Shown: positions 1 through 64,000, counted from the first letter of the stretch. The stretch: DNA of 64,000 nt from Zancudomyces culisetae HAW-14-8 (GCA_052426225.1 JBNJNM010000006.1:1736001-1800000), one strand, 5' to 3'. Numbers and translations: made by a program. Notes: generated by a model from the sequence alone, not told the origin.

Positions 1-184
1 CTTAAATCAATATCACGTCAAGATTTACCTATTATTTACAATTTTGAGAATTATATCGCTTGCAACTTTACATAGCATTTACACATATAATTTAAATGTT
101 TTTTTAATAGATGAATAACAATAATATGTATCAGTTTATTATAATTTGAACTTTGGGCGAATGTATAGGATAAATCAACTAGGC

Positions 185-587
185 TGTCATGACCTGACAC
201 TAAGTACTATAATTATAACTTGATACTTGATTTATTAAATAAAATACTATGGAATGAAAGTATTTTATTGCTAAAGTTCTCCTTTGCAATAAAATCTTTT
301 TATTTATATAATTTATCTAAACAGAATTATAAAACGTAAAATAAAACTTAATCAAAATGAATCTAGAGAATGTTCAAACTAAAACATCGTAAATATTTTA
401 ACTGCAATATATTTATGAATTGCAGTTATCGAAACATTCACCATAACGATTAAAATGTTTAATAAATTATTTCAAATAATTACATTTGAGAACGAATTTA
501 ATTAGCGGAGAGAATGTTAAAAAATTTAACATTTACTATTTTTAAGTGAAAATAAAAATAGCAGTTATGACATGTTAAATAATGACA
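185..587 (-). mobile_element. Diverged solo LTR related to the LTR of the element at 11406-16762
   Basis: TGTCA...TGACA termini, 403 bp (element-2 LTR is 409 bp). Shares blocks 'tgtca.gacctgaca', 'tattttattgct.aagttctc..tt..caataaaatct' and the terminal 'atg.catg.taaat.atgaca'. Flanks TAGGC (180-184) and TAAGC (588-592) form a 5-bp TSD with one mismatch. Confidence 0.8.
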
Positions 588-2417
588 TAAGCAACGAGTT
601 GTAAAAACCGAGCATGTATGTTTACTCATATTTAACATATGACGTTTTTTCAAATTAAACAAATTATAAAAAATAAATATACAGTATAACTAAATATTTG
701 TTAGTGTAAAAAACTCCTTTGTATGATTATTGGAAAAAATATTTACTTTTAATGATTAATTTTTTGGAGTACTTATCGTTAATTTATACAATTGTTTCAG
801 ATTATGTTAAAGTTTAGAAAAATATTAGGTTTTTACCTTTAAAATAACTTTAATAAATAAAACTAACCTAAACTATTGTCGTGTTGCGATTTATATTGTA
901 ACTTTATTTAGATATACCTAACTTAACTAACCCTATTAACTATCTATCAAAAACGCACTCCCTTATTTCCTTACTCCTTTTTTAGCCTTTTAATCTTCCT
1001 ATTTCCTTATCTCTGACTCTTTGTAAGTTATCCAATTTACGTTAATATTTATTATCGAGAATTACTACTGTCGGCTACGACACTATTAACCCAGTGTACT
1101 AATCAATATTTAATTTGATTGTTCTAGAAGGTTTTGGATTGTATGGGGTGACATATTAAGTAATAATTGTCCCCAGAAATTGCGTAATATTTAACTCATA
1201 TGTGTAATGTTTTTAAATAGGTAATGGATTAGAAAATTAAATTTAGTACTGACTGTTTAATTGATACCTAATCATAATAATGATTTATTATATAAATTTA
1301 TTTATTAATAAATTAAAGTGTATAATAAGTATGTATATATATAACAGTATACATATAAAAATATGTTAGATATTGACTAATATAATCATAAATAAAGTTT
1401 AAATTCAAAAACATTCGAAATATCATATGAGTCACAGAATATTAACAACTAATTATTGTTCGTATTAGAAATTATGCTAGTTTCTCACCTAAATACCCAA
1501 TGCCCGCTCAAATATGCGTAATTAGTGCCTGAGCGTGCAAAATGGAGCATACGAGGTACACACGTACAGTGGTGTAGATTAAATTATGCTTTTCGGATAC
1601 TATATTTATCTAAATTTTAATAATTTTACATTTATAGTTAGAAATTATTTTTTAGTCTATTATATTTCTTTACATAATTTTCAACATTATGATACGTAAT
1701 CAATATTAATTATACAAGTCAAATACACGTCTAGCTTAATTTCAAAAAAAGTAAAAATTCATTTTACAATCAAACTATAAATGCAACTATAAACTATTAC
1801 TACAAAACAAACAAATAAATCTATTTAAATTATATTTATTTTATCACCTTCAAGTATGATAGATATAATTTTAACTATAACAATTGTATATTAATTATAT
1901 CCAAATAATACTGTAAATGATTTGTAGTAAATAAACTTTTAACATATTACTAATATATTTGAATTCAATCTATGTTGAATATATATATATGAATAATAGC
2001 TTCATTCTTTAATTACTAATTTTGTAATATGTTAGATTTTTCAAATAAACAATTAAAGCTTCTAAGCTATAATACACGTTAGAATATTTTAATCACAGTA
2101 ATTATAAGATATATTATTTCCAAACATAGAATTTTCAATTATTAATATCAACAACTATTTACAATAATTATAAGTTTAAAACATAAATACATTTTAACCA
2201 GAATAAAGTTCTCACAATATACGCAATAATGGCATAGAATAAATGTCAAACTAAACTTGTAGCGTGATCCAATGCTTGAGTATAATTGAATATTTAGTGT
2301 TATACCAAACTCAAACATAAATAATCTGAAAAATAAATTAGATACTAGTATAATCTCTATCTGTTTAATTGCAATGTTTCTATAAATCAAAATGTATAAA
2401 TATACGTGAGATAACGT

Positions 2418-2422
2418 AAAAA
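2418..2422 (-). terminator. Pol III T5 terminator downstream of tRNA-iMet (shared by the Glu-iMet pair)
   Basis: Minus strand reads ...GCT-A-CA-TTTTT. No T-run of 4 or more lies between the two tRNAs. Confidence 0.75.
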
Positions 2423-2424
2423 TG

Positions 2425-2496
2425 TAGCACCACCTAGTTTCGATCTAGGGACCTCAAGGTTATGAGCCTTGCGCGCTTCCTCTGCGCTATGGTGCT
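2425..2496 (-). tRNA. Initiator tRNA-Met (CAT)
   Basis: Reverse complement AGCACCA-TA-GCGCAGAGGAAGCGC-G-CAAGG-CTCATAA-CCTTG-AGGTC-CCTAG-ATCGAAA-CTAGG-TGGTGCT-A. A1:U72 pair and ATCGAAA T-loop are diagnostic of eukaryotic initiators. Confidence 0.95.
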
Positions 2497-2498
2497 AA

Positions 2499-2570
2499 TT
2501 CCGCAACGGGGAATCGAACCCCGGCCACGACGGTGAGAGCGTCGGATCCTAGCCACTAGACCATTGCGGA
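2499..2570 (-). tRNA. tRNA-Glu (CTC)
   Basis: Reverse complement TCCGCAA-TG-GTCTAGTGGCTAGGAT-C-CGACG-CTCTCAC-CGTCG-TGGC-CGGGG-TTCGATT-CCCCG-TTGCGGA-A; complete cloverleaf. Confidence 0.95.
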
Positions 2571-2782
2571 TATATTTTTGATGAATAAAATGTATAGTTA
2601 TATATTTTAATTTGGTTTACTGTTTCGTATTATTTTATAATACTAATAATAAACTTTTACTAGAATAGACTGTTTTTCTAATTGTGAATAAAGATGATTT
2701 TATTTTTTCTTCCAAGTGGGAGCTTCATTTAACCCCCAAATATTTGACTAATTAAACTAAAATAACTAACTAATAAAAAACC

Positions 2783-2816
2783 ATTGGACAAAACCACAAG
2801 GGGAAAAAGGTCCAAT
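2783..2816 (-). other. ENE-like U-rich internal-loop RNA element, copy 1
   Basis: Minus RNA AUUGGAC-C-UUUUU-CC-CCUUGU-GG-UUUU-GUCCAAU; a GGGGGUU/AGCUCCC hairpin and AAUAAA follow downstream. Confidence 0.65.
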
Positions 2817-3600
2817 CTAAACATATAAATATAACTAAAAGCAACTTAAATAAAACCGGGGACTAATTCCCCTTATCCTTCTAATCGTATTTCTATACGA
2901 CATTTTGTCGTCAATTTAAATTATCACAATTTATATTTTTTCCCAATGGGTTTTTAATAAATTGCAATGATGGTTAAATTAAATTCACGTAACATCCTTG
3001 TAAATCTGAGAATCACACTGTCATAGATGAGTCATGGGAATCATCTATATATGATTTACAACATCTTTTCCTATTCAGCAAGGGGAAACCCCCTGTTTCA
3101 ATAATATTATTATAATTCATATTTCACATGTTTAAAACAGTTATAACTTTATAATTAAATATATTATAGTAGTAGTTCGTTAGACCCAAAAAATTATATA
3201 AGGGCAAATAATTTCTATCTAGTTTTCGATATGACTTAAGCAAATAAAAATATAAAACTATAATATTCACACGACAATTTTGTGTCGTAGTATTCAAAAC
3301 CCTGAGAGTTCTGAATACTAGTCTCTTCACGTGACATACCGGTTCGGGTATAATCACTGGATATCGATGCACTGCTACCCCGTAGCGTGATATGCATCAA
3401 GGGAGGCTCAGTTGAGCTATTATCCCTATACAATGTCGGTGAGATAGTACTCACGGACATTGACTCCGGGCTTCTACGGATTCGAAGTTGACGAACACTT
3501 TCCGTCAACTCCCCAAGTGTTCGGGGACTTAACACCCCTGTCTCTTGGTCCATGCTACTGCCCCTAGTGCTGTTTGATGAGGGGGAAGAATCTCTATTAG

Positions 3601-4011
3601 TGTCAAGATCTGGAGTCAGGAGAGTTATATTTATTATTATTAAAGTTTATTGTATGAATGTATACAAGATACTAGATACTGAATCCAAGACAGGAAAATT
3701 GTACCCTTTTTATACTTTTTTCCAGCCTTGGTTTTTGAACAAAATCACATGAAAACTGCGGAATAGCTAAAAATGCAAGTTAAAGTAAAACGTGTTTGAT
3801 TACTAATCAAATTGGATTAGTAATCAAACAAAAATCAAACTCGAATGCTAATAAAATTAAATATGTGAAAATTATTACGTAAGAAAAATTAATAAATAAT
3901 GTGAATTTTCGGTAATGTTCTAGAATGTTCCCCAACATTCTAAACATTACTGCGGAATAAAATCAGATGATTCTAGAACGTTTTTGAACATTCTAGAATC
4001 AGTTCATGACA
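3601..4011 (-). repeat. 3' LTR of element 1
   Basis: Direct repeat identical to 8901-9311 by eye. Confidence 0.97.
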
Positions 4012-4023
4012 CGACCTCCCCTC

Positions 4024-7000
4024 TTAAGGCTGAGCTCCGTGAAGCATTTGTGTTGGCTTTGGTTTTTCAGGATGGTGACGATGGAATTCATTGACAAGAT
4101 ATTTTGCATTTGCTAAGTCAGAATATGTTTGCCAGGTACGTTCAGTGTCTGGGTATCCTTTCCAGTGTACCAGGTATTTGACAGTTCTACCAAATATTTT
4201 ACTATCTAGGATTTTCTCAACTTCATATTCTTCTTGACCATCAATGATCACAGGTGGAAGCGGTTTTGATAGTCTGTCTGGGATCAGATCTGGTTTACAA
4301 GGTTCAAGGAGATTGACGTGGAATACTGGGTGAATCTTCATTGTGTGTGGTAGCTGAAGTTTGTATGATCTTTGTCCAATCTTTTCCAATACTTTGAATG
4401 GACCAAGTTTCCGATAGTCAAGCTTCTTGCTTGGTCTTTGAGTCCTGATGTTTTTAGTTGATAGATAGACAAGATCACCAATGTTGAAGTCAGGTTGTGA
4501 TGATACTTTTCGGTTGTAGTATTTCTCATGGTCTTCAAGGGCAAGGGAGATGTTAAACTTCAGTTCTTGGTGGATATCAGATAGTCGTTTGGATCTATCA
4601 GAGGAGGCAGGATTTAAAACTTGAGTACGAGGGATTATGACTGAGAAGCGTGGATGGAAGCCATAGTTGGCGTAGAAAGGTGTGGTTTTAGTAGAAGCAT
4701 GAGATGTGTTGTTGTAGGCGAATTCAGCAATTGGTAACCACTTTGACCAATCAGTTTGTTGGTAATCAATGTAGCACCTGAGATACTGTTCCAATACTGA
4801 GTTTACGCGTTCAGTTTGTCCATCTGTCTGAGGATGGAATGCGGTGGACATTTTCTGTTCAATATTCAGTGATTTCATTAGAGTACGCATGAATGATGAA
4901 TTGAAGGTCACACCTCTATCAGATACGATGTCTTTAGGGAGCCCATGTTTGCAGAAGACATGTTGGATAAATAGATCTGCAGTACCTTCAGCATCAATTT
5001 CATTGGTTGTGGGAACAAAATGCGCCATCTTGGTAAGGCGATCCACAAATACACAGATTGCAGTAAAGTTATTGGATGGAGGTAGCTGAGTGATGAAGTC
5101 GACAGAAACAGATGACCAAGGTGAATCAGGAACGGGAAGTGGAGCGAGGTAGCCATATGGTTTATGGCGAGAGGATTTGTTGCGTTGACAGGTATCGCAA
5201 CCAGAGATGTAGTCTTTGATATATTTTCTCATGGTTGGCCAGTAAAAGTTGCGAGATACAAGTTCGTATGTCTTTGCATTTCCAAAGTGGCCGGCAGCAG
5301 GGGAATCATGGCATTCAATCAGAATTGTTCTTTTGATGTTGTCGTCTGAGGGGATACAGATTAGTCCATCATAGTGCAGAAGATTGTCAACAAGAGCGAA
5401 CTTTTCATGGGAATCAGGTTTCTTGGATAAGTCAGTGTAAATGGGTCCAAAGTACTTGTCTTTGGGTTGTAGTGACTTGATGTTGTTCATGAGCGTGGAG
5501 GACAAAGGTTCAACAGGTGTACTAGTCATGGACTTCAAGAAGATTTCAGGAGGCAGCAAAGTTATTTTGTTTTGGTCAGTACGGGAGTCACCCCCCTTCC
5601 AAGGTTGGTCTTTCCGAGAAAGAGCATCGGCGGCAGTGTTCTGTTTTCCAGGGCGGTACTTGATGACAAAGTTGAAGTTACTGAGGTATTCTGACCATCT
5701 GACTTGGCGGCGACTAAGATTTCTGGTAGTGGAGAAGTATTCCAAGTTTTTATGGTCGGTCATAACAACGGTTGGGTGTACAGAAAATTCAAGGTAGTGA
5801 CGCCAGTGAGCAAAAGCGTCGATAATTGCTAACAGTTCCTTATCATAGATTTGATAATTCACTTCAGCAGGCAGGAGTTTCCGGGAGTAGTATGCAACAG
5901 GGTGGAGTTGTCCCTCGTTGTCATACTGGCTGCAAATGGCACCTAATGCAAAATCTGATGCATCGGTTTCGATGATACAAGGCTGGTCAGGATTGTAGTG
6001 AGCTAAGACTGGGTTACTGATCATGGTTTCTTTTAGCAAGGCGAAAGCTTCTTCAGCTTTGGGTGTCCACTGGAATTGAACACCTTTTTTCAACAAGGCG
6101 GTGAGTGGCAGAGATATCTTGGAGTAGTTCAGAATAAAACGGCGGTAGAAGTTTGTAAGGCCAAGGAATACCTGAACGTCACGGACACAAGTTGGTGTCT
6201 TCCATTCGGTGACGCTGGATACTTTTGATGGATCCATAGAGATTCCGTTGGGGCCAATTACAAAACCGAGGAACTGTACTGATTGTACATCAAACTCACA
6301 TTTCTCTAGCTTGAGGGTGAGATTGTGTTCCTGAAGCTTCTTCAAGACAAGGCAGACGTGGTCATAGTGCTTATCGATATCATCTGAGTAGATTAACAGA
6401 TCATCGATGTACACAACAAGGAATTGATCAATGTATTCACGGAAGAGATCGTTAACAAAGGACTGGAACGTGGCTGGAGCATTCATAAGGCCAAACGGCA
6501 TGACCTTATACTCGAAGTGGCCGTAGCGTGTACGAAACGCGGTCTTCCATTCTTCACCAGGCGAGATCCTGATCATGTGGTATGCGGATTTCATATCCAG
6601 CTTGGTGAATATCTTGGCTTTGCCAAGCCGATCCAAGGTTTCAGAGATGAGTGGCAAGGCTGCACGGTTGGGGACAGTGATCTTATTCAGGGCTCTATAG
6701 TCGACGCACAACCGGAGACTACCATCTTTCTTTTTTACAAATAGGACGGGAGCCCCAGCCGGGGATTCAGAGCGTTGGATAAAACCATTGGCTAGGTTTT
6801 CCTGAATGTAGTCGTACAGGGTCTTTAGTTCCAATTGGGAAAGGTTGTACAATGGGCCATATGGTATCTTTGAGTCAGGAAGCAAAGGAATGGTATGATC
6901 ATATGGACGATGTTCAGGCAGTTTGGCAGATTGGGATTCAGAGAAGACAGATTCAAACATTTTATACTTTTCAGGGATTACAGGAGTAACAGGGTTTTTA

Positions 7001-7641
7001 AGAGAAGATTCAGAGACAAGACAGAGATTTTCACAAGATTTAGGAGCTACAAGAGATTCAAGATTGTTCACGGTAATTGCACCAGCATAGACAGTGTCTG
7101 GTGCCTTCAGATGTTCTTTAAACTGGTTTGAGCCCACAAGAGAGATGTCTAGGTTGACATGGTTGGGCCCACAAGAAGTCAAGGTACAAGGCAGATGGAC
7201 TATGTTCTCAGTCCAGTTGATGTCAGGATTGTGTTGTTGAAGCCAGGAAAGACCAAGGATGATTGGTGAAGATCCAAGATCTAGTTGTTGCAGATAGATA
7301 CTTTCGAGATGGTTATCATTGATTTTTAGTGTTACTTGGGAGGCAGAGTTGGATCTAAGCTTTGATCCGTCAGCGAGCGTGATTGTCATTTTTCTAGATA
7401 TAGATGGTAGATTGTTTTTTAGAGCAAAGGTGGCGTCAATGAACGAGGACGAAGCACCAGAATCAACCATAGCGTAGGTTTTGATGTGGTGGTGCTTGGA
7501 CAAGATGGTTACAGGAATGGTCAAGGTGTTTGGTTTATCAGGAGATTGGGTGTCAGAAACAGGAGTGGTTACAGTGGCGTGGGGACTGGCTAAGTTGCCC
7601 AATAGGTGTCCCTTACTGTCTACTGGGCGGTGTCGTTTTCC
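4024..7641 (-). CDS. pol: Pol polyprotein of element 1 (protease, RT, RNase H, integrase, chromodomain), entered by -1 frameshift from gag
   Basis: MVDSGAS protease, YIDD RT, RNase H (TDASD...YDKELLA), HHCC zinc finger, DDE core (VDF/SDRG/GQTER), GPF module, chromodomain YEVEKILD...YLVHWKGY...TW. Confidence 0.96.
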   Translation of the reverse strand, partial: GKRHRPVDSKGHLLGNLASPHATVTTPVSDTQSPDKPNTLTIPVTILSKHHHIKTYAMVDSGASSSFIDATFALKNNLPSISRKMTITLADGSKLRSNSASQVTLKINDNHLESIYLQQLDLGSSPIILGLSWLQQHNPDINWTENIVHLPCTLTSCGPNHVNLDISLVGSNQFKEHLKAPDTVYAGAITVNNLESLVAPKSCENLCLVSESSLKNPVTPVIPEKYKMFESVFSESQSAKLPEHRPYDHTIPLLPDSKIPYGPLYNLSQLELKTLYDYIQENLANGFIQRSESPAGAPVLFVKKKDGSLRLCVDYRALNKITVPNRAALPLISETLDRLGKAKIFTKLDMKSAYHMIRISPGEEWKTAFRTRYGHFEYKVMPFGLMNAPATFQSFVNDLFREYIDQFLVVYIDDLLIYSDDIDKHYDHVCLVLKKLQEHNLTLKLEKCEFDVQSVQFLGFVIGPNGISMDPSKVSSVTEWKTPTCVRDVQVFLGLTNFYRRFILNYSKISLPLTALLKKGVQFQWTPKAEEAFALLKETMISNPVLAHYNPDQPCIIETDASDFALGAICSQYDNEGQLHPVAYYSRKLLPAEVNYQIYDKELLAIIDAFAHWRHYLEFSVHPTVVMTDHKNLEYFSTTRNLSRRQVRWSEYLSNFNFVIKYRPGKQNTAADALSRKDQPWKGGDSRTDQNKITLLPPEIFLKSMTSTPVEPLSSTLMNNIKSLQPKDKYFGPIYTDLSKKPDSHEKFALVDNLLHYDGLICIPSDDNIKRTILIECHDSPAAGHFGNAKTYELVSRNFYWPTMRKYIKDYISGCDTCQRNKSSRHKPYGYLAPLPVPDSPWSSVSVDFITQLPPSNNFTAICVFVDRLTKMAHFVPTTNEIDAEGTADLFIQHVFCKHGLPKDIVSDRGVTFNSSFMRTLMKSLNIEQKMSTAFHPQTDGQTERVNSVLEQYLRCYIDYQQTDWSKWLPIAEFAYNNTSHASTKTTPFYANYGFHPRFSVIIPRTQVLNPASSDRSKRLSDIHQELKFNISLALEDHEKYYNRKVSSQPDFNIGDLVYLSTKNIRTQRPSKKLDYRKLGPFKVLEKIGQRSYKLQLPHTMKIHPVFHVNLLEPCKPDLIPDRLSKPLPPVIIDGQEEYEVEKILDSKIFGRTVKYLVHWKGYPDTERTWQTYSDLANAKYLVNEFHRHHPEKPKPTQMLHGAQP

Positions 7642-8840
7642 TGTGTAGGTGTAATGCTGGAGATGTTGTGGCGTTTCTTTGGACAGTTGATGTTGAAATG
7701 GTCATTACCGCCACAATAGAGACAGAGGTTGTTTTCGATACGGTATGCTCTTTGAGCAGGAGTAAGTGGTGGTCTTCTAGTCGATGAAGCGGTACTGAGA
7801 TCCATTGGTTGAGGTCCATCACTATTAGCTGGTGGAGTGGTAGATGGTGCAGAAACAGGTGAAGCAAACGGGTTGTAAGCAGTAGGTTTGGGTGGCATAG
7901 TTGCAGTGGGGTTAACTGGAGGTTGACGACGTTGTGGATGGCTGAAGAGGCGGTTGTCGATCTGGATGGCTGTGGAGATCAGGGTATCGATGTCTTCTAT
8001 TGGTTCTCTACGGTTGAGTTCTTGGGATACGTTGTACTTGAGACCGGATAGAAACTGTGAGATAAGTGGTGGTTGGTTCCAGTCAATTAACATCTGTAGG
8101 CGTCTAAACTCGGTGGCATATGCGGCAACGGAAGTGGTTTGTCTGAGTTGGCGGATTGCCCTATCAGCATTCTCAATAGGGTTGGGATCACCAAAGGCAC
8201 GAGTGATAGTTTCTTTAAACAGATTGTAGTTGGAGAGGATGGCAGGACGGTCAGATTCTGGAAGGTTTGCTTTCATGAGATAAGGTTCCATGTAACTGAA
8301 TGGTGTGCCTGAGAGGTAGGAGATGGCATACAAGACTTTACTTGAGTCAGTGTTGAATTTGTCGGGTGAAGCGGCAAAGACGAGAGCAAGCTGTGAAAAG
8401 AAGTTGGAACAGGCGGAGGGTTTTCCGGAAAATGTGTCTGGGTGTCTGACTTTGATACTAGGTTCAGAAGTACTAGCAGGTTTGGTGGCACGGTTTTCAG
8501 TTATATAAAGTATGACTTCGTTCCTGAGGGTACTGAGCTGGTCCTGAAGGGATTGGATTTCCAACTGGTTGGCCTGTATGGCGCTTTGGGTCAGCTGGTC
8601 TGAATTCTGGATATCGGACTGGAGGTTTTTCATGGAGTCAAGAATGGTCTGGATGGACTTGGTGGTGTCTGCTTTGACCTTGTCATAAATTTTCTTGGAT
8701 ACTGTGGCAGGGTGTTCCTTGATGGCAGACTCGGCTTTTTCTACTCTTATTAGTAGTTGCTGGAGGGCGTCTTCAACTGCTGGCAGGGTCACGGCGGCTT
8801 TGTTGAGGAATTCAACTTGTTCTGGGCTAAACGGTTCCAT
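7620..8840 (-). CDS. gag: Gag of element 1 (N-terminal coiled coil, capsid, CCHC zinc knuckle)
   Basis: 406 aa; PDTFSG...FFSQL capsid motif, LRQTTSVAAYATEF, CLYCGGNDHFNINC knuckle. Confidence 0.94.
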   Translation of the reverse strand: MEPFSPEQVEFLNKAAVTLPAVEDALQQLLIRVEKAESAIKEHPATVSKKIYDKVKADTTKSIQTILDSMKNLQSDIQNSDQLTQSAIQANQLEIQSLQDQLSTLRNEVILYITENRATKPASTSEPSIKVRHPDTFSGKPSACSNFFSQLALVFAASPDKFNTDSSKVLYAISYLSGTPFSYMEPYLMKANLPESDRPAILSNYNLFKETITRAFGDPNPIENADRAIRQLRQTTSVAAYATEFRRLQMLIDWNQPPLISQFLSGLKYNVSQELNRREPIEDIDTLISTAIQIDNRLFSHPQRRQPPVNPTATMPPKPTAYNPFASPVSAPSTTPPANSDGPQPMDLSTASSTRRPPLTPAQRAYRIENNLCLYCGGNDHFNINCPKKRHNISSITPTQENDTAQ

Positions 8841-8900
8841 AGTTAAAATACTTAGGCTGGTGTCAGAAAATAATAAATATAATATTTTGATCTAGTATAG

Positions 8901-9311
8901 TGTCAAGATCTGGAGTCAGGAGAGTTATATTTATTATTATTAAAGTTTATTGTATGAATGTATACAAGATACTAGATACTGAATCCAAGACAGGAAAATT
9001 GTACCCTTTTTATACTTTTTTCCAGCCTTGGTTTTTGAACAAAATCACATGAAAACTGCGGAATAGCTAAAAATGCAAGTTAAAGTAAAACGTGTTTGAT
9101 TACTAATCAAATTGGATTAGTAATCAAACAAAAATCAAACTCGAATGCTAATAAAATTAAATATGTGAAAATTATTACGTAAGAAAAATTAATAAATAAT
9201 GTGAATTTTCGGTAATGTTCTAGAATGTTCCCCAACATTCTAAACATTACTGCGGAATAAAATCAGATGATTCTAGAACGTTTTTGAACATTCTAGAATC
9301 AGTTCATGACA
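8901..9311 (-). repeat. 5' LTR of element 1
   Basis: Identical to 3601-4011; contains sense TATAAAAA (9014-9007) and HSE arrays. Confidence 0.97.
9271..9298. promoter_or_regulatory. Extended heat-shock element in U3 of element 1 (also 3971-3998; a second 3-unit HSE at 9218-9230 and 3918-3930)
   Basis: TTC-ta-GAA-cg-TTt-tt-GAA-ca-TTC-ta-GAA: six alternating nGAAn units at 5-bp phase, one imperfect. Confidence 0.7.
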
Positions 9312-10407
9312 CCTAGATTCATTCGCACCTGTACCGAAAAGATAGTTGATCATTATTTTTACTTTTATTTGTGCTGCTGTTTACAAATCTTTATTTAGAT
9401 AATCTTTATTACTAATCCGTATGGTAGGACATGAATGATGGTTTCTTTTCCACCATGTATCCTTTAAATATAAACTATAAAATCATTTTGTTCTCCAAAT
9501 AGACTATAAACATGATAAGATATAACTAATAAAATAATATTTAGGTTTGATAATATTGATGTAGTATGAACATGTATTTGAACATTTCCCATACTACATT
9601 CATCATTATTGAATGGACGCAGTATGAAGAATTAATTTCATGCTGAGTCCATTAATTTTCATTTTCTTAATTTTTTTTAAATTATGTCCAAATTTTAATT
9701 CAACTATGTAAAATAAGGAAATGTATAACCATGCATTAATACTGGTTGAATAGTTTTACTCATTCGACATTTGTTATATTTTATTATTAAATATAAGTAT
9801 TTACTATAATTGTTCTATAATATTTTTTCAAGTTATTTTTATTAACTATAATAAGGTAATTATATCTTTAACTAATTATTTTCTGTATGTTTTTCTTTAT
9901 TTTGTCAAATATTTCATTTTTTTATACATTTTTTCTTTCTAAGTAAAAATTATTTTAAACTAAGATACTGAAACTAAACTTCTTTAATACTAAAACAATA
10001 AATTACTATTAAAAATTATATGACTAAACAAACGTTTGTATTGCGACACTATGAGTCATCAGAAAAAACTAGATGACGTTATTTTCATCGATAGTGAAAA
10101 AAAACTGATCCTCATTAGTTATCGCAAACTAATAATTTGTTCGTTTGCATGATGACTAATTAATTTGTCATCATGCTCTCCTGCCCACTATATGACAATT
10201 TTGTTAAAATAAGATTATTGTAATATATTGTTCTCTACTTATTTATTATCACTATACTATATTTGTTTTAACAATATAATCTGTATACTTAATATTATTC
10301 TGATAGTTTGAGAAAACAATTGTTTTTATTTTTCTTGTTGTGGGAGGTCCTTTTGACCCCTAAAATTGTTCATACTAGTCTGAAATAAATTATACCTATA
10401 AAATAAC

Positions 10408-10442
10408 ATCGGACAAAAACCACGAGGGGAAAAAGGTCCAAT
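10408..10442 (-). other. ENE-like RNA element, copy 2
   Basis: Minus RNA AUUGGAC-C-UUUUU-CC-CCUCGU-GG-UUUUU-GUCCGAU (U-G wobble on this strand); GGGGUC/GACCUC hairpin and AAUAAA downstream. Confidence 0.65.
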
Positions 10443-10735
10443 CTAAAAATACTGCTAATTTCCTAATACTATAATTCTAAAAACTATTGAATTTTTGTTC
10501 TAATCATATTATTATATGACAATTTTTGTTATGATTAAATTTTATTTTATTACTTAACTATGTATTTCTAAATAACTAACGATAAATTTTGGTTTATTGT
10601 ATATACTATGTTAAAACTTAGACTTATAATTTGTTTGTTAAGAGTTACTTTATTTCAATTCTGTGGGCGTTGTCTTAAATCCCGAAACATTCAGGTTAAA
10701 AAATATCTAAATAAACTATTCAACTATAATTAATC

Positions 10736-10770
10736 GCTGGACAAAAACCACGAGGGGAAAAAAGTCCAAT
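10736..10770 (-). other. ENE-like RNA element, copy 3
   Basis: Minus RNA AUUGGAC-UUUUUU-CC-CCUCGU-GG-UUUUU-GUCCAGC; about 100 bp (10411-10510 vs 10739-10838) is near-identical to copy 2. Confidence 0.65.
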
Positions 10771-11405
10771 CTAAAAATACTGCTAATTTCCTAATACTAT
10801 AATTCTAAAAACTATTGAATTTTTGTTCTAATCATATTTTCATATGACATTTTGTCGTATAAAATATTATAGGTTATAGATTTCTCATCTATATTAACTA
10901 ATAGTGTTATTTTATTGGTTATTTATTTAATAGTTTTTGTAGTTGATTTTGTAGTATTTAAATCAATGAAATTTTTAGTTAAATAAATTTGTCGTCTCTT
11001 GAATATAATAATAGTACATATAAATATTTATAAATAGTAACTATTAGCGGCCCGTCACGTGTAGCGCTTGGAACCAATAGCTTTCAAGTAGGACGTAAAA
11101 CATTTTTACTACACGACACAAGATGTAATATTTTATTTATTATTTAAAATATTTTATACCCGTTATGGGTATAAGTGTCTAAACACCGTGCTATTTACAT
11201 TCAAGAGAGAGTTTAAACTATCTTGTTGCGTAACTAACAATTATGGAGGCGTAGACAGTCTTTTTTTATATTATACTATTTATTTATTCCTCTTATAAAA
11301 TATATAAAATTTATATAATATTAACTTCTATCTAAAAATTATCTCAATAAAAAACTGATAACAAAAGAACCTATTATCAGAGAAGTCAGATAAAACCCTC
11401 TTCGG

Positions 11406-11814
11406 TGTCAGGACCTGACAACTAAGTATTATTTTATTTTATATTATTTAGTTATTTAAAGTAGTATATATCTTGTGAAGATATTTTATTGCTGAAGTTC
11501 TCTTTCAATAAAATCTATGGCTATATATACTTTTCCAAAACTACTAAAAAACTATGAAAAACATTGTTATAACTATATAGAAAATTCTAGAATGTTAGAA
11601 TTCTAGAATGATTAATAATCAATTGATTAGTAATGTAAAACGTGTAATTGCGCAGCAAAATGTCGTAATTTTAACACGTTTCTAAATTACCTAATCTACT
11701 GCGCAATCAACAAAATTAAATTTCCCAAAATGATTTTTGAGAAAATTGCGCAGCAATTTAGTAATTAAATACAACACGTGTATTTAATTACAAATGGCAT
11801 GATAAATCATGACA
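11406..11814 (-). repeat. 3' LTR of element 2
   Basis: Direct repeat identical to 16354-16762. Confidence 0.97.
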
Positions 11815-12405
11815 TCATCCCTCTCTAATGCTGGCACGCGGTCCTGGCTTTTCTGGATATCTGGCATGGAACTTGGCAACGAGGTCAGGTGCATGAACGT
11901 CTTCAGCATATTCCCATGTCCGATCTTCAGGACTGTATCCTTTCCAATCAATCAGATACTTTAATTTCCTTTTAACAAACTTGGAGTCCAGGATAGAAGA
12001 TACTTCGTATTCTTCTTGATTGTCTAATATGATAGGAGGTGGGGGTGGTTGGGTACGGTTAGAATATGATGTCTGTTTATGTGGTTTAAGCAGGGACACG
12101 TGGAAGACGGGATGAATTTTCATATTGTCAGGTAGCTTGAGTTTAGCAGTTACAGGATTGACCATCTCAATAATTTCAAATAGACCAATGTATTTGAAGT
12201 CTAACTTGTGCGATGGTCGCATAGTCTTGATATTGGCTTGAGAAAGCCATACTTTGGAGCCTGGCTTGAAGTCTTGGGTATCTGATCGTTTTTTCGTCAG
12301 CAAAACGTTTATAGTTACTCTTGGCAGTTTCTAGATGTAACTTGAGTTGGTCTTGAATGTTTTTCAGATGAGTAGCAAATTCTAGCGCACTAGGTACTTT
12401 GGAGT
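11815..12405 (-). pseudogene. C-terminal remnant of element-2 integrase (GPY/F-like module plus chromodomain)
   Basis: DSKVPSALEFATHLKNIQDQLK...RFADEK, then a frameshift in an A6 run, then RSDTQDFKPGSKVWLS...KIHPVFHVSLLK...YEVSSILD...YLIDWKGY...TWE. Confidence 0.88.
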
Positions 12406-15400
12406 CAGAGGTTCTGGAACATAGACTAGGCCCTTGTATCTGACTAGGCCATCTGTGACTGTGAGCTTTGAGGACGGTAACTTGGACTTGGTTATCAGGG
12501 CTTGGGCTTCGTTACTGGTCTTGGTCATGGATAGTATCATTGACATGAGATCGCTGGACTGGCTAGTATCTATTGAACCAACGATAATCTTAGGCTGCCA
12601 AATGGGACGGGGATCAAGATTATCTACCCCCCTCTTATGCTCATCTTTTCGGGATAGAGCATCGGCCTTTCCGTTCTGAGTTCCTGGCCGGTAAGTCAAT
12701 TCAATGTCGAATCTGGTTAGGAAAAGTGCCCACCTGGCTTGTCTCTGGTTAAGTATTTTGGCTGAGCGAAAATATTCCAAGTTTTTGTGGTCTGTGATTA
12801 CAAGGACAGGATATGAGGCACCTTCCAAGTGATGTCTCCATTGTTCAAGAGCGCATTTAATTGCGAGCAGCTCCTTATCATAGATGTGATAGTTCTGTTC
12901 CGCAGGGTTAAGGGTTCTGGAATAGAAGGCTACTGGATGTGTGACACCATCGTGCTTCTGAGACAGAACAGCACCGAGAGCATAGTTTGAAGCATCACAC
13001 TCCAGTATGAACTGTTTGTTGGGGTCCGGGTGCGCAAGAACTGGTGAGGAGGTACATTTGGCTTTTAGCTCTTCAAATGCTGACTGTTGAGCGGAGCCCC
13101 AGATAAACTGGGCATTTTTCTTTAACAGTGAAGTAATTGGTTGTACTATCTTGGAGTGGTTATCAATGAATCGGCGATAGAAGTTGACAAAGCCTAGGAA
13201 TACTTGAATGTCCTTTACAGATTGTGGTGTGGCCCAGTCTTTGATTGCGGCGATACGTGAGGGGTCCATGGATAATCCGGCAGGCGTGATGACATATCCC
13301 AGAAAATCCACTCTATCCTTGTCAAACTCACATTTTTCTAGTTTGGCATAGAGTTTGTTTTTTATTAGGCGTTCAAGTACAGATCGGACATGAAGTGTAT
13401 GCTCTTCAGGACTTGCGGAGAATATGAGAATGTCATCCAGATATATGACAACATACAAATCAAGTATGTCTCTGAAGATATCATTGACAAAAGACTGGAA
13501 CGTTGCAGGGGCATTTGCAAGCCCAAATGGCATTACTCTATACTCAAAGTGACCATACTGTGTGCGGAAAGCAGTTTTTTCCTCGTCACCTTTACGAATA
13601 CGCACGAGGTTGTATGCATCACGAAGATCGAGTTTGGTGAAGATCTTGGATTGCTGTACTCTTTCTAGCAGCTCAGTCATCAACGGTAATGGATACCGGT
13701 TGCGTATGACGACCTTGTTGAGCTCTCTGTAGTCAACGACGAGTCTTAGTGAACCATCTTTCTTACCCGTGAAAAAGACGGGTGCGGCAGCAGGAGACTT
13801 GGATTTAACAATAAACCCCTTGGCTAGGTTTTCATCGATATACTCTTTGAGGACTTTCCTTTCTTTGGGAGCCAGAGGGTAGATTGGGCCATACGGTAGC
13901 TTAGCATCAGGAACCAGGTCTATGGGGCAATCGTATTCTCTGTGAGGTGGTAAGGTGTCAGCCATTTGTTTATCAAAGGCTTGGCGGAGATCATGGTATT
14001 TGGCAGGAATGGTAACTTCTTCGGTCGTTGGTAGACTAGGCTTGGCTTGGCTGATGAGACCAATCATGTGTGATACTGTAAGTTTCTTTTTCTTGGTGGG
14101 GTACGGCTCGTTCAGTATGATGTTACTTGGGCGTTTTCTGATTGGTTCCACTGGGTCTGCAGGTGGTGGGGTCATTGGTCTAATCATGAGTGGGATTGGT
14201 GGAATGGGTGGAGCCTCATCCATTGGTAGGTCTAGGTATTCAGAGGCACTGGAACTATCGGATGTGGAGGATTGCGTTTCCATACTCATTTCTGAACAAG
14301 ACGAGGAGTCAGAAAGGTAGTTAGCATCTAAGATAGATTCTAACTCAAAAGTATCAGTAGGATCAAAGTGGGAATCATTGAGGATGTCTACTTGGTGAGG
14401 CTCCTGTTCATCATGGATTTGGGTTTCTTGGCTTTGAGTTTGGGTACCTTGGCAGTGGAAATCTTGGACTTTGGTTTCTTGATTGTTGTTAGCTCGGCTG
14501 TGGTCTTCTTGGACTTGTGGTTTGCTGTGGTTTCCTTGACTATTGATTCCTTGACTATTGATTCCTTGACTATTGTTTTCTTGGCTGTGGTTTTCTTGGC
14601 TGTGGTTTTCTTGGTTATGGGTTATAATTGCATGGCTGTGGTTTTCTTGGCTGTGGTTATCTTGGACTTTAGTTTGGCTGTGGTTTTCTTGGCTATGGGT
14701 TTTAATTGCATGGCTGTGGTTTTCTTGGCTGTGGTTATCTTGGACTTTAGTTTGGCTGTGGTTTCTTTGACTACTGTTTACTATAGGTAAACCCATTGGT
14801 TGATATGATTGTAGCCCTGGTGGTGTTCCGACTATAGGTCCGGTCTCATAATTGAACTGTCGCTTACGTTGTTTAGTACATCTTTTTTTGAAAGTATTCT
14901 TTAGAAGTTTAAAACAATTCTTGTTACAGTAGTCTTTGTCAAACAATATGGAACGGGATTTCCAATTAATAGCAGGGTCATGAAGTTCTAGCCACGGGAG
15001 ACCCAAAATCATATCAGCATGATAACAAGTCATAACGTCGAATACAGCTAGTTCACAGTGGTTACTTTGAATCTGAATCTTGAGTGGCTTGGTGTGATGG
15101 GTAATTGGGCCTTCGGTCAACGGACTACCATCTATGAACTCAACTGAGACTGGGTCTTTCTTGGCTTGGGTACGAATATGCTTTGAGTCTACAATTTTCT
15201 TGTTGATAAACATTCCTGAAGCACCTGAATCGATCATGGCCATGATCTTAAAGCTGAGCTTGCTTGGCATGTGGACTGTGACAGGAATCATAAAACGGTG
15301 TGGATGGTTAAGGACGGGGTTAGGACTTTGTTTTGGAACTGTCATAGACATGGGTTCGGACTTCATGGAAACTGTGGAAGCATCTTGTAGGTTCAGGGTT

Positions 15401-15435
15401 TGCTTCCGTTCTGAACCTGAACCTATTGGTTTCCC
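12382..15435 (-). CDS. pol: Pol of element 2 (protease, repeat-rich linker, RT, RNase H), truncated before the integrase zinc finger
   Basis: MIDSGAS, YLDD, CDASN...YDKELLA; ends VYVPEPL followed by an out-of-frame stop. Confidence 0.92.
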   Translation of the reverse strand, partial: GKPIGSGSERKQTLNLQDASTVSMKSEPMSMTVPKQSPNPVLNHPHRFMIPVTVHMPSKLSFKIMAMIDSGASGMFINKKIVDSKHIRTQAKKDPVSVEFIDGSPLTEGPITHHTKPLKIQIQSNHCELAVFDVMTCYHADMILGLPWLELHDPAINWKSRSILFDKDYCNKNCFKLLKNTFKKRCTKQRKRQFNYETGPIVGTPPGLQSYQPMGLPIVNSSQRNHSQTKVQDNHSQENHSHAIKTHSQENHSQTKVQDNHSQENHSHAIITHNQENHSQENHSQENNSQGINSQGINSQGNHSKPQVQEDHSRANNNQETKVQDFHCQGTQTQSQETQIHDEQEPHQVDILNDSHFDPTDTFELESILDANYLSDSSSCSEMSMETQSSTSDSSSASEYLDLPMDEAPPIPPIPLMIRPMTPPPADPVEPIRKRPSNIILNEPYPTKKKKLTVSHMIGLISQAKPSLPTTEEVTIPAKYHDLRQAFDKQMADTLPPHREYDCPIDLVPDAKLPYGPIYPLAPKERKVLKEYIDENLAKGFIVKSKSPAAAPVFFTGKKDGSLRLVVDYRELNKVVIRNRYPLPLMTELLERVQQSKIFTKLDLRDAYNLVRIRKGDEEKTAFRTQYGHFEYRVMPFGLANAPATFQSFVNDIFRDILDLYVVIYLDDILIFSASPEEHTLHVRSVLERLIKNKLYAKLEKCEFDKDRVDFLGYVITPAGLSMDPSRIAAIKDWATPQSVKDIQVFLGFVNFYRRFIDNHSKIVQPITSLLKKNAQFIWGSAQQSAFEELKAKCTSSPVLAHPDPNKQFILECDASNYALGAVLSQKHDGVTHPVAFYSRTLNPAEQNYHIYDKELLAIKCALEQWRHHLEGASYPVLVITDHKNLEYFRSAKILNQRQARWALFLTRFDIELTYRPGTQNGKADALSRKDEHKRGVDNLDPRPIWQPKIIVGSIDTSQSSDLMSMILSMTKTSNEAQALITKSKLPSSKLTVTDGLVRYKGLVYVPEPLTPKYLVR
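14390..14770 (-). repeat. Coding minisatellite of 15-nt units (QENHS/QDNHS/QGINS) in the protease-RT linker
   Basis: Repeated ttggctgtggttttc / ttgactattgattcc on the + strand, with a higher-order 26-aa duplication (QTKVQDNHSQENHSHAI.TH.QENHS twice). Confidence 0.9.
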
Positions 15436-16316
15436 GGCTTGGGCTTCTTGGATTTTTCTGGGCAATTTTGGGCTTGGTGCTTTTCACCACCACAGTAGAA
15501 GCAAAGTCCAAGTTTCATTCTACGGTCACGTTCAGGCTGGGATACAGTGCGATGAACACTGTCTACTTGCATGGGTTCTGTGGTTTGCGTGGTGGTTGAT
15601 ATTGATGGTTGGATTCCTCTGCGTCTCCTGGCTTTCTCTTCCTTCCGTCTGGTGAGTCTGGTGTCAACTGTGATGGCTGCATTGATATACCCTTCTAGGT
15701 CTGAAGGTGTCTGGAACAAGGCAAGGGTATCCAAAATGTTTTCGTTGAGACCTTCTGCGAACTGGGATACGAGAGCGGACTCGTTCCAGTCTAGGTCCAT
15801 CATGAGTCTTCTGAACTCAGAAGAGTACATTGATACTGTTGTAGAACCTTGGCGGAGCGCACGGATGGCGTCGTTTGCGGTCTGTGTTCGTTGTGGGTCA
15901 TCGAACACCTTTGAGAACTCCTTCATAAAGAGTTCATAATCTTGGAGCACTGGGCTACCCTTCTCAATATAAGGGCTTGCCCATCTTAGTGCGTTTCCAG
16001 TAAGAAGAGACATGATCAACCCTACCTTATTGGTTTGGGACGGGTAGTGGTCAGGATGAGTAAAGAATAGAAGACGGCATTGATTCGTGAAACCTCTGAA
16101 CTGACTTCGGTCTCCATCGTACCTCTCTGGCAAGGCAATTCTGGCTGATGGGACATGGGCTGGAAACTGAGCGGGAGCTTGGGCTGGGGCTTGGACTGGC
16201 AAGGCGGTAGGTACTGGCTGATCTTGGGTTGCGGCTTGCAACGCTTGTAACCTGGCATTCTCTTCTCTGAGAGCTTGGAGTTCGGCAGTTAACTGGTTTA
16301 ACTGTTCGTCATTCAT
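15423..16316 (-). CDS. gag: Gag of element 2
   Basis: 297 aa; PERYDGDRSQFRGF capsid motif, LRQGSTTVSMYSSEF, CFYCGGEKHQAQNC knuckle. Confidence 0.94.
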   Translation of the reverse strand: MNDEQLNQLTAELQALREENARLQALQAATQDQPVPTALPVQAPAQAPAQFPAHVPSARIALPERYDGDRSQFRGFTNQCRLLFFTHPDHYPSQTNKVGLIMSLLTGNALRWASPYIEKGSPVLQDYELFMKEFSKVFDDPQRTQTANDAIRALRQGSTTVSMYSSEFRRLMMDLDWNESALVSQFAEGLNENILDTLALFQTPSDLEGYINAAITVDTRLTRRKEEKARRRRGIQPSISTTTQTTEPMQVDSVHRTVSQPERDRRMKLGLCFYCGGEKHQAQNCPEKSKKPKPGNQ

Positions 16317-16353
16317 GGTAAAATAATAGGTAGTTGAAGTAGCAATAAAATAA

Positions 16354-16762
16354 TGTCAGGACCTGACAACTAAGTATTATTTTATTTTATATTATTTAGT
16401 TATTTAAAGTAGTATATATCTTGTGAAGATATTTTATTGCTGAAGTTCTCTTTCAATAAAATCTATGGCTATATATACTTTTCCAAAACTACTAAAAAAC
16501 TATGAAAAACATTGTTATAACTATATAGAAAATTCTAGAATGTTAGAATTCTAGAATGATTAATAATCAATTGATTAGTAATGTAAAACGTGTAATTGCG
16601 CAGCAAAATGTCGTAATTTTAACACGTTTCTAAATTACCTAATCTACTGCGCAATCAACAAAATTAAATTTCCCAAAATGATTTTTGAGAAAATTGCGCA
16701 GCAATTTAGTAATTAAATACAACACGTGTATTTAATTACAAATGGCATGATAAATCATGACA
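16354..16762 (-). repeat. 5' LTR of element 2
   Basis: Identical to 11406-11814; sense TATATATA at 16477-16470; HSE GAA-aa-TTC-ta-GAA at 16528-16540. Confidence 0.97.
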
Positions 16763-18195
16763 TTCGGGAGAAAAGTCCAATCTTCTCACAAGTAAATAAT
16801 AACTAATAAATAATAAACGAGAAACTGGTATTACCTAATATTGTAGTCCAGGGGTAATGACGCCAATTTTATATGACAAAGATGTTGTATGCTTAGTTCT
16901 ACCCAAGCTAAACTATTGGATGAACAGCATACAGCTTCTCAAACACCGAATAACCACCGTTATCTCGGGTGTTCGAGCAAGAAATCTGGGATTTCTTGGG
17001 TAATAAATTACCCAAATGTTGGAGAAATATTCAGTTTTAATTGTTTTATTTTAAGTTTCTATTATATAAAGTTCTAATAAAATAGCTAGTCAGGTACTAG
17101 TATATTACTAGTAACCCCACCACAAGTTTGGTGGTTTTATCTTTTTATTTTTAAAAGTTATTCATTAAATAAAATACAAATTAGCTCTAAAATACTTGAT
17201 TTTTTTCTATAAAATTGAAATTTGTGATTTGAGCAAAAACCTACCTAAAACCAAAAAAAAACATAGGTAGTGAAGCGTAACACAATTTTCAAAGGGTATC
17301 AGAAAGGTATCAGAGTCTAATTTTTGGACCAAAATTGATTGTTTTGCACACCAAATTTTAGGAGTTGGGCGTAATTTTACCCAGTTTTATCGCATTTATT
17401 GAAATAATAAATACATAAAACTAAATTAAATATAAGCTAAAAAGGTAGGGTTGACTGGTTAAATAAAGTAAAACTTATTCCAGTAACAATCCCCCTCTAT
17501 TAGCAGAACTTTTTGTAGGTTTAGTTGCGGAAATTTCCTGAGAAATTTTCTGGAAACTAAAATTACAACAACAAATGTCATATAGTGGCTAGACGAGGTT
17601 ATGACTAGTTAATTAGTCATAACGTTATTTAATAAAGCCGCTACCTTGTGGGGATTAGTTGTTTATATCGATAAAGCAATGTAGTCGATACCTTTTTCTA
17701 ATGACTCACAGTTATTAATTATTATTCATTAATATTTTTAGTCCAGATTTATTAATAGCAAATTTTATTATATAAGTGATTTCTACTTGAATCAGGATAT
17801 TCAGAATAATCAAAAAAAAAGTATAAAAAGCGTAGAATTTTATACAAAATAAAAAGATGAGACACATAAAAAACTAGTTATACCGTCTATAATAACTTTA
17901 ACAATACTTAGATAACAATAAGTATAAAGTTTATTATAATATAAATAGTAAATAAAATCAACTATATTTCAAGACTGTCGTATAATTTATAAATTATTTT
18001 TTAAGTCGAAAACTCGATGATGAATTTATTTAGAATTTTGTTGCCTTATTATACTTTTTTTAGACAACCAATTTACTAAACACTAAATTTATACTTAACT
18101 AACTAATAATTAAATCATACTAAATTAAATTATGCTGTTTCCCCGTGTAGTTGATTATTTGCTTTTATCAGGTTATCAAATTCACATGTCGTGGT

Positions 18196-18283
18196 TGTAA
18201 CATTCTCAGATTTTCCAGATGTAACTTTCTCAGATTTCCAGATGTAACTTTCTCAGATTCCAGATGTAACTTTCTCAGATTTC
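18196..18283 (+). repeat. Minisatellite, four units of about 23 bp
   Basis: tgtaac(a/t)ttctcagatt(t)0-2ccaga repeated, last unit partial. Confidence 0.9.
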
Positions 18284-18380
18284 TTCAATGTTACGTGAAT
18301 TTAATATTACCAATTTTGGAAATTACAGTCATTTTTACTCTTATATAATTTAAGGTAATTTAAATTCACGACAAGACACA

Positions 18381-18454
18381 GCTTCCATGGCGCAATTGGT
18401 TAGCGCGTCTGACTGTTAATCAGGAGGTTGCTAGTTCAAGCCTAGCTGGGAGCG
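18381..18454 (+). tRNA. tRNA-Asn (GTT)
   Basis: GCTTCCA-TG-GCGCAATTGGTTAGCGC-G-TCTGA-CTGTTAA-TCAGG-AGGTT-GCTAG-TTCAAGC-CTAGC-TGGGAGC-G followed by TTTATTTTTT. Confidence 0.95.
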
Positions 18455-18613
18455 TTTATTTTTTACTTTAATTTTTGTACATTGTAGCATAACGCTTACA
18501 TACTTTATGCTAGCGAATCAATTCTATTTCTTATCAGAAGATTACTACCAATGAGAGCCTGCGGAATAAATAGTAAAAAAGAATAAGATAGTAAAGTGAA
18601 TAACAAAGCGAAT

Positions 18614-19359
18614 TGTAATATATAGTAGATGTTATAGGTTATCTGATATATTTTTTCAGCTAATGTGATGGCTGAGTTTGGTATAGCACTGATTATGTCA
18701 GTTATACTCAGGTCTCGGATCACTTAACTAGTTCTGTTTGCCGTAATAAGAATGTTTTAATAACTTTTATATTGTTGTAATAATAATAAAATACTAAGTA
18801 AACTATCTCAATGTAGTACTATTGTCAATTACTAAGTATGTAAAAACCGTATATGTAAAGTATATTCCGTTAAGAAAGGCTACAGATGTTTATTTTCGTT
18901 GTCCGCTTCGCTTTTATTTTTCTGATCGTTCAGATATTCAGCTTTACTATTATAAATATTTAAATATAAAATAACTACAAGTTAATTGGTAGTTATATCA
19001 TGCTAAGGAATCGCAATTGATTCGCTAGCAAAAAGTATGTAGCCGTTATACTACAGAATATAACAAGAGCGTACAACGAAAATAGCTTCTTTACCTTTCT
19101 TAACAAAAAATACTTTACATATACGTTTTTATATACTTACTAATAGCAAATTCACTTGATACTGATATGTTTAATTAGTGTTTTATTATCATTATAACAT
19201 AATATAAGTTATTAAAAACATTTCTATTACGGAAATCAGAACCAGTGAAGTGATCCGAGACCTGAGTATAACTGACATAATCAGTGCTATACCAAACTCA
19301 GCTATCACATTAGATGATGAATTATATCAGATAGCTTATAATATCTACAGTATATTACA
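18614..19359. repeat. Long imperfect inverted repeat (foldback) with about 310-bp arms and a 66-bp near-perfect core
   Basis: 18660-18725 is the reverse complement of 19248-19313 with one difference; the rest of the arms align with scattered mismatches. Confidence 0.92.
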
Positions 19360-21399
19360 CTATAACTACAATTTAGTTAATAATGTTATTACAATTTGAC
19401 TTATTCTTCAACTACATAGTCTGACTTTGTTTATCTCAGATTATTATATTTACACAACATACATTCATCACTAGTATGATTGTTAAATTGTTAGTTTAAA
19501 ATTTATTTATTATCGTTTTAAATATATAAATATAAATTATCCAATTTATAATAAAGTATTAGGTTATTTAATATTTAGTTTTACGTCTATGTCATTAATA
19601 TTTTGTTAAAACAAACTAAAGATGTTTAAATAGTTTTTTTCCTCAATATAACCACTGACCACTAAGGTATTCAAACTTTACTCATGAATTTTAAATATTT
19701 CTTTCGCCATGTGTTAATTTGTAGCTATAATCTGCTAACTAATCTAACTGATTCGCCAGGAAAAAAAATTTAGCCATTATACTTCAGTATCAGCTTAAAT
19801 TATGTTTTCGGCTTTATGGCATATTCAATTATTCTTTTAATTAAATCTGTATATTTTTATCGGATCATTTAAAAGTTAGTTTCATGTAAAGTGTTTTCTT
19901 AATAAAATTATTATTTTTTTAAAACATATTCTCAAAACTTCTTAACTATTTTAAATAAGTATTGTTTAAATAAGTTGGTTAAAAGAAAATTATTTCTGCA
20001 CTTCATAGCCAATTTCTTATATATTATTTGAACCTACTGTTTTTCGCTCTTTACTAATATTAGCTTTTACTAAACTCTTGCAGTTACTTCATCTGATTTT
20101 ATATCTTTCGATCATATTTGGTTTTTCATTTAATAAGTTTATTTTTCTCTTGTTATATAGTTTACTCTTTTTGATATCATTTACACTTTTTTTTGTTTTT
20201 TCATTATATTTTTTTATATTACTTTATGATATTTCTATTCGATAATTCCAATTGTATGAGGTTATATTTGATTTTATTACTTTTAAGTTAATTAGATGTT
20301 CATTTATACCTTTTGCTTCCACTTGGTTTAAATGATTGCTATATCATCGTTTTAATTTTTTTCAATATATATTTAAGTTGCTAAATCTCAGTTTAAATTA
20401 ATTACTCTATCCATATATATTTTTTTATTGTAGAAGTGTTGTGTTGCAATAAATTACTTGACTTTTAATCTTCATTTGACATTCAATTTCATTTTCTGGT
20501 AATATTTTTTAATGATTTCATATATACATTGTCGGACGTGTCTGGGGTGGCCATACTCCTCGGATGGGTTTCCCATACTCATATATGATGATTAACAATA
20601 GCACCAACAAAGTCAAATGGATCACGTGACTCTGTCTATCTAACTTCATAGAAGTAACTTCAGACTTATCACTGTCGGAAGGGTAACGACCCTCATTCTT
20701 GAATTGCTGAATTATAGCTGATCTGAGTTGCTGCATGAGACCTGACTTGTGATTTTAGTAATTTTAAACTTTTACTATTTACTATTTTAAACTTTTAGCC
20801 GAAGCACTATTATGTTATTATATGACTTTTATATAAAGTTGTACTAAACAAAAATCTTTTTGTTCAATGTCTTTATTTCCTGATATTACTAATACGTTTT
20901 AAACTACTAAAAGAGCTAAGGAATCCTCCATGAGCCTTCCTTTGTATATATATATAATATTTATTAATTTTCACTATGAACCTATTTGCTTATCCTGCTT
21001 AATTTGGTTAATTTTTTTTTTTTCTTCATCCATATTTGGTCGCATTTTCCATTCTCATGTTTTTACTCTTATGATAGTTGATATATACTAATATTATTAA
21101 ATTCATTTATGGTGTTTTTTCATTTTATGATTTTTCTTTTGAAATTTTGATAATAATATTTCCGACATTTTGTGATCAGAAATTTAATTCATGTTTTTGT
21201 TTGTTGAAATAATAGTTAAAACGAATTTCATCATTTTCATTTTTATAATTCCCTTTAAATTCTTTATCTTTCTAAAGTAATTGGATTTTCTAGATCTTAT
21301 ACCCAGAACACTCGACACTACCGTTGCTTGTTATTAAAATTTTTATATCCAGTTTTAAATTGTATCTTTAGGAAAATAGCTCCTTAATAACATTAAATA

Positions 21400-23235
<1,836 letters not shown>

Positions 23236-24518
23236 TAAATTTAAGCATACACGAATATATAGCTGTACATATGTAGTTTTAACTAGAATTAGGTTATCTA
23301 ATTTTTTATTTCTTGATCGGTTTGATTTTTTAACCATACCTATCCTCTCCCCTCCATTCCATACTGCAACAATCACTAGCACTGTTAGAATCTAGTATCT
23401 AAAATCTAGTAGCAACCTCTTTTACTTATCTCGTAGTTATCTTAATTTTATAAACTACATCTTATACATAAGTGAAATTGAGCTGTGAGTAGTTTTATAG
23501 ATTTTAAACGGTTAAACGCACTTTTGATATTATATATGAAACAAAAATTAAAATTAAAAATAGTTATCAATAATCAAGATAGGTCTTCATCTTTTTGCCT
23601 CACAGTTTTTTTTATAATAAGAATTTCATTTGTTTCTGCCTTTCTTACTCAGCTGATGATCTCTCATTTCTTTTGTAAACTTAACCCTTCATGTAAATTA
23701 ACCTTCTTCAGCTCCTTTTTTGTTTTTTTGTTTGTTTTACATCTTTCAGTTTTTTTTTTCGATTGATATTTTCCCGAGAAAAAACACGTAGTAAAATATA
23801 CTTTCTTACTACATAAAAGTGTCCTATCCAGTTTTCTTCAATTTATTTATCTACACATCTATAAAAATATCTGAAAATGGAACAACACCCTACCCGATAC
23901 ATTGTTCTGTACTATTATTCTTACATGTTTGATCTAACATTTAGGTTATTCATGCTGGTGAATTTACCTGTTTGGCATTATACCATTAATGGGTTGCATA
24001 CAAAGTATTTTATTTGACATTTATCAATACTGAAATTTTCACGTGACAATTCCGATTGTTTTTAGGTCATAAATTTATGAGCTGTGAAAATAAAGGATGT
24101 AAAAGCTCAAGCCGTTTATATCAAAAGCTTCAATACGAAATATTCGTCAATTCACTTGTTTTAAAAACTAAACCAGTGAAAATTATTGACAGTATGCACA
24201 TGTTTAAAAAAAAAACAAAAACCCATTACTTCACTTTAAAACCCTTAAATCACCCCTTTGACTTTTTATGAAACAATGTATTTCGGGGGAGGGGATGAAA
24301 GGGAAGGGGTTTATAATGATTTATTAAACATATTTAAGCAAAGCAAGCGATAACTACTATTTTGTTTCATAATAATCAATTCAGTTTAATTCGGTTATAC
24401 TAACTTTTTTTTTCATTTTGTAGCTTTTAAGTTGGAATGAATATAAATCCACAAAGCCACTTACCGAAACCAGAGATATCCCAGTAATACGAATTACTTT
24501 TTCATAACTTGAAGAAAA

Positions 24519-25892
24519 ATGACGGACTGGTTGGGTTTTGCCTACCCCAAAAACGGGACCAAGGATGAACAGCTTAGCTACTTGGCCAAAATCGATGAGC
24601 TTAGAAGTGAATCCACACATTCCTATAAAAAAGACGGTCCCAGAGTTCCAAACTGGTCACTAGAAATGCAAATAACGGTAGATCGATTCAAGTATGAATT
24701 CAAAGCGCTAAAATCAAAAAGTCCCGTAGTTATCACAGAGGAGAACTTTAATGCTGAACTGGTTGGAAATGCCTTTTATACTCTAAGACATTTTGTGACA
24801 GATATAGAAAAGGCAAATAAAAAAGCCAAGCATGAGGTTCATGATTGGCCATACAGTACCAGTAGTTATGATAGCGAAGGTATTTGTGATATTGATACAG
24901 TTGCGCAGAGACTTCCAATTTTTGCGGGTATAATTGATCAGGATCGCAAAGCAGAAAATAATGGTGAAAATCCCGAGGCTCACCACTATGCCGAGGTTGT
25001 TGCTTCTGACACTATAATTGAAGCTATCGGTGACCAGAAGAAAGCATTGTCGTTAGACCCACTAAATGAACACGAAGTGGTAGTAGTTCATTATCATGGC
25101 GGTGGCTATTGCATTGAATCTCCAGGGGTTTATCGCACATCGGCGGCAGAGCTGAGTAACATTACAAATTATCGTGTGATCTTACCGTACTATAGATTGG
25201 CTCCAGAGCATCCATTTCCAGCGGCAATCTATGATGGATACATGTTTTTAAAGTACTTGCACAAGTTGGGCTACAAGCCGGAAAACATTGTCTTTTTTGG
25301 TGATAGTGCAGGCGGAAATCTCGTGATGGAGCTATTGTTGGTGCTGAATGCACTTGGCGAAGCTCAACCAAGAGCATGTATTTCTTTTTCACCATGGTCA
25401 GATCTGTCTGTTTCAACAGAGGCTTGGAAAAGAAATGTAGAATATGATTTTCTTGCGTACATCCCCATGGATAATGTTCGTAACTCATCCCGCTTATATG
25501 TTGCACCAGGAGAACCGTTAACTGATAAGGTTAGAGAAATGTTTAAACAGCCGTTTGTAAGTCCCAATTATGGCGATTTTTCTTTCCCAGGGTGTGCTCC
25601 TATGTATGTCATAGGAGGAGAGCTAGAAATGCTTATTGATGACATTGATGCCTTTGCAGCAAAGAATGGTGTGAAACAAACTTTCATCAAAGGAAGAACA
25701 CATCCTGGGTTTGATTTTGCATCCTCAACCAAGACTAATACTGGTGGAAATTCTCTTGATAATATGATTATTTATGAAAAATACGCTGGGATGATACATG
25801 TGTTCTTCATCTTTGATGAACCTGACGAAAAATACGCTGTTCTGGAGGGCATCAATAGTTTTTTGCAGCATATTGATAAAAGTAGAGCCTGA
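24519..25892 (+). CDS. Alpha/beta hydrolase of the HSL/GDXG family (acetyl esterase/lipase-like), intronless
   Basis: HGGGY oxyanion motif, YRLAPEHPFPAA, GDSAGG nucleophile elbow, C-terminal GMIHVF. Confidence 0.92.
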   Translation: MTDWLGFAYPKNGTKDEQLSYLAKIDELRSESTHSYKKDGPRVPNWSLEMQITVDRFKYEFKALKSKSPVVITEENFNAELVGNAFYTLRHFVTDIEKANKKAKHEVHDWPYSTSSYDSEGICDIDTVAQRLPIFAGIIDQDRKAENNGENPEAHHYAEVVASDTIIEAIGDQKKALSLDPLNEHEVVVVHYHGGGYCIESPGVYRTSAAELSNITNYRVILPYYRLAPEHPFPAAIYDGYMFLKYLHKLGYKPENIVFFGDSAGGNLVMELLLVLNALGEAQPRACISFSPWSDLSVSTEAWKRNVEYDFLAYIPMDNVRNSSRLYVAPGEPLTDKVREMFKQPFVSPNYGDFSFPGCAPMYVIGGELEMLIDDIDAFAAKNGVKQTFIKGRTHPGFDFASSTKTNTGGNSLDNMIIYEKYAGMIHVFFIFDEPDEKYAVLEGINSFLQHIDKSRA

Positions 25893-26035
25893 AAAAATTC
25901 TGAATCCAAATTAGGATTACATGTTTCTCTTATAATTAATTAACTTTATTTTTCAGATAATCAAGCAGATCAAACATGGAAATGTATGATATATAATTTT
26001 TTTTTAAAAAATTGATAACAAAAAAAATAAAGTTT

Positions 26036-27965
26036 TTAGTGTTGTGAGTTCTTAGATGCAAGGAGTGCAGAAAGGTCGCTCTTATCATTGGGTGTACCGA
26101 TAAGCGTTATTTGTCCGACACATGTCACCTCGCTACCACCAACATTATCCTCAACAAATACCGACAACGAATCAATCTTTTGGAACCGGACAAACTTGAC
26201 CTTTTCCAATGCCCCATTCCCATTGTAATCGTTTTCTGAAAAGATCAATGTGTCAGTTGGCTCAACTGATTCTGCATCCTCGAACCCAACATTCGGTAAA
26301 TTGGCATATAGTTTTACGGTTTTTGGCCCACTATTTTCCAAGCCTACGTAGTGGTAAAAATTTATTGCTCATATGTAGTAATATTTTTTCCAATTTTCTG
26401 TCGAAATAGAATCGACCAGCCAATGAAACACGTTGAACTAGGAGAAAAATACAATAATAGAGGATAAAACTAGGATAAAGTCGTACCTTTCGGAACCTTA
26501 ATACAAATGGCATACAATTTCACCGTTTGGCTAAACTTGAAGTGAAAAACCAGCTGTTCGTCCACATCACTAGTTATATGAGTATTGTCATTCTTGAATA
26601 TCGACTCCACATTGGTCTCTTCGGTGCTATTCAAACACTCTGCTTGAGACTTGATTATGTATTCATTCAAATCACCCTAAGTTATCAGAATAAACTCAGA
26701 ATTTTTATCGGAAAATAACATGAAATCAACTGATACAAAAAAAAACATAAATAGTCCTGTAACAACGGAGGAGAAGGCAGGGAGGGTTATCACGAAATAC
26801 GAGAGTTGATTTGGATATTATAAAACTAGAACTATTCACTTACATGACCCACACATCCTTCAAATTCGTTCTTTTGTGATGTAGAGCTGCCTCCTAAGTA
26901 ATAAAAAAAATCCCCATCATAAAAAGTCATGACTCAGAGGATAGTGTTTAGACGTAATTACCTCCTGTCACATTGGTTTTAAGCTGTTTTATTGTGCTTT
27001 CTAACTTTCTGGGATCCGCCCCTGAAAATTCAGATGCTTTTTTACCATTGATATAGAACTACAGTACAGAAAGTAGACTGCTCAGTACATGTTTGAACTG
27101 ATGTGTACAGTTATATAGGTTTTTGAGGAATACCAACTCATATATGGGGTTATAAGGTTTGATGCAAGAGCAGTAATAAATGATTTAAAAAGTAGATAGT
27201 ATAAAAAAAAATTGAATATAAAAAAATACCTGAAAAGTTGGCCTAATAGCAGGATGTCAGTTACATCAAGTTTATTTTCATATTCTTATATTAGTATATG
27301 CACATAAAAGTATGTTGTAAATTCGAAATAAATAGGATATTCTGTTACATTGACCGAATTCCACATGAGCTTGAGATTTCCTATAACATTATTAGAAGAA
27401 TACTATCGGTTTATAATCAGACTCGGTGATTAAATACTTATATCCTGATCTCTATACCTTTTGCTGGTCTACATCCACCTATAATTTATTCTGTTAAGTT
27501 TAATTTTGAAAATTTTAACCTTGATCCGCTCACTCCAGGAAACCCAGAAGGTTTGATCGAATGAGTATTGTATACATAGCAGAAAAAAAATTTAATACCT
27601 CAACAAAAAGAACTTCTGGGTATTGCTCCGAAAGTTTGGCAAAATATGGCGCAATCATCTTACACGGGGGGCACCCTAAGTCATATATTTCCAGCAATAT
27701 TAGTGAGCTATGAAGTAAATATCGAGACCGAGATATAATCTTACTTTCTTTTTCCTACTTACAAGTTGCGGTAAACTTTACGGCAAGCTTAATGAATTGT
27801 CAAGTTATATAATGATTAATTTCGAGTTATAATCGCAAAGAAAAACAAAACAAATTTCAACACATGCCACTTTGTTAATATTTATAAGTGACTTACTGGT
27901 TTGCTTTTGGATTGTGCCAAATAGCTTAGAAATTCGGCTTTGCTTTTTATTTCAACAACACCCAT
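26036..27965 (-). CDS. TXNL1: Thioredoxin-like protein 1 (thioredoxin + PITH domain), about 10 exons
   Basis: Spliced MGVVEIKSK...LAVKFTAT-WCPPCKMIAP...VDVDQQK...MPTFQ-FYING...GADPRKLE, then PITH ECLN...SDVDEQL...GPKTVKLY...VRFQKIDSL; GT-AG introns. Confidence 0.9.
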
Positions 27966-28426
27966 AATGTTTTCAATTTTCAGTTAAACCTAAATGTGAT
28001 TTTCGCGTATATGTGCTTGTGTAAAAGAAGGATACATTAAATGAGTTTTTTACCTCCTTGACCTGTTAGATAAAGTTGCGGTAATTAAATTGAAATTAAC
28101 GCAAAAGAACAAGCAATAATTGGGAATATTTTTTATTTTTTTTTATTTTAGCATTTAATTATAATTTTAATATTTTTACATTTTCACGCTATTTGTTTTC
28201 ATTAGCTAAATTAATTTAAAGTATAGACTAAAGCAAATGTTCTACTACTGGAACTGCAAGTAAAAAGCAGTATTTTAAAACCAAAACTAAAAGAAAAGAC
28301 TAAAATAAATACCAAAAGTTTAAAAGCATATAGTCTCGGTTAACACTTTTTTTAAAATGCGCTATATTCGTCTTCACTCTTATCCACCACCAAACCATCT
28401 GCCGATCAAAGAAGCACGTTGCTTTC

Positions 28427-29044
28427 TCAAAATTGTATTACACCTTGGTTTTTTCTTCTCATCCCTTCCACTACGCTCAAAAGTATATTGTTGACATTCT
28501 CAATAGATCCAGCAGGATTACCACCAATAATAGAACCATCAGACACATCTTCCATCACAACAGCACCAGGTTCAATCACAACGTCATTTCCAATAGTAAT
28601 TCCCGGGAGGATGACAGTACCTGCACCAATCCATACATTGTTCCCTATCTTAACGGGTCTTGCACGCTCAAGTCCGGCTTTACGCATATCCGGATCCTGT
28701 GGATATGTAGTCGTATAAATTTGTACTGCACACCCACATATCACATTATCGCCAATATCGACACGAGCACAGTCCAGTATAACAAGGTTGGAGCCTGCAC
28801 GGAATCTTTTGCCTACGTGTATGTTTACTCCATAGGCAAAGTGTATATTTCCGCCGATATATGTGTCATCATGCGCAGTACCCAGTAGCCTTCTTTTGGC
28901 GTCCATTTGTGATTTTTCATCGTAGCCGGATGACTGGAGCTGGGCAATACGAAGTTTGGTTTCTTTTCGTGCTCTGGTAACATAGGGATCGGAGGTACTG
29001 TAATACTCACCAGTCAACATTTTATCCCATTCTGTAGTGTCCAT
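28427..29044 (-). CDS. Maltose/galactoside O-acetyltransferase-like left-handed beta-helix protein
   Basis: EWDKMLTGEYY N-terminus, YGVNIHVG, ILDCARVDIGDNV, PVKIGNNVWIG, LPGITIG, GNPA; intronless. Confidence 0.88.
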   Translation of the reverse strand: MDTTEWDKMLTGEYYSTSDPYVTRARKETKLRIAQLQSSGYDEKSQMDAKRRLLGTAHDDTYIGGNIHFAYGVNIHVGKRFRAGSNLVILDCARVDIGDNVICGCAVQIYTTTYPQDPDMRKAGLERARPVKIGNNVWIGAGTVILPGITIGNDVVIEPGAVVMEDVSDGSIIGGNPAGSIENVNNILLSVVEGMRRKNQGVIQF

Positions 29045-29931
29045 GCTATTTACTTTGAATAATTTTTTTTTAAGGCTAAAATAGTTTGGACTGATGCTTT
29101 AACCTCAGTTTAAATTATATGTTGAGCTATATTTTGCCCTGTTTACTTGTTCTTGTGATCACATTCGTTCTCACAACATCCTGGTAACGATGAAACAAGT
29201 TAATCTACTAAAAATCGACATTTTGATTTTATTTGATTTGCCACCACCGATGCTTTTAGTGCTGATCTTTGGTAGTGGGAAATTAGCTGGCCTGATAACT
29301 AAGGATTGGTTAATAAACAACTTCAAAACGAAAAGGGAAATTCTTGCTAGCTCCGAGGCGTCCATAATAAATATTTTATCACCAAGTACACCATACACCC
29401 AATTTATCCAAATACTAGTAGAGTAAGATTTTAAAACTGCTTACTGATCATACGTTATCAATATTATATTTTCTTATATGTAAAAGATTATGTTCGCATT
29501 GCGATGTACTGAATATACCATGATTTGGGAAGAAAAATCTCATCATATTAACTACCTTTAGTTATTCTTTTCTTTTTACCATTCCAATAGTGAAGATGGT
29601 CACTTGCAACTATTAATGAACGGACTGCAAGAACGCCCCAGATCAATATATTTGTCTCTAGCATATAATACATTTTTATTCTAACATATAAAACATTTAT
29701 TCACTATTCACTCGATGTCAATTCATATCAAAATTCTAAGTAAGCTTTTTCAAACTCCAACCAACCAAAATGAGAATGCATGTACAAATGGCCAAGATTC
29801 AGATAAAATTACGCCACTGAATGCAATAATGTTACAGCAGCTCGGACGAAAAGGCACGTTTGCCCCCCCCCCTTCCTCTATTACCCGGGAAAAGAAAAGA
29901 AAATTTTATGAAAATATTAATAGTTGCTTTT

Positions 29932-30909
29932 CTAGTCTTCAGAACCTTCACTATCCGAACCACTTGAGCAATCGGATATCCCTTCTAAATCATCACCAAA
30001 CAAAGAGAGCGCCGGAACTCGACCAGTAGGATCTACACCAACACTAGACTTCCCTGACTCACCACCACTGCTTTCTGCGTTTCCCCCGTCTTTAGCTGAG
30101 TCTGTAGTTGATGCTGTCAACGCTAAATATTTAGAAGAATAAATTTAGTTTGGGTTGGAGCTGGAAATGCTTGGAAATTTCACAATTTGCCTGAATAAAG
30201 CAGACTAGAATTATACCTATACAAGAAAAAAAGCGTGTGTGAGTTACCTTTCTTAGTTAGCTCGCGGGTTCGCCTAGTAATATTCTCTTTCTGCTTTCCA
30301 AATTCATCATAGTCGAACTTGACCTTTTTGGGAGCTGGATCAATCAGTGCCTTTTCTATCTTTTTCTTTCTTTTCTCTCTTATGCTATTTTCTTCCTTTT
30401 TAGCAAGTTCTGCGCTCTGTGCAAGACTATTGGTGTTTACAGGCCCAAGATTAGGTTGTAGAAAAAATATATATTAATTTAAAAGGTAGTAGTTAAAATA
30501 TCTTGTACCTTTTTGCTGCTCTTACAACGATCAATCGCCTTCCTGTCAGGTCTCTACAACTGTCAAAATTGCTTGTCTGTGCAGACGACATTTTTCCGCC
30601 CTGGGCTCTCAGCATACTCCCAAAACCACCTTTACCACCAACTACCAGCATTTTTATGTTGATTTCAAAAAATCCATCTTGTTCATGTTCGAAAACCGTT
30701 TTATGCAGGCTGTTTTTCGACGCCAGCTCAAGACCTCCTAAGGTTTGCATTCTAAATAATTCAAAGAATTGACTTCTTTTGATATTCATCCTGTCCTCAA
30801 TCATCTCCACCAACTCAGCGTATTTAGTATCTAGATTGACACCAACTGTCAGGGATTTTCCCTCTGGAAACCGTAAGCCGACTTGTCTTTGCTTAAGTTG
30901 TTTCTCCAT
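29932..30909 (-). CDS. SDE2: SDE2-family protein (ubiquitin-fold precursor), 3 exons
   Basis: GGKGGFGSMLRAQG...NFDSCRDLTGRRL signature after a UBL-sized N-terminus; lysine-rich second exon. Confidence 0.9.
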
Positions 30910-32602
30910 CCTCTGTATGTACCAAAATATAGCGTGTGATTTTTGCCTACTCCACTGGTTTATTTAGTTTTAAGATTCTTAGAAAAAATATAGTTTTTTT
31001 TTTGCTCTTTTTTCCGGGAATATTAATCCTCTAAAAACCCATTATTCTTGCAATTTCATTTGAAAATAAATATTATCACAAGACTGAAAAAGTTAATAGT
31101 ATTACCAAATGACAACAGAGAATAGCAACAAAATTAAAAACTGAAGCAAAAAAAAATTGCATTAGGAATTTGAGAAAATAACTGTTACAGTTGCCTGAAC
31201 AAACATCACAAGTGCATTCTTTTGAGATGAAAGTTGTGATCTATGGGGCAACTACGATGTTTGTGTACCTATTACTATGCGTTATGCTATTCATCCAGTG
31301 GACTTTGCAGCAAAAGCACTCATGCTTATTTCTACATCTATAGTGTAGTTGGCTCTTTTTATGCTAGAAGACGATATTTGAAGAGCTTGAGCAGGAATGT
31401 TTACAAGTACTTGGTTAGTTTACGACAGTACCCAGTATACTTTATGACAGTTGATGTTTTGCTTTAGTGTATACTATTTAAATAAAGGAGAGAGGTCAGT
31501 TAATTGTGGTTGTAGACATGAATCTGTAGCAAACTTTGGAGGGGGGGAGGAAGGTACTCTTTTCTTGCCCAGCTAGAGGCTAGGCTTTTAGGCGAGATTT
31601 GAGGATTGTGAAATGTTGGGGAGGGGTGTTCATTTATTTTCTCCACATTTCTGTCATGATTTCTATTCCATTTCCATTAACGTTAGAGTACTTGTGCTTG
31701 TGGCATAAAATATTTTGCCAGCAAAGCCGAAAGTGGAGCTACCAATCGAACATAAAAGGGTGAATTATGATACCCAATATTGCTAGTACTATTCCTTACT
31801 GGAATTTTTTTTTATTGCTTCTTTGTAGTATGCGTCCTTTACCCACTATGATATTATATTGGCGAGTTTGTAATAGAGGAAACAAATATATGCAACCTAA
31901 TGCAAATATGTACTATTTATCTCAGTTAGGGATGAAAAACAGTATTCAGATGCAGCATAAGAAAACAGTAACGTCGTGCAACTCTCCTCCCCCACCCCTC
32001 CTCACAAATGAGCCTTAGCTGGTATTTTGAAATACCTACCTTCAAAAAAAAGAGCAAATTATACTCAGAGCAACTCTAGTCGGCATATTCAGTGTTTATA
32101 TGGCATCCACCATCCATCTAGTCCCCAATGACCTACACACATATCACTTAGTTTTTACATCCTCCCCGCCTGTTCTTACCCCTTTCTGTACCTACAAGCA
32201 AAACCTTGCTGTCGCCTATTTAAGAATTAGCCACTGGGGTAAATTCTGGAAATTCTGTTCTCATTTAGCAAAATGGGGAAATGCACTTTTGATCAAAAAT
32301 AAAAAGTTGAGGGAATTTTGCCAATCACCAACAAATTTTTATCAAAGCACAGCATTTTACCCTCCAGTTAAAATTGTGCATTCTTTGAGCCAGAACTGCT
32401 ATTACAACAAGTATTACAAATATTAAAGAAAATGCCTAGGCCGTGACCATTCATTAATGGGAAATATCTGTAATTTATTTTTCTTTGTTCGGTTTTCCTA
32501 AACTCTTTTGAAAGTAAAGTTTAATCTAACACCACACACAATTAAATCATTTATTTTGCCATAAAACAAACTCGGCTATTTCTTCAACACTGGAAATTCA
32601 TA

Positions 32603-33914
32603 ATGCAACGTTTATCGCCTCAGGTTCATTCAGATATGGCACTACTAAAACACAGAGCACTAGATAACAACGATGTGTACATTGAGCTTGGACCAAGTAT
32701 TCGGACCATGAACGCACAAAGACTGGGAGTTGATGACATGTATCAAGCGGAGCTTGAAGAATTAGGCCTTGCGAATAGCTTTCTTTCGGAAGAAGAAAGT
32801 TTTTCTGTCTCACCTCGAATAGATACGCATCAAGAAAGGGGATATTGGCGACTAAAATCACTACTGAAATTTTCGGGTTTTATAAAGGGTGCTCCAGGGT
32901 ACCACTGGAAATGGTTACCACTCGTCTCATTTGGTGTAGCCATGCTTATTGGATTTATAACATTATACGCGTATAGAGTTGAAATAGCCAAGGCTGCAAC
33001 TGTATTAGCTGTATGGTTTAAGAATGCTTCTACATGGTAAATTTGCTGATTTGCTACACAAAAAAATATGATATAAGAATATGATATATATTCAAACGAT
33101 TATCTTCTTTTATTCACCTATGTATTAAATTATATAATTATTATAGGGGATATGTATTATATACACTAATAATGTTTGCTTTGTGCTTCCCGCCGACTTT
33201 TGGGTACGGAAATGCCATTACGTTTTCTGGGTTTGTGTTTGGTTTCCCTCACGGGTTTATTCCCGTATTTCTGGGTGCAGTTATCGGATCAACTTGCTGC
33301 TTTCTTTTGGGAAGAAAAATCAGTAAAAAATACATTAACTACTTGATGAGCTCTAGCAAAAAACTAGTTACTTTTGCACGAATTGTCGAGAAAAAGGGCT
33401 TTAAGGTAATTTTTAAATATACTCTCAATTAACTTATTTTTCGCACCAAACATTGCACTTCTATCTACAAAAAAAAGGTAAAATGTTATTAGCTAAAACT
33501 CTATCACGATATACAATAACCGAATAGTATATCTTGCTAATAAGACTGGCACCGTATCCATTTAACATGGTTAATCTGGTTCTTAGTTCATTGAATATTT
33601 CTCTGTTCCACTTCGTTCTTGCTACGATGATTTCGCTTTTAAAGGTGCTGCTTCATATATACATTGGTTCTACCCTAAAGAACATCACTGCCATCTTCAT
33701 TAGTGATGAAACACTCGTAGACCCTTCCACCGGCCAACCAGGTAATCCAAAGCCTCGTGAAATTCCTGTAGCAAACTTTGTTCTTTTGGGTTTATCATCT
33801 GCTTTTGGGTTCTTTACGTTTATCTTTTTCTACTTCCTTGTTGAGAAGGAAATAGAAAAGTCGAAAAAACTTCACACATTCGAAGAGGTTGAATATGAAG
33901 CTCTTCGCGACTAA
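32603..33914 (+). CDS. TVP38: TVP38/TMEM64-like VTT (DedA, SNARE-associated) Golgi membrane protein, 3 exons
   Basis: FPPTFGYG...SGFVFG...G...GS..CFLLGR and LIRLAPYPFNMVN motifs; GT-AG introns between the three ORF pieces. Confidence 0.87.
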
Positions 33915-34568
33915 TAGGAAAACTACCAAATTTTAATCACCTCCATGTACTTTGGATCTTTTGGTGCTTAAAAACGTGCCTGAATATCCCCTAAAAGGAT
34001 TCTTTTTTGGCATCACAACATTTTTATATATTTTTTTTGCGGAAGCGCCTTGATCTATACTAGACTAGAATACCAACCGCTTGTGTTGGCAGGAATGTAT
34101 TTTTTTTTACAGTTTTATAGCTTTTACCACAACATTTTTACAACGATCGAATATAATACTACAAGCTAATATGATGTGGTGTGACCATTCTTATATAAAG
34201 ATTAAAGGAAGATTTGGATAAATATAAGACTAGTCATGGAGTCCTTATATATTAGAAGGGTTAAATAATGAGCAGTATACTACCCTTAGAATATTTAAAA
34301 AGTAATTTCAACTTTGATACTTGTGTCCGTGTCGCTTTTCTGATTTTACTAGTTCTGTACATGTTCTTGCAGTGCAGCTTCCAAGTAGAAACCTAACTGT
34401 ATTTTTTTCCTTTTTGAAAAAGCGCTTGGTTAACACACACTATTTATCACATAACTTTACGCGGTGGTTACAGCTGTAGTGTAGTCGTACATGTATTACA
34501 TTTTCTACTGTGAGAATAATCAAAAAGTAACCACTTCCCGAATACTTGAACTTATGGTTATTATTATA

Positions 34569-34598
34569 TAGTGTAGTGTAGTGTAGTGTAGTGTAGTG
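34569..34598 (+). repeat. (TAGTG)6 microsatellite
   Basis: Direct reading. Confidence 0.9.
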
Positions 34599-35554
34599 TC
34601 CTTTGAATTACTTACAAACAAGCAAAACCACGCAATGATTCTATCAACGCAATTATACTTTTATGCAATGTCTTGAATAGAGTAACACATTGTCAGTCTA
34701 AGTTTTGCAAATGTCTTAAAATGTTTTTTATATTTCAATAACATCAACATATGTGTTTTAAATGAGTGTTTTTATTATTTAATGTTGGTATTTTTATCGT
34801 ATTTCTGCACTGAATGAGATAAATGATACAAACATACGACATCACAACACGAAAAAAAAGTAAAGAAAGGAAACAGGTAAGCGTGATTCAATAAAAAGAA
34901 AAATTTCTTCAACCTCGACATTGAAAACCTTTTCTCATCCTCAATCCTTTTTTAATTCTACAAACGTAACAATACCGAGTAGCATAAACGACCTCATAGC
35001 TGTAGAATTGCATCAAACACACCGTATCTAAAACTATTGCCATCGGTGTCAACCTCAAATCAAATACAAAAGGTTTGAATGCGGTTTTTTGCTACAACAG
35101 GTTATACACTTGCCCCGTATGTTCACAAAATGTCTTATTTTTTCTGCGTTCATTCTTTGTTACAGGTATAATGAAAAGCATACTACTATAGCCGGCACAA
35201 CCATAGATAGAAATAGCGGAACACAATATTTAAAACTGTGTACCTTTATTTTTGGTCTCACCAGAAACCCTGCTTTTTTATCAAAGTACAGATATCACTC
35301 TTTTGAACTGAATACGTAACTTTAAATATGACATTATACACGGGTTTTTTTTTCGTATTGTTAATTTATACATGTAATTAAATATTACAAATACCTACTG
35401 TAAATACATCGTAAGTATAAAAAGAGAAGCCAGCTCGTTTTACAGCCTCCCCCAAAAAAATCAGATTGTATTTTATCAGATATTAGGACTGGTACAAGCG
35501 AGCAGCTTTATTAAAAAAGTCTAGGTATCTAAAAGGTGAAGCAACTTCTATAAC

Positions 35555-36518
35555 ATGGTTAGTGCAAGTGGTTTAAAGCAGGCGGTCTATCTCCATTTAA
35601 TTTTAGTCTTGGTCTTAGCCTTAGCCTTAGCCTTAGCCATATATGGGCAAGGCGTAAGAATCAGAGAATATGAACATGAAAATGTGAGGGGGTTGGTGAA
35701 CGGTAATAAATGTGCTTTTAATTAACAACAATGTGCTCTTATACATCATAATTTGCCAACATTCCCAAAGTGTGTTAATTCAGCCTTACAAATCTTTTTG
35801 CATATAAAAATGCATTCCAATAATATATGGGGTACTGAGTCAAGGAGGTTGATGTAGTATAAATACCAACTTATGTCCAACTATAGTAAATAGATTAAAG
35901 GTAAGAGCTGAAAAAAACTTGGATAGCATGCTGCTTTCAAAGCTAGAAGAAGTGGTTCAAGAAGACGGTTACAAAAGGCCAGAGGGCTACAGCACAAAGG
36001 TAGCGATCAACCTAAAAACCAAAAATACAGAGTATGATACCAAGATAAACATAAATGTGGAGGATGTTGCACAGAACAAAGAATACAGAGCTACAAAGTA
36101 TCCTGGTACCCATATAGAAGCTGACTCCAACGCTAATACTGATACCACAGAAAAAGAGCAACCACTTGCAGATTCCAGAGATAAAAGTGTGGTGGGTGTA
36201 ACAGAATTTCCAGTGGATTCTACAGTTGTAGATATCCAGGAGGAAACAAGCAGTTTAGAAATGCTTTTGTTTTCTGATGTAGCAAAAAAGAATAACAAAA
36301 CGATCACATCTACAAACGGAGACAAGAGTAAAAACAGCGCTACAACTGAAAATTTTAATAGAACAGCGAAGGGTAAGTCAACATTTGAACCACCAGAGGC
36401 AGTACCAATACTTCCAACAAATGACCCCGAACTATACGGAGCTGGAATGCCAAGCTGTGTTTTTTATATTGAGCTTTTCATAGTTATACTTATAGTTCAC
36501 ACGTTTTTGTATTATTAA
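35555..36518 (+). CDS. Hypothetical secreted, probably GPI-anchored, Thr/Glu/Lys-rich protein
   Basis: Exon 1 MVSASGLKQAVYLHLILVLVLALALALAIYGQG then GTAAG; the 35919-36518 ORF is hydrophilic with a hydrophobic C-terminus. Acceptor site uncertain. Confidence 0.5.
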
Positions 36519-36908
36519 ATTTTCACGCTATATCGCAGTCTGATATGTACAATGGTTTGTTTTTGTTCTTGCTTTTGCTGTTTTTTTCGTTCAAAATTAT
36601 ATTAGCTTCTATTAAATAAGTACATAGCACGATTGATAGCCAACATATCGGTGGTGGTTAGGAAAACGTCAAACGTGAGTACAGGACAGTAGCGGTAAAT
36701 GTAAGGCTGTTGCTAACCGATGTTGTGCGTTGTACTATGCGATTGTATTTGGACCATATGCTGGTTTTTCCACATTTGTACTAAAATTTCATTTCGCGTA
36801 TTTTTTCATTAAACAGCAAATAAAGCACAAGTAGCGAGGGAGAAGGGAATTGATAAAAAAACTGTCTAGCTTTACAGTAATTTCTTTTTAGCTTTGGCTA
36901 TTTCTCTT

Positions 36909-36917
36909 ATGACTCAT
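36909..36917. promoter_or_regulatory. Gcn4/CpcA (AP-1-type) site upstream of TRP1
   Basis: ATGACTCAT 50 bp upstream of the ATG of an amino-acid biosynthesis gene. Confidence 0.6.
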
Positions 36918-36967
36918 ATCAACTCGAGGGTTAAAAAGTAAGATAGAAAGACAAAAAAAAAAACAGA

Positions 36968-37786
36968 ATGGAAAGCAAAACCTTGGTAAAGATATGTGGT
37001 GTGAAGAGAGTTGAGGACGCTATAAATGCGGCAGATTTTGGGGCAGATTTTATAGGAATGATATTTGCCAAATCAGACAGACAAATTTCTATCGAGTACG
37101 CTGCAGAACTGGTTAACGCAGTTCGCAAACACTGTGGACTTGAAAACAAACCTAGATTGCATGTTATCAAAACAAGCGGAATTGAGAATTATGGGAATGA
37201 CACGAAGCAGAGCAGCATTGAATGGTTTGGTAAAAACACAGTCCAGGTCGAAAATGTTTTGGGTGTACAGTCCATTGCAAGTCAAACAAGTGTAAAAAAG
37301 TGTCCATTGATGGTAGGTGTTTTTGTGAATCCAAGCCTGGAAGAGGTCCTAAAGGTGGTTGAGGAGACAAAAATAGATATAGTACAACTACACGGGAACG
37401 AGGATCTTAAAATGTGTTTGGATATCCCTGTGCCCTGTGTTAAAGTTTTTCACATGAAAAGCTCCGAACCCGACAGTGATCTTTTAAATAGGCTCAGCAC
37501 GCCTGGGTATCATTCATTTGTTTTGCTTGACACTTTTGTTCAGGGTGAAAACGTCCATGGTGGGTTAGGCCAGAGCTTCGATTGGAACATTGCACGAAAA
37601 GTAGGTCAAAGTACAGGAATTAAAGTTGCGCTTGCGGGCGGGCTGACACCACAGAATGTACATAGCGCAATTGAAGCGGGAAACCCATGGGCGGTGGATG
37701 TATCCAGTGGTACGGAAGTTAGTGGAGCAAAAGGGGTAAAAGATAAATCCAAGATTGAAGCATTCATTGTAAACGCACGCAGCTAA
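36968..37786 (+). CDS. TRP1: Phosphoribosylanthranilate isomerase, stand-alone
   Basis: VKICG, GADFIGMIF, VGVFVN, VQLHGNE, LLDT..GG.GQSFDW, LAGGLTPQNV, VDVSSGTE. Confidence 0.95.
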   Translation: MESKTLVKICGVKRVEDAINAADFGADFIGMIFAKSDRQISIEYAAELVNAVRKHCGLENKPRLHVIKTSGIENYGNDTKQSSIEWFGKNTVQVENVLGVQSIASQTSVKKCPLMVGVFVNPSLEEVLKVVEETKIDIVQLHGNEDLKMCLDIPVPCVKVFHMKSSEPDSDLLNRLSTPGYHSFVLLDTFVQGENVHGGLGQSFDWNIARKVGQSTGIKVALAGGLTPQNVHSAIEAGNPWAVDVSSGTEVSGAKGVKDKSKIEAFIVNARS

Positions 37787-38173
37787 AGACTCCATATCCA
37801 CGAAAATACCCAAAAACAAGGCTGAAAAGAATATCGCAGATGGTTGGGGGATGTAATATTTGGGGATTTTTCTTATAGCAGAAATCACTAGTAACAAGCC
37901 GAAGTTAGTCTTCCACATCTTTATTCCTAATTTGTTTAAATCATATGTGCCGATTTCAGGTGGTATGCTGGTCTGTAACCAAGCCTTTTGTTTTCCTTCA
38001 TTGTTCACCTTGTATCAAATAGAGATTTAATTTAGCAAATAAAATTACAGGTTAATGGAGGGACCAAGCCATAGAAATGTACTAAAATAAAGATAAACAG
38101 GTAGGTAGTGAGTTTACAAAATAATCATGAGGAGAAAGGAATGGAGGGGGGGGCGGGGCACAGGAATATAACA

Positions 38174-41100
38174 CTATTCGGGAATTTTGAGAAGACGAGC
38201 ACTGAGTAAGCGAGTGCAATTATCAAAATTACCAAATGAACTAACCCAGCTATCAGCCAGCTCAGCATAATTTGCAACTGTAACTTGAGATTTTACATAT
38301 TGCCGATAAAGCAGCATCAGAGGTTTTCCGGAGCTTGAATATGGCTTTTCCAACAGTTTCTTCAAAACATATACCAGCCACTACATAGTATTTAGATCAA
38401 CTCAGAATTAGAAAATTGATATGCTCTTGTAGTGAGAAATAAAAACACTGGACTTACCAAAACATTTGATTTGGGGGTAAACTGAGACCAATCACCGTTA
38501 TTAATGAGGCGCTGCATTTGGCGGTATATATCGTACTGAATATCACCTACTCCTTTGAAAAGAGCTGGGTCTTTTAGATTCACATAAAATAGGTAATCCG
38601 AACTGTTTCTGTTTTGGTAAGCAGGAGATAAAGAACCAAAAAAATCGAGAGAAGTAGCAGAAGTAAACAATGAGGACCGCTGTGATTTGGAAACTTCACT
38701 GTATAGGGTAATGTCAAGTCTAGAAAGGGTGTAGTCAATTATCGTACACTGGACACCGTGGCTGGGGATTCTAACGAGACCAAAACCAGAAGGGTTTTTA
38801 GAATCAGAGGAAAGCCTAAGCCTCCTATATAGGAAGGATGCCTGGTAGTCGCATTTTTTAACCAGAATGTTGCCCCAATGTAAATCGCGATGTTCAAAAG
38901 ATGTAAGATGCTCCGCAAGTGCCAATGAAAGCGTGAGCTGTCTTAGGATGCTTTGTGCTTGCTTCCATGTTGTTAACTTGACCGTTTCCAGCGGTTCTCC
39001 ACCGTACTCAAGAATTAACACCGCATACATTTGTGTTGAAGAGTACCTCTTTGGGTGTACATTTCTACATAACTCTGTATTTTCTTCTTTCCAATCTTCC
39101 CAAGCACTAATAAAGTTTTTGGGGAATTTCCCTTGAAATACACAAATCCTATTACATTCAAAACATAAGGCCTCTCATTTGGTATCCATATTAGGTATTT
39201 AGCTTTAACGTGTTCTGCGTGGAAATTTATGAAATAATGAATGGTTACCTATAAGCCTTTACGAAATTAGACCCAAGAGCCTTTTCGTTGGCACCAATCT
39301 CAACAAGGCTTTTCTTTCGAGATTCAAGTAAAGCTACCCTCTCTTTATCAGCCATCCAGCTTAGACTCAAAGTGGAAACAAGTTCCTGGTACAAATCACG
39401 CAAAGTAGTCTGTTTCCCACCTGACGGTGATACACCCTTAGGTTCGCCGAATGGAATAATCTTTACAGCGGCCTCAACAATACCACTGGTGGGAAACGCA
39501 TTTGTTGCTATGTAATAAGATTTATTTATTTTTGATTTTTTGATTTTTTGGTATTATTGACATGTGGCGTTTATAATGTAGTGTAATAATATAACACTTA
39601 CCTGTTCGTGAAGAGGGTGGAATTCCACTATCAGCAAAAGTAAAATCATCGTCCAGTGTACCCCTATCTTGATTTTTTATTATCGAAGTATCAAAATATG
39701 CACTGAAAACCTCACTAAAGTCCGCCTCATTGATTTTCTTGACAGACCCAACACCATTTAAGTTTTTCGTATCCGCTAGTGGTTTATTCTCTCTAATTAT
39801 TAAGCCGGCCGAATTTAACCCCTTTTCACTAAATTCAAACGCTTTACTTTGCCCACATATTCCCAAAATATCCAACCGGGTTATCTTTTTCTGTGATTTG
39901 AGATTTGACTTCAGGCCGTAGCTGCTTTCCCGCCGTTTAGATTTTGCTGCACCCTTAGGAATGTTCATGACTTTAGAGGCACTGATGTTTAAAGCAACTA
40001 TGCTTGTTGAAGAATTGGTCCCTTGGTGATCAGCAGGTGGGTCTCCCGAGTTCGCAGCACGTTCATTCTCATCTAGCGTTGTTACAGTTTTCCTCTCGCT
40101 TGTGTATGGATCACTATAGGTCTTTTCATACAAAACTTTAGCTTCTCTATCTTCAAGATTGTCTGCTTGGGTTTTAATAAAATTTCTTGCAACTTCTGGT
40201 TGAGCTGTCTTTGCTTTCGCAGTATTGATCTCTTTGCCTTTCTCATGCTTGCTACCAGGAGTTATTTGTAATATACCGGGAATGGGTTTGTCCGCACTTA
40301 TTAATCTGCTATTTCTGTCCAATTCTTGTAGAGAACTAGATCCATATTCTGTCGTTTCAGCATTGTTGAGCACAGAAACTGCATCTCGGCCTTTTTCCAC
40401 TAGATCGCCTGTGGGTGTAATGCAAACGTTTTTTTTGGAATCAAATATTATTTTACCTAACTTTGTGCTCCGCCTGATACGACGCAATGATCTATCAGTG
40501 ATTCTTACACTTGGGCTCTTATTATTGTCTTTTAACTTTGATACCACCCCCAATACTCCATACTTTACTTTTTCTTGGCCTTCTACACCCACTTCAGAAT
40601 CGACCAACCCCGTTCTATCAATATCTACATTATCGTACGCTGTTACCACTTCAAGTTTTTCCAGAAAACCAAATCTGACTTTTTTGTCGTCTTTATAGTC
40701 TACTGAACACTTATTCTGAGTAGCATTGTTGTTATACGAAAGTTCATATGCTTGAAAATTTGTACATAGTTCTTGATCATTTTGAGTATCATGCGTTGGC
40801 ACTGACTCAACTTTTACTTTGTTTACATCTCTTGATAAAGCTTCGAATGCATGTGACCCTCCATTAGAAGCACCAGCATCATTTTGATGTGTATTTTTTA
40901 ACTCCATCTTCAAGTGTTTTTCATGCTTTTCAGAATCACATCTAAAGGAGAATAATTCTTCATAGTCTTTACCGAAACAGCTTTTTTCCCGTCCCTGGGT
41001 TATACAGTGGTTATTTGGTTCATCAGGTTTTTCTTCATTAGATCTATGGTTTTTTGGTACTGGTGGTTCAACACTTTTTTCAACATTTTTACTCTTAGTG

Positions 41101-41974
41101 GCTATCGTTTTTGTACAAAGCAATCTGCTATCTATTACATCCCCCAGAGCCTTCTGCTCGTTTTCACTAGTAAATTTGCTATGTTTAACAGCATACTGGG
41201 TATAGTTAACGCTCTCTGATATCATATTGATGTGTTTCTTAGTTGTATTTTCGTTTATGGGCACAGTTGCAGGTTTTTTTGTGTCTTGGAAAACTTTATC
41301 TGGTTTTATCTGTTTAGTTTTTTTTATAGATACGATTGATGATTCCTGGTCGAAGTGCTTATTTACTCCTTGTCTTTTTTTGATATCTGAACTCCCTCCA
41401 ACATGGTTTTGTACCGTGTTCATATCTACAAGATCTAAAACTGCAGCAACTTTCTTGTGTACATCATACTTTGTCTTCTTTGTCTTGCTTTTTCTTCCAC
41501 TTTTGACATTTTTTTTAGTATCAGCTGTGTAGTTGGGATCAGTATCCATATATTCACTATCATTTTCCAAATCAGACACAGGTACATCCTCTTCACTTAA
41601 ACAGGGCTCTTTGTATTCGCTTTTAGCCTTTTTTACAATTGTGTCCCGCTGTCTTTTTCTCAGCGTTTGTCTAGTATAAGAATTGTGTTTTTCGACGGCT
41701 AGTTTACTGCTTAAAAGATCTTTTGGGTCGCTTTCGGTGGCTTGTTTCTCGGTAGCCGTACCTTCGCCATTTGCTCTAACGTTTCTCAGACTCCACTATA
41801 GTTTATACACTCAATCAGCGCCATTCATTGAAGAATAGTGTAATTTTTACTTACTCTGTTTACCTCTGTTTGCTTTGAATTTTTCCTGTCAATGTTTGAA
41901 CTTGTGGTTTCTATACTCTTGTCTTTTTCTATTTTTAATTTAGCTCGTTTGGAATAGGTTTTATACACCTTCAT
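38174..41974 (-). CDS. Haspin-family Ser/Thr kinase, multi-exon, long disordered N-terminus
   Basis: MKVYKTYSKR start; KKINEADFSEVF, VKIIPF, FEHRDLHWGNILV, IIDYTLSR, QYDIYRQM, PKSNVL-WL: haspin-specific motifs. Confidence 0.9.
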
Positions 41975-42839
41975 TGCTGGCGATCTATACACGTTAAATA
42001 TCTATATGTTATTACTTTAATTCTCTGTAAATACTTGGTTGTAACTAAACCAGCACATTACTAAACTGATTTAGATTTATTCAAAAATTTTGTTTACAAA
42101 ATCCAAAGAATTATTTTGGTGCTTCCTATTTGGACAATAATGTTTCGGAACATCGCCGATTTCGTTTGTTTTATTTTTCAAATTCCTTTTTGGCCACTAA
42201 AACTACTGCAATATTACAAAACGAACAAGAGTAGCTGAATGAAGCTTGGACTGTGTTTGATGGAAAAAGACAATACGCGTGGGTCAGCAGCTGTGACCTC
42301 GTTTGAGTATACATATTTGTACAATCTATATTCTCGTTTAAAGAAAACCTGTGCTAGTTATAGTTGTTTATGATAACCAAGAGAAAACCATGGCAAAATA
42401 AAAACGCGGAATAAGAGAAAGGCTTGCGTATGAACATCCGCTACAGTATTGAGCGGATTCAAATGGTAAACCCTAAAGTAGTACTTTTACCGAGTGTTAA
42501 TGGTCCATGCCTGCTCCCCAATTTCTTGGTTTTCATTTTTAAAGCAAACATCTTTAGGACAGAATAATAATATAAAGGTTCGATATCTACTATCCAAAAC
42601 TTTTATATAAAAAATGTCACACAGAGATAGATCTAAATACACTTCAAGCTAAGTAAAATAAAATAAATCCAATATACCTACTAAGGGAGGTTTTCAATGG
42701 CTCTGAGGAATGAAAAACAAACTGCTAGCAAAATGCCATTGTATATCACAAGTAAAAGTATTCGTCTTTATAACCCTCACTATATTAAAGAAAAATCCCT
42801 TCCTTTGGCTTTGTGGACAACAACACACATTTGATTGGC

Positions 42840-43635
42840 TTATTTCTTGTTAAATCCCTCAAACTGTTTGTACTTGCTGTATTCAGGCAACTCCAAAGCC
42901 TTTAAAGCAAAGTCTATGTCAGCCTTTATGTCTTTTATGAGACTTTCTATTTTAAAAACAAAAAACTTTGTAAGATATTGCTATACAAAAGCAAGGCGCC
43001 TCTACTCTTACCTCTACCGTTGTAATCTCTTTCAGGCCGTATGTATCCCAATATCAAAGTAGAAATTTCTTGTCCATAAAAATCTTGCTCATACTTGTGA
43101 ATAATATGCGCCTCCTACACATCCACAAACAACGAAAAAATATATAGAAGCCGTATATTTGATTAGCCGCTAAGAAAAAATAGCTGTAAAAGAGAATATA
43201 AAGACCTGTGCTCAGACTAAAATATAGAACTTACAATTGACCTTTTTTTGTTCTTATAAAACAAATTCCAACCAAGGCTCATAACCATTGGTCTTATCAC
43301 ATCTTCAGACTCGATTTTACATAGACCAAAGTATATTCCAGTACTGACACTATCCAAGGCTTGTTCCACCGCTTGCTCGCACATATTGGCTAAAAAAATA
43401 GAAAATGAAAGTATTTTATTGAGAAAACATATTTATAAAGGACGGCCAACCCTGGGATATACTAATAGAAATTAGCACCAAAACTATAATGGATAAGCTT
43501 ACCTGTTGGGATTCCCAGTTCCTTTCCTCCGCGCCCATATCCGCTTATCACTTTACTTTCCAAATAGATTGGGAAAGGCGCCTCCACATTCTTTGGTAAA
43601 TTTACGATATCGTGATTTGTATCCAACATTGTCAT
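42840..43635 (-). CDS. FMN1: Riboflavin kinase, 4 exons (not in ORF track)
   Basis: Spliced [18 protein letters not shown]...GIYFG...[13 protein letters not shown]...[15 protein letters not shown]...LGYIRPE...LIKDIKADI. Confidence 0.92.
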
Positions 43636-44372
43636 TTTTAATTGCAGAGATGGAAGAATAAGACCTTGTCCTCGCCTTTTATTTTTTTGCTATTTTGATA
43701 AGTAAATATCAGAAAATAATACAATATTACACCAATCTACTATTTTACCAGAATTTAAATTTTTGAGTCTACAATTACAAATCCAATCACAGAGCAATAA
43801 ATGTTAATGATGGAACTGTATAAAAATATACCCTATAACCAATAGTAACTTTATAGACTCCTTGGGTCTATTAATGGTATGGTTGCATAAGAACGTAAAA
43901 AATGAAAATAACACGCGTAACTAAAAACAAAAGGATACATTGTCTGTCCCTTGAGAAAAGCTTAAGAATCCCTCGCAACTAGTTCATGATACCGACTTTC
44001 CAATTGCCCATTGAGTAACAATACAATATACTTGTCCTTGCTTAGAAAAAAAAATGAAAAAAAGGCTATGTAATCTGGGAACTAATTTAAATCATGTTAC
44101 CAAATCCAGATTTGTCTCCAAGCCGTGGTTATAGCCTCCAAAATGTGATTAAAACACAATACTTGAAGTTGGTTATCGTCAGTATAAAAGGTACTAACCT
44201 GAGTAGTTAATATATAGTATTACAAAAAGTAAAAAAAAAGCACACAATATTGAAACCTGAGAAATAGTAACCGCAACTATACAATATAAGAATTTCCAGA
44301 AAAATTATACAAAAGTACAGGCAAAAATGATATAGATATCCACCATAATGGTTATTGATGAGGTAGTGATGT

Positions 44373-45385
44373 TTATCTATTCCTTTTAGACTTTCTTGTA
44401 GCGGTACTCGCCTTGGTTGGTTTGGATTTCTTTTTAGTACTTGCAGCTTGTTTTGTCTTGAGCCGCTTTTTGTCAACCGCTGTATTAGAACAGATATAAT
44501 GTTAGTTTTAAGTATACTTTAGAAGAAAATGTCTAAAGAGTAATATAATTTGCAAAAATGCTGGCAATTCCGGCATAAATAAATCAATACATTGCCCAAT
44601 CCCGACTCTAATTATAAAAGTATATAAAGCAAGAAAATAAAGTACACACCTTCTTCCTCAAGTTCTGGAGTCATTTCAATAGAAGCTTGGGATTCTAGCT
44701 CTTGCTCTGCGGGTGAGGAATAAGGAGCTTCTTCATCTTCGTTCACACCTTCAACTGCCCTTTCAAGCATCATTGCTCCATATTCATCCCATGGGAGCAC
44801 AAACTCAGTTTCCTTTTGCCAAAAATCTCTGTCTTCATAGTCAATATCGGGTTCAAGTAAGATCTTTGTGCTGTAGTATTTACCATCGCTTGCATTTGCC
44901 CCACGCTTTACTGACTTGGAGCCTAATTCGTTAACTTCTGAATCCTCGGTGTCGCTATCGATTTCCTATTTTGAATAAATTTATTTTCATCTAGTTTAAA
45001 ATTGTATTCTAAATTGGTAAAGATTGTAGAGAAAAAAAAGCTTAGGCAAAAAAAGTTGTTGAGCCTCACCAGATCCTCCAACACATCCAAGTTGTACCAT
45101 TCTTTAATTCTATCCCATAACTGTTCGATCGAAACATTTTCATCGTTTAATTTTTGTGTAAATCGCAAGTAAATATTCATCATTCTAAGGTTTCTGTGGA
45201 TTCCTAAATGTATTTAAAGTAAAACATAAATATTGTGTAGATAGTGGGTGAGCTTTTATGATATAATCTAAAGTACCTATTGGTCGGAGCCCCACCATTG
45301 ATTGAAGCAAGTGGATATCAAGTACTGGATCCCATACTATGCTGTTTTCAGTGGAGGCTTCTGAACTGTTTTCGTTTGTGCGCAT
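44373..45385 (-). CDS. EAF7: NuA4 subunit Eaf7 / MRGBP (CT20 family), 4 exons
   Basis: WDPVLDIHLLQSMVGLRPIG-IHRNLRMM...IEQLWDRIKEWYNLDVLE and EFVLPWDEYGAMM; basic C-terminal exon. Confidence 0.82.
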
Positions 45386-45791
45386 CGCAAAGAGGTAAGG
45401 CGAGGCTACATATATTAGTGATTTATATCTTGTCTGGTTTTGGAAATCTACAATTCAAGTTGGTATTTTTTTGTGTTGTTTTTAGGTAAGAGTGCTGGGT
45501 ATTGCTCCTAAATATTCTATTCGATGAAAGAGAAGCAAATCAGAAATACGCTGAAAACCATATGATTGGCCTAAGTCGATTGAAAATTGGTATAAAAAAA
45601 TGTTTTGGTTTTCAAATGGAGCCGAAACACCTCAAGGAAACAGACTCAATTGTATTATTCATTCACTACTATTCTCACGACCAAGACGACATTTGGTCTT
45701 TGTTTATCGATATCTCTATTAAACACAGTAACGGAAAAACATATCAAATCCTTACATAGGTACAGGCAAACATACATACAAAGGATCCACT

Positions 45792-47499
45792 ATGGAAATA
45801 GATGGGAGCGAATTGGACAGGAATAAGTTTTGTTCGTATTTTAAGAGATGCCTGAGCCTGCTTCCAGGTGAATATTGTGGGCTCGATTCAACAAGGTTAG
45901 CGAAAAATTGGATTTTTACACAAGAAGAATTACATTTTTTGGCTTTGTTTTTGTTTTATTATTTATATCAGTTTTAGGCGAAAAAAATGAATATTAGATT
46001 AAACAGTACCAACTATTTGTAGAATCGTTTTAGGACAATTTTGTTTGGGGGGAATTGACCTATTTGGAGGAATTGAAGAAAAAATACCACTCGACAAAAA
46101 AGCAGACTTGATAAATTGGATATACAAGCAACAGGTTACTTTAGAAAACTGTGGTAGGTTCAATTTTAGACTCTATGTTAGTAACGATGAATCTGAAAGC
46201 ACATTTACTTTACATTAAAATATTGAAGAGAATCAACATACGAACATAAAATTATTGTAGGTGGTGATCCGTCTATATGTGGATTCAGAGGTGGGTCGTT
46301 CCCAGGGGCTGTGGATTTGGAATACAAAAATAAATACGCTAATTCGGCAAATTCAGCCGCCACTTACTCTGCTCTTGTCTGTTTGGCAATACTTGGCGAT
46401 GATTATTCTCGGGTCGATTGCAAGGGTCTTATTGGTGCACTCAAGTATTTGAGGAAGAAGGATGGAAGGTACGTTTTGGACCAAATTCAGCTGATACCAT
46501 AAGCCTCTAGTGGGTGTGCCGTAGAATTAAATATAAATATCATATTCTGACAACCCAACTGCTTATGCTAGTTTTGTTTCGAATCCTGGCGAACATGTTG
46601 GAGATATGCGATTTGTATTTACTGCTTGTGCGATATCATATTTGCTAAATGACTGGAGCGGTATTGACTCTAACCAAATCGTAGAGTTTATCCTGAAATG
46701 TATTGTAGGTATTTGATATTTCTACGCGTGAAAAGAATATCAATAGTATTGATAATGTGTTTATTCTTTTTTGTTAACATCTGCTAAATTGCTTATAGAA
46801 CTATGACGGTGGAATTGGACAAAATATTAACCAAGAATCACACGGTAATCCTTAATACCCCATGTCTAGTACCAAAACGCTATAATCACTTTTAAAAAAA
46901 GACACCTAATAATAATCTTGATGGAATAGGAGGTTCATTTTACTGTGCTATTGCGAGTTTAAAATTGTTAGGACGACTTGATGCCATAGCCGATATTGAC
47001 AAAACAGTAAATTGGGCTCTGGATTTACAGAAAAGCGGATTTTGCGGAAGGACAAACAAAGTGGAGGATACATGCTACACATTTTGGGTTGGTGCAGGTG
47101 TTACCATGCTTGGGTTTTCCGGCTATATAGACAAGAACCAGCTTGTAAAATTTGTTTTCAAATGTATAGGATCAACCGGTGGTGTTTCGAAAACACCTAA
47201 CTCATATCCTGGTAATGTCACTTTTAATTAATTGCATCTCTTTGAATCACTAAATCGTGCAACATGATTATAATACAGTCATAACTTCAGTAATTATTTT
47301 TGCGTATTTTCAACATATTTTCTTATTTTTGTGTGTCTAACTTTATACTATGATAGACCCCTTGCATTCCTACCTCTCACTAGCAGGGATTTCGTTTATT
47401 TGCGACTTTCCTGGATTGAATCCGGTTGTGCCAGAGATAAATCTTACGGTCAAAACCTTAACCCGCCTCAAATCCTCTTCCAAATGTTGGAACAATTAA
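45792..47499 (+). CDS. CDC43: Geranylgeranyltransferase type I beta subunit, about 7 exons
   Basis: YFKRCLSLLP...LDSTR, CGFRG, TYSAL..L.ILGDD, DMRFVFTAC, YDGG...ESHGG..YCA, GRTNKVEDTCYTFW, DPLHSYL; divergent from EAF7. Confidence 0.9.
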
Positions 47500-47872
47500 T
47501 CCATTTTTTTATTTTATTTAGTTCTTGGCTTAATTTAGGTTTTTTACTTGCTTTATGTTGGTACAAACACATACGAAAACATATATATCTATAGATGGCT
47601 AAATGGGTGTTGGCTGTTGATTAGCAAAAGTGTTATTTTTATTAGATAGATATTCAAAGGCTATAGTATTATTTTAACAAATTAAATGTAAATTGATCGT
47701 TTATGTCGCAAAGTGTCTGGTGAACATAAAACAGAACCTAATATACGTTTATACATGTGTATACCAGATATATTTTTGACAGACTAGACAAGGAAAAAGA
47801 TATAGATGATTGTTTTATTCTATTTTTGCACATTCCGTTTGGTATTACAAGGATAGCAGTCAAGGTTCTACA

Positions 47873-48747
47873 TTACTGTTGGGGTTGATCCTCGCTGTTC
47901 CCAAGATGTTTAAACTTTTCTTTTTTGATGTAATCCAATACCAAGCTTTTGAGTTCATTTTCGTCGATACTTCCATCACCCCCAGCATCCTGCATTATTT
48001 GGGCAAATATAGCATCTAAACTCTCAGAATTGAGATATTCATCAAGCTCGTCAGGATCCAAACCCTCGTCATCGTCATCATCTCCGCCCTTGCCATTTAT
48101 AGAGTCTAATTCACTGCCTGTTTCTCCTGGCAATTCCAATTTCAAACCAAGATAATCACATACCCCCTTTGCTACCTCTATTTGATCATTAATTCCAATT
48201 GCTTGAATCGCCTATTGTGGGTGTAGTACGTTTTTGTTGTACAATGCGTTAATACAAGTCGTTTCAATGGATAAAAGTATAAAAAGTACACAGGTAGATG
48301 AGTAAGGTAAATACAAGTGAGCTTACATTGAACCCATCTTTGTTTAGTATTTTGTAGTCTGCACCGTTTTTAATAAGATGTATTGCACATTCCACACTCT
48401 CGCAAACGTGAAGAGGGGAATCGCCATCGTTATCAAGAATATTTACATTTCCACCGTTTTGTAGGATAAAATCGATCAATTCTAAATTGTTATACGAAGA
48501 TGCAGCATGTCTATATAATCGGATTAAATAATCTCTTGAAATGGTGTCTTTAGCTGTCGGGATAGAGGAGTATGTTTTAAAAATGTTATAATGTGTCGAA
48601 ATGTAGATAGAAGAAACGAAATAAAACTTACAATGGCGAGTAGCCATTATCGTCCTGGATGTTGGCGTATTGTACATCAGCAGATATCAATTCCTTGACC
48701 CGATCGACGTTCCCATCAGCTATTGAAACCCAGATATTTTCACTCAT
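47873..48747 (-). CDS. Ankyrin-repeat protein with acidic tail, 3 exons
   Basis: MSENIWVSIADG...QDDNGYSPL-HAASSYNN...DNDGDSPLHVCE. Confidence 0.85.
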
Positions 48748-49164
48748 TTTTAAATTAACACCTTGTTCACGCAAATTAATATATATTTCTTTGCAAAATA
48801 TATGAGTATATAATATTTATTTATAGATTTTGGTGCGAGGCGGGAAGAAAGAATAGTGGAAAAGGGGGGGACAAAATATTGTAATTTAGCCTTAGCATCA
48901 AGTTTGATTTGTAGTCTTGGAATATGATTTGCGGTTTTATAGTACAAAAAAAATTTTCAGTATTAAATCAGCTTCGTTATTACGTTTTTTTTGGCTAAAT
49001 TGAAATTCAATAAAAAAATATAAATTACTGAAAGGTGATCGAGAAAAAAAAAATCAAATCGAATAATAATGAGTTGTAGTAGAATTGAACCAGATTTAAC
49101 TCGGGTGTTATTTAAGGCATGTTGTAATATTTAATTTAAAGAGGGTGGCTACTAATATCATCAT

Positions 49165-49200
49165 CACTATCACTATCACTATCACTATCACTATCACTAT
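49165..49200 (+). repeat. (CACTAT)6 microsatellite
   Basis: Direct reading. Confidence 0.9.
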
Positions 49201-50941
49201 ACAAGTAGGAGCTGGAGAATAACTCTTGGATATCATAATCAAACTACATGATAATGTTTATCAAACAAAATTATACCATCTATTTTTGTTTATTCAAACT
49301 TATTTTGCCCTTTTATAGAGGTTGGGAATAGTACATGGTATCAAACTTGGAGCACAGATGCATTTGCATAATTGTATGTTATGTACATTAAACAGTTTTT
49401 TTTAGGTCTAATATAGACACATACATAACATAGCATTGGAATAGTGATGAGCATAAGGGTGCAGTTGTGTAGTGAATTTGAATATTATCCTCATTATTTT
49501 GAGCTTTTTAAATATACGATACATCACCGAATATGAAATGGCTTGCTACAGGAACTAAAAGAAAGTTGTACTCGCCTATATCTACATGTATGTATTTTAT
49601 CTTTAATAATTGATTAAAATATTACAAGTGTGATATCTAGAAACAGATAAATGTCATGTACAGACTAACAGCCATTGCTTGAGAAGATTGAATTTGTTGT
49701 AAATTGATGAATGTTATGACTTTTATTGGAATCGTCTACTTTGTAAACTCTAGAGGAATACAGACATACAAAAAGAACGAGTAGAATATAACTATAGTGT
49801 TTATAGGTACCAACATTGTGGAAAAAAACTAAAAATAAATTGAGGTTGGATACATTTAAATTCAAAATTGCTGATACTTTATACTCCTGATAATAGTTTA
49901 TCCCTACTACCCCACAAATACTCAAAACTACGCCTTAAAATGATACCTCGAAGTTTGGATACAATTCTAAAGAATTGGAAATCGTTTGGTATGTTTTTTT
50001 TGTGTATGAATGGTATTACTTTTGCTCTCCAAAGCAGAAAAATATTTTTCAACAAAGAGATTGAATGGAGACAGAAAAAAGTAAGGTGGGATGATAGATA
50101 TGATTTTGGGATAAGGTTTTTATGGTTTTGAAGGTTTTGAAGGTGGGTGAATGAGGAGGGGAGAGAAGGGGAGGGGAGGGGGAGTGGTAATATCTTTATA
50201 TTTGTTTTTTATAAGAGCAGGTATCATCATAACCATAAAATGTGCAGTAAATAATAATGATGATAATAAAAACAGTCGGCATTATTTTTAGTGTTTTGCA
50301 TTGTACCAGTTAATATAAACTAGTGGATTTTATTTCTAAATAGTGATGGAATCTTGCAGAATAAAAAATAAGTAAATATACTGAATAAATATATTGAGCT
50401 GGGCAAAAATGTAGTTGGAGTATGTTGAACTTGAAAAAAAACGAAATGAAATAAAAGTTACAATAAAAAAATTTTTTTTTTTCTAAATTCCCCGTAATTT
50501 GCGCAGCCAAATGATTTATTTTTGCCCAATGTTTTCAATCAAATTACAATGCTAATATTTATTTTTGAGTTTGTAAATTATATAAACACAAATATAAAAA
50601 CAAATGCAACGTTAAAAGAATTGAAATATTTTTAAATATATTAACTGTTGGTGTAAAAGTGGTATATAGTCAAAATAGTTGTATGAAATATTGTAATTAG
50701 AAAAAGTAATACAAGAAGGAATTGGTATTTTGTAAACAATAACAGCAAAAAATACAACAACAATAATACTATAACGCATAAAAGTAAAAAGAATTCAGTA
50801 TAATATCTGCAAAAAAGTTTTTTTTTTGCCTTTTTGTGCAAGGTAAAAGAAAGCAAGGCTAGTGATTAAACAAAATCGAAGAGAAAAAAAAACATAAAGA
50901 TCATTAAAGGACTAAAGTATAGGAGAAAAAAAAAAGACAGA

Positions 50942-53900
50942 ATGACGATTATAAAGAAACAGAATCGTAAGAAGCTTAATTTTCCGGTAAGTATAAAAAA
51001 TATGAATACCCAAGTTTTAAATTGACTAAATAAAATTATTAGAGAAGTATACGAGGTGGAAGAAATAACAGTATAGTTAATAATTATAAAATATAATCTA
51101 AATAGCCAATTGAAATCTCTGAACTTCGGACAAAATTGGAAAAAGGAACGGAAGATGAAGTTGTGGCAGCAATAGCAACGGTGAAGGAGTGGCCGTTTAG
51201 CAGGAGTGATTTTTTCCATTGGATAAAGGTTCTAAATAGATTTGACGAGATTTTGGAGAGAGTAGTAAAGACCTTTGAACTCAAGCAGCCAGTGACACAT
51301 ATAGCGAGAAAGGAGATAGATGAGGATAGCGTAAAGATTGTGTGTTCAGTTTTGGAATTTACAAAGCTGCTGACTGAGAATTGCGTGAACAAGAACATCT
51401 ACTCCTCAGTGGGGCGGTTGTTGGACTTGATGAACACAACTGATCTAAGGATCATTGAAAGAACTATAAAGCTGTTGATAGTACTGTCACAGAAGGGAAA
51501 TTTCCAGCAAGCAATTAGGCAGCGGATGTCAGAATTGATGCCACAGCTGCGAGTTCTTTCAGAGCCATGGGGGTTGGAGAAATACTACGAGGAATTAAAG
51601 GAAGAAGAAGGTAAAAATAAGAGTGTAGCGGTGCAGCAGGTCAATGAATACAAGTACGTGATCAAGAATGGAGGAAAGATAAAGAAGAGTGAGGCAGGAG
51701 TGACTATTGACTTTAGTTTTTACAGGACAGCAGCCGAGGCGCTGAAAATAGTAAAAAAGAGTGAAATAGAAAAGATAGAGACATCTGGAGGAGGAACCAA
51801 CACGAAACCGCAAAAGGCGAGTGGGGGAGTGGTTTCAAGCAAGCGTAAAGGCTTGGTCAGGAGCGGGTCAGGAAAGAAGGTTGCAGGAAGAGGGTCAAGT
51901 GTTGGAAGCGAGGCGGGAGTTATTGCAGAGGGACTAGTAAATATTTGTATAGCAGTAAAAATGGTACGGGAGATGACGGAGCAGCAAGTGTTTGAAAAAA
52001 TAGCCAAACAGTATCACGTGCCACATTCTAGACACTTAGAATTATACCAAAAGGTTAGGATAGGCATGGTATTGGCCGAAGGAAGTCGGGAGAAGCGAGA
52101 GCAATTGCTGAGTGTTAGGATAAATGCAATAGCGCTTATAGCGACACTTGGGACAAAGCCGGAGTTCAAGGCAAATGTGTTGAAGTTCCAGCCAAAAATC
52201 TCGCCAGATATAGTAGAGTTACTGCAGGACGAGTCAGGAGCAGGTTTGGAGATATGTACAGTGGCGTTGGGATGTCTAGAGTCACTTTTGAAGCAACAAA
52301 GTGAGGTTGCAGCGATATATAGCGCGCTTAATATAACAGCCAATCACGGGATCCTGATGAATATTCTTAGAAAGGTGTTTGCAGGCAAGGTGAAAGGAAA
52401 AGTTAAGTACAACAAGGAGTTTAGACAGTGTTTGTATAGCTTGGTGACGTATATAATAACGGATCTAAACGGAGGACGGATGTTGATATCAGCAGGGATG
52501 ATGCAGGTGTTGGTGGATTCATTAAAAAACCGAGACAGCGAGTACAAGTGGGACGTTGGGCGGGTGACAAGAATAATAGAGAATTTGGTATCGACACCCA
52601 GGAGTGGATTTGGGGCATTTTGTGGATGTGATGGAGTGACAGTGGTAGTGGAGAGGATAAGCAACGAGGTAGGCGAGATGATAGAGTATGAAGGGAAAGT
52701 CAGCGAGGAGGAGTTTAAGGTGTTTTCGGTGGCGCCAACACAAGTTCCAAAGTATCCAAGCAGTCTTGAGGAGCAGTACCGACGACCAGAGATAGTGAAT
52801 ACAACGCAGGGAACGCTGCTGAAAGAGTTGTTCAAGTTGTTATCCAAGATGATAGCAAACAATGGGATGCAAGATCGATTACGGAATCTAGTAGAAGGCA
52901 GTCTGCCAAAGTCACTTGGACAAATATTTCAGCATCCAGTTAGTTTTGGGGGATTGGTATATGGGCATGCGGTGGATCTGATGGCAAACATGGTGCACAA
53001 CGAGCCAACAAGCCTTTTGGTACTTCAAGAGTCTAAACTTCCACAGACATTTTTGAAGTCGATAGAGGAGCATATTCCATATTCTGGCGATGTGTTGATG
53101 GCAATTCCGAATGGATTGGGGGCGATTTGTTTGAACAGTGCGGGACTGAAGATGTTTTCGGAATCCAAGATACTGGATGTGATGTTTGGAGTGTTTACTG
53201 ATTTTAATTTTGTAAAGATACTACAGGAAGGAGACATTCCGGGAACCTTGGGAGTGGGAATAGATGAGTTTATGCGGCATTTCCCGAGTGTGAAAGAGGA
53301 AATAATGGAAAAGATAATAGCAATGTTGAACAAGCTGGAGAGGTTGGGAAGGGAGGGGAAAGAATTGGCAGAGCTTAATCCAGGGAATACGCAGTTGTTT
53401 AGAAATGACAAGCAGTTGGAGAGTAAGGATCAGTTGGTAGATATATACAACTTTATGGTGGAGTCAGCATTTACATTTTTGGAAGGGTTGTTTCAACAAC
53501 GAACGCAGAACGAGTTGTTTTTGGAGAAGAAGGGGTGGGAAACGACGTTGAAGCTGCTGGGGTCGCGGCAAATGCCATTTAACTGGGTTGGAACGAGAAC
53601 AGTCAAGTCGATTTCGGGGGTGTGTGAGGCATTAGTATCTACAATACCAGAGGTAGTGTTTGAAGGGATGGTTAAGGCGTTGATACAAGTGGTAGATAAG
53701 CCAGGATTCAAAATGGTACTTGAACAAGATCTTTTGAAGCAAGTTAAACAGATATTGAAAGAAGGTGAAGGTGAAGGGGAAGGTGAAGGGGAAAAATTGA
53801 TAGAGAGTTTGGAGGAAAAGCTGTGTAGTTTGACAGAATTGTCAGGGTTGATTTCGTTGTCGGTATTTCAATTTTCAAGCACATCAGCAGCTGAGAGCAA

Positions 53901-56900
53901 GAGTATAGTGATGTTTGTTCAGGAGATGAGTAAAGGGAAGGGACGAGAAATGATGGAGAACTTAACCAAGGTGTATTTGAAGATACTGGAATTGGAGTTG
54001 TATATGGCAGAATGTATGGAGAAGGTAAAAGAAATAGAAAAGGAAAAGAACAAGGAGAAAGAGAAGGAGAAAGAGAAAGAGTTAGAAAAAGAGTTAGAGA
54101 AAGAAAAAGAAATAAAGAAAACAGATGCAAGTCGATATTGTGCAAATGTAAAGATTATAAGCGAGGTGGCGGGAAAGGTAGGAACGAGTTTATTGCAACT
54201 GTTTTTAAATGTGACAAAGTATATTGGACCAAAGAGAACAACGCCAGTGGAATCAGAAGAAGATTTTGCAAGGGTATCGTCGATATTTTCACAGCTGCTT
54301 ATGGAGGCAATGAAAAAGTCTATAGGGTTGGGAGAAGAGATAGAGAGAAGTATAATGCAAGGAACGCCGGATTATGAAAATTTGTTGAGTGAGCTTCGAT
54401 ATATCAATTCAGCAGTGGGATCAACGACAATGATGTTGATCGAGGACAAGTCGCGAACATTTATACAGGCGTCGATACTATTGCCGTTTTGTATTAAACA
54501 AGGAATTCCACGGCTTTTGGAGTTGATTTCGAAGGTTTTGACGATATATGAGCAGTGTGTGAGCAAAGGAATAACAAGGAATGCGGAGGGAACAGAAGTT
54601 GCAGGAGGAGGAGGAGGAGAAAGCACAGGAATTACGGCGCAAAACAAGTTTGTAGAGTTGTTGGATAATACGTTTGAGATGTTACTGACGATTTTGCATT
54701 TCCTAACCAACACAAACCTGCTGGCAGACTGTGTGTATGTGGCGTATATGAAGCCAAATACAGAGGAGTTGAAGAACAGTGAGTATTTTGTGGGAAGTAA
54801 TAAAGAGTTTTCGGCAGCGTTGGTATCGGCCAAGATTAAACGAGAGGTATTTCCATTGGTGAAGAGGGTATATTTTTCAAGTTCAGTTCCAGAGTTTAGT
54901 ACGAATTGTATGGATTCTTTATTGGCGTGTATGGGAGTGTTGATAAAGGGTAATATCGACAATTTGGTTGATACAATTAAGACTGCGAGAAATATGAGAG
55001 AAGAAGCAGGTATCGGGATGGGAATTGGTATGGGAATGGGGATGGGAGTGGGAGTGGGGATGGGAATTGGAAATCAAGCATCGTTTTATGAGAGTTTATA
55101 TATACCATTGGATACAGTACGTAGTCGTCAAAATGTAGAAGGTGGATTGGGGGTGGGAGTGGGGGTGGGAGTGGAAGGAGGAAGTGGGGCAAGTGGAGCA
55201 ATAGTAAGGCCAGGGACACAGAGAGAAACTCCCGGATTTGTGGTTAATCAGAATCATGTTGCAGATTTAGTATCGATAGGATTTGAGCGACGGAATGTGG
55301 AAGAGGCATTGCGGTTGACATTTAATAGTTTGGATAGAGCAGCGGATTATTTGGTAACGAGAATGATGAATGCAACAGCTACAAATGAAGAACAAGGAAG
55401 AGAAGGTGAAGGTGAAGGAGAAGGAGAAGGAGAAGGAGGTAATGAAACAGTAGTTCCTATGGAACAAGACAGTGTACAAGAAGAATCTGTAGAGTCAGCT
55501 CGACAAGATGATAATGTTGGAGAGCAGACAGAGAATATAGATGAAGGAGATAATAACAAGAAAAAGGAGGTAGCAGAGGCAGAAGCAGAATCTGAGAAAA
55601 AGAAAGAGACAGGGACAGGAGTGGAGGATATGGTAGTCGATAGCGAAAAAAAACTGATAGAACAAGTTACAGAGCTTCAAGAAAAGCTAATAGCACAGCG
55701 AGCCGATTTGGAGGAGAGTATTCCAGGGCGGATAGTAGAATTAGTGACGGTAACAAGGGGCAAATTTAAACAACAACTGATCCATTTGGTAGTTTTGGTG
55801 ACGAAAAAGGTGGGGAAAGTAACGGATAAAATGTTTGAGGAGTTGTTTAGTGGATTGAAAAGGAGTGCGAGCGAGGTAATGTCAGGAGAGGAAGGAGAAG
55901 AAGGGATTAAAAAATCGAACGAGCTGTTTTATCAAGCGACGTTCTGGGCGATTATACTGAGCGATCCGACATTAGGAACGCAGTTTGAGGGATGGGCGGG
56001 ACAAGTGGTGGAGCCGTTGGTGGAGATAATGAATAAGATGGTAAGGTCGGAGAGTGTGGTAGAGTATTGCAATTATGCGAGTGCGATATTTTTGGTGTTT
56101 TGTACATATTTGAGGATGGTTAATGAACCGAAAAGTGTTAATCAAAGTCAAACTCTGAATGAAAATGGAAAAGAAAAAGAAAGTGAAGGTGAAAAAGAGA
56201 AAGAAAAAGAAAGTGAAAAAGAAATGGAAAACAAAAAGAAAAAGGAGCAATGTGAGCACACAAACAAAATAAGCCAATTGACGATAGAAATACTGGCAAA
56301 AGTGAGTAGTGGGAAGGTTAGTATGGAGCGAGAGATGCGAATGTCATTCTTCCGGTTGATTGCATATCTGACACGAGGCGAGGAGTTTAGTAGCAAGCTG
56401 GTAGGAGAGGCGGGATCAGGGTTGGTGGGAATATTGAGGTTGATAAAGAGGATTTCGGGGACAACAGAGATGGAAGGGATGGAAATGAACGATGCGACAT
56501 TGACGGCAGAGAATATGGTGAAGAAGATGATAACGAAGGTTAGCCAGACGGGGATAGTGGGGCAGTTGAAGCAGGAGCGAGTGTTACTGATGCATATAGT
56601 TCGACATGTGATAGAGACGGCAGGGGTGTTGAAGAATTCGATGGCGATTCGGGTGTACATGTTTTTGGAGGCGAATCAGTTCCGATATCCAGATGTGTCA
56701 GGGTTTCTTCGGGCGAATTCAAGTGTGGTGTTGCGGAATCCAGATTTGTTTGTAGAGTTGGCAGCCAAGCATTGTTCAGCGATGAATTTTGAGGGACCAG
56801 CCGCAAGTACAAATGGAAATTCAGCATCAACATCAGCATCAGCATCAGCGATGGCGAAGGCAAATAATGTAAAGGTAGGATGGAGACATTTGGAGCCATT

Positions 56901-59900
56901 TTCAGGAGACGAGATTGAGTACTATGCAAGTAGTTGTAAAGAGGTAGAAGAGATGGTAGAAGTAAAAGACCAGCAGAAAAAGCTTGAAGAGATAAAGAAG
57001 GAGTTGGAGAGCAGAGACAAAGTAGTCGACCATTCAGAAGAAGTATGTGAGGCGGATGTAGAGAAGAGTAAGCAGTTGGTGAGTGTAATAGTGGAGGAGT
57101 TGTTGGCAACAAAGAGCGAAGGAGGAAATGCGGGTAATAGCAGTGGTAGTGGTGGTAGTGGTGGTGGTAGCGCGGCAGAGCATATGGTGGGGATAAAGGG
57201 GAAACAGCAGGTGGATAAAGAGGCGATGGTGGAGAATGTAGAGCTGACGGCGTACCGGTGTTTTTTGATTCAGTTGTTGGTGGAGATATTTAGCAACTAT
57301 TCGTTTACAATTCCGGCAGTACTTGTGGCCAAACAGCAAAACAGCATGCAACATCGATCACCGTTGATAAGTTTTTTGGTGCATGATATGACGGTTCGGG
57401 AGGCATCAACGTATGCGTTATCGATGGCGTATAGCGAGACGTTTGATAAGAACATGACTGTGGATAAGTTGGTGGATGACGAGAGCAAGATTGACGAGAA
57501 GAACTACAAGTCTGTGAAGAGGATATTGTATTTGTTGCGGGCGGATTTGTGTAATAATCAGATATATTGGGCTAGAACGCTATTGGATGTATTGTGTCCA
57601 TCGAGTGATGTTGTTCTTTATGATCCGTTGGTGGAATTTACTATAAACAATAAACCAAAACCAAAGACACAAACACAACAAACACAAACACAACAACAGA
57701 CACAAACACAAACACAACAACAGACACAACTTGGACAGGCTATTGAAGCATCTAGACAATTGGTACTTGATCATATAGCTAGAGCATTTAGAGAGACGTT
57801 GGCATGTGCACCAAGTGGAATTGATGGAGTTACAACAACAATGACACTACTGGAAATTACATATAGTCGATTGAAAGCACTTTCAAGGTTGCTAATATTA
57901 TTACTGGCAGAAACCTCAACAAATCCAAATGCAAACTCAAATGCAAATGCAAAAGATAAGACAAGTGAGAATTCCAAGTCATTGGTAATGGGAAAGATGA
58001 TATTGGAAAAGGGATTTTTCGAGATGATATTGACTGCGACTAGTCGGCTAGATTTGAACAATCCAAGCAGCAAGGAGGTGTTGAATTGTTTGATGAAGCC
58101 GCTGGACCAGCTGAGTCAAGCAGCTTTGAAGTTGAATTCAAAGTTGGCGTCAAAGTATTTGGAGGCGACAAAGTCGATTGACATAGATTATTCGGCGATT
58201 GATGGGTTATCGGAAGATGACATTCCACCGGATTTGTATATGAATTCAGCGTTGGGGTTGGTTCATGGAGATGCGATAACGGAGGCGTTGAGAGAGGATA
58301 GTGATATGTATTCATCGGATAGTATGTCGTTTACTGAGTATTATGACGAGAGAAGTTCAATGTCAGAGATGGATTCGGATCAATCGGATGAGGATGATGA
58401 AGAAGACGGAGACGGAGAGAGTGTAGATGGAGATGAAGAAGTAGTGGATGATGATGATATGGATGATATAGAGGGAATGGAGATGGGAGTAGGAGGAGGA
58501 AGGCGAGGAAGGGGAAGAGGAGGATCTATTGATGATGACGATATGTTGGATGATGAATTAGCAGAATGGAACCGTAGTGATGATGATGATGATGAACGTG
58601 AGGATGATGATGATGATGAAGATGATGGAATTGAAGCGTTTCCAACCGAATTGATTCGAGAACTGGAACAGATAGTTGAAGAAGACGATTCAGAGTTGGA
58701 TATGGATATGTCAATGAGAACAAATCTACAACAACAAAACCAACAACAACAGCAAAATCGTCGTCATCAGACATACACAAATTCACCACATTTACCACCT
58801 GGATCAATCCAAGATGGAATTTCAGCACAAGAACTTGGTAGAGAAACAAGAAATTTGGATTTGAATTTAGACATGGATTTGGACATGGATTTGGATTTAG
58901 ATTTAGATATGGAGTTGGAGTTGGATGGTTCTTCAATGAGAAGAAATCCAGCAAATAGTAGTAATGTTCATCAAATGTTGAGTTCAGTTGTGGATAGTGT
59001 GTTTGAACGAACACGTGATGGTATTCCTGGAAGTCTTCGATTTACAGCGATTGGAGGAGGTAGAGGAGGAGGAGGAGGAGGAGGGAGAGGAAGAGATGTG
59101 AATATACCGGATAATCAAATAGCGAGGAGAATTGTGATAACTGAACAAGTACCTGATGAATTGGAGACATCGTTTAATGAAGCAGGAGGAGTAGGAGTAG
59201 GAGGGTATGGTACTCAGTATTATCGGAATAGTGGAGGTGCAAGAAATAATCGTTCGCGATTAGGAGGAGGAGGAGGAAGTGATAGGTATGGAGGAACGGA
59301 ATGGATGGAGTTTGAGTTTGATGATGGAAATATACGAATTGGAGGAAATAGTGGCAACAACAACAATGAAGATGATGATGAGATTAGTGATGATGAAGAT
59401 GATGAAGGAGATAGTGAGGATGATGAAGATGATGACGATGATGATGACGATGATGATGATGATGGTGAAGAAGATGAGGACGAGTTGATGGATTTTGGAT
59501 TGGGAAATGTGCGGTATGGGGTTGATGGAGGAATTAGTCGTGGATTAGGAATGGGGATGGGAATAGGGATTAATAGTGGATTTGATACACATTTGCGTGG
59601 AAGAGGAATAGGAATAGGAATAGGAATGGGAATGGGAATAGGAGGAATAGGAATAGGAGGAATAGAAGGAGCAGGAGGAGTAGGAGTTAGTTATTCATCA
59701 CTGGGTCGATTGGATACACAAACGCCACACAATTTGGGAGACCAGTTGGTACATTCACTGGGAACACATGTGTTGAACAATGAGTTTAGGCGGTCATCGA
59801 CGTTGTTGTTTGCACCGAATGTTAATTTGAGTCATGGATTGGCGCATCCGTTGATGGCGGTAGATGCGGGAAATAGCATAGCTACACTGCATCGATTGAC

Positions 59901-60823
59901 TCGAGGTTCGCTTGGTGGTGGTGGTGGTAGTGGGTTGCCACATTCGCGAAATTCGTTGGCTAGACGAGGGCTTGTTAATGTGAGTGTTACTGAAAGTGAG
60001 CCTATTCGGGCCAGCATGATGGATACAGAAACCTTGCAATCACAATCACAATCACAATCACAGACACAATCACAGACACAGTCACCAGTTAGTTTGGAGG
60101 TACCAAAAGAAAAGCAAGATGAAAAAGAAAAGACAGATGAAAAGCAAGATGAAAAAGTAAAAGTCGAGGAAGCTAGTAATAATATTCGACCAATGTTTCA
60201 ACAGATAATAAACATTTCACAATTGGTAGTGATGATGGCGTTGTCGGTGCGGGCAATATCAAGCAACACACCATTGTATACACATGAGCGGTGGCAGCAA
60301 GAGACGTATTTGTGGTATGAGGGGATGAGTTCTGATCGATCGGTTAGGATGTCGACGGTTGTTTCGAATAGGTTGTGGGAGGCTGCGAGGGTGGAGTATG
60401 AGAAGGCGCAGAAGATTACTGATGCGTTGGAGAGTCTTTCCAAGTCCTTGATGAAAAAGAGGGAAGTGTTGAGATTGGAAAGAGAAAAGAAAGAAAAAGA
60501 AAAAGAGGAGAAAGAAAAAGAGAAAGAGAAAGAGAAAGAGAAAGAAAAAGAAAAGGAGAAAGAAAAAGAAAAGCAAAAAGAGGAAGAGGAGAATGAGGAG
60601 GAGGAGGAGGAGAAAAAGGAGGAAGAAGAAAAAGCTGAAACCAGTGTTCAAGATACTCAAAGCGAGCCAATACTTGTTGAAATTGATGGGGAAATGGTAA
60701 ATATAGCCAATTTAGGAATCGATTTAGAGTTTATACAAGCTATTCCCAATGAAATGCGAAGAGAAGTATTAGCACAAAGAATGAATGAATTGGAAGCAGA
60801 AACTAGAAGGAACAACAATACTT

Positions 60824-60872
<49 letters not shown>

Positions 60873-63800
60873 CATACCTGCTACTACTATACCTGCTACT
60901 GTCCCTACCACTACTACTGGTGCTACTGCTACTGCTACTATACCTGCTACTACTGGTGCTACTACTGCTACTACTGCTACTAATAATGAGAGTTCTACTC
61001 AACGTGTTTCAACTCAAGTTAGTAGAGAATTTCTTGATGCACTTCCACCAGATATTAGACAAGAAGTTATTGAACAACAACGGTTATTACAGACTTTACA
61101 AGCACGACAGGAACAACATAGACTAAGACAACAACAACAAGGATTAAGACGAGCAGGAGCAGGATCGGGATCGGGAACAGGATTAGAGGCAGGAGTAGGA
61201 ACAGGAGTAGCAACAGATTTAGAAACGACTACAGGTTTGACAAGAGAGACAGAACCGAATCAACAACTGTTAAATATCATGACGTCAGTACGTAATATGC
61301 TTGGAGGAGAGAATTCGAGATCTGAAAACACATTTACAGAACGAGTTTTGGAAGGAACAACGAGTCGACGAGATACAATGTCAGATTTCATACATTTCAG
61401 TAACCATCTCGGGCGAGATAGAGACAGAGATAGAGACAGAGATCGGGGGATAAGGAGCCAACTACTAAATCGAGTAATGAATCCACATCTGACTGGACAT
61501 ATACGACGACAAGACAACAGCAACAACAACAGCAACAACAATGATAATGATAATGACAATGGAAATGCACAAACAAAGCAAGAGAGCAAGCCAAGTGATC
61601 GGGACAAGATGGTTCAGATATTGAGTACGGCGGAGCTGGTGAGTTTGGTGCGATTTTTGTTTTTGCCAAAGGGGATGGTGGTGGACCAGATGGTATCCAA
61701 GACACTGAACAACCTGTGTGAAAATCCAAAGACTCGGAGTGATTACATAGCGATGGTGCTGATGTTATTGTCGAATGAGTGTAATAGTTTTGAGAAGGTT
61801 GAGCAGTTTTTGAATCAAAAGATTGTTAGTGAAACGCCAAGTGTTGTTGAAACTCTAGATGGAAACACAAATACAAACACAAATACAAACACAAACAATA
61901 ATAATAGTGTTAGTGTTAATGTTAATGTTAATGGTGGTGTGTTTTTATTGACGAAATTGCATTGTTTGGCTGCTACTCATTCTCCAATATTGACTTGTTT
62001 GGATTCGTTGATTCAATTGACAAGAAAGAATCCAAGAGCAGCTTTATATTTCTTGTTGGAACCCAACAACAACAACAACAACAACAACAACAGTAATAAT
62101 AATAATAATAGCAATGTTAGCTTGATGAAGAGTAACGAGACATCAACATCAATTACAGGAGGAAATAATGAGCAAGTATCCAAGAGCCCATTAGTTGATC
62201 TACTAATGTTATTACAACGGCCATTTTATTATGGATCAGATCCACAAATTACAGAATCACTGGTACACTTACTATCGCTAGTAACCAAGCCATTACCACT
62301 ATGGGCAAAAGCACCAGCTAGCCACAAACATGATAGACAGTTGTTACTGCCAGTGATTCCAAAGCAGGCGTTAAAGGCGGTGGTGAATGTGTTGTGTGCA
62401 GGGGAATGTACCAGCAAGACGTTGCAAAACACGTTGGTGCTGATTCAGCATTTGTTGTGTTTGGATAATGCGCTACCAGTGATAATGACCGAGTTGACGG
62501 AATCGATATTTAAGCATATCGAGCTTGCGAGTCGGGATTTGGTTAAGCTTAATTTGTTGATGGAGAAGGAGGTCAAGGATTTGGATGATATTCAAAGGCT
62601 GACACTTTCTTCTTTTACTTTGCCTTCTTCGCTACAGGCACGGATTTTGAGATTGCTTAAAGCTACTGATTATATTTTATCAAAGAAACGAACCAGTACA
62701 ATTTTGAACGAAGAAGAACAAGAAAAAGAAAAAGAGAAAAAGGAAAAAGAGAAAAAAGAAAAAGAAAAAAATATGGAGATAGAAACAGAAACAGAAAAAG
62801 GAGCAGAAAAAGAAAAAGAAAAAGGTACAGAAGCAACAACGTCAGTGGCATCAAATATTGCGGCCAAACTGACCGGTGATTATATCAAAGAGGTTGAAAA
62901 GAGTTTGTGGAAATCGCCATTGTTTATAGAACTGTGGACATTGTTGGGAAAGAGTTTGACGTATATCCAACAAACACAGGACTTGACACATATGGCGTCA
63001 GTGTTATTACCATTAATAGAGTCGTTTATGGTAGTATCTAAACCTCATGTTCATCGACCCTCTTCAACTGGTTCTATTTCTTCTTCTCCTTCTGTTACAA
63101 CAACAACAACAACAAGTGGTAAATCTGAAGATTTATTGTTTTTGAATTTTACAGATACTCATAAAAAGATTCTCAATACGCTAGTCCGGTCCAATCCCAA
63201 CCTATTAAGTGGGTCGTTTTCGTTGTTGGTACACAACCCTCGGGTGCTTGAATTCGATAACAAGCGGTCGTATTTCTACCAAAAGTTGGCGACAGCAACG
63301 GTCAATGACGACAATCGGTACAGTGCAGTGACGCTGAATTTGAATGTTCGAAGACAGTATGTATTTGAAGACAGTTTCCACCAGTTTGCGGGTAAATCAG
63401 GGGCGGAAATCCGGCATGGGAAATTGAATGTCAAGTTTTATGAGGAGGAGGGAGTTGATGCAGGAGGCGTTACTAGAGAATGGTTTACGGTGCTTTCGCG
63501 GCAAATGTTTAATCCAGACTATGCGTTGTTCAAGCCTAGTGCTGCTGACAAGATTACGTACCAGCCAAATCCTCAGAGCTGGGCCAATCCGGACCATTTG
63601 TTGTATTTCAAATTTGTCGGTCGGATTATTGGCAAGGCTATTTGTGACCAACGGCTGTTTGATGCGTATTTTACACGGTCGTTCTACAAACATATGTTGG
63701 GAAGACCTGTGGATTATAAGGATATGGAGGCGGTTGATCCGGAATATTTCAAGTCGCTGCAGTGGATTTTGGACAATGATATAACCGATATTGTTGACGA

Positions 63801-64000
63801 GACATTTTCGGTGCATGTCGATGATTTTGGCCAGTTGCGTATTGTAGATTTGATACCTGATGGCCGAAACATTCCCGTTACTCAAGAGAATAAAGTCGAG
63901 TATGTGCGGCTGGTATCTGAACAGAGACTGACCGTTGCTATCCAGGACCAAATCAATGCCTTCCTTGAAGGCTTCCACGAACTGGTTCCCAAGGACCTGA
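50942..64000 (+). CDS. TOM1: Giant HECT E3 ubiquitin ligase Tom1/HUWE1, 3'-partial (exon 1 50942-50986, exon 2 from 51106 to beyond the window)
   Basis: WPFSRSDFFHWIKVLNRFDEILE N-terminus; UBA-like LVSIGFERRNVEEAL (about 55270); UBM motifs FIQAIPNEMRREV and FLDALPPDIRQEV; HECT EEGVDAGGVTREWF, YFKFVGRIIGKA, AYFTRSFYK. Start and end of exon 2 are in the same frame, and the ORF track omits it, as expected for a frame with no stop. Confidence 0.96.

What the first reader, a model, noticed from the sequence alone, without database searches (positions are those of the whole stretch)
2700..16890. Repeat family carrying ENE-like poly(A) triple-helix elements (four copies, all minus strand)
Seen: at 2783-2816, 10408-10442, 10736-10770 and 11380-11405+16768-16787 the minus RNA folds as lower stem / U4-6 / short C-G upper stem-loop / U4-5 / lower stem. 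Most stem differences give G-U pairs on the minus strand but A-C mismatches on the plus strand. Copies 1-3 are followed about 50-60 nt later by a G-rich hairpin ending CCCAC (weak in copy 3) and then AAUAAA; copy 4 has AAUAAA about 90 nt downstream. Each is preceded 70-90 nt upstream by an ACGACA-nnn-TGTCGT-like palindrome. Known: this is the architecture of the KSHV PAN and MALAT1 ENE, and ENEs occur in plant and fungal transposon RNAs. Inferred: these are 3' ends of an unidentified mobile-element or ncRNA family that protects its poly(A) tail. Motif blocks are conserved while spacers have diverged.
Basis: partly seen in the sequence, partly recalled or inferred. Interest (0 to 1): 0.85.

Follow-up and report, generated by a model that had tools for sequence, protein, structure and literature searches.

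The report
ENE-like hairpin in retrotransposon LTRs
The four repeats are end-repeats (LTRs) of retrovirus-like elements that insert just upstream of tRNA genes in a mosquito-gut fungus, and they share a small, evolutionarily maintained RNA hairpin shaped like the known elements that clamp and protect a poly(A) tail, though that function is not shown here.

Summary
The motif occurs four times on the minus strand (0.08 expected), and a fifth, diverged copy lies on the plus strand (core 2936-2955).

The repeats are LTRs of Ty3/gypsy retrotransposons whose 3' LTR ends 5-10 bp upstream of tRNA genes. The region 2.6-16.9 kb reads as one stack of such insertions anchored at tRNA-Glu/iMet and widened by two chromoviruses, one of which splits copy 4. 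The genome matches the Zancudomyces culisetae HiFi assembly.

The hairpin (lower stem, U4-8, 2-3 bp C-G cap, U4-7, lower stem) lies on the sense strand 20-100 nt from the LTR 5' end. AATAAA usually follows 70-90 nt later. At least 148 copies exist.

Within the main clade the stem hardly varies. Across LTR families the same core is enclosed by at least eight unrelated lower stems (11 of 16 classes against 14% for permuted flanks), with one clean G-C to A-U swap. So the structure is selected.

A poly(A)-binding ENE is the best reading (about 0.55) but is unproven: transcript ends are unknown, the cap is very short, and Rfam gives no match. ENEs inside fungal and plant LTRs are already described, so this is a new member of a known kind. 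Other windows of this scan noted the same motif.

The parts
2783..2816 (-). Hairpin copy 1: 7-bp lower stem AUUGGAC/GUCCAAU, loop C+U5 / U4, cap CC-CCUUGU-GG
2579..2902 (-). Complete 324-bp solo LTR of family C (TG...CA) carrying copy 1. It ends 8 bp upstream of tRNA-Glu
2716..2737 (-). Conserved G-rich block ending in CCCAC (GGGGG...CUCCCAC). Hairpin potential only
2699..2704 (-). AATAAA, the presumed poly(A) signal, conserved in position across LTR families
2424..2570 (-). Dicistronic tRNA-Glu(CUC)/tRNA-iMet gene, the anchor of the LTR stack
2926..2965 (+). Fifth, diverged hairpin copy (class e): stem CAAUUUAU/AUAAAUUG, U6, cap CCC-AAU-GGG, U5. It lies in a plus-strand LTR whose 5' end (TGTCGTC) is at 2907, head-to-head with the copy-1 LTR
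3598..9312 (-). Chromovirus A (gag; PR-RT-RH-IN-chromo; identical 415-bp LTRs). It lacks the hairpin and widens the stack
10408..10442 (-). Hairpin copy 2 (one U-G wobble in the lower stem)
10202..10521 (-). Solo LTR F2 carrying copy 2
10737..10769 (-). Hairpin copy 3
10527..10849 (-). Solo LTR F3 carrying copy 3. It is separated from F2 by a re-duplicated AAAAT
16763..16787 (-). 5' half of hairpin copy 4 (J-type LTR whose 5' end is at 16878)
11380..11400 (-). 3' half of hairpin copy 4
11406..16762 (-). Chromovirus B with identical 409-bp LTRs and a CCGAA target duplication, inserted into the cap of copy 4

Best explanation
The repeats are LTRs of a clade of Ty3/gypsy retrotransposons that integrate 5-10 bp upstream of tRNA genes. 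In the 5' part of each LTR, on the sense strand, sits a small hairpin: a lower stem, two facing U-tracts forming an internal loop, and a 2-3 bp C-G cap.

Inferred mechanism: because the genomic RNA is read through the 3' LTR up to a poly(A) site just after the conserved AATAAA, the hairpin lies in the 3' UTR roughly 100 nt before the tail. The tail folds back into the U-rich loop, forming U-A-U triples clamped by the flanking G-C pairs. This protects the retrotransposon RNA from deadenylation and decay, as single-domain ENEs do.

Shown here: the identity of the elements, the position and strand of the hairpin, and selection on the structure. Inferred: transcript boundaries, poly(A) binding and stabilisation.
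For: Parent elements.
- Intact 5.2-5.7 kb copies have PR-RT-RH-IN polyproteins, TG...CA LTRs, a purine tract, and tRNA-Asn or tRNA-Arg primer sites.
- Every intact copy has a tRNA gene 5-10 bp after its 3' LTR on the same strand.

Abundance and divergence.
- At least 148 model hits in the genome, mostly same-strand pairs 4.7-5.4 kb apart.
- Families are only about 60% identical in Pol and 32-40% in Gag, yet keep the hairpin.

Shape and specificity.
- The shape is specific: 3 hits in 128 kb against 0.175 in shuffles, none in the chromovirus LTRs on their sense strand.
- MFE folds give the ENE-like shape in families C, D, F and I and in rejoined copy 4.

Selection on structure.
- The same U/CC..GG/U core is enclosed by at least 8 unrelated lower stems.
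- 11 of 16 non-main classes have a stem of 5 bp or more, against 13.8% for permuted flanks (P 7e-7). With related classes collapsed it is 7 of 12 (P 4e-4).
- One compensatory G-C to A-U change separates classes f and f'.
- Caps differ in sequence and length but always open CC and close GG.

Position.
- The hairpin is in sense orientation in every recognisable LTR.
- AATAAA lies 70-87 nt downstream in most families.

Literature.
- ENE layout and the need for G-C pairs next to the U-rich loop: PMC12501189, PMC7583470.
- ENEs embedded in LTRs of plant and fungal TEs are described: PMC13541005.
Against: - No transcript start or poly(A) site is known. TATA-like words occur on both sides of the hairpin, so the U3 or R assignment is open.
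- The cap is only 2 G-C pairs with a 6-nt loop in the main clade, and folding energies do not beat shuffles.
- In family J the preferred fold pairs part of the 5' U-tract. H needs a bulge and has a competing fold. Young family N has an A-C mismatch in the stem.
- Class e has no G-C pair next to the loop on the lower side.
- Within the main clade there is almost no covariation, and the 5' strand is nearly invariant, which suggests an extra sequence-specific constraint.
- No Rfam family matches, even at E up to 10.
Confidence: 0.55

Rival explanations
1. The hairpin is a selected RNA (or single-stranded cDNA) structure with a role other than clamping the tail. Examples are a Gag/nucleocapsid packaging or dimerisation signal, an upstream enhancer of 3'-end processing, or a structure used in strand transfer.
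For: Structure selection is shown, but nothing ties it to poly(A). The hairpin is found throughout the tRNA-targeting clade and is absent from the two chromoviruses in the window, so it could serve clade-specific replication biology. The very short cap is unusual for described ENEs.
Against: The constant features are exactly those an ENE needs: two facing U-tracts of 4 or more, and C-G pairs directly next to them. Stems and apical loops vary freely. A packaging or dimerisation signal would more likely conserve loop sequence. It lies at the 3' side of the RNA, upstream of AATAAA.
Confidence: 0.22
2. The block is a DNA-level U3 promoter module: inverted CCAAT boxes (ATTGG ... CCAAT) with poly(dT) tracts and a C-rich, STRE-like core bound by host factors. 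The hairpin potential is a by-product.
For: In the main clade the lower-stem strands read ATTGG and CCAAT. ATTGG is kept in 13 of 15 family representatives, and the 11-nt 5' strand is almost invariant, more than pairing alone requires. Class d has an ATTGG about 20 nt upstream of a hairpin whose stem lacks it. U3 regions normally carry such sites.
Against: The 3' CCAAT is intact in only 5 of 15 representatives, yet stays complementary through G-U pairs. Seven other stem classes have no CCAAT at all but keep a stem. A DNA site does not predict sense-strand-specific wobble tolerance or compensatory changes. This reading may still add a second constraint in the main clade.
Confidence: 0.15
3. The U3 block pairs with the primer tRNA, as in the bipartite primer-binding site of yeast Ty3.
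For: The elements are Ty3-like and tRNA-primed. Short identities to tRNA D-loop words exist.
Against: The best LTR-tRNA duplexes are no better than with shuffled tRNAs. Families using different primers (tRNA-Asn, tRNA-Arg) share the hairpin.
Confidence: 0.02

Closest known systems
Single-domain ENE of KSHV PAN RNA and related viral ENEs
   Same: A stem-loop with a U-rich internal loop of about 5 x 5 nt, closed on both sides by G-C pairs, placed roughly 100 nt upstream of the poly(A) site on a polyadenylated RNA (PMC7583470, PMC13541005).
   Different: The cap helix is only 2-3 bp with a 3-9 nt loop. The internal loop is often asymmetric (U5-8 against U4-7, sometimes with 1-3 extra bases). No Rfam match. 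No evidence of triplex formation or stabilisation.
ENEs of plant and fungal transposable elements (Tycowski et al. 2016, as cited in PMC7583470, PMC13541005 and PMC12501189), including the tested Arabidopsis Evade (Copia93) ENE
   Same: An ENE-like hairpin carried by an LTR retrotransposon in the 3' untranslated part of its RNA. LTR-embedded ENEs are a described category. The proposed role is protecting the TE RNA from deadenylation.
   Different: [quoted passage not shown] Here it is a single minimal domain inside the LTR of Ty3/gypsy elements of a zoopagomycete fungus, shared by 15 or more LTR families. The 2016 paper itself was not held in the library, so whether this species was in its list could not be checked.
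tRNA-gene-targeting LTR retrotransposons (yeast Ty3, Dictyostelium DGLT-A, fission-yeast Tj1)
   Same: Ty3/gypsy polyprotein order, tRNA-primed, integration a few bases upstream of tRNA genes, repeated hits producing stacks.
   Different: Many co-existing families, with orientation mostly locked to the tRNA gene, and a shared U-rich hairpin in the LTR. To my knowledge (not checked in the held literature) such a hairpin has not been described for Ty3, DGLT-A or Tj1.

Membership tests
ENE (poly(A)-binding triple-helix stability element) | Stem-loop with a U-rich internal loop: two facing U-tracts of about 4-6 nt | tested here: met
   MFE folds of families C, D, F, I and rejoined copy 4. Generic shape scanner. 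U-tracts of 4 or more on both sides in all classes.
ENE (poly(A)-binding triple-helix stability element) | G-C pairs directly flanking the U-rich loop | tested here: inconclusive
   The cap side always opens CC and closes GG. The lower side is C-G in the main clade and classes b and f, but A-U or a C-A mismatch in J and A-U only in class e.
ENE (poly(A)-binding triple-helix stability element) | Helices supported by covariation | tested here: met
   None within the main clade. Across LTR families there are 8 or more unrelated lower stems around one core: 11 of 16 against 13.8% for permuted flanks, collapsed 7 of 12, P 4e-4, plus one G-C to A-U swap.
ENE (poly(A)-binding triple-helix stability element) | Lies on the sense strand near the 3' end of a polyadenylated transcript | tested here: inconclusive
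   Sense strand of every recognisable LTR. AATAAA is 70-87 nt downstream in most families and 100-150 nt in J, N and H.
ENE (poly(A)-binding triple-helix stability element) | Match to a curated ENE covariance model | tested here: not met
   No Rfam 15 family at gathering score, nor at E up to 10 around copies 1-4. Which ENE models the library holds was not checked.
ENE (poly(A)-binding triple-helix stability element) | Binds oligo(A) as a triple helix and stabilises an intronless or deadenylation-prone RNA | not testable with these tools
   Needs UV melting or gel shift and reporter or half-life assays.
Ty3/gypsy LTR retrotransposon, tRNA-targeting type | LTRs with TG...CA ends, tRNA-complementary PBS, purine tract, PR-RT-RH-IN order | tested here: met
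Ty3/gypsy LTR retrotransposon, tRNA-targeting type | Integration at a fixed short distance upstream of Pol III genes | tested here: met
   The 3' LTR ends 5-10 bp before a tRNA gene, on the same strand, for every intact copy examined in families C, D, E and H, and for the window's copy 1.
CCAAT-box (NF-Y type) promoter element | Strict conservation of the CCAAT pentamer | tested here: inconclusive
   The 5' ATTGG is kept in 13 of 15 main-type representatives and the 3' CCAAT in only 5 of 15. It is absent from stems of classes b-h.

The most novel reading that the evidence does not exclude
The hairpin is not a tail clamp but a clade-specific cis signal of tRNA-targeting Ty3-like elements. It would be a U-loop recognised by the element's Gag/nucleocapsid or by a host U-tract-binding factor, and used for packaging, strand transfer or coupling to the Pol III neighbourhood. 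It is found throughout the tRNA-targeting families and absent from the chromoviruses in the same genome.
Probability: 0.12. Interest if true: 0.7.

Novelty: new member of a known kind. Interest (0 to 1): 0.5.

Why it matters
If the hairpin is a working ENE, this genome offers a large natural series of ENE variants: at least 148 copies and 15 or more LTR families, with at least eight different lower stems and several caps around one U-rich core. That is a ready-made mutational map of what a minimal ENE tolerates, including a cap of only 2-3 base pairs.

It would extend LTR-embedded ENEs to an early-diverging fungal lineage and to tRNA-targeting Ty3-like elements. It would also suggest that tail protection helps these elements stay active in a compact genome.

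Independently of function, the hairpin is a practical marker for annotating LTRs of this clade. It also explains a motif that first-stage readers flagged repeatedly across this genome.

Tried and rejected
- Organelle origin: rejected. The window has nuclear-type tRNAs and retrotransposons.
- Rfam: no ENE or other family at gathering score or at E up to 10.
- Folding-energy z-scores: uninformative. The values are -0.6 to -1.8, and the antisense strand folds about as well.
- Covariation within the main clade: none in the 9-sequence alignment. The 'both sides changed' cells in the 66-row model-fitted alignment come one per pair from low-scoring rows. I first treated these as junk, but at least one (L016:2231) later proved to be a real class-f homologue.
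- Strand-asymmetry test: 19 against 7 transitions, but P is only 0.07 after background correction, and the excess vanishes if the outermost pair is counted.
- G-rich 'hairpin' before AATAAA: my first impression of compensatory changes did not survive RNAalifold. Only an invariant GGG/CCC core remains.
- Bipartite primer-binding site (U3-tRNA pairing): no complementarity beyond shuffled tRNAs.
- Literature: Tycowski et al. 2012 and 2016 are not in the held library. A hit combining 'triple helix' and Ty3 in a zoopagomycete genome paper concerned collagen domains.
Full report
**1. What is at the coordinates**

The window is AT-rich nuclear DNA with three tRNA genes.

A scanner that looks only for the shape was run on both strands of the window. 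The shape is a U-run, a hairpin closed by two G-C pairs, a second U-run, and an enclosing stem of at least 5 bp.

Copy 4 is split by a chromovirus at 11406-16762 that has identical 409-bp LTRs and a CCGAA target duplication. Rejoined in a script, it folds into an 11-bp lower stem, a U-rich loop and a CCC/GGG cap.

**2. What the repeats are**

Copy 1 lies inside a complete 324-bp LTR, from TG at 2902 to CA at 2579. The LTR ends 8 bp upstream of the dicistronic tRNA-Glu/tRNA-iMet gene.

The same LTR flanks intact 5.2-kb elements elsewhere. L031 is an example: one 1,501-aa PR-RT-RH-IN polyprotein, a PBS matching 17 nt of tRNA-Asn(GUU), a purine tract, and a tRNA gene about 5 bp after the 3' LTR.

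Other families carry the motif in their LTRs:
- D (LTR pairs 4,938 bp apart)
- E (5,692 bp)
- H (4,898 bp; 419-bp LTR; tRNA-Arg primer)
- About ten further subfamilies

A covariance model finds at least 148 copies in the genome, mostly as same-strand pairs 4.7-5.4 kb apart. Every intact copy examined has a tRNA gene 5-10 bp after its 3' LTR on the same strand. The families are about 60-64% identical in Pol and 32-40% in Gag.

In the window, the stretch from 2.6 to 16.9 kb reads as one stack of such insertions anchored at tRNA-Glu/iMet:
- C LTR, 2579-2902
- A plus-strand LTR starting at 2907
- Chromovirus A, 3598-9312
- Solo LTRs F2 (10202-10521) and F3 (10527-10849), separated by a re-duplicated AAAAT
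- A plus-strand LTR, 10854-11117
- A J-type LTR starting at 16878, split by chromovirus B

In front of copies 1 and 3 it abuts the 5' terminus of an oppositely oriented LTR.

The genome has 27.09 Mb in 25 contigs. Its contig C12 is 2,524,970 bp long, which is exactly the N50 reported for the PacBio-HiFi assembly of Zancudomyces culisetae (27.18 Mb, 26 contigs; PMC12611240). That paper does not mention LTRs or tRNA targeting.

**3. Anatomy of the LTR**

In 13 family representatives the hairpin starts 67-102 nt from the LTR 5' end. In other classes it starts 20-36 nt from the end. It is always on the sense strand.

In most families, AATAAA follows 70-87 nt after the hairpin, with a G-rich/CGCCCAC block just before it. 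In J, N and H the distance is 100-150 nt. That G-rich block has only an invariant GGG/CCC core and no covariation.

In family C the polyprotein ORF ends 10 nt inside the 3' LTR. If AATAAA is the poly(A) signal, the 3' UTR is essentially the first two thirds of the LTR, with the hairpin in its middle. TATA-like words occur on both sides of the hairpin, so the U3/R boundary cannot be set from sequence alone.

**4. Is the structure real?**

Several tests are weak or negative:
- Folding energies do not beat shuffles. This is expected for an open internal loop.
- Within the main clade the stem is almost invariant, so covariation is nil.
- Counting events per LTR cluster, pairing-compatible transitions outnumber incompatible ones 19 to 7 in the inner eight pairs. 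After allowing for a mild C>T over G>A background bias this gives P = 0.07. It disappears if the outermost pair is included.

The decisive evidence comes from more distant LTR families present in the loci I held. Scanning 594 kb for the bare core (U-run, CC...GG, U-run) shows the core enclosed by at least eight unrelated lower stems:
- UUGGAC/GUCCAA (main clade, J, partly H)
- UUACACGG/CCGUGUAA
- GUAAC/GUUAC
- UAUUCC/GGAAUA (with the same cap as family C)
- CAAUUUAU/AUAAAUUG
- GUAUGGG/CCCAUAC
- UGCACA/UGUGCA
- GAGUC/GACUC

Taking every non-main core class regardless of its flanks, 11 of 16 have a flanking stem of at least 5 bp, against 13.8% when 5' and 3' flanks are permuted between classes (P 7e-7). 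With related classes collapsed it is 7 of 12 (P 4e-4); this count includes one probable chance hit in coding sequence. For stems of at least 7 bp it is 5 of 12 against 6.2% (P 5e-4).

Classes f and f' differ by a G-C to A-U double change at one pair.

Caps vary in sequence and length but always open CC and close GG next to the U-tracts. Examples are CC-CCUUGU-GG, CCC-ACU-GGG, CC-UAUGA-GG, CCC-UAUGGA-GGG, a 4-bp CCAA/UUGG cap, and an 8-bp stem in family I.

One of these diverged copies lies in the window itself on the plus strand (core 2936-2955), so the window has five copies, not four.

**5. What it most likely does**

The conserved features are two facing U-tracts, G-C pairs directly next to them, and any stem below. 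The apical loop is free to vary. These are the defining features of ENEs as described for PAN RNA and for TE ENEs (PMC7583470, PMC13541005). For the Arabidopsis Evade element, U-to-C and flanking G-C mutations abolish the oligo(A)-dependent transition, and deletion lowers RNA stability and mobility (PMC12501189).

The position, on the sense strand roughly 100 nt before the presumed poly(A) site, fits. I therefore take a minimal single-domain ENE as the best explanation, at about 0.55.

Points against:
- The cap is very short.
- Family J prefers a fold that uses part of the 5' U-tract. H has a competing fold. Young family N carries a stem mismatch.
- Class e lacks a G-C pair below the loop.
- No Rfam family matches.
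- Nothing is known about the transcripts.

**6. Rivals**

- A structured RNA with another role, such as packaging, dimerisation or 3'-end processing, is not excluded (0.22).
- A U3 promoter module of inverted CCAAT boxes fits the near-invariant ATTGG strand of the main clade. It fails for the 3' strand (CCAAT intact in 5 of 15) and for the seven other stem classes. It may be a second, superimposed constraint (0.15).
- Pairing with the primer tRNA, as in Ty3's bipartite PBS, is not supported.

**7. Novelty**

ENEs in TE RNAs of plants and fungi, including ones embedded in LTRs, are a described category (Tycowski et al. 2016, as cited in PMC7583470, PMC13541005 and PMC12501189). If real, this is a new member of a known kind. 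It is unusual for its minimal cap, its spread over a whole clade of tRNA-targeting elements, and its host lineage.

The 2016 paper was not available, so I could not check whether this species was already listed.

Other first-stage notes in this scan flagged the same ENE-like hairpin in other windows of this genome, and other follow-ups described the tRNA-anchored stacks. I tested both points independently here.

Noticed in passing
window 2424-2570; loci L009, L011, L022, L025, L028, L114: Many tRNA genes in this genome are dicistronic pairs with spacers of 0 to 3 nt: Glu-iMet, Ser-Val, Lys-Ala, Phe-Leu, Gly-Ser and Thr-Thr.
   Followed up: partly
window 18381-18454 (+): The tRNA-Asn(GUU) gene in the window is the primer tRNA of retrotransposon families C, D and E. 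Its 3' end matches their PBS over 17 nt. Families H and K use tRNA-Arg(ACG).
   Followed up: yes
window 2400-3300 versus L002 (G000:C6:1715873-1719128) and L003/L004 on contig C10: The copy-1 LTR, its flanks and the tRNA pair recur 100% identical in inverted orientation about 21 kb away on the same contig. They also recur at 99.5% identity as an inverted pair on another contig, so these are recent segmental duplications.
   Followed up: partly
window 11815-15465 (-): Chromovirus B has identical LTRs, but its pol is split. One ORF holds PR-RT-RH and a separate 162-aa ORF holds only the SH3-like and chromo domains. The integrase zinc finger and catalytic core are missing.
   Followed up: partly
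G000:C12:1892518-1899699: Four model hits with identical score lie on one strand at a constant 2,379-bp spacing. This is a tandem array containing the hairpin-bearing LTR rather than a normal LTR pair.
   Followed up: no
window 3695-3735 and 8995-9035 (+): The LTRs of chromovirus A carry a U6/CCAGCCTTGG/U5 core on their antisense strand, with no enclosing stem. This is probably a chance look-alike.
   Followed up: partly
window 10854-11117 (+): A probable 264-bp plus-strand LTR has inverted termini (TGTCGT...ACGACACA) and a compact ATTGGTTCCAAG palindrome, but no U-rich hairpin.
   Followed up: no
L115 (minus strand) 1699-1766: In family H an A5 run just upstream of the hairpin can pair with the 5' U-tract. 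This gives a competing fold that is the minimum-energy structure.
   Followed up: no
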